Source: a bacterium (GTDB lineage Bacteria > Patescibacteriota > Patescibacteriia > Patescibacteriales > Patescibacteriaceae). Taken from it: DNA of 56,909 nucleotides. Positions 1 to 56,909 of this stretch are shown in pieces. Position 1 is the first letter of the stretch. Every line of letters begins with the position of its first letter. Where the stretch lies: the NCBI GenBank assembly GCA_035411265.1, contig DAONSQ010000001.1, forward strand, positions 1-56,909, in the 5' to 3' direction. The notes beneath the pieces are model-generated. The model did not search any database and was not told the DNA's origin. It saw only the letters and a list, made by a program, of their open reading frames with translations. Both the position numbers and the translations under genes were made by a program.

Positions 1-1
1 C

Positions 2-2038
2 AAGAATTTTCAACAAGCGACTGCTGAATACAGTGCTGAAGCAATTACCGTCCTCGAGGGTCTGGAGCCGATCCGCAAACGTCCAGGCATGTATATTGGC
101 TCAACTTCATCAACTGGTCTTCATCATTTAATCTGGGAAGTTGCCGATAATAGTTTCGACGAAGTCATGGCTAATTATGCTGATTATGTCGAAATAACCC
201 TACTCGATAACGGTATGGTTGAGGTTTGCGACAATGGTCGCGGTATTCCAGTTGATATTCATAAAGTAACTGGCGTTTCCGCTCTCGAAACGGTTATGAC
301 CAAGCTTCATGCTGGTGGTAAATTTGGCGGTAGCGGTTATAAAATTTCCGGTGGTTTGCATGGTGTCGGCGTTTCTGTTGTTAATGCTCTAAGTACTTAC
401 CTCAAGGCCACTGTTTATCGTGATGGCGCTGTTTGGGAACAAGAGTATGAATGCGGCAAACCAATGGGTCCAGTTAAAAAAGTTGGTAAAACCGATCCTG
501 ACCGTCATGGCACAACTATTACCTTTAAACCAGACGGCACTATTTTTGATACCACCGATTTTAAATGGGGCACTATTTTAGACCATTTCAGACAACAGAC
601 CTATTTAACTAAAGGCGTTAAGGTCAAACTGCATGATCGCCGGCCGCATCATTGTCAAAAAAATTATACTTTTTATTTTGAAGGTGGCATTCGTTCTTAT
701 ATTCGCAGTCTAAATCGCAATAATCAGGTTAAGAATGAAACAGTTTTTTATATTGAAAAAGAAGTTGAAGATAACAAAGTTGAAATTGCTCTACAATATA
801 ACGATGGCTACAATGAAACCGTTCTAGCTTTTGCTAACAACATTATTAATCCCGAAGGCGGGACTCACCTAGTTGGCTTTCGCACTGCTTTAACTCGTGT
901 TTTAAACAATTATGCTCGAGCTAAAAACCTACTTAAAGAAAAAGACGAGAATCTAACCGGTGATGATGTTCGTGAAGGTTTAGTTTCAATTATTAGCGTC
1001 AAGCTGCCAAACCCACAATTTGAAGGCCAAACTAAAGGCAAACTTGGCAATGCTGAAATTAAAGGCTGTGTTGAACAAGTCTGCAGTGAAGCTTTGAGTA
1101 TCTTTTTAGAAGAACACCCTAAAGAAGCTGAACAAATTATTGCCAAATGTTTTCTATCAGCTCAAGCTCGTATTGCCGCTCGCACTGCTCGTACTGCTAT
1201 TTTACGTAAAAGTGCTTTAGACGGAGCCACTCTACCTGGTAAATTAGCTGATTGTTCTAGTCGTAAGGCTGAAGATTGTGAATTATTTATTGTTGAGGGT
1301 GATAGTGCCGGCGGTAGTGCTAAGCAAGGCCGCGATCGTCGTTTTCAAGCAATTCTACCATTACGTGGCAAAATTCTAAACGTTGAAAGAGCTCGTTTAG
1401 ACAAGATGCTTGAAAACAATGAAATCAAAAACATGGTCATTGCTTTAGGTACCAATATTGACGACCAATTTGATGTCAGTCGACTACGTTATCATCGCAT
1501 TGTTATCATGACTGATGCCGATGTTGATGGCGCCCATATTCGAACCTTGCTACTGACTTTATTTTTCCGTCACTTTACTCCTCTAGTTAATGAGGGACAC
1601 CTCTATATTGCTCAACCACCACTTTATCAGATTAAAAAAGGTGCTGCGGTTCGCTACGCTTACAGTGATGAAGAAAAGGATAAAATCGTAACAGAATTCG
1701 GCGGTTCAACTGTTGAAGCTATTATTAGTGAAGAAGATGACGAAGATGTTACTGAAGCCACCAAAGAAAGCGAAAAAGACGAAGAAAATGAAAGCAAAGC
1801 CAAAGAACCAAAAGCAGTTCGCTTACACATTCAACGATACAAGGGTCTTGGTGAAATGAATCCAGAACAACTTTGGGAAACCACTATGAATCCAGAAAAT
1901 CGCGTCTTAAAACAAGTTAGTGTTGAAGACGCTGCCCTAGCTAATGAAATTTTCGAAATGCTTATGGGCGATGAAGTGGCTCCCCGCAAAAACTTTATCC
2001 AAACTCATGCTAAAAAAGTTACTAATCTTGATATTTAA
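2..2038 (+). CDS. gyrB: DNA gyrase subunit B, 5' end cut by window edge
   Basis: The ORF track starts at internal ATG 89. The same frame is open back to base 2 and reads KNFQQATAEYSAEAITVLEGLEPIRKRPGMYIGS, the canonical GyrB N-terminal motif, so the gene runs off the edge. Further motifs: GHKL ATPase region, TOPRIM EGDSAGGSAKQGRDR, PLRGKILNVE, YKGLGEMNP. Confidence 0.95.
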   Translation, partial: KNFQQATAEYSAEAITVLEGLEPIRKRPGMYIGSTSSTGLHHLIWEVADNSFDEVMANYADYVEITLLDNGMVEVCDNGRGIPVDIHKVTGVSALETVMTKLHAGGKFGGSGYKISGGLHGVGVSVVNALSTYLKATVYRDGAVWEQEYECGKPMGPVKKVGKTDPDRHGTTITFKPDGTIFDTTDFKWGTILDHFRQQTYLTKGVKVKLHDRRPHHCQKNYTFYFEGGIRSYIRSLNRNNQVKNETVFYIEKEVEDNKVEIALQYNDGYNETVLAFANNIINPEGGTHLVGFRTALTRVLNNYARAKNLLKEKDENLTGDDVREGLVSIISVKLPNPQFEGQTKGKLGNAEIKGCVEQVCSEALSIFLEEHPKEAEQIIAKCFLSAQARIAARTARTAILRKSALDGATLPGKLADCSSRKAEDCELFIVEGDSAGGSAKQGRDRRFQAILPLRGKILNVERARLDKMLENNEIKNMVIALGTNIDDQFDVSRLRYHRIVIMTDADVDGAHIRTLLLTLFFRHFTPLVNEGHLYIAQPPLYQIKKGAAVRYAYSDEEKDKIVTEFGGSTVEAIISEEDDEDVTEATKESEKDEENESKAKEPKAVRLHIQRYKGLGEMNPEQLWETTMNPENRVLKQVSVEDAALANEIFEMLMGDEVAPRKNFIQTHAKKVTNLDI

Positions 2039-2056
2039 AAATTCTTCTTTACATAA

Positions 2057-2090
2057 AATAAAACTGCGGCTAAGCCGCAGTTTTATTTTA
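2057..2090. terminator. Bidirectional intrinsic terminator between convergent gyrB and 2112..3722
   Basis: Hairpin CTGCGGC-TAA-GCCGCAG (2064..2080) with an A-run on the left and a T-run on the right. Confidence 0.6.
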
Positions 2091-2111
2091 TCGAAAAAAT
2101 CTATAATAATC

Positions 2112-3722
2112 TTATCGACCTAGTTTTAAATTAATCTTATCAGTCCCAGGAACTTTATTTAAAAAACTTGGATGCCAATCAGTTTTATATTTAATCAAAT
2201 TAGTTTGATTGTTTAAATAATTGTCTAATTGTTTACGGCTCATACCAACCAAGTCTTTCTCATTAATTAACTGTTCTGGACGATTAAAAGCCAAATTACT
2301 GCTATAACTAATTTCTAGTTGGGCCTGATGCTGTTCTGGTGCCCAACTAATTAAGCGATAGCTAAGCGATTGCTTGTTAATAACTGCCGCTGGATTATTT
2401 TGATCAATCAAGCTATTCTCAATTGTTTCCTGATTAACAATCGCGGCTCCAATAGTTGCTTTGATTGCAACTGTAAAATCAGCTTTATTCTCGCCAGCTT
2501 TAGCATTGACACTAACTGGCCAATTATTTTCATCAGTCCAATAAATAACAGTTTCCGAACCAATTTCTGGGGCAATTTTATCTTTAGCTTGTTGCATTGC
2601 CATGCTTTTGGCCTGAGCAATAGCCTGATCAATGTCGTAAACTGTCACCACTGGCTTGCTAGCAACTTGATAATTTATTGGTTGTTCAGCAATAGCGTAA
2701 ATCTTTTCTTGCAATCCAGCCCAAAGACCAGGGATCGTGAATTTAGTTTGAACGCCAATAGCATTTTCGGCTTTGACACTGTCAGCATAGACATTAGCCG
2801 TTACCCTTCCACCAGCCGGAACATTAACATAATCTTTAAGACGATATAAAACACCGCTACTAGTGATTAATCTAGTTGTTGCTCTAAGCGGCTGATCTTT
2901 ACCAGTTTCGTTAATCAAAACTACTTGACCGGCTAAAGTTGCCTCTCCAGTTGTTTGTTCTTGACCAGTAGCTAAAAAAGTCTGCTTATATTCAACAGTT
3001 TCTTGAATAAATTTACTCGGCAGAGCTTCAGCACCAACCGGAGCACTGTCAGTTAAATTAATCGTCTTATTAATTGTCTGGACATCGCTAGCTGGAAATA
3101 AAGTAATATCAACTCTAACCAAAGAATAATAAGACATCGCCAAAACCACGATAGCAATTAAGCCTAAAAAGAAAAAAGCTAAACGACGATAAAGACGGCT
3201 AGAATTTTGTTCTGGTTCCAGCTCAACTTCTTCCAACCATTCAGCTTCATCAATCATTTCTGGTTCTTCTTCAAAAACATGTTGTTCAATTGGATAATCT
3301 TCAAGATTGCCACTAGGCATTGTTTCTTCAACTGGTGTCTCGCGAGCTTCTTCCCAAACTGTAAATTCTTGCTCAGTTACTAAAGGCTGATTAGTGACTA
3401 CTACCACCTGTGGCTGTGCTGGCGCCTTTTTCTTAACCGGCGCTAAAGCTTTTTTAGTAATTGATTTAGTCTTATTTATCGACTTAGCTTTAATTGCTGG
3501 TTTAGTCTTGGCAACTGGCTTAGTCTTGACTTCAATCTTCTTGGCCGGCTTAACTACTGTTTTAGCCATTGTTTTTTTAACTGGTTTTACCACTGATTTA
3601 GTGGTTGTTTTTTTAGTAGTCATTTTAGCAGGACGAACCTTAGGTGGACGGCCAGCCAAACGACGAGCTGGTTGCTTGGCCGACTGCTGGCGCGACACAA
3701 CCGCTGATTTTTTTTGAGGCAT
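2112..3722 (-). CDS. Hypothetical single-pass membrane protein with a basic-repeat plus acidic cytoplasmic head
   Basis: 536-aa ORF with ATG start. The N-terminal ~110 aa are K/P/T/A-rich repeats (KKTTTKSVVKPVKKTMAKTVVKPAKK...). An E/D-rich segment follows, then one TM helix (LAFFFLGLIAIVVLAMSYY) and a ~340-aa external domain of no family I recognise. Confidence 0.7.
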   Translation of the reverse strand: MPQKKSAVVSRQQSAKQPARRLAGRPPKVRPAKMTTKKTTTKSVVKPVKKTMAKTVVKPAKKIEVKTKPVAKTKPAIKAKSINKTKSITKKALAPVKKKAPAQPQVVVVTNQPLVTEQEFTVWEEARETPVEETMPSGNLEDYPIEQHVFEEEPEMIDEAEWLEEVELEPEQNSSRLYRRLAFFFLGLIAIVVLAMSYYSLVRVDITLFPASDVQTINKTINLTDSAPVGAEALPSKFIQETVEYKQTFLATGQEQTTGEATLAGQVVLINETGKDQPLRATTRLITSSGVLYRLKDYVNVPAGGRVTANVYADSVKAENAIGVQTKFTIPGLWAGLQEKIYAIAEQPINYQVASKPVVTVYDIDQAIAQAKSMAMQQAKDKIAPEIGSETVIYWTDENNWPVSVNAKAGENKADFTVAIKATIGAAIVNQETIENSLIDQNNPAAVINKQSLSYRLISWAPEQHQAQLEISYSSNLAFNRPEQLINEKDLVGMSRKQLDNYLNNQTNLIKYKTDWHPSFLNKVPGTDKINLKLGR

Positions 3723-3756
3723 AAAATAATTTAATAATTTTCTATCTATATTATAC

Positions 3757-6700
3757 CTAAAATCTCACCTTTCCTGCAAATTTTGCCATCAAGTCACTTA
3801 ATAGCTTTGGTTGACGATCAACCTGAAAGCCAGTTGCTATAAGCTTTTTATCACCATTTAGATTGATTTCTAAGAATACCTGGTTGCTGCCCGGATATTG
3901 CAGAAGTATCTCTTTTAATAAAACTAATTCCTCTTGGCTAAATTCACTATTTAAAATTAAATTCAAAGGATCAGGCAAGCTATTAGCTGGACCAGTTATT
4001 ACTGGACCACTCGGCCGTGACTCTTCCTTCACTCCCCAACTGCCATTTCGCACCTTCTTTTTGGCACCTGGTAATTCACGAAAAGCTGCCAACTGGTCTG
4101 GTAAATTATCCAAGGTTAGATAGATTGCCTTTTCGGCTAAAATTTTTCGTTCATTATCTTTATCTGAAATGGTTCCTTGGCATAAAACCGCCTGGCCATC
4201 GCGCCAAACCTCAGCGGTTGCTGCGAGCAAAGTTGGAAAAACAATCACTTCAGTACTGCTGGTATCATCCTCTAATTTAACAAACAACATTGACTGATTA
4301 GCTCTAGTCATAATCTTTTTACTACTAGCCACCATACCGCCAATAATTACAGTTTGTTCATTGGAAAATTTAGACAAATCTCTAATTGGCGTTACTGTTG
4401 CCTCTAGCTGCTTACGATAATCAACAAACGGATGTTCAGTAATATAAAGCCCTAAAAGCTCTCGCTCCCAAGCCAGCTTAGTTTGACGATCAATCAGTGG
4501 CGCCGGTTCTAAACGAAGTGGCGGATGCTCAATACCGCCAACTCCAGCAAATAAGCTATTCTGGCCGCTCAATCTATTTTGATTAATATCTTTATTATAT
4601 TTCAAAATAATTTCAATATTTTGCAGTAACTGCTGACGATCCAGCCATTCATCAAAAGCACCGGCTTTTATTAAACTTTCCAAAGATTTGCGATTGAGAT
4701 CTTTGTCAGTCACTCTTTGCAAGAAATCAGCCATGTCTTTATATTGGCCATTAGCCTTACGCTCATCTTTAATTACTTGAGCAATGTGCTCGCCAACATT
4801 TTTAATAGCCAAAAGACCAAAACGGATAGTTGGATGGTCAACTAATTTTTCATCAACTACCGTAAAAGAATCAAATGATTGATTGATATCAGGCTGACAA
4901 ACCTCAATCCCCATATGGCGGCACTCTTCAATCTCAATCGCTACCCGATCACTATTTTGCTGATCAGCTGCTAATAATGCTGCCATAAAAGCTGTCGGAT
5001 AATTAGCTTTAAGATAAGCTGTCTGATAAGCCACCATGGCATAGCAGGCTGCATGTGAACGATTAAAACCATAACCAGCAAATGGCTCAATAAACGAGAA
5101 GACTTTTTCCGCCAAAGCTCCATCAATACCATTCCCAACACAACCAGCAATAAACTTTTCTTTTTGCTCTGCCAGCAGTTTAACAATCTTCTTACCCATA
5201 GCCTTACGAAGCACATCGGCTTGCCCCATAGTAAAACCAGCCAAACTACGAGCAATTTGCATAACCTGCTCCTGATAAATAGCCACACCATAAGTCCTCG
5301 ATAAAATCGGTTCTAATTTCGGATGTAAATATTGCGGCTTTTTAACACCGTGCTTGCCAGCAATATAATCAGGAATCCACTCCATCGGACCAGGACGATA
5401 CAAAGCCACCATAGCAATAATGTCTTCCAAATTATTCGGCTTCAAGTCGCGCAAATAGCGCTTCATGCCAGAAGATTCAAACTGAAAAACACCAGTCGTT
5501 TCACCATCCTGAAAAAGCTTGAATGATTTCTCATCATCTAGGGGAATATTATTAATATCAATCTCAACTCCGGTTGTAGCTTTAATGATTCGAATGGCTG
5601 ATTCAATAATGGTAAGATTCTTCAAACCCAAAAAGTCCATTTTAAGCAAACCTAAATCTTCCACTGGATGCAGTGAGTACTGACAGACGATTGATTTATC
5701 CGCCGATGAAGCATGCTGAATCGGTGTGTATTCAGTTAATGGATCTTTAGTAATTAAAATACCGCAAGCATGGGTTGAGGAGTGTCTGGCACAACCCTCG
5801 AGCCGCAAAGCATAATCAATAATTTGCTTGGCTTGCGGATCTTGTTTATAGATCTGTTTAAGTTCTGGCACCTGCTCCAAAGCTTCTGGCAATTTCGTCA
5901 TCATCGGAATCATCTTGGCCAGTTTATCACAATAATCATAACTAACATCCAAAACACGGCCAATATCACGCACTGCCATACGGGCAGCCATAGTTCCAAA
6001 GGTCATAATCTGCGAAACATGATCACGGCCATATTTTTGCGCCACATATTCAATCACATCTTCACGACGAACATCAGCAAAATCAGTATCAATATCAGGC
6101 ATCGAAATACGCTCCGGATTTAAGAAACGCTCAAAAAGCAAATCATATTTAATCGGACAAAGTTCAGTAATACCAATTAGATAACAAACTAAAGATCCGG
6201 CCGCGCTACCACGACCTGGTCCAACAACAATGCCATTATCTTTCGACCAATTAATAAAATCAGCGACGATCAGAAAATAATCTGGAAAACCCATCTTGGC
6301 AATAATTTCCAGTTCATAATCCATTCTTTCTCGATAAACCTGATCGATTTCTTCGTAAATCTGGCCATAACGCTTAACCAAACCCTCTAAGCAAAGCTGG
6401 CGTAAATAATCTTGAGCTGTCAGCCCTGCCGGAACCTCAAAAACCGGTAACAATACCTGCCCCATTTCTAAATCTAAATCACACTGTTCGGCAATTTTTA
6501 AGGTATTACTAATCGCTTCTGGCGTTTCCGAAAAAACAGCTGCCATATCCTCGGCCGACCGGAAAGAACAATCAATATCCAGCATGCTCATTCTAGCTGT
6601 TTCACTCTTTTTGCGTTTAGTTTGCAGGCAAAGCAAAACATCCTGAACATCTTTGTCAGTTCCCCTTAAATAATGAACATCATTAGTCGCTACCAAAGGA

Positions 6701-7302
6701 ATGCCGGTTTCTTGAGAGATACGAATCAAGCCTTCATTAGCAATCGCCTGTTCCGGCAAGCTAGGATTGTCCTGGAGTTCTAAATAATAATTACCTTCAC
6801 CAAATAAATTTAGATATTCTAAAGCTCGCTCTTTGGCTTGCTCATAACGATCAGATACAATTAGCCGCGGAATTTCTCCAGCCAAACAAGCGCTCATGGC
6901 GATTAAGCCATCACTATACTGACAAAGAGTTTCCCAATCAATACGCGGCTTATAATAAAAGCCTTCCAAATGAGCAATACTAACTAACTTCAAAAGATTA
7001 TGATAGCCAGTCTGATTTTTAGCCAGTAGTACCAAATGATAATTACGCTCATTTTGGCTACTCTTGTCATGGCGCGAACCAGGCGCCAAATAAGTTTCCA
7101 CCCCGATAATTGGTTTAATGCCAGCTTTTTTACACTTTTGGTAAAACTCAACCACGCCGTACATAACCCCGTGATCGGTTAAAGCAACAGCGGGAGCATT
7201 ATCAGCCTTGGCCATCTCGACTAATTCGTCAATTTTACCTAAACCATCCAGTAAAGAATAGTGGCTATGAACATGAAGATGGACAAAAGACTGATTGGAC
7301 AT
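3757..7302 (-). CDS. dnaE: DNA polymerase III alpha subunit
   Basis: 1181 aa. N-terminal PHP motif HLHVHSHYSLLDG, polymerase core (GSAAGSLVCYLIGIT, MPDIDTDF), C-terminal OB-fold region. Confidence 0.95.
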   Translation of the reverse strand: MSNQSFVHLHVHSHYSLLDGLGKIDELVEMAKADNAPAVALTDHGVMYGVVEFYQKCKKAGIKPIIGVETYLAPGSRHDKSSQNERNYHLVLLAKNQTGYHNLLKLVSIAHLEGFYYKPRIDWETLCQYSDGLIAMSACLAGEIPRLIVSDRYEQAKERALEYLNLFGEGNYYLELQDNPSLPEQAIANEGLIRISQETGIPLVATNDVHYLRGTDKDVQDVLLCLQTKRKKSETARMSMLDIDCSFRSAEDMAAVFSETPEAISNTLKIAEQCDLDLEMGQVLLPVFEVPAGLTAQDYLRQLCLEGLVKRYGQIYEEIDQVYRERMDYELEIIAKMGFPDYFLIVADFINWSKDNGIVVGPGRGSAAGSLVCYLIGITELCPIKYDLLFERFLNPERISMPDIDTDFADVRREDVIEYVAQKYGRDHVSQIMTFGTMAARMAVRDIGRVLDVSYDYCDKLAKMIPMMTKLPEALEQVPELKQIYKQDPQAKQIIDYALRLEGCARHSSTHACGILITKDPLTEYTPIQHASSADKSIVCQYSLHPVEDLGLLKMDFLGLKNLTIIESAIRIIKATTGVEIDINNIPLDDEKSFKLFQDGETTGVFQFESSGMKRYLRDLKPNNLEDIIAMVALYRPGPMEWIPDYIAGKHGVKKPQYLHPKLEPILSRTYGVAIYQEQVMQIARSLAGFTMGQADVLRKAMGKKIVKLLAEQKEKFIAGCVGNGIDGALAEKVFSFIEPFAGYGFNRSHAACYAMVAYQTAYLKANYPTAFMAALLAADQQNSDRVAIEIEECRHMGIEVCQPDINQSFDSFTVVDEKLVDHPTIRFGLLAIKNVGEHIAQVIKDERKANGQYKDMADFLQRVTDKDLNRKSLESLIKAGAFDEWLDRQQLLQNIEIILKYNKDINQNRLSGQNSLFAGVGGIEHPPLRLEPAPLIDRQTKLAWERELLGLYITEHPFVDYRKQLEATVTPIRDLSKFSNEQTVIIGGMVASSKKIMTRANQSMLFVKLEDDTSSTEVIVFPTLLAATAEVWRDGQAVLCQGTISDKDNERKILAEKAIYLTLDNLPDQLAAFRELPGAKKKVRNGSWGVKEESRPSGPVITGPANSLPDPLNLILNSEFSQEELVLLKEILLQYPGSNQVFLEINLNGDKKLIATGFQVDRQPKLLSDLMAKFAGKVRF

Positions 7303-7351
7303 GAGGGGAAATTCAAAAATTAAACTGCCTATTAAGCTACCTTTAGTATAA

Positions 7352-7378
7352 CAAAAAAGACCCGTTTTGTCAGGGTCT
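7352..7378 (-). terminator. Intrinsic terminator after the GT4 gene, upstream of dnaE
   Basis: Minus strand reads AGACCC-N9-GGGTCT (7378..7358) followed by TTTTTT (7358..7353). Confidence 0.55.
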
Positions 7379-7381
7379 TTC

Positions 7382-8518
7382 TTATTTTTTTAATAGTTGC
7401 CAGTAAGCCTCAGCCGTCTTTTGCCAACTAAACTTAGCGGCTACTTTTTGCCCAGCTAAACCAAGTTCTTCAGCTAAATTTTTATCAGAAAAAATTTGTT
7501 CTATCGCTCGAGCAATAGCTTGACTATCCGCTGGATCAATCATTATCGCTGCACCAGCAACTACTTCTGGTAAGGCAGTCACGCTCGAAGTAATGACTGG
7601 TCGACCGGTTGCCATCCCTTCTAAAGCTGGTAAACCAAAACCTTCATAAAAAGAAGGATAGATTAAAGCGCTAGCTAAATTATAAACCGCTGGCAAATCA
7701 GCCGCTGGCAAATAGCCTAACCATTTAATATTTTTCTGATTAATCGCCTTTTTCCAAGCATTTCTAGCTTGACCATGGCGCCAACCCTGCCCACCAGCAA
7801 TTATCAACTGACAATCCTGCAAATCAGGACGGCGACTCAATAAGTTATCAAAACCCTTGATAACTGTGGCTAAATTTTTGCGCGGTTCAAAAGTGGCTAA
7901 CGATAAAATATATCTATCAGGCAAATTATATTTTTGCTTAATCGGCAATAATTCAGCTTGTTTTAATGGCCGAAATTGCTCACCAACCGCTGAATAAATA
8001 ACTTCAATTTTATTTTCCGGCACACCCAAAAGCTCTTGTAAATCTCGCTTGGTATTTTCCGAAATAGCTACAATCTTATTTACTCGCTCAACTAATTTTT
8101 GAAGCCTCAAGCTAGCATGCCACAGTCTTTGGCGACCAGAAAAAAATTCCGGCTGACGTAAAAATGACAAATCATGAATCGTTAAAACCGTCGGGGTTTG
8201 TCCTGAAAGCGGTGTAAAATTAAAATGTGGTAAGAGCCAAACATCAGCCTTAATTTGCTGATCCAAAAATGGCCGATTAAATAAAGTCGCTAAAATATTA
8301 ACCAATTTGTTAGGTCTCTTAAACTGCCGCCAACAAACATTTGGTTGATCAGCTAAATAAAGCCAATTGTCTGGCTTTTTCTTCCAGCTACTATAAAATA
8401 AAACCCACTCGACTTCCGGGTGAGCTTTGATTAAAGCCTCAATCAAACGACCAGTATACTCAGGAATACCGCTAATTTGGCGAGCTAACAATGGACGAAC
8501 ATCAACGGCTATCCGCAT
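7382..8518 (-). CDS. Glycosyltransferase family 4 (GT-B fold)
   Basis: 378 aa. C-terminal GT1/GT4 signature YPSFYEGFGLPALEGMATGRPVITS. Confidence 0.85.
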   Translation of the reverse strand: MRIAVDVRPLLARQISGIPEYTGRLIEALIKAHPEVEWVLFYSSWKKKPDNWLYLADQPNVCWRQFKRPNKLVNILATLFNRPFLDQQIKADVWLLPHFNFTPLSGQTPTVLTIHDLSFLRQPEFFSGRQRLWHASLRLQKLVERVNKIVAISENTKRDLQELLGVPENKIEVIYSAVGEQFRPLKQAELLPIKQKYNLPDRYILSLATFEPRKNLATVIKGFDNLLSRRPDLQDCQLIIAGGQGWRHGQARNAWKKAINQKNIKWLGYLPAADLPAVYNLASALIYPSFYEGFGLPALEGMATGRPVITSSVTALPEVVAGAAIMIDPADSQAIARAIEQIFSDKNLAEELGLAGQKVAAKFSWQKTAEAYWQLLKK

Positions 8519-8521
8519 ATC

Positions 8522-9628
8522 TTATTGATTCCTAAAATCGAGAAGCGCTTGTTCAACAAAAGTTCGGAATTGCTTTTCAAATTCTTGACGAGAGAACTCT
8601 TCCGCTCTTTGCCTAATTGCAGCCGCATTAAAATTAATTTCTTTAAATTTTTCTAAAGCTTCTTTCAAAGAATTAACTGTTTGTTCTGGAAAAAGTAAGC
8701 CGGTTTGCCCGTCAATTATAGTTTCCATGGCACCGCCTTTAGCATAAGCAATTACTGGACGACCAGCCGCCATCGCTTCAACCACCGTAATACCAAAATC
8801 CTCTTCTTGCGGGTTAATAAAAGCCTGGGCTCCACGATAAAGCTCAATCTTTTCAGCTTCGCTGACTCGGCCTAAAAATTCAATATTAGTTTGACCTTCA
8901 GCGATTTTCTTTAAACGGGCCAAATCAACGCCATCACCAAAAATCTTAAGTGGCCAACCTAATATTTTAAAAGCCTCAACAATCAAATCAAACCGCTTAT
9001 AAGTAACAATTCGTCCACCAGCTAAAAAATACCGCCCTTCTCCTGTCGCTAGAGTTATTTTATCAGTATCAACTGGCGGATAAATGACTTGACTCGTGCG
9101 GCCATAATATTTTTTAATCCTCTTTTGGACAGTTTTGGAATTGGCAATAAAATAATCCACCCGATCAGCTGACTGGCGATCCCAAAGCCGCAAATAATTT
9201 AAAAATAAAGAAACGATTTTCTTTAAAAACTTATTATAATGAAGCTCGGCAATATATTTATGAGTATAATCCCAAAGATAACGCGTTGGCGTATGGCAAT
9301 AACAAATATGAGGTACATCGGTTGTCGTAATTACCCCTTTGGCAAAAGCGCTAGCATCAGAAATCACCAAATCATAATCAGATAAATCAAAAAATTCGAC
9401 CGCCATTGGCATAAACGGCAAAAACCACTGATAATGTTTAACTCCCCCGGGAACTCTCTGGATAAAAGAAGTCTTGATGGTGCGACCGGAAAAATATTTA
9501 TCCGCATGCTTTTTTTCGTAAAGCAAAGTATAAATATCGGCTTGCGGATACATTTCAGCAATTACCTTGAGCACTTTCTCGGCGCCACCGTCTTGCGCTA
9601 AATGATCATGAATTAAAGCAATTTTCAT
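8522..9628 (-). CDS. Glycosyltransferase family 4 (GT-B fold)
   Basis: 368 aa. N-terminal MKIALIHDHL..DGGAEKV and C-terminal NPQEEDFGITVVEAMAAGRPVIA signature. Confidence 0.85.
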   Translation of the reverse strand: MKIALIHDHLAQDGGAEKVLKVIAEMYPQADIYTLLYEKKHADKYFSGRTIKTSFIQRVPGGVKHYQWFLPFMPMAVEFFDLSDYDLVISDASAFAKGVITTTDVPHICYCHTPTRYLWDYTHKYIAELHYNKFLKKIVSLFLNYLRLWDRQSADRVDYFIANSKTVQKRIKKYYGRTSQVIYPPVDTDKITLATGEGRYFLAGGRIVTYKRFDLIVEAFKILGWPLKIFGDGVDLARLKKIAEGQTNIEFLGRVSEAEKIELYRGAQAFINPQEEDFGITVVEAMAAGRPVIAYAKGGAMETIIDGQTGLLFPEQTVNSLKEALEKFKEINFNAAAIRQRAEEFSRQEFEKQFRTFVEQALLDFRNQ

Positions 9629-9630
9629 AT

Positions 9631-11043
9631 TTAAGCAGCTTCACGATGTTTAAGCACCGCCATTGGCGTCCGTAATAATATCTTGATATCACGAGCCAGT
9701 GACCAATTTTCAATGTAGTAAATATCCAATTTAACCTCTTCTTCAAAGCTTAAATCCGAGCGACCAGATACTTGAGCCAATCCAGTAATCCCAGGCTTAA
9801 TCGTTAAAACTTTCTTGTGATGTCGTTCATACTTGGCCACCTCTTCAGGTAAATGAGGTCTTGGGCCAACTAAGCTCATTGAACCAATAAAAACCAAAAA
9901 TAATTCAGATAGTTCATCAATACTAAAACGACGAATAAACTTGCCAACTCGAGTAACGCGTGGATCATTTTTAATCTTGACCATTGGCCCATCACCGCGC
10001 AAATTTTGATCAGCTAATTCGGTATAACGAAGACTGTCGGTTCCCGGCACCATGGAACGAAACTTGAAATAACGAAACTTTTTACCAGCTTGACCAATCC
10101 GACAGAGTGGCGAACCATCATCCAAGCGACTAAAGAAAACTGGACCAGCTGAATCAAGCTTAATGGCAATGGCTGTTAGTAAATAAATAGGACTCAAAAT
10201 AGCAATTAAAATACTTGAAACAATAATATCAAAAATACGCTTTGAAATCCGGCCCCAGCCATCAAGCGGAGTTTTTTTAACTTCAACTACTGGAATACCA
10301 GCCATTTCATCCACTTCAGTCTTCAAAACCTTAGTATCTAAAAGGTCGGCAATATATTTAAAGGTCAAATGATGCTCATCAGCAAAATCATACAACCGCA
10401 CAATTTCAGCCTTACTTAAATTGGGATCAGCCTGAATAATTTCATCAGCGGTTTTTGTTTGCAAATAATCCTCTAGTTCCTGGGCTGTTTCCAAGCTAAA
10501 ATCATCATAGTGCTTAACCACTTGATAACCACGTGAGCGATGACTAAACCATTCTTGAATCAATTTATCCGCTGAAGCGCCCCGACCAACAATGACCACT
10601 CGGTGAACTCCAATATTAAAACGAAATAATTGCTTTTGAATTAAGCGCGTAAACATTCGCGCCAAACTAACATAAGCCCAGGCAATCAACCAGCCAGCTA
10701 AAATAATAAACCGTGAAGAAAACCACTCACGAAAAAAGAAAATAAAAATAACAATTAGGCCAAAACCAGCAAAACAAGCAAAGAAAACACGATTGAGCTC
10801 TTCAAAACGCCCAATTCCGCGAGCCCGATATAGCCCGGCAATAGCAAAAATAGCTAGCCAAGCCATTGCAACAATTGATAGTGACAATAAGTACTCACCA
10901 AATGGCAAATTGTATAAGATTGGCCGAATACCAGTCGCCATATCACTGGCACGCAAATGATAAGCGGAAATACCCGCTAAAACAATCATTAAAAAATCAA
11001 CGGGAACTAGGATAAAAGAAAAAAATAATTCGCTGCGTTTCAT
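9631..11043 (-). CDS. Polyprenyl-phosphate sugar-1-phosphate transferase (bacterial sugar transferase family, WbaP/EpsB-like)
   Basis: C-terminal sugar-transferase domain (RIFDIIVSSILIAILSPIYLL..., SLVGPRPHLPEE, KPGITGLAQVSGRSDL) after an N-terminal TM bundle. Start moved from ORF-track 11115 to ATG 11043 (MKRSELFF...), because codons 1-24 of the long version lie over the conserved 3' part of RNase P RNA. Confidence 0.85.
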   Translation of the reverse strand: MKRSELFFSFILVPVDFLMIVLAGISAYHLRASDMATGIRPILYNLPFGEYLLSLSIVAMAWLAIFAIAGLYRARGIGRFEELNRVFFACFAGFGLIVIFIFFFREWFSSRFIILAGWLIAWAYVSLARMFTRLIQKQLFRFNIGVHRVVIVGRGASADKLIQEWFSHRSRGYQVVKHYDDFSLETAQELEDYLQTKTADEIIQADPNLSKAEIVRLYDFADEHHLTFKYIADLLDTKVLKTEVDEMAGIPVVEVKKTPLDGWGRISKRIFDIIVSSILIAILSPIYLLTAIAIKLDSAGPVFFSRLDDGSPLCRIGQAGKKFRYFKFRSMVPGTDSLRYTELADQNLRGDGPMVKIKNDPRVTRVGKFIRRFSIDELSELFLVFIGSMSLVGPRPHLPEEVAKYERHHKKVLTIKPGITGLAQVSGRSDLSFEEEVKLDIYYIENWSLARDIKILLRTPMAVLKHREAA

Positions 11044-11060
11044 ATTAGTTTTAAAATTGT

Positions 11061-11448
11061 TGATCGACGGCCAGCTATAAGCCGGATTCTGTATCCCTAA
11101 AGGGACGGCAGCCATTTATCTTGGCCACTAATTGCTCAGTGGCTCCAGCGAGCTACTTTCTCTTCCGGCAAGCCAGAAGTTTGCTCTTGCTCCAGATAGG
11201 GTTTACCACAACCAATCATCACTGATTGGCGACAGCTGTAGCTACGGCAAGCCGCAACACCAACTGACTTTTCACCTTTGACGGTATAACCGCTAGTATT
11301 GTCTCTGTGGCACTTTCCCTACGCCGGCTTTGCAGTCGACGCGGCGGGCGTTACCCGTTATCACGACAGAGCGCCGAAGCACTCAGGGAGTCCGGACTTT
11401 CCTCTGTTTAGTAAACTAAACAGCGGCTGCCCACTGGCTGTCTGATCT
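11061..11448 (-). ncRNA. rnpB: RNase P RNA, bacterial type A
   Basis: The minus strand carries the universal motifs in the correct order: CAGAGGAAAGUCCGGACUC (P4 5' strand, ~11385..11403), GGGUAACGCCC, GGGAAAGUGCCACAGAGA, GGUAAACCCUAUCUGGAGCAAG, AGAUAAAUGGCUGCCG and ACAGAAUCCGGCUUAU (P4 3' strand, ~11078..11093). There is also a P3 hairpin CUGUUUAGU-UU-ACUAAACAG and P1 pairing GAUCAGAC / GUCGAUC at the two ends. End coordinates are +/- a few nt. Confidence 0.93.
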
Positions 11449-11454
11449 AATTTC

Positions 11455-11482
11455 ATTATACCGCCCTAAAGGTTTTAGTCAA
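11455..11482 (-). promoter_or_regulatory. Sigma70-type promoter for rnpB
   Basis: Minus strand TTGACT (11482..11477), 16 nt spacer, TATAAT (11460..11455). This places the start ~7 nt downstream, at the predicted RNase P RNA 5' end. Confidence 0.65.
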
Positions 11483-11483
11483 A

Positions 11484-11507
11484 TAAAAAATCAGCCTTAG
11501 GGCTGAT
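11484..11507 (-). terminator. Intrinsic terminator of the 68-aa gene
   Basis: Minus strand ATCAGCC-CTAA-GGCTGAT (11507..11490) followed by a U-run. The stop codon sits in the loop. Confidence 0.6.
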
Positions 11508-11703
11508 TGATTATCTGTCCGCTATTGATAATTACCGGATCGCCTTCGAAAGGGTGGCCGATAATCTGATTACCAGAATACTGTGGTGTCTTGATAATTG
11601 TCTGCGGCTCTGGCATAACCGGTTCTGGTTTTGACCTTAAAACCAGAATTGCTAGAAAAATAATCGCTAGTCCGTAAATAATATTAATTATTTTTTGTCC
11701 CAT
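11497..11703 (-). CDS. Hypothetical small membrane-anchored protein
   Basis: 68-aa ORF with ATG start. N-terminal TM helix (IINIIYGLAIIFLAILVL) and a Pro-rich tail. Has its own terminator. No family recognised. Confidence 0.55.
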   Translation of the reverse strand: MGQKIINIIYGLAIIFLAILVLRSKPEPVMPEPQTIIKTPQYSGNQIIGHPFEGDPVIINSGQIINQP

Positions 11704-11716
11704 ATAAAATGTTTAG

Positions 11717-11790
11717 TGGACGCAACAGGATTCGAACCTGTGACCTTACGGATGTGAACCGTACGCTCTAACCAACTGAGCTATGCATCC
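11717..11790 (-). tRNA. tRNA-Val (anticodon CAC)
   Basis: The reverse complement folds as a cloverleaf: GGATGCA / TGCGTCC acceptor, GCTC-AGTTGGTTA-GAGC D arm, TACGG-TTCACAT-CCGTA anticodon arm, ACAGG-TTCGAAT-CCTGT T arm. No encoded CCA. Confidence 0.92.
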
Positions 11791-11810
11791 TGAAACCCCT
11801 CCTATAAAAA

Positions 11811-12230
11811 CTATTGGCCTCGATCCATGGCTTCATTAGCCAGTTCATCAGCTCTTTTATTAAGAGCTCGAGGAATATGTTTAAAAACTATTTTCGCAAA
11901 ACCTTTGGCTAGTGTCGTAGCCATCTCATAAAGCGGCTTTAACTCTGGATGTTTAACCTTATATTCACCGCGCAATTGCTTAACTACTAGTTCGCTATCC
12001 AGCCGGCACTCTAATTCTTTGACTCCTAGAGCTTGTGCCTGTTTTAAAGCCAGCAGCAAAGCTCGATATTCAGCTTGATTATTAGTGGTACTACCCAAAA
12101 ATTCCGACCATTCACCGACGGTTTGACCATCAAGAGTAGTCAGCACTGCCCCGATACCAGCCGGACCAGGATTGCCGCGAGCTCCACCATCAGTAAAGCT
12201 AATTAATTGTTCTGGTAAAATTTTACTCAT
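11811..12230 (-). CDS. rnhA: Ribonuclease HI family protein
   Basis: 139 aa. FTDGGARGNPGPAGIGAVL and NNQAEYRALLLAL...D motifs of type 1 RNase H. Confidence 0.85.
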   Translation of the reverse strand: MSKILPEQLISFTDGGARGNPGPAGIGAVLTTLDGQTVGEWSEFLGSTTNNQAEYRALLLALKQAQALGVKELECRLDSELVVKQLRGEYKVKHPELKPLYEMATTLAKGFAKIVFKHIPRALNKRADELANEAMDRGQ

Positions 12231-12235
12231 AAATA

Positions 12236-13951
12236 TTATTCTGCCGTTAGGCGCAAATCAATAATTTTAAGCTGGGGCTCGGCTTGGCCTTGCCAACGAT
12301 TGATATCTAAATTATACACCAAATCAATCTGATTGCCACGCTGTAAATGCTTCAAATTTTCTGCCTGGCCAAAAGCTAAAGCCCAATAACTACCTAAACG
12401 AAGCTTAATGTGTTGGCTATTAGCTCCCATAGTATTAATATCGCGAATAGTTTGGCGATAAGCCACTAGTTTTGGCTGCGGATTGGCTTGACCAAAAGGT
12501 GCTAGCTTTTCTAACCATTCAGCAGTTTCTAGGTCAATGTCTTCAATGGAAAGTTCTGCATCAATCAATAATTTTGGCCGCAAATCAAGACCAACTAGCT
12601 TAGCGGCGGCTGACTTTTTAATATTATTTAAAAAATTTGGCAGTTGCTGGACAGTCAGACTAAAACCGCAAGCACCAGCATGACCGCCATATTTCTCTAA
12701 GTCGTCTGCCACTTCTTCTAGTTGAGAAATCAAATTAAAACCTTCAACATTGCTACGACCTGAGCCTTTATAGCCATGATCACTTTTTGTGATCACTAAG
12801 ACTGGTTTAGCTAATTTTTCCGACAAACGACCAGCTACCAAACCAATAATCCCCTCGGGCCACGGTTCAGCGCCGCGGCTGACAAAGGCTAGTAAACTAT
12901 CTTCTTGCTGCAATTCCAAGAGTTCATTTAAACAATACTCAACAATAGTTTGAGTCTTTTGCTGTCGTTCAATATTTTTAATATTCAAATCTTCAGACAA
13001 CTGCGCGGCTTCCGCTTGATCAGTGGTAGTCAGTAGACGATAAGCGGCATTAGCATGATCTAGGCGACCAGCTACATTAATTCGCGGTGTTAATTGCCAA
13101 CTAATATTCCATTCATTAACATCGCCATTAATCTGGGCAACTCGAGCTAATTCGCGAAGTCCGACTCGTTGCCATTTATTCATCACTTCAATACCTTGTC
13201 GCACTAACTGACGATTTTCCCCCACCAAAGGCACACAATCAGCAATCGTTCCTAAAGCTACTAAATCGAGACAACGCTCACGCAAAGTAGCTTTTTGTTC
13301 TTCAGCAATAATTGAACGCTGCAAAATGGCTTCAACTAGCTTAAAAGAAACGCCAACACCGGCCAAATATTTACAAGGATAATTTTCCTTGAGCATAATT
13401 GGATCAATGATTGGACAATCTGGCCAATCATTAGCATCCGGCGATTCACGGTGATGATCGGTAACCACCACCTCAATGCCCTTAGCTTGAGCATAGGCCA
13501 CTTCGGCCTTGTTGCGGATACCAGTATCAACAGTAACAATCAATTTAGCCCCAGCCGCTGCTAATTCATCAATAGCCGCCTGATTGAGACCATAGCCTTC
13601 GGTTACCCGGTCTGGTAGCCAAATTTTAGTCTTACCCCTTAACGTGGCCAAAGTTTCTAGCAAAATAGTGCTAGCGGTCACGCCATCAGCATCATAATCA
13701 CCATAAACAACAATCAAGTTGCCAGCCTTAATATGCTTAACGATTATCTCGACAGCCTCATTCAATTGGCTAAGCTCACCAGCACCACAAGCCACCGGCT
13801 CTAAGCCTAAAAATTGACGAGCCGCAGTCAATTCATTTATTCCTCGATTTTTGAGAATCTTTACAATAACTTCCGGCAGGCCAAGATCGGTTAAATCACA
13901 ACCGCCCTCCAGTGAAACTGGCGCCACCTGCCAGAGGCGCTCGTCCATCAT
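12236..13951 (-). CDS. recJ: Single-stranded-DNA-specific exonuclease RecJ
   Basis: DHH (VVYGDYDADGVTAS, TVDTG, VVVTDHH) and DHHA1 (GGHAGACGFS) motifs. The ORF-track start 14014 is a TTG giving a hydrophobic 21-aa extension. I prefer ATG 13951 (MMDERLWQVAP...), which abuts the stop of a small upstream ORF. Confidence 0.88.
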   Translation of the reverse strand: MMDERLWQVAPVSLEGGCDLTDLGLPEVIVKILKNRGINELTAARQFLGLEPVACGAGELSQLNEAVEIIVKHIKAGNLIVVYGDYDADGVTASTILLETLATLRGKTKIWLPDRVTEGYGLNQAAIDELAAAGAKLIVTVDTGIRNKAEVAYAQAKGIEVVVTDHHRESPDANDWPDCPIIDPIMLKENYPCKYLAGVGVSFKLVEAILQRSIIAEEQKATLRERCLDLVALGTIADCVPLVGENRQLVRQGIEVMNKWQRVGLRELARVAQINGDVNEWNISWQLTPRINVAGRLDHANAAYRLLTTTDQAEAAQLSEDLNIKNIERQQKTQTIVEYCLNELLELQQEDSLLAFVSRGAEPWPEGIIGLVAGRLSEKLAKPVLVITKSDHGYKGSGRSNVEGFNLISQLEEVADDLEKYGGHAGACGFSLTVQQLPNFLNNIKKSAAAKLVGLDLRPKLLIDAELSIEDIDLETAEWLEKLAPFGQANPQPKLVAYRQTIRDINTMGANSQHIKLRLGSYWALAFGQAENLKHLQRGNQIDLVYNLDINRWQGQAEPQLKIIDLRLTAE

Positions 13952-13952
13952 A

Positions 13953-14069
13953 TTAAAAGCCGAGAAGCATTGTCCAAGCCACCATTGAGATAACCACAAA
14001 AGTGCTAATAACAATCCAAATAACCTTAATAACTTGGCGTCTAGTCACCTTTTTCTTGTTCTTGCTCAT
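13953..14069 (-). CDS. Candidate 38-aa single-TM protein (below ORF-track size cutoff)
   Basis: Hand translation gives MSKNKKKVTRRQVIKVIWIVISTFVVISMVAWTMLLGF*: a Lys/Arg-rich head plus one clean TM helix. Its TAA is followed by the recJ ATG (TAATATG junction). No SD, but most core genes here lack one. Confidence 0.4.
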   Translation of the reverse strand: MSKNKKKVTRRQVIKVIWIVISTFVVISMVAWTMLLGF

Positions 14070-14085
14070 ATATGAAAATAAAAAA

Positions 14086-15870
14086 TTAACGCTTTAATAA
14101 TTTAACAAAAGTTTCACTAGGAATGTCAACACTACCGCGACCCATAGCCATCATTTTATTCTTGCCTTGGCGTTGTTTTTCCAATAATTTACGCTTACGG
14201 GTGACATCACCACCATATAATTTGGCGGTAACATCTTTGCGGAAAGCCGAAATCCTTTCACCGGCCACTACTTGCCCGCCAACGGCTGCTTGCAATTTAA
14301 TCACGAACATCTGACGAGGTAAAGTGTCTTTTAAGGTTGTCACCACGTCCTTGCCGCGACGGAAAGCTTCATCACGATAAACAATCATGGCTAGCGATTC
14401 GACTAAATCTTCGGCTACTAAAATATCTAACCGCACTACATCAGCGGTCCGATAATCGAGCATTTCATAATTGATCGAACCATAACCAGAGGTAAAACTT
14501 TTCATCTTGTCATAAAAATCAGTCAAAATCATACTGAGCGGCATTTCATAATGAAGGACCACCCGAGTTTCATCTAAATACTCGGTATTGCGATAAATAC
14601 CACGCTTTTCCTGTGATAAATTCATGACTGCCCCCAAATATTCTTTAGGGGTGACAATATCTAAAGTTACCCACGGCTCTTCAATGTGCTCGATTTCAGC
14701 AGCACTCGGCAATTGCTGTGGACTGCGGATAATTTCTGCTTCATTGGTATTTTTGCGAAAAACTTTATAAGCCACGCTTGGCACGGTTACAATCAAATCT
14801 AAATTAAACTCTCGTCTTAGTCGTTCCTGAAATATTTCCAAATGAAGTAGACCTAAGAAGCCACAACGAAAACCAAAACCCAAGGCTTGTGATTGCTCTG
14901 GCTCATAAACCAAAGCAGCATCGTTTAACTTTAAACGACCCATAGCTTCGCGTAGATCCTCAAATTCATTACCTTCCTTAGGGAAAATACCAGCAAAAAC
15001 CATTGGCTTAACCTCAGAATAGCCTTTAAGCGAGGTAACTTGATCGGCTGTTTTAACTAAGGTAACCGTATCACCAACTCGACATTCACTAACTTCACGA
15101 AAACTGGTAATGATATAGCCAATTTCGCCAGTCTTTAGCTGACTGCTGGAATGATAATTGGGGTCAAAAAAACCAACATCCAAGGCTTCGCTCTCCGCCT
15201 TAGTGGCCATCAGTTTAATCTTGTCACCTTTATTAATCTGGCCATCAACCACTCTGACATAAGCGACTACCCCGCGATATTCATCATAATTGGAATCAAA
15301 AATCAACGCCCGAAGTGGTCTGTCTTCCTGACCACTCGGCCCGGGAATGGCTTCAATTACCCTTTCCAAGATTGCCTCAACGCCGACACCAGTCTTACCA
15401 GAAGCACTGATTATTTCATCTTCAGAACAGCCAAGTAGCTTGATGATTTCGGCTTTGGTTTTTTCCACATCAGCGGCTGGCAAATCAATCTTATTAATGA
15501 CTGGAATGATTGCCAAATCTTGTTCTAAGGCCAAATAAAGATTAGCCAGTGTTTGAGCTTGGATGCCCTGAGTAGCATCGACTAGCAAAATAGCGCCTTC
15601 TACTGCCGCTAAACTACGAGACACTTCATAGCTAAAATCAACATGACCCGGAGTGTCAATCAAATTGAGCTCATAGCCCTTATATTTCATGTTAACCGGG
15701 GTCAATTTGATGGTAATACCGCGCTCTCTTTCTAAATCAAGGCGATCCAACACCTGATTGGTCATTTTGCGCGGATCAATCGTGCCAGTAAATTCTAAAA
15801 GACGGTCGGCCAAAGTCGACTTACCGTGATCAATATGAGCGATAATACAAAAATTGCGGATTTTTTCCAT
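14086..15870 (-). CDS. lepA: Translation elongation factor 4 (LepA)
   Basis: 594 aa. IRNFCIIAHIDHGKSTLADRLL G1 motif, DTPGHVDF, NKIDL, and the LepA-specific C-terminal domain. Confidence 0.96.
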   Translation of the reverse strand: MEKIRNFCIIAHIDHGKSTLADRLLEFTGTIDPRKMTNQVLDRLDLERERGITIKLTPVNMKYKGYELNLIDTPGHVDFSYEVSRSLAAVEGAILLVDATQGIQAQTLANLYLALEQDLAIIPVINKIDLPAADVEKTKAEIIKLLGCSEDEIISASGKTGVGVEAILERVIEAIPGPSGQEDRPLRALIFDSNYDEYRGVVAYVRVVDGQINKGDKIKLMATKAESEALDVGFFDPNYHSSSQLKTGEIGYIITSFREVSECRVGDTVTLVKTADQVTSLKGYSEVKPMVFAGIFPKEGNEFEDLREAMGRLKLNDAALVYEPEQSQALGFGFRCGFLGLLHLEIFQERLRREFNLDLIVTVPSVAYKVFRKNTNEAEIIRSPQQLPSAAEIEHIEEPWVTLDIVTPKEYLGAVMNLSQEKRGIYRNTEYLDETRVVLHYEMPLSMILTDFYDKMKSFTSGYGSINYEMLDYRTADVVRLDILVAEDLVESLAMIVYRDEAFRRGKDVVTTLKDTLPRQMFVIKLQAAVGGQVVAGERISAFRKDVTAKLYGGDVTRKRKLLEKQRQGKNKMMAMGRGSVDIPSETFVKLLKR

Positions 15871-15940
15871 ACCCGTAGATTATATCCCCATTATGCTGGA
15901 CGAATCGTTCCAAGTCAATGGCTTTAAAGGATTTTAAAAT

Positions 15941-15965
15941 AAAAAAGAGCCCCAACCAAAGGCTC
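15941..15965 (-). terminator. Intrinsic terminator ending a minus-strand transcript just upstream of the lepA promoter region
   Basis: Minus strand GAGCC-UUUGGUUGG-GGCUC (15965..15947) followed by UUUUUU (15946..15941). Confidence 0.6.
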
Positions 15966-16355
15966 GCAAATTTAATATATTCTTAGGCGACTTTCTAGGT
16001 CAGTAGTTGATAGGTCATTACGGAAACCCTATCGGAAACCCTAGAAAAAATGCCTTAGCACTTTTGTGCTTCTTTTTGACGCGATATAATTGGTTGGGGC
16101 AAAGATTAAACGAATCTATTGATACTCTCATTCATGAGAGTCCTCCTTGTTTTGGGATTGGTTAATCGGTTAATCTTTTCCAGCTAGTGGCGCTGGCGTT
16201 TGTTTAAAAGTACATGATAGTGACTGTGTCTACGAATTCGACGCTATGTTGGCTTATTTCTTCTTTGGTGTTGCATTAAAAACACTCCTTATTGATATTT
16301 ACTCTACCAGAGGTAGGCATTTACCGTTTTACTCCTCTTTTTTAAAGCTGTCAAG
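15941..16355 (-). other. Candidate leader/sRNA locus: promoter, three SD-preceded micro-ORFs, nested helices and a terminator/anti-terminator pair
   Basis: See the finding for this region. Elements: TTGACA-17-TAAAAC; micro-ORFs 16320..16276, 16276..16244 and 16135..16106; 11-bp long-range complement 16090..16100 / 15949..15959 overlapping the terminator stem. Confidence 0.4.
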
Positions 16356-16360
16356 AGTTT

Positions 16361-16387
16361 TAAAAAAGACCATCGTTAGGATGATCT
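16361..16387 (-). terminator. Intrinsic terminator of the 153-aa orphan gene
   Basis: Minus strand AGAUCAUC-CUAAC-GAUGGUCU (16387..16367, one G-U pair) followed by UUUUUU. Confidence 0.6.
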
Positions 16388-16396
16388 TTAAACTAC

Positions 16397-16858
16397 TTAA
16401 CCAAACCTTTTATACAGCGCCCAAGGAATGGCGCACAAAAATGGTTCGATTAAATAACTCCAAACAGGATGACGCGCTCGCCGCTGCTGATCATGTCGGC
16501 TATAATCAGCACCAACAAAACGCGGATAAATTATTAGCCACGGCGCTAATCGATGCATGATGCGATAGCCGCGACGAGCCACTGGAAAAGCAATAATTAA
16601 ATAAAGATCAGCCTTTTTTAAAGACCTTACCTTTTTTAATCCTGCTTTTAGGGCTGTTAACATGGTTTGACATTCGTCGCCTGGAATAATATATAGATTT
16701 TGAGTATCTATCTTATCCATTAAATGAACGCCAATATTCTTGTCAGTAATAATGTACGGGTCGCTATAAATCTGAACATTGCGCTTAATTTTCTCGATAA
16801 TGTTCTTATTAGCTTTATAGCTATCCCCAAAAGATAAAGCGAGCAAAACTGCCCTCAT
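16397..16858 (-). CDS. Hypothetical protein (orphan, 153 aa)
   Basis: ATG start preceded by AGGAGG (16870..16865) at 6 nt. Has its own terminator. No family recognised. Confidence 0.7.
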   Translation of the reverse strand: MRAVLLALSFGDSYKANKNIIEKIKRNVQIYSDPYIITDKNIGVHLMDKIDTQNLYIIPGDECQTMLTALKAGLKKVRSLKKADLYLIIAFPVARRGYRIMHRLAPWLIIYPRFVGADYSRHDQQRRARHPVWSYLIEPFLCAIPWALYKRFG

Positions 16859-16922
16859 TTCAAACCTCCTTTTTTTACAAAGAACAGTTTACTTTTTATA
16901 ATAAAAATTGCTATTCGTCAAG

Positions 16923-18548
16923 TTAAAGTCCCCGCGCTTGTTCACTATCGACCACTGTTAAACTCTTATTGCGCGGCCAACGACGCTTAATTAAGCTTAC
17001 TATTTGCTGAGCTTCGCTACAATTTAAAATCAAACCAATCACCAAATAAACCACCACTCCAACCGTTGCTGATCCGATTAATTGACCGGCCACACCCCAA
17101 AACTTATTCATATCAACGATTGGAGCGATTAATTTTTTAATTTCAAAAATTATCGGCCAAGCAATCCCGGCAGCTACCAACATCTTCCAAACACCTTCAA
17201 AGATTTTAGCAGTTGCTAAAACTTTGGTTCGTAAATTTAAAATCAACCACAATAAACCCAAATTAATTAAATTACTGACCGAAAAAGCCAAAGCTAAACC
17301 GGCTACACCAAGATAATCTTTCCAAAACCAAGCTAAAATAATATTAATTACCGTTGACAATAAGCCAATCCAAAAAGGTGTCATCGAATCTTTGTGGGCG
17401 TAAAAAACTCTAGTTAAAATCGCTATCAAGGCTTGAGCAAAAATAGAAATACCAAAATAACTTAAAGTTCGCATAGTTAAAATCGTATCCCGCCAATCAA
17501 AACAGCCAGAACCCAAAATAACCCTAACAATCTGGGCTCTCAAAGAAATAATCAAAATTGTTGAAATAATCAACAAAAACAAGGCCTGACGAATAGTTTT
17601 AGTCAAACTATCGCGCAATTTATCAGGCTGATTAACTAAAGCTGACATCGTCGGAAAAGCTGCCACCGCTAAAGACAGACCAAAAATACCAACTGGAAAA
17701 GATTGTAAATTATTAGCCAAATTAAACACCGCCAAAGAACCGCTAGCCAGACCAGAAGCAATTACTGTCATTGACAATAAATTGAGTTGGCCAACCGCTA
17801 AACCTAAAGTTCGTGGCACCATAATTCGTCCAATTTTTCTCAGCTGGCTATCTCGCCAATCAACAATTGGCTGCCAATTATAACCAAAATGTTTCAAGGT
17901 TGGAATCTGGACTAGCAAATGTAGGGCCGCACCAATAACCACGCCCCAAGCTAAACCAATCAAACCAAATCTTGGTGCTAAAAATAAAGCTCCGGCAATA
18001 ATGCCTAAATTGTAAAAAATTGGCGATAATGAATAAACAAAAAAACTTTTAAACGATTGCAAAATACCGCCAGCTACTCCCGATAGGCCTAAAAATATTG
18101 GCGACAAGAACATCAAACGGCTTAGCTGAACTGTTTGCGCTAATTTTTCTGGCGAAAATCCAGGCGTTAACAAATGAAGTAATTGCGGAGCAAAAATAAC
18201 CCCAGCAACACCCAAAACTACCAAAATTATCAATAAAGAATTGGCTACTAAATTAGCAAAACGCCAAGCATCTTTTTTTTGCTCATCTTTTTCTTCATTG
18301 AGCAAGCTAATAAAGATCGGTACAAAACCAGCTGATAAAGCACCGAGGACCAATAGGTTATAAATCAGATCGGGAACCCGAAAAGCCGCATAATAAGCAT
18401 CCAGTTCATCACCAGCTCCAAATTGTCCAGCCAATATCCGATCGCGAAAAACGCCAAGGAAACGGCTGATAAATGACGACAAACCGATTACAATTGCCGC
18501 CCAGCCAACACTATCAATCGAACCATGCCAAATCTTTTTAAATCCCAT
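16923..18548 (-). CDS. murJ: Lipid II flippase MurJ (MviN family)
   Basis: 541 aa, ~14 TM segments. N-terminal motif SRFLGVFRDRILAGQFGAGDELDAYYAAFRVPDLIYNLL is typical of MurJ. Confidence 0.9.
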   Translation of the reverse strand: MGFKKIWHGSIDSVGWAAIVIGLSSFISRFLGVFRDRILAGQFGAGDELDAYYAAFRVPDLIYNLLVLGALSAGFVPIFISLLNEEKDEQKKDAWRFANLVANSLLIILVVLGVAGVIFAPQLLHLLTPGFSPEKLAQTVQLSRLMFLSPIFLGLSGVAGGILQSFKSFFVYSLSPIFYNLGIIAGALFLAPRFGLIGLAWGVVIGAALHLLVQIPTLKHFGYNWQPIVDWRDSQLRKIGRIMVPRTLGLAVGQLNLLSMTVIASGLASGSLAVFNLANNLQSFPVGIFGLSLAVAAFPTMSALVNQPDKLRDSLTKTIRQALFLLIISTILIISLRAQIVRVILGSGCFDWRDTILTMRTLSYFGISIFAQALIAILTRVFYAHKDSMTPFWIGLLSTVINIILAWFWKDYLGVAGLALAFSVSNLINLGLLWLILNLRTKVLATAKIFEGVWKMLVAAGIAWPIIFEIKKLIAPIVDMNKFWGVAGQLIGSATVGVVVYLVIGLILNCSEAQQIVSLIKRRWPRNKSLTVVDSEQARGL

Positions 18549-18551
18549 AGA

Positions 18552-19598
18552 TTAATACCCCAAACTTTTTATTTGCCTTAACATTGCCAGCTCCTCATTG
18601 GTCGCCAAAGGCATTATTGGTGCAGAACACCAGCTAGCTAATTTTTGCGAAATCGCCGCCTGCAAATCCAAGCTACCAAAACCAATAGCTCCACTAAGGA
18701 CAACGGCATCAACCTGGCCTCCTAACACAGCAAAGTAAGCTCCGATAAAATTAATGATCCGATAAATATAATAATCAAAGGCCTCCTTGGCCGCTTGTTC
18801 ACCTTTTTTTCTCGCTGTTAAAATATCTAGAAAATCGTCATAACCGCTAAGTCCCAATAAACCAGACTCCTTGTTTAGCAATTGACGAACTGTTTTAATT
18901 TTTTCGTCACTAGTTTGTCCTGGAGTTTTTTCAATAATCTCTAACAATAAACCTGGATCAAGATCACCGGTCCGTGTCATCATCGGCAATCCAGCTGTTG
19001 GTGACCAACCAAGTGAAATATCGACTGCTTTCCCTAATTTTACCGCTGAAACAGAACTCCCACCGCCCAAGTGACAAATAATTAAATTAACCTGTTCAAT
19101 TTTTTTGTTCAATTTTTCAGCAGCTGCTTGAGTTAAAAATTCATGCGATAAACCATGAAAACCATACCGATGCCAGTGATTTTCCTGAGCTATTTTCTTA
19201 GGTAAAGCATAAAGTTTGGCCACCGCTGGTAATTCAGCAAAAAAAGCCGTATCAAAGACAGCAATCTGAGGTAAATTCGGCCAATGATCCATAGCTAAAT
19301 GAATACCTAAAATATTAAATGGTAAGTGCAGTGGCGCTAAAGTAGTAATGTTTTCCAAATAGTCTAAAACTATTTGATCAATAACTGTTGGCTGACAATA
19401 ACGATCACCACCATGGACAACCCGATGACCAACTACCCTAATCTCATCGACAAAACGAAGCTCTTCAATAATCTGCTTGAAAGCCTGTTCAAAATCCTTA
19501 ACTCGGCTTGATCCGCCTTTTTTAAGAACAATTCCCTCGTCAGATAAAACTTGATATTTTAGAGAAGTTGACCCAGCATTTAACAGTAAAACAGACAT
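18552..19598 (-). CDS. ackA: Acetate kinase family protein (compact, 348 aa)
   Basis: VLLLNAGSTSLKYQV, VGHRVVHGG, CHLGGGSSVSA, MMTRTGDLDPG, SGAIGFGS and ATNEELAM match the ASKHA acetate kinase motifs in order. Confidence 0.85.
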   Translation of the reverse strand: MSVLLLNAGSTSLKYQVLSDEGIVLKKGGSSRVKDFEQAFKQIIEELRFVDEIRVVGHRVVHGGDRYCQPTVIDQIVLDYLENITTLAPLHLPFNILGIHLAMDHWPNLPQIAVFDTAFFAELPAVAKLYALPKKIAQENHWHRYGFHGLSHEFLTQAAAEKLNKKIEQVNLIICHLGGGSSVSAVKLGKAVDISLGWSPTAGLPMMTRTGDLDPGLLLEIIEKTPGQTSDEKIKTVRQLLNKESGLLGLSGYDDFLDILTARKKGEQAAKEAFDYYIYRIINFIGAYFAVLGGQVDAVVLSGAIGFGSLDLQAAISQKLASWCSAPIMPLATNEELAMLRQIKSLGY

Positions 19599-19607
19599 AT
19601 TTTTATT

Positions 19608-20516
19608 TTAAATACCGCTTGGCAATAAAGGCTCCTCCAAATAACTCGGCCGCTCTACTCCAAGTAAAGTCAGCACTGTCGGTGCAATTGACCGAAGCGA
19701 ACCACTTAGCGGCAAAGAAATTAAATCATCAGCAAAAATTTCACCTTCACCCAAACTCTGACCTTGCCATAGTCGACCAATAATTGCCAGTGGCACTGGA
19801 TTATTGCTCGGACCATAGTTTTTTTGTTCAGTTAAAGGATCAATCAAACTCTCTAGGCGACCATAGGCTGAGGTTAGCAAGATAGTCGCCCCTGATTGTT
19901 GTAATGGTTCGATTAATTTTGGCAATAATTTATCCAATAAACCAACCGCCTTAGCAGTTGCTTCCCAATTACTATAAAGAGCTACGGAGCTCCAAGCTGC
20001 TAAACTGACCACTAAAAAATCAGGCCGCTCTTCATGCCAATAGTGCAGTGCTCTTTCTATAACTTGCTGACTGGCTGCTAATGGTTGTTTTAGATAATCA
20101 TTGTTAAGCGGCGTACTAATTAAGTGATATTTAATCAAAGGCGAACGAACACCTTCGGCCAAGTAATCAGCCAGTAACGGAAACTTTTCTGTTTCCGCAA
20201 TATAAGACTGCTTTAAACCAGCCAAGTCCAATAATTCGGTCAAGCCAGTTTGATTGGCAAGATCACCTAAACCAGGAATTGCTTGACTATCTTGACCACT
20301 GCCAATTTGGCTATAAGCTTCTTTAGCCGGATAGTCAGGATGACCAGTCGTCGCTAAAGCCGCCAAAGGATATTGTTGTAAATATTCTTTTAAATTCGGC
20401 CACTTGCTATCAGTAAAAACGTTAGCAATCCCCAGAGGAGCAATCCCCCAGCCGTCCAATAAGATTAGGACGACTGGGCTGATTTTTTTATTATTTTGAC
20501 TATTATCACTCTCCAT
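19608..20516 (-). CDS. Truncated/divergent cofactor-independent phosphoglycerate-mutase-like protein (alkaline-phosphatase superfamily core)
   Basis: 302 aa. The N-terminus VVLILLDGWGIAP resembles the iPGM metal-site motif. It is far shorter than ~510-aa iPGM, and expected catalytic motifs look substituted. It sits between ackA and eno-pgk. Confidence 0.45.
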   Translation of the reverse strand: MESDNSQNNKKISPVVLILLDGWGIAPLGIANVFTDSKWPNLKEYLQQYPLAALATTGHPDYPAKEAYSQIGSGQDSQAIPGLGDLANQTGLTELLDLAGLKQSYIAETEKFPLLADYLAEGVRSPLIKYHLISTPLNNDYLKQPLAASQQVIERALHYWHEERPDFLVVSLAAWSSVALYSNWEATAKAVGLLDKLLPKLIEPLQQSGATILLTSAYGRLESLIDPLTEQKNYGPSNNPVPLAIIGRLWQGQSLGEGEIFADDLISLPLSGSLRSIAPTVLTLLGVERPSYLEEPLLPSGI

Positions 20517-20518
20517 AA

Positions 20519-21787
20519 TTAATACTGACCCGACAACTGCAATTCAATTTCCATTAAACGATTATACTTAACCAAGCGTTCACCGCGAGCAGCTGAGCCG
20601 GTTTTAATATATTCAGCACCAGTAGCAACCGCTAAATCAGCAATAAAATCATCAGTAGTTTCACCGCTTCGATGAGAAATCATGATCTTATAACCATTAG
20701 CTTGAGCGGTTTTAATACAATCAATAGTTTCAGTAACAGTACCAACCTGATTGAGCTTAATCAAAATAGCATTAGCCGCTTTACTGTCGATACCTTGTTG
20801 CAAGCGCTTAGTCTGAGTTACAAACAGATCATCGCCAATAAGCAGCATCTTGCTTCCCAATTGATTAGTCAGTTTCTGCCAGCCCTGCCAATCATCTTCA
20901 GCTAATCCATCTTCAATCGAGATAATCGGATATTTTTCTGACCATTCATTATATTTGGCAATGAGTTCATCAGCGGTAAATTCCCAGTTATCTAACGCAA
21001 ACTTATATTTACCGGTTGTTTCATCAAAAATTTCTGATGATCCAACATCCAAACCAAAGCCAATCTGTTCACCTGGCTTGTAGCCAGCCTTAGACATCGC
21101 TTCCACAATCATTTCCATCACCTGCTCGCTACGTTCAACATGAGGCGCATAACCACCTTCATTACCTAAATCTGTATCTAGATTATAAGACTTCAATACT
21201 TTACCTAAAGAATGAAAAACTTCAGAACCCATACGAATCTTTTCAGCCACTGAACCGGTAATTAATGGTAAAACCATAAATTCCTGAAAATCAACATTAG
21301 TGTCAGCATGACTGCCACCATTAAAAATATTAAAACTTGGAGTTGGAAAACGATAATTATCAGTTGCAAAACTATAAGTGCTAGCTAAATAAGCATAAAG
21401 CTCCTGACCAGTAGCTAAAGCACCAGCCCGAGCACAAGCCATAGAAACTGCCAAAATAGCATTAGCTCCTAAATTACCCTTATTTTCAGTGCCATCAAGT
21501 TCAATCATCAAGCGGTCAATTTCAATTAAAGCAGTAATTTCCTGACCAACCAATTTTGGTGCAATAATATTTTTAACATTGTTAACTGCCTTTAAAACAC
21601 CTTTACCATTATAACGAGCGGCATCACCATCGCGAAGTTCATGAGCTTCATGAATACCGGTCGAAGCACCAGAAGGAACACTAGCTTTAGCTATTAAACC
21701 ATTGTCTAAAGTTACTTTAGCTTCAACAGTTGGATTACCCCGAGAATCTAAAATCTCCCGAGCAGTCAGTTGGACAATTTTTGCCAT
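20519..21787 (-). CDS. eno: Enolase
   Basis: 422 aa. REILDSRGNPTVE, SVPSGASTG.HEA, IKLNQVGTVTET and SHRSGETTD motifs. Confidence 0.97.
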   Translation of the reverse strand: MAKIVQLTAREILDSRGNPTVEAKVTLDNGLIAKASVPSGASTGIHEAHELRDGDAARYNGKGVLKAVNNVKNIIAPKLVGQEITALIEIDRLMIELDGTENKGNLGANAILAVSMACARAGALATGQELYAYLASTYSFATDNYRFPTPSFNIFNGGSHADTNVDFQEFMVLPLITGSVAEKIRMGSEVFHSLGKVLKSYNLDTDLGNEGGYAPHVERSEQVMEMIVEAMSKAGYKPGEQIGFGLDVGSSEIFDETTGKYKFALDNWEFTADELIAKYNEWSEKYPIISIEDGLAEDDWQGWQKLTNQLGSKMLLIGDDLFVTQTKRLQQGIDSKAANAILIKLNQVGTVTETIDCIKTAQANGYKIMISHRSGETTDDFIADLAVATGAEYIKTGSAARGERLVKYNRLMEIELQLSGQY

Positions 21788-21816
21788 ACGGTTTTTTTAT
21801 ATTAATAATTAAAAGA

Positions 21817-23001
21817 TTATTCTAATAAACCAGTTAGTCCTGGCATATTTTCTCCACCTAAAAAGGCCAACATAGCTCCACCAGCTGTCGAAACCCAATC
21901 AACATAACCAGCCATTTCTGTCATCTGCAAAGCCGCCACTGTTTCACCACCACCAACTAAACCAAAGGCGGCACCACGTGATTGCCAGGCAATTTCTCTA
22001 GCCACAAACAATGTTCCATTTTTATAGTGTTCATCTTCAAACTTACCCAAAGGACCATTCCAAACAATCGTTTTAGCCTGTTTTATCTGGCGGCTAAATT
22101 CTTGAATAGTCTTGGGACCAATATCTAAAATCATTTCTTCATCCTTAACCTCTTGCGCTAAGCGCCAAGCTGGTTGGCCAGACGCGTCAGCCACAATAAC
22201 ATCACTCGGGATAATTATTTTGTCAGCAAACTCCTTAATTAACTCTTGCGCTAAAGCAATACTCTCCTCATCAGCCAAAGATTTACCAATATTATAGCCT
22301 TGAGCTGCTAAAAAATTATTAGCCAATCCGCCACCAAGTAAAATTTTATCCGCCTTTTGTCCTAGATTTTTAATCAATTTTACTTTAGTACTGACCTTGG
22401 CTCCTCCCAAAACAACCGCCAAAGGCTGCTCTGGCTGCAAGGCCTTGGATAAATTATCAACCTCGGCTTCAAGCAATAATCCAGCCCAGCTTGGTAAAAA
22501 ATCTTTAATTGCTGAAACTGAAGCTTGCTGACGATGACTCACAGCAAAGGCATCATTAATGTAACAATCAGCTAAGCTGGCCAGCTGTTCAGCAAAACTA
22601 GAATCATTAGTTAATTCACCGGGCCAAAAACGAAGATTGTCCAAAACAATAATTTTTTCTTGAGCCTGCTCAATATCTTTTTTTATTTTAATTAAATCTT
22701 GACCAGGCAAAAATTTAACCTTAACCCCCAATAATATTGCTAATTGATCAGCTATCGGCTTTAAACTGTATTTTTCCAAGGCTCCTGTCACCAGTATACC
22801 ATCAACAATTGGCTCACCTAAATGGCTAGCAATAATAATCTTATCGACTTGATCTGACAAACTTTTAATTGTTTTTAATGCAGTTTTAATTTTATAGTCC
22901 TCCGTTACCTGTCCAGCTTGCATTGGAACATTAAGATCTAGCCGCAAAAGGACTTTTTGTTTTGAAAAATTGGCCGAAGCTATAGTTTGCTTGAGTTTCA
23001 T
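21817..23001 (-). CDS. pgk: Phosphoglycerate kinase
   Basis: KVLLRLDLNVP, SHLGEP and GGGETVAA motifs. The ORF-track start 23022 is a TTG. ATG 23001 (MKLKQTI...) removes the overlap with the upstream gene. Confidence 0.93.
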   Translation of the reverse strand: MKLKQTIASANFSKQKVLLRLDLNVPMQAGQVTEDYKIKTALKTIKSLSDQVDKIIIASHLGEPIVDGILVTGALEKYSLKPIADQLAILLGVKVKFLPGQDLIKIKKDIEQAQEKIIVLDNLRFWPGELTNDSSFAEQLASLADCYINDAFAVSHRQQASVSAIKDFLPSWAGLLLEAEVDNLSKALQPEQPLAVVLGGAKVSTKVKLIKNLGQKADKILLGGGLANNFLAAQGYNIGKSLADEESIALAQELIKEFADKIIIPSDVIVADASGQPAWRLAQEVKDEEMILDIGPKTIQEFSRQIKQAKTIVWNGPLGKFEDEHYKNGTLFVAREIAWQSRGAAFGLVGGGETVAALQMTEMAGYVDWVSTAGGAMLAFLGGENMPGLTGLLE

Positions 23002-23009
23002 AAAAAAAT

Positions 23010-24089
23010 TTAAAATTGGCAATTAACTTGACGATTTTGATTATCTCTTTGGATTACCATTACTGATCGTCCGCCAATTTGGTAGCTTTGCAAAATCTCA
23101 TTTAACGTAATTTCACCGTTAAGATTGATTTCATCAACACTTAAAATAATATCCCCTTTTTTAATACCAGCTTTTTCAGCTACACCATCGGCCTCCACTT
23201 CACTGATTAAAAGTCCGCTTTTATCTGCTGATAAACGATTTAAATCAATATATTCTAAGCCTAGATTAATTCTCTTGAAGCTATTTTTAGTTAATAATCC
23301 GGTTAGCCCTGATTTAATATAGTTAACTGGAATGAATTTATTTTGGCCATTAGTTAAGCCAAACAAATCGCCTTGACCATTAAAAATGGCAGCATTAGGC
23401 CAAGAATTTGAAAATTGCCAGCGAGCTAATAATTCACTAGCATCAATGGTCATGTTTTCATTACCTTGGTTAATTCTTTCTAGCCAAATAGCTTTAAGTC
23501 CACCGCGACCATCTAAACCATAAAATAATTGTCCTGGCCGACTCCAGCCGCTTTCGCCAAGCTTAACTGAAGCCAAATTACTAGCCTGATCTAAGCGATA
23601 GAAAAAAAGACCAGTTAACGGATCAACAACTTTAGTTTTAATTTTATAACTACGATCATTACTACTAATAGCAACAACTTCATTTAAATCCTTTAACTCA
23701 CTAGCACTAACCAACCAACCGTCATTAGTTACCACCCAAGCACTAGCCAAGGGTCGATCCAAATTATATAAATCACCTTTTAAACTAGTTGTCACAACCG
23801 CTGTCTTTTCAAAAAATTTAATAACACTACTTTCTAAAGTTGGCGCTAGGCTGGCTGCTTCGTTATAATCAATTGCTATTTTTTTAATCTTATTTTCTTT
23901 ATCATGAATTGCCATTGGCCAGCCAGTAACACTTTGACCAGACAAGACATTAGCAGTTATAAAATTAGCTTGCTCTAAAGTAAAATAATACTTAATCAAA
24001 ACGATAGCTAAGCCTAAATTGATAATAATTGTTAATATCCACCAAACTAAAGAAGAAGAAACTTTTTTGTGACTAATTGATAAATTCAT
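23010..24089 (-). CDS. Membrane-anchored HtrA-like protein with C-terminal PDZ domain; catalytic triad apparently lost
   Basis: N-terminal TM helix, a trypsin-fold-like middle region, and a PDZ motif LLISEVEADGVAEKAGIKKGDIILSVDEINL. The positions expected for His, Asp and Ser appear substituted (see finding). Confidence 0.65.
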   Translation of the reverse strand: MNLSISHKKVSSSLVWWILTIIINLGLAIVLIKYYFTLEQANFITANVLSGQSVTGWPMAIHDKENKIKKIAIDYNEAASLAPTLESSVIKFFEKTAVVTTSLKGDLYNLDRPLASAWVVTNDGWLVSASELKDLNEVVAISSNDRSYKIKTKVVDPLTGLFFYRLDQASNLASVKLGESGWSRPGQLFYGLDGRGGLKAIWLERINQGNENMTIDASELLARWQFSNSWPNAAIFNGQGDLFGLTNGQNKFIPVNYIKSGLTGLLTKNSFKRINLGLEYIDLNRLSADKSGLLISEVEADGVAEKAGIKKGDIILSVDEINLNGEITLNEILQSYQIGGRSVMVIQRDNQNRQVNCQF

Positions 24090-24102
24090 AAAATTACAGT
24101 TA

Positions 24103-24855
24103 TTAAAACCACTTAGCTGTCGATAAAACTAAAATTAAGCTAATAATTATTATTAAAAATTGATATCGTAATCGTTTAACCGTATTTATTTTCAGTAGGC
24201 TAGTCCGACCTACCTGGCTAGTTAGGTAGTAGCCAACCAACAATAGATAGCCTTGGATTAAATTAGAGCTTGGCAAAAAATAAATCGCTAAAAATAATTG
24301 TCCGCCAACAAACCAATTAACTAAAACCATTGGCCAATGGTCATTTAATAACAACTCCGAAACTCGATAATCCAACCAAAGCATTATGGCTGATAATAGA
24401 AGCCAAATCAACCATGGCCAAAAAATTGGCCAAGCCAAAAAAGACTGCCAGCCATATAGAGAAGCCGCAATTAGCCAGACACTAATTAAGTTAATTGCAT
24501 TAACTAAGCGCCACCAAGCGCTGATTTGATTTTCCAACCAAGCTATTCGACCTCGATGCCAATAGCAAAATTGCAGAATAGCAGCGCTAATAATTAAAAC
24601 TTGTCGAATTATTTGACCATTAACAATTGTTAAAAAACCAGCCCAAGCCAAAAAATTAACCGCCGGTATTAATCCAGACATTAAACGATAACTAGGCTTT
24701 TTTCCACTCAAAGATAACCAGGCTGAAGCTAGCAAAAAAACCTCAACTATCGCTACTAACCAATAGATATTGCCAATCTGCCAACCTGCTAACTCTAATG
24801 AAACTAAAGTTAATAGACTTAAAACAATAGCTTTTCGACTGGTTTTAAAAATCAT
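24103..24855 (-). CDS. Hypothetical polytopic membrane protein
   Basis: 250 aa, hydrophobic and Trp-rich throughout, with about 7-8 predicted TM segments. Tightly packed in the operon. Confidence 0.65.
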   Translation of the reverse strand: MIFKTSRKAIVLSLLTLVSLELAGWQIGNIYWLVAIVEVFLLASAWLSLSGKKPSYRLMSGLIPAVNFLAWAGFLTIVNGQIIRQVLIISAAILQFCYWHRGRIAWLENQISAWWRLVNAINLISVWLIAASLYGWQSFLAWPIFWPWLIWLLLSAIMLWLDYRVSELLLNDHWPMVLVNWFVGGQLFLAIYFLPSSNLIQGYLLLVGYYLTSQVGRTSLLKINTVKRLRYQFLIIIISLILVLSTAKWF

Positions 24856-24857
24856 GT

Positions 24858-25598
24858 TTATTTTTTAGACAAACCCTCTAGAGCACGTAAAACTTCAACT
24901 GGAACAGCAAAAATAACAGTATTAGATTGATCAGAGGAAATATCATTAATCGACTGCAATGTTCTTAAATGCAAAGCACCAGGAGTAGCTGATAATGTCT
25001 GAGCTGCCTTAGCCATATTCTCAGCAGCTGCCACTTCACCTTCAGAATTAATAATCACTGCCCGCTTTTCACGCTCAGCTTCAGCTTGTTTAGCAATGGT
25101 TCTCTCCATGTTAGCTGGTAAACTAATGTCTTTTAGTTCGACATTACTAACCTTAAGACCCCAGGCATCAGTTTCGATATCAACAATTTCGCGAATCCTT
25201 TCGGCAATTTTTTCACGATTAGCCAAAAGCTCATCCAACGTGACCTCACCAACAATATTACGCATAGTAGTTTGGGCATACTGACTAATAGCATAATAAA
25301 AATTTTCTACTTCAATTACTGCTTTAGCTGCATCAAAAACCTTATAATAAAGAACCGCATTAACAATTACTGAAACATTATCTTTAGTAATAGCTTTTTG
25401 ATCTGGTACATCGACTGCTTTAATGCGCATATCAACCTTTTGATAACCTTGAAAAACTGGAATAACCAAGCGCCAACCCGGTTCCATAATTTTAGCAAAA
25501 CGTCCCATAGTAAACAAAACGCCTCGTTGATATTGATTGATCTGCCTTAAGCTAGACAAGACTAAAATTAAAACAATAATGCCAAGAGTAATTTCCAT
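24858..25598 (-). CDS. SPFH/band-7 (stomatin-like) protein
   Basis: 246 aa. N-terminal TM anchor followed by the SPFH core (YQRGVLFTMGRF..., DNVSVIVNAVLYYKV, RNIVGEVTLDELL). Confidence 0.88.
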   Translation of the reverse strand: MEITLGIIVLILVLSSLRQINQYQRGVLFTMGRFAKIMEPGWRLVIPVFQGYQKVDMRIKAVDVPDQKAITKDNVSVIVNAVLYYKVFDAAKAVIEVENFYYAISQYAQTTMRNIVGEVTLDELLANREKIAERIREIVDIETDAWGLKVSNVELKDISLPANMERTIAKQAEAEREKRAVIINSEGEVAAAENMAKAAQTLSATPGALHLRTLQSINDISSDQSNTVIFAVPVEVLRALEGLSKK

Positions 25599-25631
25599 AA
25601 AAATTTATTTAATTTATTTTAATATTCCAAT

Positions 25632-26675
25632 TTAACGCCAATAAGAGGCTCCTGTATCGCCCGACTGATATGCCGCAGCTATCTCTGGTGTTATCTTACC
25701 AGCTGATAATAATTGTTCAATAGCCCGATTAAAAGAAATCATACCTTCGCGCGATGATGTTTGAATAATCGACTGTATTTGTTCAGGCTTTTGACTGCGC
25801 AGTAAATTAGCAATGGCCGCATTATTAAACATAACTTCACGAGCTGCCACTCGACCGCCGCCAACTGCCGGTAATAGTCTTTGCGAAACTACCGCTCTTA
25901 AACACATTGATAATTTACTAGCCACTTGCAACTGCTGATAAGCCGGAAAAGAACTAACGATTCTCGATAAAGCTTCGGCAGCCGTGCTAGTATGTAGAGT
26001 TGAAAAAACCAAATGACCGGTTTCAGCAGCTGTTAAAGCCGCATCCATAGTTTCATGATCGCGCATTTCACCAACCATAATCACGTTTGGATCTTGGCGC
26101 AAAACATACTTCAGGGCTACGGCAAAGTCATTGGTATCAATATCTATTTCTCGCTGCTCAATCAAGCAGCGATCATTTTCAAAAATATATTCAATCGGAT
26201 CTTCAATCGTAATAATTTTACCCTGTCGCTCGCGATTAATCAGCCCAAGTAAACTAGCCAGCGTTGTTGACTTACCTGAACCGCAAGCTCCAACCACCAA
26301 AACCAAGCCATCATTTAAATAAGCTAAGCGCTGGATATTGTTATCTAGGCCAATTTTTTCTGGCGAAGGAATACTGCTAGAAATCAGACGAGCGGTCAAA
26401 CCAATAACTCCTCGCTGATAATGAAGATTAATACGAAACTGAACACCCGCTACGATTTTAGAAATATCCAACTCTCGATTATTTTCCAATCTTTCAGACT
26501 GATGTTCGGTTAATAGCTTGCGAACTGCTCCTGATAATTGATTGGATTCAATTTTTTCATCAGAAATCTTAACTAATTGGCCATCGATTCTTAAGTGCGG
26601 ACAATTGCCGCCAACCAAATGCAAATCAGAAGCTTTTTGCTCAATTGCTTGTTCAAAATAAAATTGTAAATCCAT
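25632..26675 (-). CDS. pilT: Type IV pilus retraction ATPase PilT
   Basis: Walker A GACGSGKSTT, Asp box, Walker B IMVGEMRD and His box GHLVFSTLHT. The ORF-track start 26747 is a TTG that overlaps queH. ATG 26675 (MDLQFYFEQAIEQKASDLHL) is the typical PilT N-terminus. Confidence 0.88.
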   Translation of the reverse strand: MDLQFYFEQAIEQKASDLHLVGGNCPHLRIDGQLVKISDEKIESNQLSGAVRKLLTEHQSERLENNRELDISKIVAGVQFRINLHYQRGVIGLTARLISSSIPSPEKIGLDNNIQRLAYLNDGLVLVVGACGSGKSTTLASLLGLINRERQGKIITIEDPIEYIFENDRCLIEQREIDIDTNDFAVALKYVLRQDPNVIMVGEMRDHETMDAALTAAETGHLVFSTLHTSTAAEALSRIVSSFPAYQQLQVASKLSMCLRAVVSQRLLPAVGGGRVAAREVMFNNAAIANLLRSQKPEQIQSIIQTSSREGMISFNRAIEQLLSAGKITPEIAAAYQSGDTGASYWR

Positions 26676-26719
26676 AGTTTTATTATTTTTTCTATTATAC
26701 CACCAAAAACCAATAAAAA

Positions 26720-27262
26720 CTACTGCGCCGCAAACTGGCAACCGCAATATTTTTGCCGATAAAGCCCTAATTCTTTTGATAGGATAATTGATTTTTGATA
26801 GCCACTATCTTTTTGAAAATTAGTTGCTAGATATTTAACTTGTTCTTGATTGGCAATTATTTCACCAATTTGATTAATCGCTTCTTTGTCTTTATAGGGA
26901 CTAACCGTCAGGCTGGTGGCAAAGTAATCAAAGCCGTCTCGACTGGCACGCTCAGCAGTCTTTTTTAAGCGCCAGCCATAACACAACCGACAACGCCGAC
27001 CTCTTTCCGGTTCACTAGCCAATGGCTGAGCTTTCTTAAGCCAAGCAGTTTGATCGCTATCATCAACAATTATTGGCAAGTTATAGGCTATGGCTACTTG
27101 CTCAGCTGCCGCTAAACGCCTTTGCCATTCCTCCTCTGGCCAAATATTGGGATTATAAAAATATAAGACTACCTGATATTCATCCATCAGGCTCTTGGCA
27201 GACCAAGTTGCACATGGTCCGCAACAGATATGTAATAATAATTTTGGTTTAACATTAGTCAT
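26720..27262 (-). CDS. queH: Epoxyqueuosine reductase QueH (DUF208)
   Basis: LLLHICCGPCA motif and C-terminal YCGC. The ORF-track start 27307 is a GTG. ATG 27262 follows the upstream stop directly (TAATATG junction). Confidence 0.8.
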   Translation of the reverse strand: MTNVKPKLLLHICCGPCATWSAKSLMDEYQVVLYFYNPNIWPEEEWQRRLAAAEQVAIAYNLPIIVDDSDQTAWLKKAQPLASEPERGRRCRLCYGWRLKKTAERASRDGFDYFATSLTVSPYKDKEAINQIGEIIANQEQVKYLATNFQKDSGYQKSIILSKELGLYRQKYCGCQFAAQ

Positions 27263-27263
27263 A

Positions 27264-27551
27264 TTATTTTGCCAAACGAATAATTTTCCGCCGACTAGTT
27301 TGGCCACTAATAATTTTTAAATCTTGAGTACGGCAACCAACTTCATTAGCTAACCATTTTAACAAGGCTTCATTAGCACGATTATCGCTAGCTGGCTCTT
27401 TCAGGCCAACCTTCCAGCTCCCATCAGCCAATTGGCCTTGCCAGCCTTGACGCGGACAATTAACCACCGCCTTAATTGTAATTGACCAACTAAGGCCATT
27501 CGATATTTTCTTTTGCCAACTAACCAATTCTTGCTCACTCGGACCATTCAT
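27264..27551 (-). CDS. DUF167 (YggU-like) protein
   Basis: 95 aa. ...KVGLKEPASDNRANEALLKWLANEVG...ISGQTSRRKIIRL matches the UPF0235/DUF167 pattern. Confidence 0.7.
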   Translation of the reverse strand: MNGPSEQELVSWQKKISNGLSWSITIKAVVNCPRQGWQGQLADGSWKVGLKEPASDNRANEALLKWLANEVGCRTQDLKIISGQTSRRKIIRLAK

Positions 27552-27556
27552 AAAAG

Positions 27557-28810
27557 TTAATTCTTTTTGGCAAAAATTATCGCATTAGGGATATTGCGGC
27601 CTGGCCCCAACATATATTCGTCATTATAATAAAGCGCTGTCGAATAGCCCCCGTCTAAATTAAGCGCATACTCCATTCCTAACTCCTGCATCACCAAGGC
27701 CAAATCAGGTACAGTCGCTTTAGCCACTACCGCCAAATAAATCTTGTTATCTTTATAACCAATCGCATTACGCAAATATTTACCCTCAGTCTGCTGTTTA
27801 TCCAATTCCCAATCAATTAATAAATTTAATTTATTCTCAATTAATCGTGGCTTATTACCTAAAGCCGCCTGAACCTTAACGCCATATTGAGCTTCAAACT
27901 TAGCCACACTACCAAATTCTCGACTGTCTTTGAAATAATAAAACTTATTATTTTGGTCAAATACCATCATTGGTCCAGTCGTCCACCACTTTAATTGATT
28001 CTCGTTGATCATCAAGTTTAAACGACTGTTATAGACTGGAAAAAAATAATAATTGCGTTTAGCCGCACTAGTATCAAAATAAGTGGCGTTAATCGCCGCA
28101 AACCCTTGATTATCTTGAACGAATTCAGCTAACTCGCGCGCCGGACAAACACCAGAACAATTACTATCACTAGCGGTATCGGTAATTATTTTTAAATTAG
28201 GATCACTTAAATCAATCGTAATTAAGTCAGTTCGAAAAACCCCAGCCGTAGTGGTAACATATTTAATCTGATAGCTACTATACTCATCTAAACTTTCATC
28301 TAAGCCAGGTTTATGAATGCGAGCTAAATCAACTGTACTAATACCTAAACCTAATTGACGCATAATCTGAAAAGCATCAGCTGGCCGCCCCAGATAATAA
28401 CGCCGCAAATCAGTCGGATTAACATACCAAGCTTCCCCATTGTTTTCTACATCTAGCAGTATTTTTCCCTTAACCTGCTGAATTAAGTTCAAATCATAGG
28501 CCAAGGTACTAGTCGAACTATCAGTTGCCCAATCAATTGGCACAGTCGAAGAAGGAATTTGCGCTAATTTTTGACTAGTGATACCCAAACCTAATTGACG
28601 CATAATCTGAAAAGCATCAGCTGGCCGCCCCAGATAATAACGCCGTAAATCAGTCGGATTAACATACCAAGCTCGACCAGAGCGAGCGACATCTAATAGT
28701 ATTTTGCCTGACAATTTTTGACTCAAACTAGCCGCAGAAACCGTTTTTAGCTGAAAAATAAAAAACATTATCAAACTCAAGACAATGACGAGGCTTTTTC
28801 TTTTATTCAT
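27557..28810 (-). CDS. Secreted protein: two N-terminal repeat modules plus a phosphodiester-glycosidase (NAGPA/DUF2233-like) domain
   Basis: Signal peptide, two copies of GKILLDV...G.AWYVNPTDLRRYYLGRPADAFQIMRQLGLGI, then AAINATYFD ... YALNLDGGYSTALYYN. Confidence 0.75.
   Translation of the reverse strand: MNKRKSLVIVLSLIMFFIFQLKTVSAASLSQKLSGKILLDVARSGRAWYVNPTDLRRYYLGRPADAFQIMRQLGLGITSQKLAQIPSSTVPIDWATDSSTSTLAYDLNLIQQVKGKILLDVENNGEAWYVNPTDLRRYYLGRPADAFQIMRQLGLGISTVDLARIHKPGLDESLDEYSSYQIKYVTTTAGVFRTDLITIDLSDPNLKIITDTASDSNCSGVCPARELAEFVQDNQGFAAINATYFDTSAAKRNYYFFPVYNSRLNLMINENQLKWWTTGPMMVFDQNNKFYYFKDSREFGSVAKFEAQYGVKVQAALGNKPRLIENKLNLLIDWELDKQQTEGKYLRNAIGYKDNKIYLAVVAKATVPDLALVMQELGMEYALNLDGGYSTALYYNDEYMLGPGRNIPNAIIFAKKN
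28341..28433. repeat. Intragenic near-identical DNA repeat, copy A
   Basis: 93 bp, matching 28581..28673 at all but 2 positions (28346 T vs C, 28406 C vs T). Offset 240 bp, so in frame. Confidence 0.9.
28581..28673. repeat. Intragenic near-identical DNA repeat, copy B
   Basis: Partner of 28341..28433. Confidence 0.9.
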
Positions 28811-28871
28811 AGGTTTTCCTTTATTTAAAAATCAGCTATAATTTCATTATCAATTTAACATCTTTTAGCTT

Positions 28872-30386
28872 ATGCGTAAAATGCTAACTATCGCCTTTTC
28901 GGCCATAGTATTACTCTCTGGTTTAAAAGTTTCACCAGCTATCGCTGCTAGTCCTTTTGACGGCAAAATACTCTTAGCCGTTGAAGGCAAAGGCGAAGCC
29001 TGGTACATCAACCCAGCCGATAGCAAACGCTACTATCTTGGCCGACCAGCTGATGCCTTTCAAGTAATGCGTGGATTGGCTATCGGTATTAGCAATAATG
29101 ACTTCACTTTACTAGAAAAAAATAAGCTAGACCCCAAAAAAGCTAATCGTTTACTTGGACGAATTCTTCTAAAACCACAAGATAACGGCAAAGCTTATTA
29201 CTTTGAACCAAGTAAAAAGAAACTTCATTTTTTAGGCCGACCAACTGACGCCTTTAAGATAATGAAAGAGACCGCTGTTGGCGCTTCCAATGAACATATC
29301 AATCCAATTCCAGCCGGTACTTTAAAAATTTCACCCACCACCCCAACTCAAGCTGCTACCTCAACCACTGCCATCAGCCCAACCGCTAAAGTCTGGCGCT
29401 GGACCTGGAACAATCAAGATTATTTGATTCAACTTGAACTAACGAATACTTATTACAATTATTACAAGCAACAGCCTAAGGTTTTTTCTTATAGCGGCCA
29501 ACTGCCCAGTGATTGGCGCGACCGTTATTACAAACAATTCACCACTGGTACGGAGCAGGAAAAAATTATAATCCAGATTGTCGATCAATTGCGCCAACAG
29601 GCTAGTAAAAACAACCTAAATAATAGTCAGCTAGCTGAACTCGCCGCTACTTTTGTCCAATCAATTCCCTATGATCAAGCTCGTAGTGAGCTGATTGCCC
29701 AAAAATCAAACCAAGCCACTCCCAACTATCCCTATGAAACCCTTTACTTAAACAAGGGGGTTTGTACTGACAAATCACTTTTAGCTTGGATGATTTTCAA
29801 AAAATTAGGCTATGGTACTGCTTTGCTTTCCTACCCAGAAGCCAACCATATGGCCTTAGGTCTTAGCTGCCCTCAAGGCTCTACTAACTATAGCAGCGGC
29901 TTTTGCTATCTAGAAACCACTCAATATTATCGTATTGGCTTAATACCAAAAGATATTAGCGGTCAAGCAGCCAGCTCCACTGGTTCAACCTTGCCAAGCT
30001 GGCAAGCGAGTGGTAATCTAGCCACGCCGGAAATCTATCACACCAGCACTGGTGAAAACTGGACCGGTTTAGTTGATCTTAAAAATCTTTTACAACAATT
30101 AACTGACAAAAACCAAGAAATTAATACTCTACATCAACAAATCGAAGAACAAAAAATCCTAATTGATGCTCAACAAACTGAACTTCGAGCTCAATCACAA
30201 AGACTAGATGAATTAAAAACTGCTCGCAACATTAGTGAGTATAACGAACTTGTACCGTTTTATAATCGGGCTGTCCAAGCTTACGAACAAAATCGCCAAG
30301 ATTATAATACTAAAATCAATAATTATAATCAGTTAATCAAAGACTACAACAAACTCTTAGCCACTCTTCAACTCAGCAAAAATTAA
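28872..30386 (+). CDS. Secreted protein: two copies of the same repeat module, a transglutaminase-like Cys/His core and a C-terminal coiled coil
   Basis: Signal peptide; GKILLAVEGKGEAWYINPADSKRYYLGRPADAFQVMRGLAIGIS and a more diverged second copy; NKGVCTDKSLLAWMIFKKLGY ... EANHMALGL; the last ~100 aa are heptad-like and Q/N/E-rich. Confidence 0.7.
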   Translation: MRKMLTIAFSAIVLLSGLKVSPAIAASPFDGKILLAVEGKGEAWYINPADSKRYYLGRPADAFQVMRGLAIGISNNDFTLLEKNKLDPKKANRLLGRILLKPQDNGKAYYFEPSKKKLHFLGRPTDAFKIMKETAVGASNEHINPIPAGTLKISPTTPTQAATSTTAISPTAKVWRWTWNNQDYLIQLELTNTYYNYYKQQPKVFSYSGQLPSDWRDRYYKQFTTGTEQEKIIIQIVDQLRQQASKNNLNNSQLAELAATFVQSIPYDQARSELIAQKSNQATPNYPYETLYLNKGVCTDKSLLAWMIFKKLGYGTALLSYPEANHMALGLSCPQGSTNYSSGFCYLETTQYYRIGLIPKDISGQAASSTGSTLPSWQASGNLATPEIYHTSTGENWTGLVDLKNLLQQLTDKNQEINTLHQQIEEQKILIDAQQTELRAQSQRLDELKTARNISEYNELVPFYNRAVQAYEQNRQDYNTKINNYNQLIKDYNKLLATLQLSKN

Positions 30387-30391
30387 ACTAA

Positions 30392-31852
30392 ATGATTAGA
30401 AAAACCTCTTCAATTGAACTAATAAAACAACTGCCAGATTTCGTCCAACAAGCTCTAACCACTTTAGAAAATAATGGTTTTGAGGCTTTTGTCGTTGGCG
30501 GCTGTGTCCGCGATCTTTTAATGGGCAATGAACCAAAGGATTGGGATATCACCACTAATGCTCGGCCAGAAGAAATTCTAAAAATTTTTGCTGACAGCAA
30601 ATATGAAAACAACTTTGGTACAGTCATTGTTCCTTTTCATGGACTAGAAAATGTTCCAGTAGTTGAAATAACAACTTATCGCAGTGAAGCAGCCTATAAT
30701 GATCATCGCCACCCTAGCGAAGTCTCTTTTGAAGATAAGCTAGAGAATGACTTAAGCCGCCGTGATTTTACTATTAATGCCATGGCCATGGCCTTAAATG
30801 GTGAGATTGTCGACTATTATGGCGGTCAAAAAGACTTGGATAAAAAAGTTATCCGCACTGTTGGTGAACCCTTTGATCGCTTCAAAGAAGACGCTTTGCG
30901 ACTACTCCGCGCTATCCGTTTTAGCGGCCGTTTTAGCTTTGCTATCGAACCAAAAACTGAACGAGCCATGGTTAAACTGGCTGGTAGTATTAAGTTTATT
31001 GCCAACGAACGCATCCGCGATGAGATTATCAAAATCATTGCCGGTCCAAATCCTTATTATGGTTTTAAAAAATTACACGAAACCAAGCTTTTGCAATATA
31101 TTTTACCGGAATTAACAGCTGGCTATGGCATCGAGCAAAACCACCATCATGTGTATACAATTTTTGAACATAACCTTTTATCTTTAAAACATTGTCCGAG
31201 CAATGACCCAATGGTCCGCTTAGCCGCCCTACTTCACGATATTGGTAAAACTAAAGCTAAAAAAACCATTGCCGGCCAGATTACTTTTTATAATCACGAA
31301 TACATTAGCGCCAAACAAACCAAGAAAATAATGGAACGACTTCACTTTTCCAATCAAGACATTGACCGCGTGGTTAATTTAGTCCGTAACCACATGTTTT
31401 ATTATAATGTCGGCGAAGTTACTGAAGCTTCTGTTCGCCGCTTAATCGCCAAAACCGGTGAACAAAATCTAGCCGACTTAATCGACTTAAGAATTGCCGA
31501 TCGGCTTGGCTCAGGTACTGTCAAAGCCAAACCATACAAGCTTAGACATTTAGAATATATGTTTGATAAGGTTCGTCATGACCCCGTTTCCGTTAAAATG
31601 CTCAAAATTAATGGCCACGACTTGATGACCGAATTCAAGCTAGCTCCTGGACCACAAATCGGCGCTATCCTAGACGTTGTTTTGGCTGATGTCATTGAAA
31701 ATCCCGCCTTAAACGAGCGCCAAACTTTATTAGAATTAGTAAAACCGCTAACCAAACTTGATTTGGCCGAACTTAGACAACGCGCTAAAGAAGTTATTGA
31801 TGAAGAAAGACAGGCTGAAGACCAGGCTATCCGCCAGCAGCATCATGTTTAA
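30392..31852 (+). CDS. cca: CCA-adding tRNA nucleotidyltransferase with HD domain
   Basis: 486 aa. Pol-beta nucleotidyltransferase motif AFVVGGCVRDLLMG...DWD, RDFTINA, and the HD motif LLHDIGK. Confidence 0.9.
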   Translation: MIRKTSSIELIKQLPDFVQQALTTLENNGFEAFVVGGCVRDLLMGNEPKDWDITTNARPEEILKIFADSKYENNFGTVIVPFHGLENVPVVEITTYRSEAAYNDHRHPSEVSFEDKLENDLSRRDFTINAMAMALNGEIVDYYGGQKDLDKKVIRTVGEPFDRFKEDALRLLRAIRFSGRFSFAIEPKTERAMVKLAGSIKFIANERIRDEIIKIIAGPNPYYGFKKLHETKLLQYILPELTAGYGIEQNHHHVYTIFEHNLLSLKHCPSNDPMVRLAALLHDIGKTKAKKTIAGQITFYNHEYISAKQTKKIMERLHFSNQDIDRVVNLVRNHMFYYNVGEVTEASVRRLIAKTGEQNLADLIDLRIADRLGSGTVKAKPYKLRHLEYMFDKVRHDPVSVKMLKINGHDLMTEFKLAPGPQIGAILDVVLADVIENPALNERQTLLELVKPLTKLDLAELRQRAKEVIDEERQAEDQAIRQQHHV

Positions 31853-31903
31853 CTAGTTGAATTATCTCTTAATACGGTGTAAGCTATTTTTGTTTGATAA
31901 TTA

Positions 31904-31974
31904 GGGCTTATGGTCCAGTGGTATGACGCTGCATTCGCATTGCAGAGACGCGAGTTCGATTCTCGCTAAGTCCA
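31904..31974 (+). tRNA. tRNA-Ala (anticodon CGC)
   Basis: Cloverleaf: GGGCTTA/TAAGTCC acceptor with the G3:U70 alanine identity pair, CTGCA-TTCGCAT-TGCAG anticodon arm, GCGAG-TTCGATT-CTCGC T arm. No encoded CCA. Confidence 0.88.
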
Positions 31975-31978
31975 CTTT

Positions 31979-32054
31979 CGGGGTGTAGCGCAGTTGGTAG
32001 CGCGCAGCGTTCGGGACGCTGAGGTCGCCTGTTCGAATCAGGTCACCCCGACCA
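31979..32054 (+). tRNA. tRNA-Pro (anticodon CGG), CCA encoded
   Basis: CGGGGTG/CACCCCG acceptor (C1:G72 is typical of bacterial tRNA-Pro), CAGCG-TTCGGGA-CGCTG anticodon arm with G37, GCCTG-TTCGAAT-CAGGT T arm, then ACCA. Confidence 0.92.
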
Positions 32055-32068
32055 AATATATAAATTTT

Positions 32069-32548
32069 ATGATTACCTGCTCAACCGATAAAAGGATTCG
32101 GGCTGCCTCTATTATCATAAATAACGACAGCGTTTTACTTATTTATCGAAAACGTGAAGGCAAGGAATATTATGTTTTTCCTGGTGGTGGTGTTGAAAAA
32201 AACGAGACAATTGAACAAGCGGTTCTAAGAGAATTATTTGAGGAGACTAGTCTAAAAGCTGAAATTGATCGTCTTCTATATGTTCATAAATACGACAATA
32301 ACAGTGAGCAATATTTCTACTTACTAAAAAACCATTTGGGCGAACCAAAATTACACGAAAAAAGTATTGAAGCTGAAAGAAATTCTGAAAATAATTTTTA
32401 TGAACCTCTGTGGGTTAATCTTACAAAATTAAACGAACTAACACTTTACCCTTTAGAAATTAAGGCTTGGTTTGTTGATGATGTAAAAAATAACTTTACC
32501 AACTGCCCCAAAAAACAATTTATAAAGATATCAGAACGTTTAGATTAA
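32069..32548 (+). CDS. Nudix hydrolase
   Basis: Nudix box GGGVEKNETIEQAVLRELFEETSL. The ORF-track start 31994 lies inside tRNA-Pro. ATG 32069 (MITCSTDKRIRAASIII...) is used instead. Confidence 0.85.
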   Translation: MITCSTDKRIRAASIIINNDSVLLIYRKREGKEYYVFPGGGVEKNETIEQAVLRELFEETSLKAEIDRLLYVHKYDNNSEQYFYLLKNHLGEPKLHEKSIEAERNSENNFYEPLWVNLTKLNELTLYPLEIKAWFVDDVKNNFTNCPKKQFIKISERLD

Positions 32549-32554
32549 ATAAAA

Positions 32555-32586
32555 ATCCGAATTTGATAAATTTATCAAATTCGGAT
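32555..32586. terminator. Perfect 32-nt palindrome between the convergent Nudix and receiver genes
   Basis: ATCCGAATTTGATAAA/TTTATCAAATTCGGAT. The A-run on the left gives a U-run for the minus-strand transcript only. Confidence 0.6.
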
Positions 32587-32592
32587 TATGCC

Positions 32593-33069
32593 TTACTCTC
32601 TCAATACATGTTCTAAGTATCGAGATCGTGACTTTATTAAGTCACTAAATTTGTTATTAATTTCAACCCACATTTCTTTGTAGGTTGTATAATTTTTTAC
32701 CCCTCTAATACGGTGGTGGAGAACAAAATTTAATTCTGATTCAGAATTAACATAAACCGTTGGATCAAATAACAAATCTACAATGCCAAAAGTTTCGCCA
32801 TGACTATATATACCAGAAGTAATAATAAAAACTGGAATAAGTTTTTTAGCACACAATTTGAAAATTATTTCACCAGCTTTTGGATTAACTTCTTCGCCTG
32901 CATTAAGTGGCATCTGCATATCACAAATAACTGCCAAATAATGATTAACTTCAATTTTTTCAAGACCTTCTTTAACATTCGTAGTTAAATGAATTTCAAA
33001 ATCAAATTCTTTTAACGCTTCTACAGCAACTTCCCCATAATTATCTTCAACAATTAAAATTTTTTTCAT
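32593..33069 (-). CDS. Orphan CheY-like receiver-domain protein with an uncharacterised C-terminal tail
   Basis: 158 aa. MKKILIVEDN acidic pocket, putative phospho-acceptor Asp in LAVICDMQMP, and IPVFIITSG. SD GAGAGGA lies 5 nt upstream. No kinase and no output domain recognised. Confidence 0.65.
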   Translation of the reverse strand: MKKILIVEDNYGEVAVEALKEFDFEIHLTTNVKEGLEKIEVNHYLAVICDMQMPLNAGEEVNPKAGEIIFKLCAKKLIPVFIITSGIYSHGETFGIVDLLFDPTVYVNSESELNFVLHHRIRGVKNYTTYKEMWVEINNKFSDLIKSRSRYLEHVLRE

Positions 33070-33078
33070 TTTTTCCTC

Positions 33079-33459
33079 TCAAATTCTAAATTGCGAGTGC
33101 TCGCTATTTTTAATAACGAGACCAGAAAAATTTTCGAAATTTAATTGTTTCATTTGCTGCTTGTTAAAAATAATTGACTTATCAGGGTGACCGATTTTAG
33201 CCTTTATTTTTGAACAAAAGCAATTTTCATCATTACCCTGACAGCCACAGCCCAGATTGGTAACAAACCAAACATCGCCAAAACCATTATCACGCAGATG
33301 TTTAATCAGTGACATGGCGATTTGATCTGGTTCAAAACCCAATAACATGATTGGAGTTGCTCGGCCAGACAATTCGTGGGATAAGTTAAACAAACGAGAA
33401 AAAATGTTATAAACATCTTCTTCTCCTTTTAGGGCTACTTTTAATTCTCTAGTGATCAT
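33079..33459 (-). CDS. Hypothetical protein with a CGCQ...CFC cysteine cluster
   Basis: 126-aa ORF. ATG preceded by AGGAGG (33473..33468) at 8 nt, ends in TGA. No family recognised. Confidence 0.6.
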   Translation of the reverse strand: MITRELKVALKGEEDVYNIFSRLFNLSHELSGRATPIMLLGFEPDQIAMSLIKHLRDNGFGDVWFVTNLGCGCQGNDENCFCSKIKAKIGHPDKSIIFNKQQMKQLNFENFSGLVIKNSEHSQFRI

Positions 33460-33483
33460 AATAACTACCTCCTTTTATTATGT

Positions 33484-33504
33484 TGTAATGTACGAATCAT
33501 TACA
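33484..33504. promoter_or_regulatory. Operator-like palindrome TGTAATG-N7-CATTACA at the start of the minus-strand two-gene operon
   Basis: 7-bp perfect inverted repeat overlapping a candidate minus-strand promoter: TTGACA 33532..33527, 17 nt spacer, TAGGGT 33509..33504. Confidence 0.35.
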
Positions 33505-33544
33505 CCCTAGCTATTTTACCCAATCTTGTCAATGCTGCCAACCT

Positions 33545-33573
33545 TTGACTAAACGGTCTTTTTCCGCTATAAT
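33545..33573 (+). promoter_or_regulatory. Sigma70-type promoter for uvrA
   Basis: TTGACT (33545..33550), 17 nt spacer, TATAAT (33568..33573), 31 nt before the uvrA ATG. Confidence 0.6.
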
Positions 33574-33604
33574 ACCGCTTTAATTGAGTTGTTAAATTAT
33601 TATC

Positions 33605-36484
33605 ATGGCTTCAGCAAAAACCCTCTCTCACGATTGGTTAAAAATTCGCGGTGCCCGCGTTAATAATCTGCAAAATATTGATGTCGATATTCCTCGCAAC
33701 CAATTAGTTGTTATCACTGGATTGTCCGGTTCTGGCAAATCTTCACTCGCTTTTGACACTATCTACGCTGAAGGCCAACGACGCTATGTCGAATCTCTTT
33801 CTTCTTATGCTCGCCAGTTTCTTGGCTTAATGAATAAGCCGGATGTTGATTTGATCGAAGGACTTTCACCAGCTATTTCAATTGATCAAAAATCAGCCTC
33901 TCACAATCCTCGCTCGACTGTTGGCACCATTACTGAAATCTATGATTACCTCCGCTTGCTTTACGCTCGTATTGGCCAACCACACTGCCCGCAATGTGGC
34001 GACCCAATTAAAGCCAATACTTTAGATGAAATTGTCGATCAAATTTACCAGCAAAACCAAGGACAAAAAATTGCTATCCTTTCACCACTCGTTCGTGACA
34101 AAAAAGGTGAACACAAAAATGTTTTAACTGCTATTGGTCGGGCTGGTTTTAATCGTGTCCGCTGGGATAAGATTTATTACGATCTAGAGGAAGCTCAAAA
34201 TCTAACTATCGATAAACAGAAAAAACATAATCTCGAAATTGTTATCGACCGCCTAACTATTGATGATAAAACGGAAAATCGCACTCGCCTAACCGAAGCC
34301 GTTGATAAAGCTCTTGATCTGTCTAATGGACTCGTCGCCACTGCCGAACTTGAAGATCAGGCTGTTGAAAAAATTTATTCACAACAATTTGCCTGTCCTC
34401 GTTGCGGTATTAGTCTACCTGAAATCGAACCGCGAAGCTTTTCTTTTAATTCACCCCATGGCGCTTGTCCTCATTGTTCTGGGCTAGGCACAAAATTAGA
34501 GATTATTCCTGAATTGGTTATTAATTATAACCTAACCATTGCTCAAGGCGCTATCCGTCCTTGGTCGCACTATGGCTATTCCAGCCAGCTTTGGTCAACT
34601 CGCGTGGTTGGCGTCGTAGCTAGCCAAAATGGCTTTGACCTTAATACGCCGATCAAAAACTTAACTGAAAAGCAACTAGAAATCCTGCTCCATGGCACTG
34701 GCGATATTACCTACACTTTACCCAGCACTAATGGTTTAAGCGCTCTAAATACTCGCTTTGAGGGTATTTTGCCCAGCCTTTATAAGCGCTACCAAAATAC
34801 TGAGAGTGACTTTATCCGTAAAGAAATTGAAAAATACATGCGGACAATCCCATGCCCCGTCTGTCATGGCCAACGTTTAAAACCTGAATTTTTAGGTGTA
34901 AAAATAGCTGACCGCTCTATCTTTGAAGTTTCTGAACAGACCATTCTCCAAAACTATAATTTTTTTCAAAAATTAGCCGCTAGTGACATTCTCAATAAAA
35001 AACAGAAGCAAATCGGTCATTTAATCTTTAAAGAAATCAATAGTCGTTTACAATTTTTACTTAATGTTGGATTGGACTATCTAACCATTAATCGTTCAGC
35101 AGTTACTTTGTCAGGCGGCGAAGCCCAGCGCATCCGTTTAGCTACCCAAATCGGTTCAGCCTTAACTGGAGTTCTCTATGTCCTAGACGAACCGTCGATT
35201 GGTCTTCATCCTAAAGATAATGACAAATTAATTGAGACTTTAAAAAATCTTCGCGATCTCGGTAATAGTGTCTTAGTAGTTGAACACGATGAAGCCACCA
35301 TGATGGAAGCTGACCACATTGTTGATGTCGGTCCTGGAGCTGGTAAACATGGTGGCAAGATTATCGCTGAGGGTACTGCTAAACAAATCATGATTAATCC
35401 CAAATCGCTGACTGGTCAATATTTATCTGGCAAAAAAACCATTGCTCTACCTAAAAAATATCGTTCTGGCAATGGTCACAAGCTAACTATTGTCGGAGCT
35501 TCCCAAAATAATCTAAAAAATATAACCGTTAATTTTCCTTTAGGTAAGTTTATCGCGGTGACCGGTGTTTCCGGCTCTGGTAAATCAACTCTAGTTACCG
35601 ATATTTTAGCTAAAGCTTTAAAACAAAAATTCTATCAGTCCAGCGATGACCCCGGTAAACACGAGCGAATTGACGGTATTGAAAATATTAATAAAATCAT
35701 TGAGATTGATCAATCACCAATCGGCCGCACGCCGCGCTCCAATCCAGCCACTTACACTGGCGCTTTTTCCCCAATTCGTGATCTTTTTGCCAGTCTACCC
35801 GAAGCCAAGCTTCGTGGCTATAAATCTGGTCGCTTTTCCTTCAATGTTACTGGCGGTCGCTGTGAAGCTTGCCATGGTGATGGTATGACCAAAATTGAAA
35901 TGCAATTTTTACCCGATGTTTATGTTACTTGCGAGGTTTGTCATGGCCAACGCTACAATCAAGAAGCGCTAGAAATTCATTATAAAGACAAAAATATCTA
36001 CGACGTTTTAGAAATGACCATTGAAGAAGCTTTAGTTTTCTTTGCGCATCAACCAGCTATTAAAGATAAAATTGCCGCTCTAAATGAAGTTGGGTTGGGT
36101 TACATTAAATTAGGTCAACCCGCCACCACCCTATCCGGCGGCGAAGCCCAAAGAGTTAAGCTAGCCACCGAACTCGCCCGTAAAAGCACTGGTAAAACTC
36201 TCTATATTTTAGATGAACCAACCACTGGCCTTCATTTTGCCGATATTCATAAACTTTTAGAAGTCCTTCATCAATTAGTTGATAAAGGCAACACGGTTCT
36301 GGTAATTGAACATAATCTGGACGTTATCAAAACTGCTGACTGGCTAATTGACCTAGGGCCAATCGGCGGTGAAAAAGGTGGTCAAATTGTTGCCGAAGGC
36401 ACACCTAAAGAAGTTGCCAGTAATAAAAACAGTGCTACTGGCCAATATTTAAAACCATTTTTCAACAAAAAAACCGCTAACTAA
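33605..36484 (+). CDS. uvrA: Excinuclease ABC subunit A
   Basis: 959 aa. Two ABC ATPase modules ([23 protein letters not shown], two LSGGEAQR signatures) and CxxC zinc modules. Confidence 0.97.
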
Positions 36485-36497
36485 ATCGTTAACGGTT
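36465..36497 (-). terminator. Possible terminator of the 223-aa orphan, embedded in the last codons of uvrA
   Basis: 10-bp stem with one mismatch (36472..36481 / 36488..36497). On the minus strand it is followed by UUUUUUU (36471..36465). Confidence 0.35.
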
Positions 36498-36511
36498 AAA
36501 AGTTTTAGAGT

Positions 36512-37183
36512 TTAATTTGAACACAGCAATCGTAAAATTGGCTGCCTTTTGATTAAAAAATTACTTCGATCAATGGCTTTGTCAATAATAATGCCACCTA
36601 GTGATGTTAACCAATAGACGTCCAAATGCTTACCTTGAAAGGTGCTACCGCAACAACGCGACATAGTACTATTGGAATCCAAATGTTGACCAGTCAGCGA
36701 CCAATAATATAATTCAAGTAACAATCTTTCAATCAAGGTCATAGCCACTTTTCCTGAAAGATTATCTTCTGAACAGTCAGTGATTTCATTGGGTTTTAAT
36801 GAAATTAAATATGACCGTCTATTGATTGAGCGAATATCTTCGGTTTGCAAACTCCTAACATCAGTAATATTAAGGCTACTAATAGTAAAATATTCATCAA
36901 TTACCGCCATAACTTTTCTTAAAGTTAAGCCTTTGCTAACTGGAATGTTCCAATGGCCTTTCTTGGCTTTATTAAAATCTAAGCCTTGCGGATTGAGACG
37001 CCCCAGCCCCATCAGACGATACCAATTTGACCACCAGCAATAATCATCAGTTGGACTAGCTAATAATTGGCTAGTATTTTGTAAAAAATGTTGAGAAATA
37101 TCCATTATTGCTTTAGCGTTAGGCCTTTTTCTCAAACAACAGCAACAAGGCAATAGCCAACGTAATAGATTTAAAACATTCAT
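36512..37183 (-). CDS. Hypothetical protein (orphan, 223 aa) with an N-terminal CCCC motif
   Basis: ATG preceded by GAGGTGGA at ~4 nt. N-terminus MNVLNLLRWLLPCCCCLRKRP. No family recognised. AT-rich relative to uvrA. Confidence 0.6.
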   Translation of the reverse strand: MNVLNLLRWLLPCCCCLRKRPNAKAIMDISQHFLQNTSQLLASPTDDYCWWSNWYRLMGLGRLNPQGLDFNKAKKGHWNIPVSKGLTLRKVMAVIDEYFTISSLNITDVRSLQTEDIRSINRRSYLISLKPNEITDCSEDNLSGKVAMTLIERLLLELYYWSLTGQHLDSNSTMSRCCGSTFQGKHLDVYWLTSLGGIIIDKAIDRSNFLIKRQPILRLLCSN

Positions 37184-37366
37184 AATCCACCTCTCTTCCT
37201 CTTGTTAAGGTTCTATTTTCTTAAGCAGAAATTACCACAAATAGCCATCTATTGTCAACGTCAAGCTATCTTTAGCTCATCTTGACAATTATCCTAAAAT
37301 TGCTTAAGCTGAGAGAGCTTACCGACTAAGCGCTATTTTTTATTAGCCGAAAATTACTATAATTTT

Positions 37367-37765
37367 ATGACCGAGACTAAATCAACGACTGCCACTCCTG
37401 AAGAGCAAGTCACCCCAACTACCCTAAACGATCTCAAGCCAGGCATGACCGTTCGCATTCACCAACGCATTAAAGAACTTAATCCTAAAGGTGAGGAAAA
37501 AGAACGCGTTCAATATTTTGATGGCTTAGTTATCGCTCGTAAACATGGTAGTGAAGCTGGTAGCACTGTTACTGTTCGCAAAATTTCTAATGGTGTTGGT
37601 GTTGAAAAAATCTTTCCTATCAATTTGCCAACTATTAGCAAAGTTGAAATCAAGAAACAAGCCATTGTCCACCGCGCTAAATTAACCTTCTTAAAGAAAG
37701 GTTACAAGAAGCGTTTAAAGGATATTAGCGAAAAAAAGGCGGCCACGCCAAAAAAGACCGCTTAA
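37367..37765 (+). CDS. rplS: 50S ribosomal protein L19
   Basis: GMTVRIHQRIKE...ERVQYFDGLVIARKHGSEAGSTVTVRKISNGVGVEKIFPINLP matches L19. Has N- and C-terminal extensions. Confidence 0.92.
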   Translation: MTETKSTTATPEEQVTPTTLNDLKPGMTVRIHQRIKELNPKGEEKERVQYFDGLVIARKHGSEAGSTVTVRKISNGVGVEKIFPINLPTISKVEIKKQAIVHRAKLTFLKKGYKKRLKDISEKKAATPKKTA

Positions 37766-37772
37766 ATTGCGG

Positions 37773-37856
37773 GCCGAGGTGGTGAAACTGGTAGACACGC
37801 AAGCTTGAGGTGCTTGTGAAGGCAACTTCTTGCAGGTTCAAGTCCTGTCCTCGGCA
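37773..37856 (+). tRNA. tRNA-Leu (anticodon GAG)
   Basis: GCCGAGG/CCTCGGC acceptor, CAAGC-TTGAGGT-GCTTG anticodon arm, long variable arm, GCAGG-TTCAAGT-CCTGT T arm. No encoded CCA. Confidence 0.9.
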
Positions 37857-37863
37857 CAATTTA

Positions 37864-37937
37864 GGGCGCATAGCTCAGCTGGTTAGAGCGCTTCGTTTAC
37901 ACCGAAGAGGTCCAGGGTTCGATTCCTTGTGCGCCCA
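37864..37937 (+). tRNA. tRNA-Val (anticodon UAC)
   Basis: GGGCGCA/TGCGCCC acceptor, GCTC-AGCTGGTTA-GAGC D arm, CTTCG-TTTACAC-CGAAG anticodon arm, CAGGG-TTCGATT-CCTTG T arm. No encoded CCA. Confidence 0.92.
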
Positions 37938-37959
37938 CTGATTAACTGCTTTTTTATTT

Positions 37960-38391
37960 ATGCAGTATCTCTCTATTAACCTAAAACAAACCGCTAATCT
38001 AGCCAAACGCTTAGTTAATATTCTTAACGGCGGTGAAATCATTGCCCTTACTGGCGATTTGGGCGCTGGCAAAACCGCTTTTTCCCAAGCTATTGCTAAA
38101 TGCTTAGGTGTTAAAGAACCCGTCATTAGCCCAACTTTTACTATCTGGCAACAATACGATTGTTTCCATCCAATTATTAAAAAGCTGATCCATATTGATG
38201 CCTATCGTCTGTCGAGCGGCCGAGATCTAGTCGATCTTGGTATTAACGACTGGACCAGCCAAAAAGACGTCTTGATTATCATTGAATGGCCAGAAAAAAT
38301 TAATGACTGGCTACCAGAAAATACCTTATTTTTCAACCTAAAACACCATCCTGATGGTCGCCTTTTTGAACTGCCAAATAGCCTAAATTAG
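37960..38391 (+). CDS. tsaE: t6A biosynthesis ATPase TsaE (YjeE)
   Basis: 143 aa. ALTGDLGAGKTAFSQAIAKCLGV...ISPTFTI and HIDAYRL motifs. Confidence 0.88.
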   Translation: MQYLSINLKQTANLAKRLVNILNGGEIIALTGDLGAGKTAFSQAIAKCLGVKEPVISPTFTIWQQYDCFHPIIKKLIHIDAYRLSSGRDLVDLGINDWTSQKDVLIIIEWPEKINDWLPENTLFFNLKHHPDGRLFELPNSLN

Positions 38392-38462
38392 CTTGCCAAA
38401 AAGCCACTTTTAGCCTATACTTAAGTTATCTCTAGGAGGATTTATTTTAGTTTACTTTTGTT

Positions 38463-38831
38463 ATGAAACAAGAAACCATCCAGCAAATCAAAGCTGAATT
38501 GCTACGCATAAAAAATGAAAGCGTTGAAGCCTTAAATACTTTTGCCACCAAAGAGTCTGGTAATGCTAATGATTTTACCAGCACTTTTCCTGACTACGGT
38601 GAAGAAAGTGACGAAAACGCTCAAGAAGTCGGCCAATACTCTACTAATATTGCCACTGAAGAAATTTTAGAAAAGACTTTACGCGATGTTGACTTAGCCC
38701 TTAAGCAACTTGACGAAGGCACCTACGGTATTTGCAAATACTGTCACCAAGAAATTGACGAAAAGCGTTTACTAGCCCGTCCCTTTTCTAGCTCTTGTGT
38801 TAAATGCAAAAGTCAATTGCAAAAAAATTAA
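38463..38831 (+). CDS. DksA/TraR-family C4 zinc-finger protein
   Basis: 122 aa. Coiled-coil N-terminus and CKYCHQEIDEKRLLARPFSSSCVKC zinc finger. Confidence 0.8.
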   Translation: MKQETIQQIKAELLRIKNESVEALNTFATKESGNANDFTSTFPDYGEESDENAQEVGQYSTNIATEEILEKTLRDVDLALKQLDEGTYGICKYCHQEIDEKRLLARPFSSSCVKCKSQLQKN

Positions 38832-39295
38832 ATCGCTTGAGTAAAATACCTAAAACAGCCCTTTTTTGGGCTGTTTTGTTATTGGCTAGCGATCGCTTTC
38901 TAAAAATACTGGCTCTTGTTTACTGGTCAAACCATTCAACCAAACTTTGGCCTGGCTGGTCACTAACCTATAGCCTCAACCATAAAATTGCTTTTTCTTT
39001 GCCTTGGAGCGGCCTCAGTCTTTTATTTGGCCTTACTATAGTGACTTTAATTTTAACTTTTATTGCTATTAGGCAGATAAAAAAACAGCCAGCCCAAAGC
39101 TGGGGCTGGAGTTTATTTTTGACCGGAACTTATAGTAATCTTTTTGATCGCTTTATTTATGGTGGCGTTATCGACTACTTGGCTAATTGGTGGACTATCT
39201 TTAATCTAGCTGACGTCTTAATAATTATTGGTCTTAGCGCCATCCTTCTTTCTTCAAACCATTCTCGGCAGCATCAACCTGAGCTTCCTGCTTAG
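38804..39295 (+). CDS. lspA: Lipoprotein signal peptidase II
   Basis: 163 aa, 4 TM segments. NLFDRFIYGGVIDY and FNLADVLIIIG motifs. The 5' end overlaps the DksA-like gene by 28 nt, and the 3' tail overlaps convergent rnc. Confidence 0.82.
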   Translation: MQKSIAKKLNRLSKIPKTALFWAVLLLASDRFLKILALVYWSNHSTKLWPGWSLTYSLNHKIAFSLPWSGLSLLFGLTIVTLILTFIAIRQIKKQPAQSWGWSLFLTGTYSNLFDRFIYGGVIDYLANWWTIFNLADVLIIIGLSAILLSSNHSRQHQPELPA

Positions 39296-39929
39296 ACATG
39301 CCGCGACCAGTACTAATTAATTTATCATCTAAATATAAGCCGATTTCAAAAGTTTTTTCATGATCTGGACCACTCGATGACAAAACTTCATAACGCGGCG
39401 TAAAACCATAAGCTTCTTGAGCCTTTTCTTGAAAATAAGATTTTGGATCAAGGTAAAGCTTATTAGCAATAATATTTTCTAGTTTTGACAATACCAGCTC
39501 ACTAATTACCCTTTGAGCAACATCCCAACCCTGATCTAAATAAATAGCACCAATCAAAGCCTCCATAGCATCAGCTAAAATATATTGACGACCCTTAGAA
39601 GCTGTTTCTTTAGCCTCGCCCTTAGATAAGAAAAGGTATTTATCCAGTTCAATTTCCTTAGCTATCTGAGATAAAGTTTTAGCATTAACTAGCGAAGCTC
39701 GCCAATCGGTTAACTCACCTTCCGTTTTTTCCGGATAATTAAGAAATAAATACTCGGTCACAATCAACTCTAAAACAGCATCACCCAAAAACTCCAAACG
39801 TTCGTTATGGCCAACCGGAAAATCACTGTGTTCATTCAAATAAGAACGGTGAACTAACGCCTGCATTAGCAGGCGTTCATTCTTGAAGTCTATTCTTAAT
39901 TTTTGAGCTAATTGCCGCTGTTCGGACAT
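39234..39929 (-). CDS. rnc: Ribonuclease III
   Basis: 231 aa. Catalytic signature [14 protein letters not shown] and a C-terminal dsRBD. Confidence 0.93.
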
Positions 39930-40387
39930 ATTTCTTCTTCTTTTTCTTTATCTGGATTTTCTAAGTCAATCGCTTTGGTTGGCACTTCTTTAAAAATTGC
40001 ACCTAAAACACCATTAACAAACCGTCCGGAAGCATCGCCGCCAAAACTCTTGGCCACCTCAATCGCTTCATTAATTGCTACCTTGGCTGGAATTGTCTGA
40101 TCATAAACCAACTCATAAGCACCAATTCTTAAGATATTACGGTCAACTGGTGTTATTTGATCTAATGGCCATTCAGTCGCGTACTTGATGATGTAATTGT
40201 CAATTGCCGGCAGATTAGCTACTACGCCTTTAACTAGATCATTAACAAAACCATGATCATCAAACTCTGGTGCAAATTGCTGAAAATTCTCTTGAACTAA
40301 ATCTTCTAAAGTATCTTTTTGACCGTTAAAATCCCAGCAGAACAAAGTCTGCATGGCAATTGTTCGAGCCAAATGACGATTGGCCAT
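39908..40387 (-). CDS. nusB: Transcription antitermination factor NusB
   Basis: 159 aa. [10 protein letters not shown]..., [10 protein letters not shown] and [10 protein letters not shown] motifs, with an acidic C-terminal tail. Confidence 0.88.
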
Positions 40388-40393
40388 AAGCTA

Positions 40394-40684
40394 TTATTTA
40401 GCTGCCTTCTTAGTTGACTCAGACTTGCTAGCCTTAGCTGGCTTAACAGCTGGTTTAGCAGTCTTTTTAGCAGCTGGCTTGGTAGTCTTGGCAGCAGCTT
40501 TAGTAGCAGCAGTCTTAACTTTTATTACTTGACGGCCCTTATAGGTACCACAAAAAGCACAAGCAGTATGTGGTAAAACTGCCTTACCACATTGTGGGCA
40601 AACCGCCAAAGTCTTGGCTTTTAAAGCATGATGGGAACGGCGTCCACGAGTTTCACTCTTGGTGCGCTTCTTCATTTGAACCAT
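40394..40684 (-). CDS. rpmF: 50S ribosomal protein L32 with a Lys/Ala-rich C-terminal extension
   Basis: KKRTKSETRGRRSHHALKA...CPQCGKAVLPHTACAFCGTYKGRQV is the L32 core. It is followed by ~42 aa of K/A/T/P repeats. Confidence 0.9.
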   Translation of the reverse strand: MVQMKKRTKSETRGRRSHHALKAKTLAVCPQCGKAVLPHTACAFCGTYKGRQVIKVKTAATKAAAKTTKPAAKKTAKPAVKPAKASKSESTKKAAK

Positions 40685-40719
40685 ATTGGTATTTTAAAAT
40701 AAACCTAATTAACGGATTT

Positions 40720-40748
40720 AGTATAATAAATACTAGCGATTTCGTCAA
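40720..40748 (-). promoter_or_regulatory. Sigma70-type promoter for rpmF
   Basis: Minus strand TTGACG (40748..40743), 17 nt spacer, TATACT (40725..40720). Confidence 0.5.
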
Positions 40749-40757
40749 CCTTAGCCA

Positions 40758-41819
40758 TTAAATAATCAGCATGGCATCGCCATAGCTAAAAAATCGATAG
40801 TGCTCAGCAATAGCTGCCCCGTAAGCTTGTTTCATTAACTCCGTTCCACCCCAAGCTGAAACCAGCATCATTAGGCTTGATTTGGGTAAATGAAAATTAG
40901 TTACCAAACCACTGAGTAATTTAAATTCAAAGCCAGGGTAAATAAAAAGATTAATCGGTGCTCGCCAATCATCAGTTGCTGGTTCACTCATAAATCTAGC
41001 CACCACCCCTTCTAAGATCCGCACCGAAGTCGTGCCAACGGCAATAATTCTTCGACCAGCCCGTTTAGCCGCAATCAATTGATTGATTTTTTCAGCACTA
41101 ATCTCAACAATTTCCTCATGTAGCTGACCGCTAACTAACTGCTCATCCCTAACTGGCGCAAAAGTGCCTAAGCCAACATGAAGAGTGGCCTCTATTATCT
41201 CGACGCCATTTCGTTTAATTTCACTCAGCAAGTCATCAGTAAAATGAAGCCCCGCCGTCGGTGCCGCCACCGAACCAACCCGTTCTGGTTTGGCATAAAC
41301 AGTCTGATAATCTTCAACTGCTTTTTTTAGACCAAGTTGATCAGTTTTAATATAAGGCGGCAAAGGCATTTGACCGATTTGATAAATTTCTTGCCAAAAA
41401 GACTGCTCTGTTAAATTAAAAGCAACCACAAAAATGCCATTCCCCACCTCTTCAATAATTTCTCCTTTTAATTTAGCTGATAAATCGACGATTGTTCCTG
41501 GTTTCGGTCTAGTTCCACCAACCAAACAGCGCCATTTTTCTTGATCAGGCGTTTCAATTAATTTTTGCTCTAGCAAAATCTCAATTCGACCGCCACTACC
41601 AGCCTTATTACCCAGAAGCCTAGCTGGTAAAACCTTGGAATTATTAATCAATAAAATATCATCGGGTCGTAAAAAATCTGGCAGATCTTTAAAAACTTTA
41701 GTTTGCCACTGTTGTTTAGCCCGATCAATTACCATTAATTTAGCTTGATCACGCGGTTCAACTGGTGCCTGAGCAATCAACTCAATCGGGAGCTGATAAT
41801 CAAAATCGCTAATCTTCAT
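40758..41819 (-). CDS. queA: S-adenosylmethionine:tRNA ribosyltransferase-isomerase
   Basis: 353 aa. MKISDFDYQLP..LIAQ.P...RD N-terminus, AAPTAGLHFT, and FFSYGDAMLI C-terminus. Confidence 0.93.
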   Translation of the reverse strand: MKISDFDYQLPIELIAQAPVEPRDQAKLMVIDRAKQQWQTKVFKDLPDFLRPDDILLINNSKVLPARLLGNKAGSGGRIEILLEQKLIETPDQEKWRCLVGGTRPKPGTIVDLSAKLKGEIIEEVGNGIFVVAFNLTEQSFWQEIYQIGQMPLPPYIKTDQLGLKKAVEDYQTVYAKPERVGSVAAPTAGLHFTDDLLSEIKRNGVEIIEATLHVGLGTFAPVRDEQLVSGQLHEEIVEISAEKINQLIAAKRAGRRIIAVGTTSVRILEGVVARFMSEPATDDWRAPINLFIYPGFEFKLLSGLVTNFHLPKSSLMMLVSAWGGTELMKQAYGAAIAEHYRFFSYGDAMLII

Positions 41820-41820
41820 A

Positions 41821-42858
41821 TTAAAATAAACCCGCCGGCGGAGTTAAACCTAAGTGGCGATAAGCCGCTGCTGTAGCTTTACGACCGCGCGGTGTTCTTT
41901 CTAAAAAACCAAGCTGTAATAAGAATGGCTCATAAACATCTTCAATAGTCATTAGTTCCTCACCCGTTGCAGCAGCTAAAGTGTTTAAGCCAACTGGTCC
42001 ACCGCCAAACTTCTCAATAATTGTCGTAAGAATATAACGGTCAACTTCATCTAAGCCTAAATCATCAACTGCCAGCAAATTAAAAGCTTGTTTACAAAGT
42101 TTGACATCAATATCACCACTGCCTTTAACTTGGCAATAATCACGCACCCGTTTTAAAAGACGATTAGCAATTCGCGGTGTGCGACGAGCTCGACGAGCAA
42201 TTAAATTTTTAGCCTCAGTTTCAATCTTAATCTGCAACAATTTAGCATTTCTTTCAATAATTTTTTCTAGTTCTTCGGCTTCATAAAAATCTAACCGGTA
42301 AACCATACCAAAACGATCACGAAGCGGTGCTGATAGCGAACTAACTTTAGTTGTTGCTCCAACCAAACTAAAATGTGGTAAATCGATTCTCAAGGTTCGA
42401 GCAGCCGGTCCTTTACCTAAAACAATATCCAAAACTCGATCTTCCATGGCTGGATAAAGAATTTCCTCAACGCTATGCGGTAAACGATGAATTTCATCAA
42501 TAAATAGCAGGTCACCATCCTGGAGATTGGTTAAAATAGCTGCAAGGTCGCCAGCTTTTTCAATAGCTGGACCAGCTGTCACTCGTAGATTAGCACCAAG
42601 TTCATTGGCGATAACATGAGCTAAAGTAGTCTTACCAAGTCCTGGCGCACCATAAAGCAACACATGTTCAATAGACTCACCACGAGTTTGTGCTGCTCGC
42701 AAAAAGATTTCCAAACTCTGACGGATAGCTGCTTGGCCAACATATTCGGCTAAAGTTTTGGGGCGCAAACTAATATCCAACTTTTGATCGGTTTCATCTA
42801 CGACATCAGCTTTAAGAATCTTTTCCAACTCTGGATTGTCAAATTCTTCAATAATCAT
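41821..42858 (-). CDS. ruvB: Holliday junction branch migration ATPase RuvB
   Basis: 345 aa. [12 protein letters not shown], Walker [12 protein letters not shown], Walker [10 protein letters not shown], and a C-terminal winged helix. Confidence 0.96.
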
Positions 42859-43728
42859 TTAAAAAAGCTTCGGTTCATCAGTAAAACCACTGGCTGATTT
42901 TTTAGCCAAAGGCAAAGAACTGCTTGGTGCTGCTGCTTCAGTTTGATTTTTACGAGGAAAATCACCTTGTAAGGCTCGCTCAACAATCTTTTTAGTTTCT
43001 GAAGAAAAATCAGCCCCTAAAATCCATTGCAAAAACCCCGAATCACTTTGAGCCACCTCGGCCAAAGAACGATCTTTGTGTTTAGAAAAATTAAGATAAG
43101 CCTCGCCACCTCGCCAATAAAAACGTTTTTCTTCGTCAACATATCGATCATCTGGCGCCTCACCAATCTGACGAATCAACTGATAATCATATTTCTTAAG
43201 TTGCTGATCCAGAATGTCAACACTAGCATGAACATCAGCTAAAGCACTATGGGCATTAACCATCTCTTTTTGACAATAATACTTGTAGGCAGCCGATAAA
43301 TCGCGCGGCTCCATAGCATGATAAATTATTTTACTGTCAATAATTTGTTTACGCGTAAAATTAAAATCATAACCAGAACGCAAAAACTCTCGCCTCAACA
43401 TTGGCAAATCAAAATTAGCCACATTAAAGCCGCCATAATAACAATCATTAAAGATATCCCAGATTTCCTGAACCTGGTCGCGAAATAACGGCTTTTCAGC
43501 CACATCTTCTTGTTTAATTCCATGGATAGCCGTCACTTCACTGGGAATTTCAATCTCTGGATTAAAGAACATGTCCTTTTCCATAACCCGACCATTAGGC
43601 ATAACTTTGACAAAAGCCAATTCAATAATCCGGTCATAAGCCAAAGCTAACCCAGTTGTCTCTAAATCAAAAATTACCAACGGCTTGTCTAACTTAGTAA
43701 CCTCTAAGATGTGCTTAAAATCAGTCAT
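42859..43728 (-). CDS. DEDDh 3'-5' exonuclease domain protein (DnaQ-like) with a C-terminal extension
   Basis: Exo I VIFDLETTGL, Exo II and Exo III HSALADVHA. The ORF-track start 43743 is a TTG. ATG 43728 (MTDFKHILEV...) removes the overlap with the upstream stop. Confidence 0.85.
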   Translation of the reverse strand: MTDFKHILEVTKLDKPLVIFDLETTGLALAYDRIIELAFVKVMPNGRVMEKDMFFNPEIEIPSEVTAIHGIKQEDVAEKPLFRDQVQEIWDIFNDCYYGGFNVANFDLPMLRREFLRSGYDFNFTRKQIIDSKIIYHAMEPRDLSAAYKYYCQKEMVNAHSALADVHASVDILDQQLKKYDYQLIRQIGEAPDDRYVDEEKRFYWRGGEAYLNFSKHKDRSLAEVAQSDSGFLQWILGADFSSETKKIVERALQGDFPRKNQTEAAAPSSSLPLAKKSASGFTDEPKLF

Positions 43729-43733
43729 GTTAA

Positions 43734-45065
43734 TTATCTGCAAGCTTCAAAAGTAGTCTTAGCGCTAGAATAATCAGAAATAAACTTAGTAAATGTTGCT
43801 GTCTGATCAACATACAATTTAGAACGATTAGAAATACTAGAACTACGATAAGCATCAATTAAAGTCTGTTTGGTAAGCTCTGTGGTGGCTGCGCGAAAGT
43901 CTCTGATAAATTGAGCAGTAACCGGAGCCATGGCTGAAAAATATTTAGTATTAGCATTCCTAACGTTGGTCACATATTGTTTACTCAAGCTTTCTAAATT
44001 AGCATAGCTAGTTTTCTGACAACTATTAAAAGAAGCTAGCATTTCATTTTTCTGAGCAATAGCAACAGCAATAGCTTGAGTTTTGTCAGTCACTAATGGC
44101 TCGGGCATAGTACCTGTACCAGTGCCGGTACCAGAGCCAGAGCCTGAGCCTGAGCCAGACCCAGAACCGGTGCCAGAACCAGAACATTCACCTAATTTAA
44201 CTAATAAATTAGTACTTTCACATTTACCAGGGGCACCACAAAACTCAGTCTCTAAAGCATCAACAATTGATTGGCTGGCATTTTCAATAATTAATGGAAG
44301 AGAACCGTTTTTAAAAGCATCAACTAATTGATTTTCTTTAATTAACCCCTGTTTTGATAAATAAACATCAACCTCGGCTACTGGATAAACTTTATCGTTA
44401 ACATATTCAATACTAAGACAAGAACCAGCAGCAGCACTATAAGACATAACAAAAGCTTTACTGTCGCATTTATCAACGCCACCACAAACATTTTCTTCTA
44501 AAATTGCCATAAGTTTTTGAGCTCCTGTTTGATCAGTTATTTTAACTACAAAAGGCAAGAGTCCTTTATCAACAGCAGCATAAAATTCACCAGCCGCCAC
44601 GCCGGCTTCGTTACTCAAAATAGAGTCAGCTAAATTTAAATCATAAAAACTAGGATCAAAAACACTAATTATCAGGCCAGCAGTTGTAGCAGTTGTAGCA
44701 GTTGTACCAGTTGCACTGTAAGTGGCCACAAAAGCTTTGCTGTCGCATTTATCAACGCCACCACAAACGTCTGTTTCTAAATTATCAATTATAAGATTTG
44801 CCGCCTTTTCATCAGCTACACTAACAGAAAAAGGCAATAAACCTTTGCTGACAGCAGTATAGAATTCTTTTTCAATAATTCCAGCATTTTCAACCAACGA
44901 AGCATCAGCTGCACCGCTATTATAAACCTTAACATCAAAAACACTAATCACTACAGCTGGACCAGCTGCCTGAGCATCTTTGGGATTAATTACAGCTTGG
45001 ATAAAAAAAGCTGACAGGCCAAGGAAAAAACCAAGTGCCAGAACAGCTAAAAAATGCTTTTTCAT
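43734..45065 (-). CDS. Secreted repeat protein: three Cys-pair modules, a Gly-Ser/Gly-Thr linker and a helical C-terminal domain
   Basis: Signal peptide MKKHFLAVLALGFFLGLSAFF. Three ~95-aa modules end in CGGVDKCDSKAFV (twice) or CGAPGKCESTNLLV. Then SGSGTGSGSGSGSGSGSGTGTGT. No family recognised. Confidence 0.7.
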   Translation of the reverse strand: MKKHFLAVLALGFFLGLSAFFIQAVINPKDAQAAGPAVVISVFDVKVYNSGAADASLVENAGIIEKEFYTAVSKGLLPFSVSVADEKAANLIIDNLETDVCGGVDKCDSKAFVATYSATGTTATTATTAGLIISVFDPSFYDLNLADSILSNEAGVAAGEFYAAVDKGLLPFVVKITDQTGAQKLMAILEENVCGGVDKCDSKAFVMSYSAAAGSCLSIEYVNDKVYPVAEVDVYLSKQGLIKENQLVDAFKNGSLPLIIENASQSIVDALETEFCGAPGKCESTNLLVKLGECSGSGTGSGSGSGSGSGSGTGTGTGTMPEPLVTDKTQAIAVAIAQKNEMLASFNSCQKTSYANLESLSKQYVTNVRNANTKYFSAMAPVTAQFIRDFRAATTELTKQTLIDAYRSSSISNRSKLYVDQTATFTKFISDYSSAKTTFEACR

Positions 45066-45097
45066 AAAAAATTATTTTTTAATTAATATTTATTTAA

Positions 45098-47413
45098 TTA
45101 TAGCAGTTTTGTCTCATAACGACTACTACTGAAAATCGCCGCTGAAAAAAACCACAGAAAAACTATACCGATATGCAAACTCCACCACCAATGATCCAGC
45201 ATCATTAAACAAAAAATACTAACTGCGAGTGGCCAGACAAAAGCTTTTTTCCTGGTTTGCCACAAAGCTAAACACCAACCGCCTACCAGCCAAATAAAGC
45301 CGCCATAGCCAATTTCGGCCATTATTAAAACTAAAGTATTATGCACTGGCTGATACTGCCACGCCGGACCGACTTCTTTATCTTGCTGGCTTAAAACTTG
45401 AGTGTAATTTCCCAAACCAATTCCCAAAAACGGTTTTTGCTTAATAATAGTCGCCGCCATCTGATAACCGTCCGCTCTTTCGGTTAAAGATTTTTGTTCC
45501 AATCTGGTCGCTAGGCTAACTCGACTATTTATCAATTCATTAAAAGGCCAGAGCCAAAGTATCGTCCATGCTATCAAGAAGCTAGCTAACCATAATATTT
45601 TCCGACGCCTCAGTTTCTCTGACCAAGCTAAAATTACTGCTAAAACTAAACCAACAATCATCGCTAGCCAGCCAGCCCGACTCCAGCTAAACAAGGCAGC
45701 TAAGCACCAAACAGCTAGGGCTCCAAATAATAAACTGCGAATAAAGTTACTATTAAACAATGGCCAGCCAACAATAACTAAAATTATTGCCACCGCCATC
45801 AGACCACCCAAGATATTGGGTTGATCGAAACTACCATAAGCCCTTAACCAACGGCCAGTTATTTCTCCACCACTGCCCAAAGACTCAATCACTGAAGTCC
45901 CCAAATCACCAGAATAATGAGCTGCTAATCCCAACCATTTATTAGCTGGAGCCGTCTGAGTAAAAAATTGCCCGATTCCTAAAAAAGCCGGAATAACTAA
46001 GCCTAGAGCAACATAACTCAGCCATTTTTTTATAGGCCAATAATTTAATCGCAGTAAAAACCACCAACCAAAACTCCATAAAAATAACCTCAACCAATAA
46101 AAAATTCTTAGCTGGTAATTAACGGTCGAATTAAAAAAACCAACCCCAATTATAGTTAATAGACCCACCAACCACAGTAAATACATTTTTCCTAAACGAG
46201 AGAAACGACCCTTTCGAAAATGAACACAAAATGTCGTCAGTATGGCTGCTATTAAAAAAATATCGCTAAGATAAAGGCTAATTGTTCCATACTCAAAGTA
46301 CTCTCCGCCTAAACTGCCTGCTTTAATAATCAATCTAGTCGACCAAGGCAAAACCAAACAAAGACCGAGGCAAAAAAACTCATTTAACCGACTCAGCCAA
46401 TTTATTTTTAATTGATAGCTTAAAGGGTCTGCTTTAATTTTCTCTATTTTTCCTACTTTCAAACCTTCTAAAACAGTCTGCAAACGATCACGAAAATTGC
46501 GACGCCGATCAATCGTATGTAATTTAATTGTTTTTTCATTAACCACCACTCGCTGATCAAGATTCATCAGAGTCTTAATGGCAATTGGTAAAAACTTTTG
46601 CTGTAAATAAAAAAACAATCGCTCAAAAGGTTTAGCTAAAAAACAATTCAACCTAGAAAAAACCTTAGCCAATCGGCTATTTAAAGTTTGGTCAGCAACT
46701 TCATATTGACCAGGCCGCCAATTGGGCAAATAAGTTTTAAGCCAAGGATTACTCTTAATTAATTGGCTATACGTCAGACCTTGCTCAACTAATGGCCGCA
46801 GATTAGCTAACCAATAAATATAATACCAATCCGGACAACCAGCCTCATCGGCCAATTTAAATTGATCAATTTTTAAATTATTACTCGCCAACCAAAAACT
46901 TAAACAAATTTTATCACGAGAATTTTCTGGCGTTGGTCTCAAACCAAAAATTTGCAAAATTAAAGCCGCCCAAAACCGACAAACCCATAGACAACCTGGT
47001 TGAGCCACAATAAATAAATCAATATCACCGCCATCACGCAAATTATAGGCCCCCATTAAATTAGCCACCGCCACAAAACGAATACCCGGTAGCCATCTTA
47101 GCCAAGCGACAACACGCTTAGCTATTTTTATTTTACGAATAGCCATTGGATAGCGTTGTCCACGACACTCAACTGTTTCACTTTGTCCTGGTAAAAAATA
47201 ATAACCCCACTTTTCCATCAACAAACCCTGTTCAACCATTTTTGCTACCGTCGTTCTAACTTGATTAAAATCAGTTTTTTGCGGTAAAAAAGACCAGATC
47301 TCCCACTGACTAAGAGGATATTTAAAAAGGGAAAAATAAGCTATCGTCTGCTGAATAGCCGCTTCTAAATTCCAATCCGCTTGTTGTCTTCTTTCAATAA
47401 AGCGGCTCACCAT
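45098..47413 (-). CDS. Fusion protein: cytoplasmic nucleotidyltransferase-like N-domain plus polytopic O-antigen-ligase/Wzy_C-type domain
   Basis: 771 aa. The first ~330 aa are soluble (GGDIDLFIV motif). Then come ~10-12 TM segments with a Wzy_C-like loop (SWSRAGWLAMIVGLVLA..., QPVHNTLVLIMAEIGYGGF). Confidence 0.7.
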   Translation of the reverse strand: MVSRFIERRQQADWNLEAAIQQTIAYFSLFKYPLSQWEIWSFLPQKTDFNQVRTTVAKMVEQGLLMEKWGYYFLPGQSETVECRGQRYPMAIRKIKIAKRVVAWLRWLPGIRFVAVANLMGAYNLRDGGDIDLFIVAQPGCLWVCRFWAALILQIFGLRPTPENSRDKICLSFWLASNNLKIDQFKLADEAGCPDWYYIYWLANLRPLVEQGLTYSQLIKSNPWLKTYLPNWRPGQYEVADQTLNSRLAKVFSRLNCFLAKPFERLFFYLQQKFLPIAIKTLMNLDQRVVVNEKTIKLHTIDRRRNFRDRLQTVLEGLKVGKIEKIKADPLSYQLKINWLSRLNEFFCLGLCLVLPWSTRLIIKAGSLGGEYFEYGTISLYLSDIFLIAAILTTFCVHFRKGRFSRLGKMYLLWLVGLLTIIGVGFFNSTVNYQLRIFYWLRLFLWSFGWWFLLRLNYWPIKKWLSYVALGLVIPAFLGIGQFFTQTAPANKWLGLAAHYSGDLGTSVIESLGSGGEITGRWLRAYGSFDQPNILGGLMAVAIILVIVGWPLFNSNFIRSLLFGALAVWCLAALFSWSRAGWLAMIVGLVLAVILAWSEKLRRRKILWLASFLIAWTILWLWPFNELINSRVSLATRLEQKSLTERADGYQMAATIIKQKPFLGIGLGNYTQVLSQQDKEVGPAWQYQPVHNTLVLIMAEIGYGGFIWLVGGWCLALWQTRKKAFVWPLAVSIFCLMMLDHWWWSLHIGIVFLWFFSAAIFSSSRYETKLL

Positions 47414-47416
47414 AAA

Positions 47417-48490
47417 CTATTCCTCGCTTGGACGGCCAAGCACCATTGGCTCAACGCTAGCTTCTTCACCAGTTATTTTAACGACATCACGATCAACCTT
47501 ACGAAATTCTTGATAAGCATTGTTGTAATGATTAACTGTCGTTCCCAAACTAGACCCCATTTTACGCAGAAATTCTTCATAAGAAGATAAATGCCGACCC
47601 AACTTTTCAACATTAACTTTAATATTTTTAGCATTTTCTTCAATTTGTAAAGCCTTTAAACCTTGTAAAACTGTCTGCAAATAAGCTAAAAAACTAGTCG
47701 GTGAAACAATTACCACGTGTTTATCGCGAAAAGCGTACTCAATCAAATCTTTGGTTTCAATCTGAACTGCCCCGATTTTATTAACCAACAAATCATAATA
47801 GATCGCCTCGGACGGTATGAACATAAAGGCAAAATCCATGGTTCCTTCAGCTGGTCGGACATATTTACCAGTTTCATCAATTCGATTTTTTAAATCCTGC
47901 TTAAAAGCTTTTTCCAATTTCAGACGTTGCTCCTGATCATTAGTATTTAAAATTTTCTCATAATTCTCTAAAGAAAATTTGGAATCAATTGGAATAACCT
48001 TATCTCGAACAAAAACTACCGCATCAACAATCTCCCCATTTTTGAAAGGATATTGAACTTGAAAGGCACCAGGCGGCAAGACATTTTTTAAAATTTCTTC
48101 CAAAAAATATTCACCCAAAACTCCTCGCTGTTTAGGGTTTTTTAAAATATCTTGTAGATTTTGTAATTGGCCAGAGAAACCCAAGATTTGCTTATTGCTT
48201 GATTGAAGCTCAGCAAGTTGCTTAGTAACATCACCCAACAAGCGGCTAGACTGGTTATTAATCGACTGCACGGCACTCATGGTGTTTTGATATTGGCTTT
48301 GGCTAGCCTGGTGGGTTTCACGCAGCTTTTGATCTAAAAGGCCTTTTAAATCATTGTTTTGCGTTGCTAACAGATTCATTTTCTCCTGCAAAACTGCCAT
48401 TTTTTCACTGCCATTATCACGATGAACAACCAATAGCCAAACCAAAGTGCCAGCTAATAATAACACTACTATACCCAAAATGATTTCCAT
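47417..48490 (-). CDS. rmuC: DNA recombination protein RmuC
   Basis: N-terminal TM helix, coiled coil, and nuclease-like core (VIPIDSKFSLENY, FMFIPSEAIY). The ORF-track start 48580 is a TTG overlapping tatD. ATG 48490 (MEIILGIVVLLL...) is used. Confidence 0.85.
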   Translation of the reverse strand: MEIILGIVVLLLAGTLVWLLVVHRDNGSEKMAVLQEKMNLLATQNNDLKGLLDQKLRETHQASQSQYQNTMSAVQSINNQSSRLLGDVTKQLAELQSSNKQILGFSGQLQNLQDILKNPKQRGVLGEYFLEEILKNVLPPGAFQVQYPFKNGEIVDAVVFVRDKVIPIDSKFSLENYEKILNTNDQEQRLKLEKAFKQDLKNRIDETGKYVRPAEGTMDFAFMFIPSEAIYYDLLVNKIGAVQIETKDLIEYAFRDKHVVIVSPTSFLAYLQTVLQGLKALQIEENAKNIKVNVEKLGRHLSSYEEFLRKMGSSLGTTVNHYNNAYQEFRKVDRDVVKITGEEASVEPMVLGRPSEE

Positions 48491-48494
48491 ACTA

Positions 48495-49346
48495 TTACCA
48501 TTCAATATTAAATAATCGTCGCGCGTTTTCTGTTGTGGTTTCAGCCACCCGCTCCAAAGTCCAGCCCTTGATTTGAGCAATCCGCTCCGCAGCTAAGCTC
48601 ACCAAACCAGGCTCGTTTCTTTGACCGCGAAAAGGCGCTGGCGTCAAAAATGGACAATCAGTTTCAACTAAAAACTTATCAGCTGGCATTTTTTTAATTA
48701 AATGATCCCAATCGTGGCAAAAAGTAATCAAGCCATTAAAAGAAATTAACAGACCGATACTAAAATATTCATTAGCCAAGCTTTCATTACCCGAAAAACA
48801 ATGGACCACCCCCCAAGGTCGGCCAACTGGTAAAAGCTGGCGATATTCACGGCGAAAATCTTTGAGTAGCGGCAGCAAATCAACATGAGCGTCACGGCAA
48901 TGGATTAAAATCGGCAATTCTCGCTTAGCTGCCAAAATAAGCTGCTCGATCAAAACCTCTTTTTGCTTCTTTTTTATTTCCTCAGGTGAAGCTGAAAATT
49001 CACTTAAATGATAATAATCTAAACCGATTTCACCAATCGCCACTACTTTACTAAAATCAGCCAGTTTGCCATAAACTTCCGGATCAAATTCTTCCCCATG
49101 AGTCACAAAATCATAGTCAGCATCTTGGACCCGAGCGCTAAACAAATGGGTTGGATGAAGACCAACCGCGGCCCAGACTCCACTATCATAACGATTGGCA
49201 TAATCGATGGCTCGCCTCGAAGTCCGAACTTCCGAACCAACCAAAATCATACCGACACCGGCCTCTAGCGATCTTTTGATCACTTCGTCGCCATCATCTT
49301 TAAAAGCATTAAAATTAACGTGAGCGTGGCTATCAAGAAGGTGCAT
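48495..49346 (-). CDS. tatD: TatD-family metal-dependent hydrolase
   Basis: 283 aa. LLDSHAHVNF, GEIGLDY, IHCRDA and ETDCPFL motifs. Confidence 0.9.
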   Translation of the reverse strand: MHLLDSHAHVNFNAFKDDGDEVIKRSLEAGVGMILVGSEVRTSRRAIDYANRYDSGVWAAVGLHPTHLFSARVQDADYDFVTHGEEFDPEVYGKLADFSKVVAIGEIGLDYYHLSEFSASPEEIKKKQKEVLIEQLILAAKRELPILIHCRDAHVDLLPLLKDFRREYRQLLPVGRPWGVVHCFSGNESLANEYFSIGLLISFNGLITFCHDWDHLIKKMPADKFLVETDCPFLTPAPFRGQRNEPGLVSLAAERIAQIKGWTLERVAETTTENARRLFNIEW

Positions 49347-49446
49347 AGAAAAAGGAATTAACTAACTAAAATAACAGATAACGCTATTTCTAATTTATCA
49401 CAAAAAGAGCTATAAGTCTATCTTGAACCCAAATAAAATGAGCTTA

Positions 49447-49475
49447 TTGACAGCTCTTTTAATAAGTGGTAAATA
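49447..49475 (+). promoter_or_regulatory. Candidate promoter of the small duplicated gene
   Basis: TTGACA (49447..49452), 17 nt spacer, TAAATA (49470..49475) with TG at the extended -10 position. Confidence 0.45.
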
Positions 49476-49506
49476 TTAGATGTCTAAACTAGACAAAAAA
49501 AATTTG

Positions 49507-49626
49507 GGAGGAAAAAATGAGTGTCGCCGATCAAATCAGCTCAGCCATCAATTTCAAAACAAAGGAGGAAAAAATGAGTGTCGCCGATCAAATCAGCTCA
49601 GCCATCAATTTCAAAACAAAGGAGGA
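49507..49626 (+). repeat. Perfect 57-bp tandem duplication (2.1 copies) covering the SD, the ATG and 19 codons
   Basis: 49507..49563 is identical to 49564..49620. A third GGAGGA (49621..49626) begins before the sequence diverges. Confidence 0.95.
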
Positions 49627-49702
49627 TGGACAAAAACTTTTAAAAATCCTAAACAACGAAAAGGCTAAGCAAATCTGCTCAGCCAAACTTAAACTTTTCT
49701 AA
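49517..49702 (+). CDS. Small hypothetical protein (61 aa, or 42 aa from the second start at 49574)
   Basis: MSVADQISSAINFKTKEEK + MSVADQISSAINFKTKED + GQKLLKILNNEKAKQICSAKLKLF. Each ATG has GGAGGA 4 nt upstream. A terminator follows. Confidence 0.6.
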   Translation: MSVADQISSAINFKTKEEKMSVADQISSAINFKTKEDGQKLLKILNNEKAKQICSAKLKLF

Positions 49703-49712
49703 TTCAACTAGG

Positions 49713-49740
49713 GACCTGCTGCGGCGGGTCTTTTTCTTTT
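49713..49740 (+). terminator. Intrinsic terminator of the small gene
   Basis: GACCTGC-TGCG-GCGGGTC (one G-U pair) followed by TTTTTCTTTT. Confidence 0.6.
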
Positions 49741-50290
49741 AGCGAATTATTTTAATCTCCGGAAATTTAGTGCAATCAATAATTCTAGACGGCTGGCCAA
49801 TAAGCTCCCCGCCATCGATAATCAAGTCTGGTTTTGTCTTATTCCAGCCTTGACAGGCTTGTTCATAATTAACTACGGCTGGCTGGCCAGTCAAATTAGC
49901 ACTAGTTGAAGCCAAGGGCTGGCCAACTAATCTAATTAATTCTTCCAGCCAAGCTAATTTCGGCCAACGAAGAGCAATGGTTTCTAAGCTGTTATTGATT
50001 TCTTGATTAGTTATGCGACTTTTTAATAACAACGTATTAGTTCCTGGCCAATATTCACCCAATTGTTTACGGGCCATTTCATCAATAACTGCATACTCTT
50101 CAGCCATTGCCCAGCTATTAACTAAATAGATAAAAGGCTTCTTTAAGTCTCGTTCTTTGATTTGATAAACCCGCTTGATTGCTGCCTGATTATCCATTAA
50201 GCAGCTCAAGCCATAAATAGTGTCGGTTGGCAATAAGACTACTTGCCCTTTAAGCAGCGCCTCAGCAATTTGCGGTAATTTTTCCAACAT
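49739..50290 (-). CDS. tsaC: L-threonylcarbamoyladenylate synthase (YrdC/TsaC type)
   Basis: 183 aa. VVLLPTDTIYGL, RVYQIKERDLKKP and ASTSANLTGQP motifs. Confidence 0.88.
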   Translation of the reverse strand: MLEKLPQIAEALLKGQVVLLPTDTIYGLSCLMDNQAAIKRVYQIKERDLKKPFIYLVNSWAMAEEYAVIDEMARKQLGEYWPGTNTLLLKSRITNQEINNSLETIALRWPKLAWLEELIRLVGQPLASTSANLTGQPAVVNYEQACQGWNKTKPDLIIDGGELIGQPSRIIDCTKFPEIKIIR

Positions 50291-50310
50291 AACTTAATCT
50301 TAAGCATCAA

Positions 50311-50826
50311 TTACCACAAGGCTTGCATTTGCTTTAAAACCACCGGCAATAAAGGGCTCAAGATTTTACCGATAGTCATCAAGTATGGCACAAAAAATGA
50401 TTCACTTAACTGCTGACCAATAGTATTGGTGGTTGGCAAATAACGGCTGAAGAAAAACAACAATAAACCCCAGCTTAAAGCAGTAACTCCCAAATTCAAA
50501 ACTGCCCCCAACAAATGACTAAAAGTCTTCATCAAGGGAATAATCATGATCGATTCAATCAGGCGGCCAGCGGCAACAAAAATAATTGCCGCTAAATTGC
50601 TGGATAATAAAAACAAGATAATAAAAATAGCAATTTTATTAACAAACCACGATTCTTGAAAATGACCGAAAAGCCAATCATAAACCCAAAGATAATAATG
50701 ACTAGCCACCCACGCTCCAACCACTAAGCCAACCAAAGAGCCTAAAACTCGAAAAAGTCCTCGCCGTAAACCGCTTAAAAAAGCCCAGCCTAAAACAACG
50801 GCAAAAAAGATATCAATGGCTAGCAT
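50311..50826 (-). CDS. cvpA: CvpA-family membrane protein
   Basis: 171 aa, 4 TM segments. N-terminus IDIFFAVVLGWAFLSGLRRGLFRVLGSLVGLV is typical of CvpA. Confidence 0.7.
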   Translation of the reverse strand: MLAIDIFFAVVLGWAFLSGLRRGLFRVLGSLVGLVVGAWVASHYYLWVYDWLFGHFQESWFVNKIAIFIILFLLSSNLAAIIFVAAGRLIESIMIIPLMKTFSHLLGAVLNLGVTALSWGLLLFFFSRYLPTTNTIGQQLSESFFVPYLMTIGKILSPLLPVVLKQMQALW

Positions 50827-50835
50827 AAAATTATA

Positions 50836-52266
50836 TTATTGATTTAATTTATCAATTCTTAAGAATAACGGTTCTGGTTTACCAGTAAATGGTTGTTGGA
50901 AAAAATTAATTATTTTTTCCGCTGTTGCTGGTAAAAAAGGCCTCAAAGCTATAGTAGCTTCGACAAATTCATCCACTAACGGTTTAAGGCAATCTTTTGC
51001 TTCAGCTACTGGTAATTTCCACGGCTGTTTTTCCGTTAATTGACCATCTAATTGGCGATAAATCTGCCAAATTTCATTGACTGCTTGGTTGAAGTGCCAA
51101 CCCTTAGCTAGTTGTTCAACTTTTGTGTTCAACTTGCTTTTATTTCCTTTATTTACAGGCTCTAGCTCATACTTCCAAGCTAAGTTACCTAGCCGTGAAA
51201 AAAGGTTACCTAGTCCATTAGCCAGATTGGCCTGATAACTTTCCTGAAATCGTTCTTCGGTATAATCACCGTCTTCTCGATCATTAACTTCAGCTAGTAA
51301 AAAATAACGCACCGGCTCGGTGCCGTATTTTTCAACCAAATCTTTTGGCGAAACAACATTACCTAAAGTCTTACTCATCTTTTGACCGCCAGAAGTAATA
51401 AAACCGTTAATAAAAATTTGTTTAGTATTAGGTAAATTGGCTGACATTAACATGGCCTGCCACATTAACGATTGCGGCCTTAAATTATCTTTACCAGCAA
51501 TCTGCAGACCTGGCCACCACTCCCTAAAATTATCTTCTTGTTCTGGCCAGCCTAAAGCTGAAATATAATTAACCAAAGCATCAAACCAGACATACATTAC
51601 CTGTTCTTCGTCACCCGGCACCGGTATGCCCCATGGCAACTTACTAGCTAGACGGGAAATACTAAAATCCTGAAGACCTTTAGCCACAAAATTTCTAATC
51701 TCTTTTAATCGATTATCGGGCACAACAAAGTCGGCTGACTGGTCATATAAAGCCAGCAATCTATCCTGATATTTAGACAAACGAAAAAAATAATTCTCTT
51801 CCTCAATTAACTCCAAATCCTGATTGGGGTGAAGCGGACAACGGCCATTTTCTAACTCAGAGTCAGTTTTTTCCATCTCACAGCCTACGCAATACTTAAC
51901 ACTATAATGTTTCTTATAGATATCGCCATTAGCCGCGCAACGGCGCCAAAATTCTTGAGCTGCCGCCTGATGTCGAGTATCAGTCGTCCGAATAAAATTA
52001 TCATAACTTAACCCTAGCAAATCCTTCAACTCCTGAAAGCTCGCGGCCAGTTTATCACAGTAAGCCTGAGCCGCTAACCCCTGTTCCTGAGCCTTGCGCC
52101 AAATTTTCAAGCCATGCTCATCAGTCCCAGTATTAAAAAAGACTTCATCACCAGCTAGCCGACGACTACGGACCAAAGCATCAGCTCGAACGATTTCCAA
52201 AGCAAAGCCAATATGTGGCTCGGAATTGATATAAGGTAAAGTAGTAGTTAGATAAAATTTAGCCAT
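50836..52266 (-). CDS. metG: Methionine--tRNA ligase (short form)
   Basis: 476 aa. TTLPYINSEPHIGF (HIGH-type), the KMSKTLGN motif, and a CxxC...C zinc knuckle. Confidence 0.95.
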   Translation of the reverse strand: MAKFYLTTTLPYINSEPHIGFALEIVRADALVRSRRLAGDEVFFNTGTDEHGLKIWRKAQEQGLAAQAYCDKLAASFQELKDLLGLSYDNFIRTTDTRHQAAAQEFWRRCAANGDIYKKHYSVKYCVGCEMEKTDSELENGRCPLHPNQDLELIEEENYFFRLSKYQDRLLALYDQSADFVVPDNRLKEIRNFVAKGLQDFSISRLASKLPWGIPVPGDEEQVMYVWFDALVNYISALGWPEQEDNFREWWPGLQIAGKDNLRPQSLMWQAMLMSANLPNTKQIFINGFITSGGQKMSKTLGNVVSPKDLVEKYGTEPVRYFLLAEVNDREDGDYTEERFQESYQANLANGLGNLFSRLGNLAWKYELEPVNKGNKSKLNTKVEQLAKGWHFNQAVNEIWQIYRQLDGQLTEKQPWKLPVAEAKDCLKPLVDEFVEATIALRPFLPATAEKIINFFQQPFTGKPEPLFLRIDKLNQ

Positions 52267-52311
52267 AACTCTTATTTATTAAGCTAATTCTAGCATCGGT
52301 TATTAGTAAAA

Positions 52312-53319
52312 TCAATTTCTTTGACCCAATTGGCCGCAAGCACCAACAACATCCTGCCCCATACTCAACCTTTCAGTGACACTATAACCTCGCCTCTTTA
52401 AAATATTAATAAAATCGCGACGACTACTCGCTCGGCTTGGGCGAAAATCACTTTCACCCGGATTATAGGTTAATAGATTGACAACGATTAAGTTCTTGGG
52501 GAAATCATTTAAAAAATCAGCTAATTTTTCCGCTTGGATCAAATTATCATTCACGCCATCTAGCATCAAGTATTCCATCATAATCCGCCGATTGGTAATC
52601 TGCGCATAGTCTAGCATGGCTTTTTTAACTTGTTCTAAATTATAACGTTTATTGATTGGCATTAGTCGATCACGCAAACGATTGTCAGCAGCATGAAGCG
52701 ACCAAGCCAACTTTATTTGTTGGCCAAATTTTATTAGTTGCTTAATTTCCGTAACCAAGCCAACCGTTGAAATCGCCATATGCCGCCAACCAATCGCCAA
52801 AGTTTCTGGATTATGAAAAATTTCAATTGCTTTTAAAACTTCGGCGAGATTGAGAAGCGGTTCACCCATACCCATAAAAACAAGGTTATCGACTTTTTCC
52901 TCGACTAAAGCCAATCGCCTTTGCCAAAGCAGCACTTGCTCCACTATTTCATAAGCCTTTAGATTCCTGCGAAAACCAAGCTGGCCAGTACTGCAAAAAG
53001 AACATTGAAGCGGACAGCCGACTTGCGAAGACAAACAAACTGTTCGACGGCCATCGCTATGGCGCATCAAAACCGTCTCAATTACTTGACCGTCAGATAG
53101 TTCCAACCGAGCTTTTTCAGCTTGTTCGTCTTTTTGACTAAAAATTTCAGCTTTAATTTCCAATGAACAATTATCTTTTAACCATTGACGATCACTAGAA
53201 GGCAGAGTTGTAACTTCAGACCAATCAGTTATTAATTGTTGAAAAACAGCCTTTTCTAATTGTCGACAACGAAAAGCCGGATGACTGCTAATAAAATCTT
53301 GCCACGCTAACCAATTCAT
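52312..53319 (-). CDS. rlmN: 23S rRNA/tRNA adenine-C2 methyltransferase RlmN (radical SAM)
   Basis: 335 aa. Radical-SAM cluster motif GCPLQCSFCSTG, GMGEPLLN, and C-terminal GACGQL. Confidence 0.9.
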   Translation of the reverse strand: MNWLAWQDFISSHPAFRCRQLEKAVFQQLITDWSEVTTLPSSDRQWLKDNCSLEIKAEIFSQKDEQAEKARLELSDGQVIETVLMRHSDGRRTVCLSSQVGCPLQCSFCSTGQLGFRRNLKAYEIVEQVLLWQRRLALVEEKVDNLVFMGMGEPLLNLAEVLKAIEIFHNPETLAIGWRHMAISTVGLVTEIKQLIKFGQQIKLAWSLHAADNRLRDRLMPINKRYNLEQVKKAMLDYAQITNRRIMMEYLMLDGVNDNLIQAEKLADFLNDFPKNLIVVNLLTYNPGESDFRPSRASSRRDFINILKRRGYSVTERLSMGQDVVGACGQLGQRN

Positions 53320-53424
53320 AATTATTTAAATAGTTGTTCAAATTACCTAGTAATGGTATACTTTCAGCATCAAGAAAGCAAGCTTTGACTATGTTTTATC
53401 CATATCAAAGCCGATTAAAAAGAT

Positions 53425-55971
53425 ATGGTTAAAAAAAGAAAAAATAGCCCCTTGGGCGATCAACCTGGCTTAAATTATTTATCCCTAGGCGGGCCAACCC
53501 TCAGTGATGAAGCTAAAAAAAGCTTAATCGCCATTATTTTAGCCTTGTTAGCCGCTATTAGTCTCTTAAGCTTAGTTCAGCCAGACGGCCTAATCGGTCA
53601 ATATCTATATAGTTCCATCAGGCAAGCTTTAGGCTGGGGACGTTGGTTTTTGCCAATTTTTCTCTTAGCTCTAGCAGTTTTTATTTATTATCGTGAACGA
53701 TTAAAGATTACCACCACCAAATTTATTGGCTGGGGTTTACTATTTATCGGTCTGCAAAGTTTTTTCCATTTTTGCCTAAATAATAACGACTGGCTTAGTT
53801 TAGCCAAGGAAGGTCAAGGCGGCGGCTACGTCGGCTTTGGTCTTACTTGGGCCTTAACTCAACTTTTTGGTTATTGGTCAAGTTGGGTTTTAACTATTGT
53901 TCTTTTAATTGTGAGTTTTATTTTTATTTTCAATACTAATCTCAGCCGTTTACTTGGCCGACAAAGTATTTTTAATAAAATCTTAATTGAACCTTTAGTT
54001 GGTGGCTTTCGTTATCTTTATCAACTTTTTAGTCGACGCAATTTTTCTGAAGATTTATCAGCTGAAGAGGAGCTTTCAACTATTTATACTCCTGAACCAG
54101 AATTAGCTGAGCTTTTAGATGAAACACCTCTACCTCTCAAGAGAAAACCTCTACTCACCCCCACTGAACAAAAAATTCCCGAAGCCAAAATCAATCCTGA
54201 ACCCAAAAAAGATAAAAGCATTAAAACTACGGCTGGCAAAATTGACTTGCCAATTGATCTTTTAGATAAACAATTAGATAAACCTGAAAGTGGCGACACC
54301 GTTGTTAGTGGTCAAAGAATTAAAACCACTCTAGAAAATTTTGATATCCCAGTTAGCATTTCCGAAATCACTGTTGGCCCAACCATTACCCAATATGCTA
54401 TTAAACCAGCCGAGGGTATTCGTTTGGAAAAAATTACCGGTCTCGCGGGTAATCTGTCCATGGCCTTGGCCGCTCCTCACCCCATCCGTATTGAAGCACC
54501 AATTCCTGGCAAATCTTTAGTTGGTATTGAAGTTCCCAATCAGACCATTGCCACTGTTGGCCTAAGAGATATGTTTGATAACCCCACTTTCCGCCAACGT
54601 AAAACCAACACCATGATTGCTCTTGGTAAAGACGTTACTGGCAAAGTTTGGCTCGAAGACTTGGCCTCAATGCCTCACCTTTTGGTGGCCGGTACTACTG
54701 GTTCTGGTAAATCAGTTATGCTTAATTGTATTATTCTGAGCCTGCTTTACGAAAATAGTCCTGAGGATTTGCGCCTGATCATGGTCGATCCAAAAAGAGT
54801 TGAACTTAGTATTTACAATGATATCCCTCATCTTTTAACACCAGTTGTTAATGAGGCTAGTAAAACCATTAATGCTCTGGGTTGGGCCCTAAATGAAATG
54901 AGCCGCCGCCTGGAGATGTTTCAAGGCTGCCATGCTAAAGATATCAAAAGCTACAATCAGCAATTTCCTAATCAAAAAATCCCTTACATTGTTTTCGTTA
55001 TCGATGAATTAGCTGACTTAATGATGATGTCGAGAAAAGAAGTTGAAGCTAGTATCATCCGCTTAGCACAAATGTCTCGCGCTGCTGGCATCCATTTAAT
55101 CTTAGCTACTCAACGACCAAGCGTTGACGTTATTACCGGCGTCATTAAAGGCAATATGCCAGCTCGTATTGCTTTTACTGTGGCTTCCCAAGTTGATTCT
55201 CGCACTATTTTAGACACGGCTGGTGCTGAAAGGCTTATGGGTAAAGGCGATATGCTTTTTAGTTCCCCGCGTCTAGCCAAACCTGTTCGTATTCAAGGTG
55301 CTTTTGTTGGCGAAGGCGAAATTAAACGTATTGTCACTTATATTAAAGCTCGTAGCGGCGAACCACAATATGTTAGCGATATTGTCGAAAAACAAAGCGT
55401 TCCTGACTTGCCCAATGGTGGCGCTCTAGCTAGTAGTTCAGTTGAAGGTAGTGATGATTTACTAGAAAGAGCTAAAGAAGCTGTTGTTAAAAGCGGCCGC
55501 GCCTCAGCCACTTATCTGCAAAGAATGTTTAAAATCGGCTATCCACGCGCTGCCAGCTTACTGGACCAATTAGAAGAACAAGGCGTCATTGGTCCAGTTA
55601 ATGGTGCTAAACCTCGCGAAATCTATATTAGTCCTGAAGAATATAGCGCCCAGCAAAATCAAACTATGAGCGCTCAACCGCTCCACAACCCCGCTAATGT
55701 TCAGCCACCAGAAAATTATTTAGCTAGTGAAATCTGGTCCGAAGAAATGACGCCAGCCGAAGAAGATGATAACGCCAATGAACCAGATCAGGCCGAAGAA
55801 GAAACTGATGATGAACTGCCAGTAATTGCTAGCAAACAAATTTTAGCTGACATTTATAGTGAGCCTAGCGAAAACGAAACCACTAACGATGACGAAACTG
55901 ATCAAAAAATAACTAAAAGATCTTCTGACTTTGATGATGATGAAGATCAAGAAAAATACTTTAGCCATTAA
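53425..55971 (+). CDS. ftsK: DNA translocase FtsK/SpoIIIE with an extra acidic C-terminal tail
   Basis: 848 aa. N-terminal TM domain, linker, motor domain (Walker A GTTGSGKSV, Walker B FVIDELADLMM), and gamma winged helix (YLQRMFKIGYPRAASLLDQLEEQGVIGP). About 110 additional D/E-rich residues follow. Confidence 0.95.
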   Translation: MVKKRKNSPLGDQPGLNYLSLGGPTLSDEAKKSLIAIILALLAAISLLSLVQPDGLIGQYLYSSIRQALGWGRWFLPIFLLALAVFIYYRERLKITTTKFIGWGLLFIGLQSFFHFCLNNNDWLSLAKEGQGGGYVGFGLTWALTQLFGYWSSWVLTIVLLIVSFIFIFNTNLSRLLGRQSIFNKILIEPLVGGFRYLYQLFSRRNFSEDLSAEEELSTIYTPEPELAELLDETPLPLKRKPLLTPTEQKIPEAKINPEPKKDKSIKTTAGKIDLPIDLLDKQLDKPESGDTVVSGQRIKTTLENFDIPVSISEITVGPTITQYAIKPAEGIRLEKITGLAGNLSMALAAPHPIRIEAPIPGKSLVGIEVPNQTIATVGLRDMFDNPTFRQRKTNTMIALGKDVTGKVWLEDLASMPHLLVAGTTGSGKSVMLNCIILSLLYENSPEDLRLIMVDPKRVELSIYNDIPHLLTPVVNEASKTINALGWALNEMSRRLEMFQGCHAKDIKSYNQQFPNQKIPYIVFVIDELADLMMMSRKEVEASIIRLAQMSRAAGIHLILATQRPSVDVITGVIKGNMPARIAFTVASQVDSRTILDTAGAERLMGKGDMLFSSPRLAKPVRIQGAFVGEGEIKRIVTYIKARSGEPQYVSDIVEKQSVPDLPNGGALASSSVEGSDDLLERAKEAVVKSGRASATYLQRMFKIGYPRAASLLDQLEEQGVIGPVNGAKPREIYISPEEYSAQQNQTMSAQPLHNPANVQPPENYLASEIWSEEMTPAEEDDNANEPDQAEEETDDELPVIASKQILADIYSEPSENETTNDDETDQKITKRSSDFDDDEDQEKYFSH

Positions 55972-55982
55972 GCGCTATTCTT

Positions 55983-56384
55983 ATGATTAAAAAAAATTCT
56001 TCCACTAAAACTAATACTACCGAAAATAATGACTGGCTGCTAGCTAGCAGCCATGAGGGGCAGCTTTCTTTAGATATCTATCAAAATGAAAAAAATCTAA
56101 TTGTTAAATCAACTATTGCCGGAGCTCGTCCAGAAGACATTCAAATATCCATCAAAAATGATCTTTTAACTATCCGCGGCAAACGTGATTTACCTAATGA
56201 TATTGCTGATGCTGATTTCTTATTTCGTGAATGTTATTGGGGCTCTTTTTCTCGTTCCATTATTTTACCAATTGATGTTCAGGCCGATAAAATTAAAGCC
56301 TCTATGGATAATGGTGTTTTAACTATTACCTTGCCTAAAGCACCGGAAGCCAAACAGATTGTTATTAAAGTCAAAAATCAATAA
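55983..56384 (+). CDS. Hsp20/alpha-crystallin small heat-shock protein
   Basis: 133 aa. Alpha-crystallin domain: LSLDIYQNEKNLIVKSTIAG...YWGSFSRSIILP...I.ASMDNGVLTITLPK. Confidence 0.88.
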   Translation: MIKKNSSTKTNTTENNDWLLASSHEGQLSLDIYQNEKNLIVKSTIAGARPEDIQISIKNDLLTIRGKRDLPNDIADADFLFRECYWGSFSRSIILPIDVQADKIKASMDNGVLTITLPKAPEAKQIVIKVKNQ

Positions 56385-56386
56385 TT

Positions 56387-56599
56387 ATGTACTGCCAGCT
56401 AACTTTAAAAAATTTAACCGACAGTCAAGCTGTTCTTATCAATAAGCAAGGTCAAGAATTTATTTGGCCAGCTAATCAATTGCCCCAAGGCAGCCAGGTT
56501 GGCAATATTTTTAATTGCGCCTTAATAAACCCAGTTAATCTGGAAGAGTCTGATCAAGTCATTGCTAAAAGCATTCTCAATGAACTCCTAAACATCTAA
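56387..56599 (+). CDS. Hypothetical small protein
   Basis: 70-aa ORF starting 2 nt after the hsp20 stop. No family recognised. Confidence 0.5.
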   Translation: MYCQLTLKNLTDSQAVLINKQGQEFIWPANQLPQGSQVGNIFNCALINPVNLEESDQVIAKSILNELLNI

Positions 56600-56609
56600 T
56601 CTAAACCCT

Positions 56610-56909
56610 ATGCCCATCCCCAAAATAACCCTATCAAAACCAAATAAAACTTGGCTGATTTGGTTGTTATCAAGCTTGGGCTTCATTTTAATCGCCCTGG
56701 CTGGCGGTAGTTACTACACTCTCAAACATTACGAAAATCGCTTTCTACCCAATACTACAATTGGCAGCCTAGACATTTCTGGATTAACACCCAGTCAAGC
56801 CGAACAACTCCTCTCGAGCCACTGGAATAAATTAAGCCAAACTGGCTGGATTTTTCAACTAAACAATACCACCAAGATTATCAAACCAACCACTGGCTCA
56901 GTTGAAGGC
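56610..56909 (+). CDS. Membrane-anchored protein, VanW/YoaR-like N-terminus, 3' end cut by window edge
   Basis: Hand translation gives MPIPKITLSKPNKTWLIWLLSSLGFILIALAGGSYYTLKHYENRFLPNTTIGSLDISGLTPSQAEQLL.... A TM anchor followed by ...I.G.DISGLT..QA is the usual opening of VanW-family proteins. The frame is open to the last base. Confidence 0.55.
   Translation, partial: MPIPKITLSKPNKTWLIWLLSSLGFILIALAGGSYYTLKHYENRFLPNTTIGSLDISGLTPSQAEQLLSSHWNKLSQTGWIFQLNNTTKIIKPTTGSVEG

Follow-up and report, generated by a model that had tools for sequence, protein, structure and literature searches.

A lineage-restricted RNA element with a structured 3' domain beside lepA in an uncultured CPR bacterium

What occupies the gap between lepA and a gene for a 153-aa orphan protein in an uncultured CPR (Falkowbacteria-like) bacterium? 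The question arises from a first-pass annotation of 56,909 nt of its DNA (the whole stretch analysed here, hereafter the window), which saw in this gap an organised, structured minus-strand locus with micro-ORFs, each behind a Shine-Dalgarno sequence (SD). Our analysis supports that description in part: the sequence features on which it rested are all present on the minus strand when read from the sequence, and the gap holds a real, unannotated, lineage-restricted RNA element, with a predicted RNA of ~375 nt running from a promoter at 16354-16326 to a terminator at 15965-15941. To our knowledge, non-coding RNA and gene regulation have hardly been described in CPR/Patescibacteria. The organisms that carry the locus are abundant in certain anaerobic-digester and groundwater samples, and JGI samples 3300010365 and 3300009666 include contigs identical to the window.

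Three features mark off the element from its neighbours:

16362-16386, minus strand: intrinsic terminator closing the 153-aa gene that lies upstream (GATCATC-CTAAC-GATGGTC, then U6), read directly; upstream boundary of the unit
16326-16354, minus strand: predicted unit promoter (-35 TTGACA at 16354-16349, 17-nt spacer, -10 TAAAAC at 16331-16326)
15890-15918, minus strand: predicted lepA promoter (TTGACT-N17-CATAAT; 10/12 matches in the promoter scan), outside the element

At the level of sequence the unit looks like an independent sRNA gene, with its own promoter and terminator lying between a neighbour's terminator and a neighbour's promoter. Because it is bracketed in this way, and because the lepA promoter that follows it is conserved, the element appears to be a self-contained transcription unit and not a leader between the lepA promoter and lepA; it is probably not a switch controlling lepA. 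The promoter-like TTGACA-17 nt-TAAAAC sequence reported earlier is present, and its -35 box (CTTGACAG) is kept in relatives, together with a TAAnnn hexamer, in clades A, B and D, with TTGACAA in clade C. It is omitted by a consensus promoter scan because the -10 hexamer has a final C, and we infer that it is used. A hairpin and U-run equivalent to the 16386-16362 terminator also lie 5' of the unit promoter in clade D and in relative L174, and the lepA promoter (CCATTGACTT...AGCATAAT) is kept in every relative, between the terminator and the lepA start codon. In every carrier the unit adjoins lepA in the same orientation; the 153-aa orphan neighbour is missing from some carriers. Searches with the 153-aa neighbour, ORF1 (below) and hypothetical read-through proteins against Pfam, NCBIfam and PHROG gave nothing above threshold.

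The 5' half of the predicted RNA carries the following features:

16276-16320, minus strand: first micro-ORF, MPTSGRVNINKECF, probably 5' UTR; contains the hairpin CTACC-TCT-GGTAG at 16316-16304
16244-16290, minus strand: SD1 (AAGGAG, 16290-16285) and predicted ORF1 (MQHQRRNKPT, 16276-16244, TAG stop)
16154-16196, minus strand: middle hairpin Pm (CCAGC 16196-16192 / GCTGG 16184-16180) and a conserved single-stranded motif (TTAACCGATTAACC, 16175-16154)
16106-16148, minus strand: SD2 (AAGGAGGA, 16148-16141), a start-codon hairpin (16141-16124) and predicted ORF2 (MNESINRFV, 16135-16106, TAA stop)

Three SD-led micro-ORFs had been proposed here, but only two predicted ORFs, ORF1 and ORF2, are conserved by position. 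The AGAGGAG 'SD' of the remaining one, the first, sits within the promoter spacer (16339-16333) and would therefore be absent from a transcript started at that promoter, and its peptide shows no conservation in relatives; the 16316-16304 hairpin within it is compensated to TCCAC/GTGGA in L174. By position, the equivalents of ORF1 in clades A and D are basic peptides of 10-13 aa with P-T or xP before TAG (only MKKI in L007/L085), and in clades B and C they are a hypervariable orphan protein of 39-67 aa with an SGFT end. A family search among 5.8e9 proteins returned seven members, all in this clade and without domains, and ORF1 is only 58% identical between L169 and L170, whose lepA genes are 98% identical, marking the locus as mosaic and hypervariable. 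The window ORF1 is thus best described, on comparison with the sister clades, as a predicted 10-codon stump of their longer, fast-evolving orphan ORF.

ORF2 has the character of a real predicted ORF, with a strong SD in an SD-poor genome, a C-terminus conserved through synonymous changes and indels that preserve the frame. The SD2/ORF2 block is the best conserved block within clades, and the C-terminal [NK]-[RK]-[FI]-[VI]-stop is retained via synonymous codons (AGA vs CGG for Arg, TTC vs TTT for Phe). L172/L173 are the same as the window except for a patch of ~50 nt in the ORF2 block, where two 3-nt deletions and an ATG>GTG change leave the frame, the hairpin and K-F-V-stop intact. AAGGAG is depleted in the genome (11 found vs 27.9+-4.7 expected) and most genes have no SD, so two strong SDs within 150 nt are unusual; ORF2 is predicted to be translated. 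The ORF2 stop lies 4-10 nt before helix P1 (below) in clades A, B, C and D, and 5 nt before it in the window. From the start of ORF1 to the stop of ORF2 the window has a single 57-codon frame interrupted only by two TAG codons, as had been noticed before; the second TAG, at 16186-16184, falls within Pm. The locus as a whole is fast-evolving and mosaic, and carries a conserved in-frame UAG pattern.

Between the two ORFs, Pm covaries between clades (CCAGC/GCTGG, CCCGGC/GCTGGG, CCCAAC/GTTGGG, CCCGGCC/GGCCGGG, ACGGGCC/GGCCCGT), and a TAACC motif 3' of it is single-stranded and conserved in A, B, C and D. Two ideas for this region, both raised by eye, were dropped: an alternative 2:3 pairing of the ORF1 stop region with Pm is not conserved, and ribosome hopping of the T4 gene-60 type, for which the UAG, the hairpin and an SD-like landing aid might have served, lacks matching take-off and landing codons.

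The 3' part is dominated by pairing:

16090-16100, minus strand: P1 5' arm, GCCCCAACCAA; begins 5 nt past the ORF2 stop and pairs with 15959-15949
16080-16084, minus strand: P1b 5' strand, UCGCG; from the fold, 5/5 pairs with compensatory change
16057-16070, minus strand: P2 hairpin, AGCAC-AAAA-GUGCU; from the fold, 5/5 pairs with compensatory change
15986-16054, minus strand: P3 region, CUAGG 16044-16040 / CCUAG 15999-15995 and AUAGG 16032-16028 / CCUAU 16014-16010
15964-15968, minus strand: P1b 3' strand, UGCGA; overlaps the 5' arm of the local hairpin
15949-15959, minus strand: P1 3' arm, UUGGUUGGGGC; from the fold, a long-range-helix scan and covariation
15941-15965, minus strand: local terminator hairpin (GAGCCUU-UGGUU-GGGGCUC, 15965-15947) and U tract (15946-15941)

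P1 has 11 bp, 7 of them GC pairs, and ends 2 nt before the U tract; on its own it folds at -21.6 kcal/mol, and P1b is expected from the predictions to be in place ahead of synthesis of the 3' arm. With a fold of -54.9 kcal/mol (z=-5.2; 0/200 shuffles as good), the 171-nt 3' part is also the strongest long-range-helix-plus-U-tract in a scan of the 57-kb window. Each nested P3 helix is flanked by GUUUC ... AUGA, flanks that make up the direct repeat (AGGGTTTCCG x2) described earlier, and the inner helix changes from A-U to G-C in L001 and L174; across clades the architecture of P3 is shared but its sequence is not. The 11-bp helix (16100-16090 / 15959-15949), nested helices and repeat of the first-pass annotation are all present, and the helices covary in relatives. 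Its proposal of a mutually exclusive terminator switch holds in part. P1/P1b and the local hairpin do exclude each other, P1 and P1b sequestering both local-hairpin halves, and the local hairpin becomes the minimum-energy fold if the P1 5' arm is blocked (-39.0 vs -54.9 kcal/mol). In the window it reaches -9.3 kcal/mol without the U tract (z=-2.6), and in 12/12 lineages tested a corresponding hairpin finishes precisely at the U tract. This competition is not universal, however, as the clade D hairpin is weak (-5 to -7.7 kcal/mol, z about 0) and no better than chance. On the opposite strand, a promoter scan found no plus-strand promoter within the element, and an antisense transcript ending at P2, whose plus-strand reading in clades A and B resembles a terminator, was rejected on finding that this is not conserved in L004 or clade D.

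Comparison with relatives argues strongly that this domain has been maintained as structure. A covariance model, R1, built from clade B only, matches the window at 15936-16104 on the minus strand (E=6e-5) and also clades A, C and D, with no further match across about 870 kb of lepA loci. Covariation, which had been put forward as a check on the structure, is strong: in an Infernal alignment fitted to R1, used because MAFFT alignments of all clades were out of register in P1, 28 of the 35 pairs show compensatory (double) changes across 17 relatives, 95.1% of cells pair vs 36-41% with partners slid, and 0/500 shuffles reach the observed values. Compensatory changes occur in every helix of the 3' domain, P1 included (8/11 pairs; 97% of cells pair), and many G-U pairs fix the strand; in L087, C>U changes in the P1 5' arm still pair. 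Intergenic identity between the window and L001 is 78%, against 61% at lepA third codon positions, and within clade B the domain is 92-95% identical, against 63-75% at those positions. Loops, junctions and unpaired positions are not conserved between clades, and among A, B, C and D the inner domain cannot be aligned, with only the helices kept. When the intergenic region was compared by blastn with 80 lepA loci, only L001 aligned, so homology to the other clades was set by architecture and the covariance model.

The element has a narrow distribution, about 20 distinct sequences in one genus-level clade, and is single-copy: neither the 57-kb window nor 1.15 Mb of related loci contains another; a repeated or mobile element (MITE/REP/IS end) was rejected for this want of other copies. 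Two 17-mers shared with viral contigs are not matched by R1 and were set aside as chance. Structured-loop terminators elsewhere in the window and the 1.15 Mb stay at background (43 hits, about 20 of them outside the locus vs 24 in reversed controls).

Nor does the element match any Rfam family, tmRNA or riboswitch, in agreement with the earlier statement that it resembled no tmRNA, SRP RNA or riboswitch. Rfam 15 run on the window at the gathering threshold returned only RNase P and tRNAs, positions 15700-16600 at E<=10 gave noise only (14-21 bits vs cut-offs of 35-111), and six relatives at E<=0.01 gave nothing in the element. An Rfam match to AsrC was discarded because it falls on lepA coding sequence. 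ARAGORN finds no tmRNA in the window, and a tmRNA identity is further rejected by the 3' end, GGGGCUCUUUUUU, with no T-arm or CCA. A type I toxin-antitoxin system was likewise rejected, the peptides being basic or polar and the element showing no plus-strand promoter. Literature searches for lepA leader or CPR ncRNA motifs returned nothing relevant.

How P1 is to be read decides much of what follows. A GC-rich stem lies directly 5' of the U tract at the end of the unit, both as the scan hit at 15965-15947 and as P1, and in L164 the orthologous P1 arms, joined by a 3-nt loop and followed by UCUUUUU, make the only terminator before the same lepA promoter; R1 recognises this hairpin. The rest of the unit is missing from L164. 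P1 thus appears to be a terminator stem and not an anti-terminator, since the helix directly precedes the U tract and the same arms are the sole terminator in L164. As both alternative folds end at the U tract, both should terminate.

These data lead us to favour, tentatively, an independent small transcript ending in an intrinsic terminator with an embedded structured 3' domain and a ribosome-tolerant back-up hairpin. In this model the 5' portion would be a small mRNA, with SD1 and the ORF1 stump followed by SD2 and the 9-codon ORF2, and the 3' part a multi-helix domain of ~150 nt (P1b, P2, P3) whose closing helix, P1, would serve as the intrinsic terminator stem. While the domain is transcribed, P2, P3 and P1b would presumably fold, after which the emerging G-rich 3' arm would zip to the C-rich 5' arm now held adjacent, and the 11-bp helix followed by UCUUUUUU would bring about termination, leaving an RNA with a closed, compact 3' end, the predicted 3' end of the transcript. 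ORF2 ends 5 nt before P1, so a ribosome terminating there would be expected to cover the P1 5' arm; the local hairpin at 15965-15947 could then take the same 3' arm and terminate instead. Such a back-up would make termination independent of translation. The arrangement may insulate the lepA promoter, whose start is about 25 nt further on, and give the transcript a nuclease-resistant 3' end.

Several observations count against this explanation. It gives no positive role to P2 and P3, which covary and, within clades, well exceed synonymous-site conservation, and a mere spacer needs neither; a stem closing a 130-nt insert might terminate poorly, which would revive an attenuator reading; and in clade D the local hairpin does not exceed chance. 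The domain is also kept without ORF2 or the promoter in L004/L081, L005/L083 and L087, so ribosome-proofing is not the sole reason for its persistence.

The geometry of an attenuator or riboswitch expression platform, as first suggested for the locus, fits poorly with P1 being itself the terminator stem in L164, with lepA having its own promoter and with unpaired positions not being conserved. In its most developed form, this reading is a translation-sensing attenuator for lepA (EF4), in which a ribosome on ORF2 chooses between a P1/P1b anti-terminator and the local terminator hairpin, and poor or slow translation gives more read-through into lepA on top of a basal promoter. The strong SD of ORF2, its conserved C-terminus and its stop 4-10 nt from P1 all suit such a device, as do the sequestering of both halves of the local hairpin by P1 and P1b and the constant position and orientation beside lepA, and since most genes lack an SD, lepA could be translated from read-through RNA. 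We nevertheless think it unlikely: the conserved lepA promoter intervenes between terminator and start codon; P1 itself adjoins the U tract and is all the terminator that L164 has, so that either fold should terminate; in clade D the local hairpin is marginal; L164 has lost the unit, and L004, L005 and L087 keep the domain without ORF2 or promoter; and a simple attenuator would leave the 130-nt insert without a role. A metabolite riboswitch, with the P1-closed domain as aptamer, is very improbable indeed. Riboswitches do in general have the shape of a multi-helix junction that P1 closes, with a terminator behind it, but no Rfam match appears even at E<=10, P1 adjoins the U tract, a promoter separates the domain from lepA, the downstream gene is not metabolic and, above all, no unpaired nucleotides are conserved between clades, which is why we consider it unlikely. 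The unit might instead encode a trans-acting structured sRNA or dual-function RNA whose 3' domain, possibly released, binds protein or targets, with terminator and micro-ORFs as its housing. Its own promoter and terminator, conservation of the domain above the neutral rate, its retention when the 5' half is lost (L005, L087), the covarying P2 and P3, the conserved single-stranded TAACC motif and the single-copy locus would all be in keeping with this, yet we rate it as rather unlikely: an RNA that binds a protein or targets would not usually have loops and junctions that vary between clades, L164 does without the element, no partner can be identified and some carriers lack the 153-aa orphan.

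Two further readings start from the coding potential of the 5' half. One holds that a small, very basic protein of 49-57 codons is made via one or two leaky in-frame UAGs, the helices being secondary mRNA features. The ORF1-ORF2 frame is broken only by TAG in clades A and D, where the other frames have 3-6 stops, mostly TAA/TGA; the TAG positions are conserved in clade A; CAG and TAG are swapped between L007 and L086/L089; and 6/6 indels among clade-A variants are of 3 or 6 nt. Against this, the openness of the frame is weak (P 0.1-0.17 per lineage by shuffles), there is no third-position excess, and the synonymous excess is not significant (P 0.08, 0.84, 0.39; permutation). Clade B has an in-frame TAA in 3/5 sequences, L003 and clade C do not keep the frame, TAG serves as an ordinary stop here with no suppressor tRNA seen, and the products match nothing in Pfam or PHROG, leaving the protein improbable. 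Equally doubtful is an extension in which the 49-57-codon frame is real, its UAGs are read (probably as Gln, because of the CAG/UAG swaps) and a ribosome at the UAA beside P1 gates the terminator fold; if true, a CPR bacterium would have a device that couples programmed read-through of stop codons to the folding of an RNA. The other reading, that the locus is a decaying remnant in which the window's clade is losing an orphan small-protein gene (ORF1 of B and C) and retains a functionless 3' UTR and terminator, had been anticipated as a decayed small basic protein gene. Half of that idea stands, ORF1 being a probable stump (10 aa here vs 39-67 aa in B and C) of a tiny family in a mosaic, hypervariable locus (L169/L170) whose whole unit is absent in L164; the other half does not, because the RNA domain is conserved independently of ORF1. 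Because conservation of the 3' half well exceeds that of synonymous sites, every helix shows compensatory changes, and ORF2 and SD2 persist throughout clades A-D, we find a remnant hard to credit.

The element adds a covariation-supported structured RNA without an Rfam counterpart, with an unusual architecture in which a conserved multi-helix domain interrupts an intrinsic terminator stem, a second hairpin backs the stem up, and the whole directly follows a predicted micro-ORF. Its confinement to one genus-level clade limits its general importance. If the proposed logic of a terminator with an embedded domain holds, then a terminator can be made insensitive to ribosomes stopping in front of it, and structured RNA domains can arise inside terminator loops.

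Set beside known systems, the element shares features with several. Leader-peptide attenuators include the trpL type and ribosome-stalling types such as ermK, the Tn916 tet(M) leader and Listeria hflXr/lmo0919; they resemble it in the tiny SD-led ORF with a conserved C-terminus, the exclusive folds ending at a U tract and the downstream translational GTPase, but here a promoter follows the terminator, the 'anti-terminator' adjoins the U tract, a large structured insert lies between the arms, and the element or ORF2 is lost in close relatives. ON-type riboswitches (pbuE adenine) also have a P1-closed multi-helix domain whose 3' strand competes with a terminator hairpin, whereas this one lacks a conserved ligand-pocket sequence and an Rfam match, has its U tract directly after P1, and shares its transcript with no regulated gene. 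In hok/sok-type type I toxin mRNAs the likeness lies in small ORF(s), a highly folded mRNA of ~400 nt, long-range pairing and a hypervariable locus; here, by contrast, the peptides lack hydrophobic character, neither an antisense promoter nor an antisense RNA is evident, and pairing is inside the 3' domain instead of between 5' and 3' ends. Dual-function or 3'-UTR-derived sRNAs such as SgrS/SgrT, RNAIII/hld and SR1/SR1P share an independent promoter and terminator, a short ORF and a structured part using the mRNA's terminator, but the present element has no identifiable seed or target, loops unconserved between clades and a single genus-level clade as its range. Intrinsic terminators share with it the GC-rich helix 5' of a U tract, the plain hairpin seen in L164 and the position at a unit's end, directly before the next promoter. 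The element differs from these, branched and tandem forms included, in that a domain of 100-140 nt (P1b, P2, P3), conserved and covarying, interrupts its stem, the 3' arm also belongs to a second, local hairpin, and a putative translated micro-ORF ends 4-10 nt before the stem.

The organised minus-strand locus upstream of lepA is real, and all of the features listed in the first-pass annotation were found where it had placed them. Downstream lies a genuine lepA/EF4, which scores 884 bits with TIGR01393 (cut-off 534) and has the LepA_C domain, and the 526-nt gap separating it from an upstream 153-aa orphan ORF (15871-16396) contains no long ORF. This intergenic sequence is present without any difference in three public contigs. 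The features referred to below are:

16397-16870, minus: 153-aa orphan ORF, with its own terminator and a strong Shine-Dalgarno (SD) sequence, AAAGGAGG, among the few in the window
16386-16362, minus: terminator of the 153-aa gene, a hairpin followed by U6, directly before the promoter of the proposed unit
16354-16326, minus: promoter of the proposed small transcription unit
16320-16276, minus: first micro-ORF
16276-16244, minus: ORF1, behind SD1
16135-16106, minus: ORF2, behind SD2
16100-16090 / 15959-15949, minus: P1, the 11-bp closing helix of the predicted fold
16084-16080 / 15968-15964, minus: P1b, 5 bp, adjacent to P1 in the predicted fold
16070-16057, minus: P2, a hairpin in the predicted fold
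15965-15941, minus: terminator of the unit
15918-15890, minus: near-consensus lepA promoter, TTGACT-N17-CATAAT, between the unit's U tract and lepA
11062-11442 (minus), 11716-11790 (minus), 31904-32054 (plus), 37773-37938 (plus): RNase P RNA (class A, 187 bits) and five tRNA genes

Because the terminator of the 153-aa gene lies before it, it has its own U tract and a conserved lepA promoter comes after, the element appears to be an independent unit and not a lepA leader. That promoter is kept between the U tract and lepA in all relatives, and the gene order lepA-recJ-rnhA-tRNA-Val-RNase P RNA is likewise conserved. LepA-anchored scans of GTDB genomes and JGI metagenomes, together with exact-protein look-ups, yielded about 175 lepA loci (L-numbers below), among which a long intergenic region of the same architecture was found only where LepA is at least ~80% identical to that of the window. 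The carriers form four clades:

Clade A: window, L172/L173, L174/L175, L001
Clade B: L003, L084, L168, L169, L170, L004/L081, L005/L083; L165/L167 related
Clade C: L082, L166
Clade D: L007/L085, L086, L087, L088, L089/L145

Although clade A alone aligns to the window by blastn, the order of parts is identical in all four clades: promoter CTTGACAG (TTGACAA in clade C), 5' hairpin, AAGGAGG and ORF1, GC-rich middle hairpin (Pm), TAACC motif, AGGAGG and a micro-ORF with a TAA stop, C-rich arm, hairpin and multi-helix region, G-rich arm, U tract, and lepA promoter CCATTGACTT-N17-CATAAT. The orphan ORF, which matched no Pfam, NCBIfam or PHROG family, adjoins the element in clades A, B and part of D and is missing from L087-L089. 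Identity between the window and L001 is 78% in the intergenic region vs 61% at lepA third codon positions, the corresponding clade B values are 92-95% (domains) and 63-75%, and the region is under constraint. The 5' half of the unit is mosaic, with segments that re-associate between strains; L169 and L170 have lepA genes that are 98% identical, but their ORF1 sequences are only 58% identical. In one sister lineage (L165 2080-2480, L167 120-480) the first unit is followed, before lepA, by a second unit in tandem. This additional unit has a promoter and a Met-rich ORF of 33-54 aa that ends in KTF-stop; its 14-bp long-range helix (ATCCTCTCTCCCTGT / ACAGGGAGGAGGAT) surrounds two hairpins, and U7 comes after it.

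The structure of the 3' domain is conserved by covariation, and the structured-RNA part of the first-pass interpretation is strongly supported. The 3' 171 nt fold at -54.9 kcal/mol (z=-5.2; no shuffle matched this) into P1, P1b, P2 and nested P3 helices, the plus-strand fold is less exceptional, and P1 with its U tract is the strongest long-range helix of its kind in a scan of the 57-kb window. RNAalifold recovered P1, P1b, P2 and P3a-c from seven clade B sequences, and R1, a covariance model that used only those seven, matched the entire window element (15936-16104, minus, E=6e-5), L001 (E=4e-5), clade D (E 2e-7 to 4e-4) and clade C (E 2e-3 to 6e-3). Nothing else credible was matched in ~870 kb of lepA loci, the leftover matches (E 0.01-1.5) being either weak and partial or the element itself read on the reverse strand. 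In a 17-sequence alignment of relatives, whose fitting to the model inflates its covariation numbers, standard pairs occupy 95.1% of cells vs 36-41% with partners slid by 1-3 columns, 28 of 35 pairs show double-sided changes, and the observed measures were reached by 0 of 500 shuffles; by helix, double changes affect 8/11 pairs in P1, 5/5 in P1b and 5/5 in P2. Read directly from the sequences, the P1 arms are complementary in every clade:

Window: AACCAA / TTGGTT
L001: ATCAAG / CTTGAT
Most of clade B: AGTCA / TGACT
L004: AATCAG / CTGATT
Clade C: CTCCAACA / TGTTGGAG
Clade D: TACTAG / CTGGTG, with G-U pairs

In L087, C>U changes in the 5' arm keep the pairing. The G-U pairs identify the lepA strand as the RNA strand.

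A relative that lacks the whole unit, L164 (LepA 87% identical), is informative about P1. Its orthologous arms read CCCCCCAGTCAG-GAT-CTGATTGGGGG, then UCUUUUU, directly before the same lepA promoter, and R1 recognises this hairpin. Since these arms form a plain hairpin with a U-run, P1 has terminator geometry, with the 100-140-nt domain occupying what is elsewhere the terminator loop. P1 by itself is worth -21.6 kcal/mol, and the folding prediction has P1b in place before transcription reaches the 3' arm. An alternative local hairpin sharing the P1 3' arm ends exactly at the U tract in 12 of 12 lineages tested, and its 5' arm co-changes with the 1-3 nt after P1 (GAGCC/GGCUC, GGACC/GGUCC, GGAGC/GCUCC). 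Across most of clades A-C its energy is -9 to -12 kcal/mol (z -1.8 to -3.3), in L004 it reaches only -5.7, and in clade D it is no stronger than expected by chance. Making the P1 5' arm unavailable turns it into the minimum-energy fold (-39.0 vs -54.9 kcal/mol). As each fold sets a helix against the U tract, P1 and the local hairpin look like alternative routes to termination and not like a switch between on and off.

Hairpins of other kinds occur near lepA in more distant Falkowbacteria. In the ~60 nt upstream of lepA (locus ~2940-3000), L010, L011, L020, L023, L030 and L035 have a TTGAC...TAnAAT promoter and then, within the short 5' UTR and just before the ATG, a GC hairpin and U-run. This arrangement resembles a leader terminator and may represent a separate lepA control element with a wider distribution. 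L030 also has, on the strand opposite lepA and just upstream of its start, a perfect 18-bp long-range inverted repeat (ATTTTTGTCATTGCGAGC / GCTCGCAATGACAAAAGT; 2880-2997, minus) followed by a T-run.

Most of the window's 41 long ORFs lack any SD motif and AAGGAG is depleted (11 found vs 27.9+-4.7 expected), which makes SD1 and SD2 conspicuous. Strong SDs in the window are limited to a handful of small genes, each behind a TTGACA promoter of its own. One (49440-49740, plus) has a TTGACAG promoter, a plain terminator, and a perfect 57-nt tandem duplication (49507-49563 and 49564-49620) spanning the SD, ATG and first 16 codons; another (33100-33540, minus) encodes ~110 aa with a Cys-rich C-terminal half in an otherwise "empty" 536-nt gap. 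Of the three micro-ORFs first proposed, the first does not fit its description. Its SD falls within the proposed promoter's spacer, meaning that this ORF could only be leaderless, and the closest divergent relative does not conserve the peptide. ORF2, by comparison, is the best conserved block within each clade, encoding M(N/T)ESIN(R/K)FV or MESTNKFV in clade A, MANRFI or MVKNRFI in clade B, MKVKNGPN in clade C and M(K)QKNKII in clade D, and the [RK]-F-[VI]-stop ending persists while its codons vary synonymously (Arg AGA vs CGG, Phe TTC vs TTT). Over ~520 nt, L172/L173 differ from the window in a single stretch of ~50 nt at SD2-ORF2 (window 16160-16110). This stretch carries six substitutions and two 3-nt deletions; with ATG>GTG and three amino-acid changes, it keeps the reading frame, the start-codon-presenting hairpin and K-F-V-stop, a pattern suggesting that the micro-ORF has undergone localized recombination or diversification. 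In clades A-D, 4-10 nt separate the ORF2 stop from P1, so a terminating ribosome would cover the 5' arm. ORF2 is missing or broken in L004/L081, L005/L083, L087 and L166, where the domain persists.

In clades B and C, ORF1 encodes an orphan protein of 39-67 aa, with only seven family members among 5.8 billion proteins and an SGFT-stop ending whose codons vary synonymously (GGC/GGT, ACT/ACC, TAG/TAA); in clades A and D it is a basic peptide of at most 13 aa (mostly 10-13 aa; MKKI in L007/L085). Its stop shares a frame with the ORF2 start in 8 of 10 sequences first tested, L082 of clade C being out of frame. A minority hypothesis is that ORF1 and ORF2 form one coding frame translated through leaky UAG codons. 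Between the ORF1 start and the ORF2 stop, TAG is the only codon to interrupt that frame in clades A and D (other frames have 3-6 stops), both TAG positions are conserved within clade A, L007/L085 have TAG at codon 5 and CAG at codon 12 with the reverse in L086 and L089, and all six clade A indels are 3 or 6 nt long. However, the frame's openness is statistically weak, third-position excess is absent, the synonymous excess falls short of significance, in-frame TAA codons occur in clade B, and TAG is an ordinary stop codon in this genome; leaky-UAG translation therefore stays a minority view.

That the first pass could not match the locus to tmRNA, SRP RNA or any known riboswitch agrees with our searches, as Rfam was empty for the element at gathering and permissive thresholds in the window and relatives, and ARAGORN found no tmRNA. 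A weak AsrC match elsewhere (15792-15883, plus; 21 bits vs a cut-off of 111), which recurs in relatives, was rejected as an RNA gene; it lies on lepA's conserved 5' coding region, and that E. coli antisense model contains lepA sequence. The proposal of an attenuator or riboswitch, drawn from the overlap of the P1 3' arm with the terminator stem, fares less well. Both readings, attenuator of lepA and riboswitch, are weakened by the promoter that intervenes before lepA, by the terminator geometry of P1 itself and by the lack of conservation among unpaired nucleotides. The best-supported description is of a lineage-restricted small transcript whose intrinsic terminator would have a conserved, structured domain embedded in it, together with a back-up hairpin that tolerates ribosomes.
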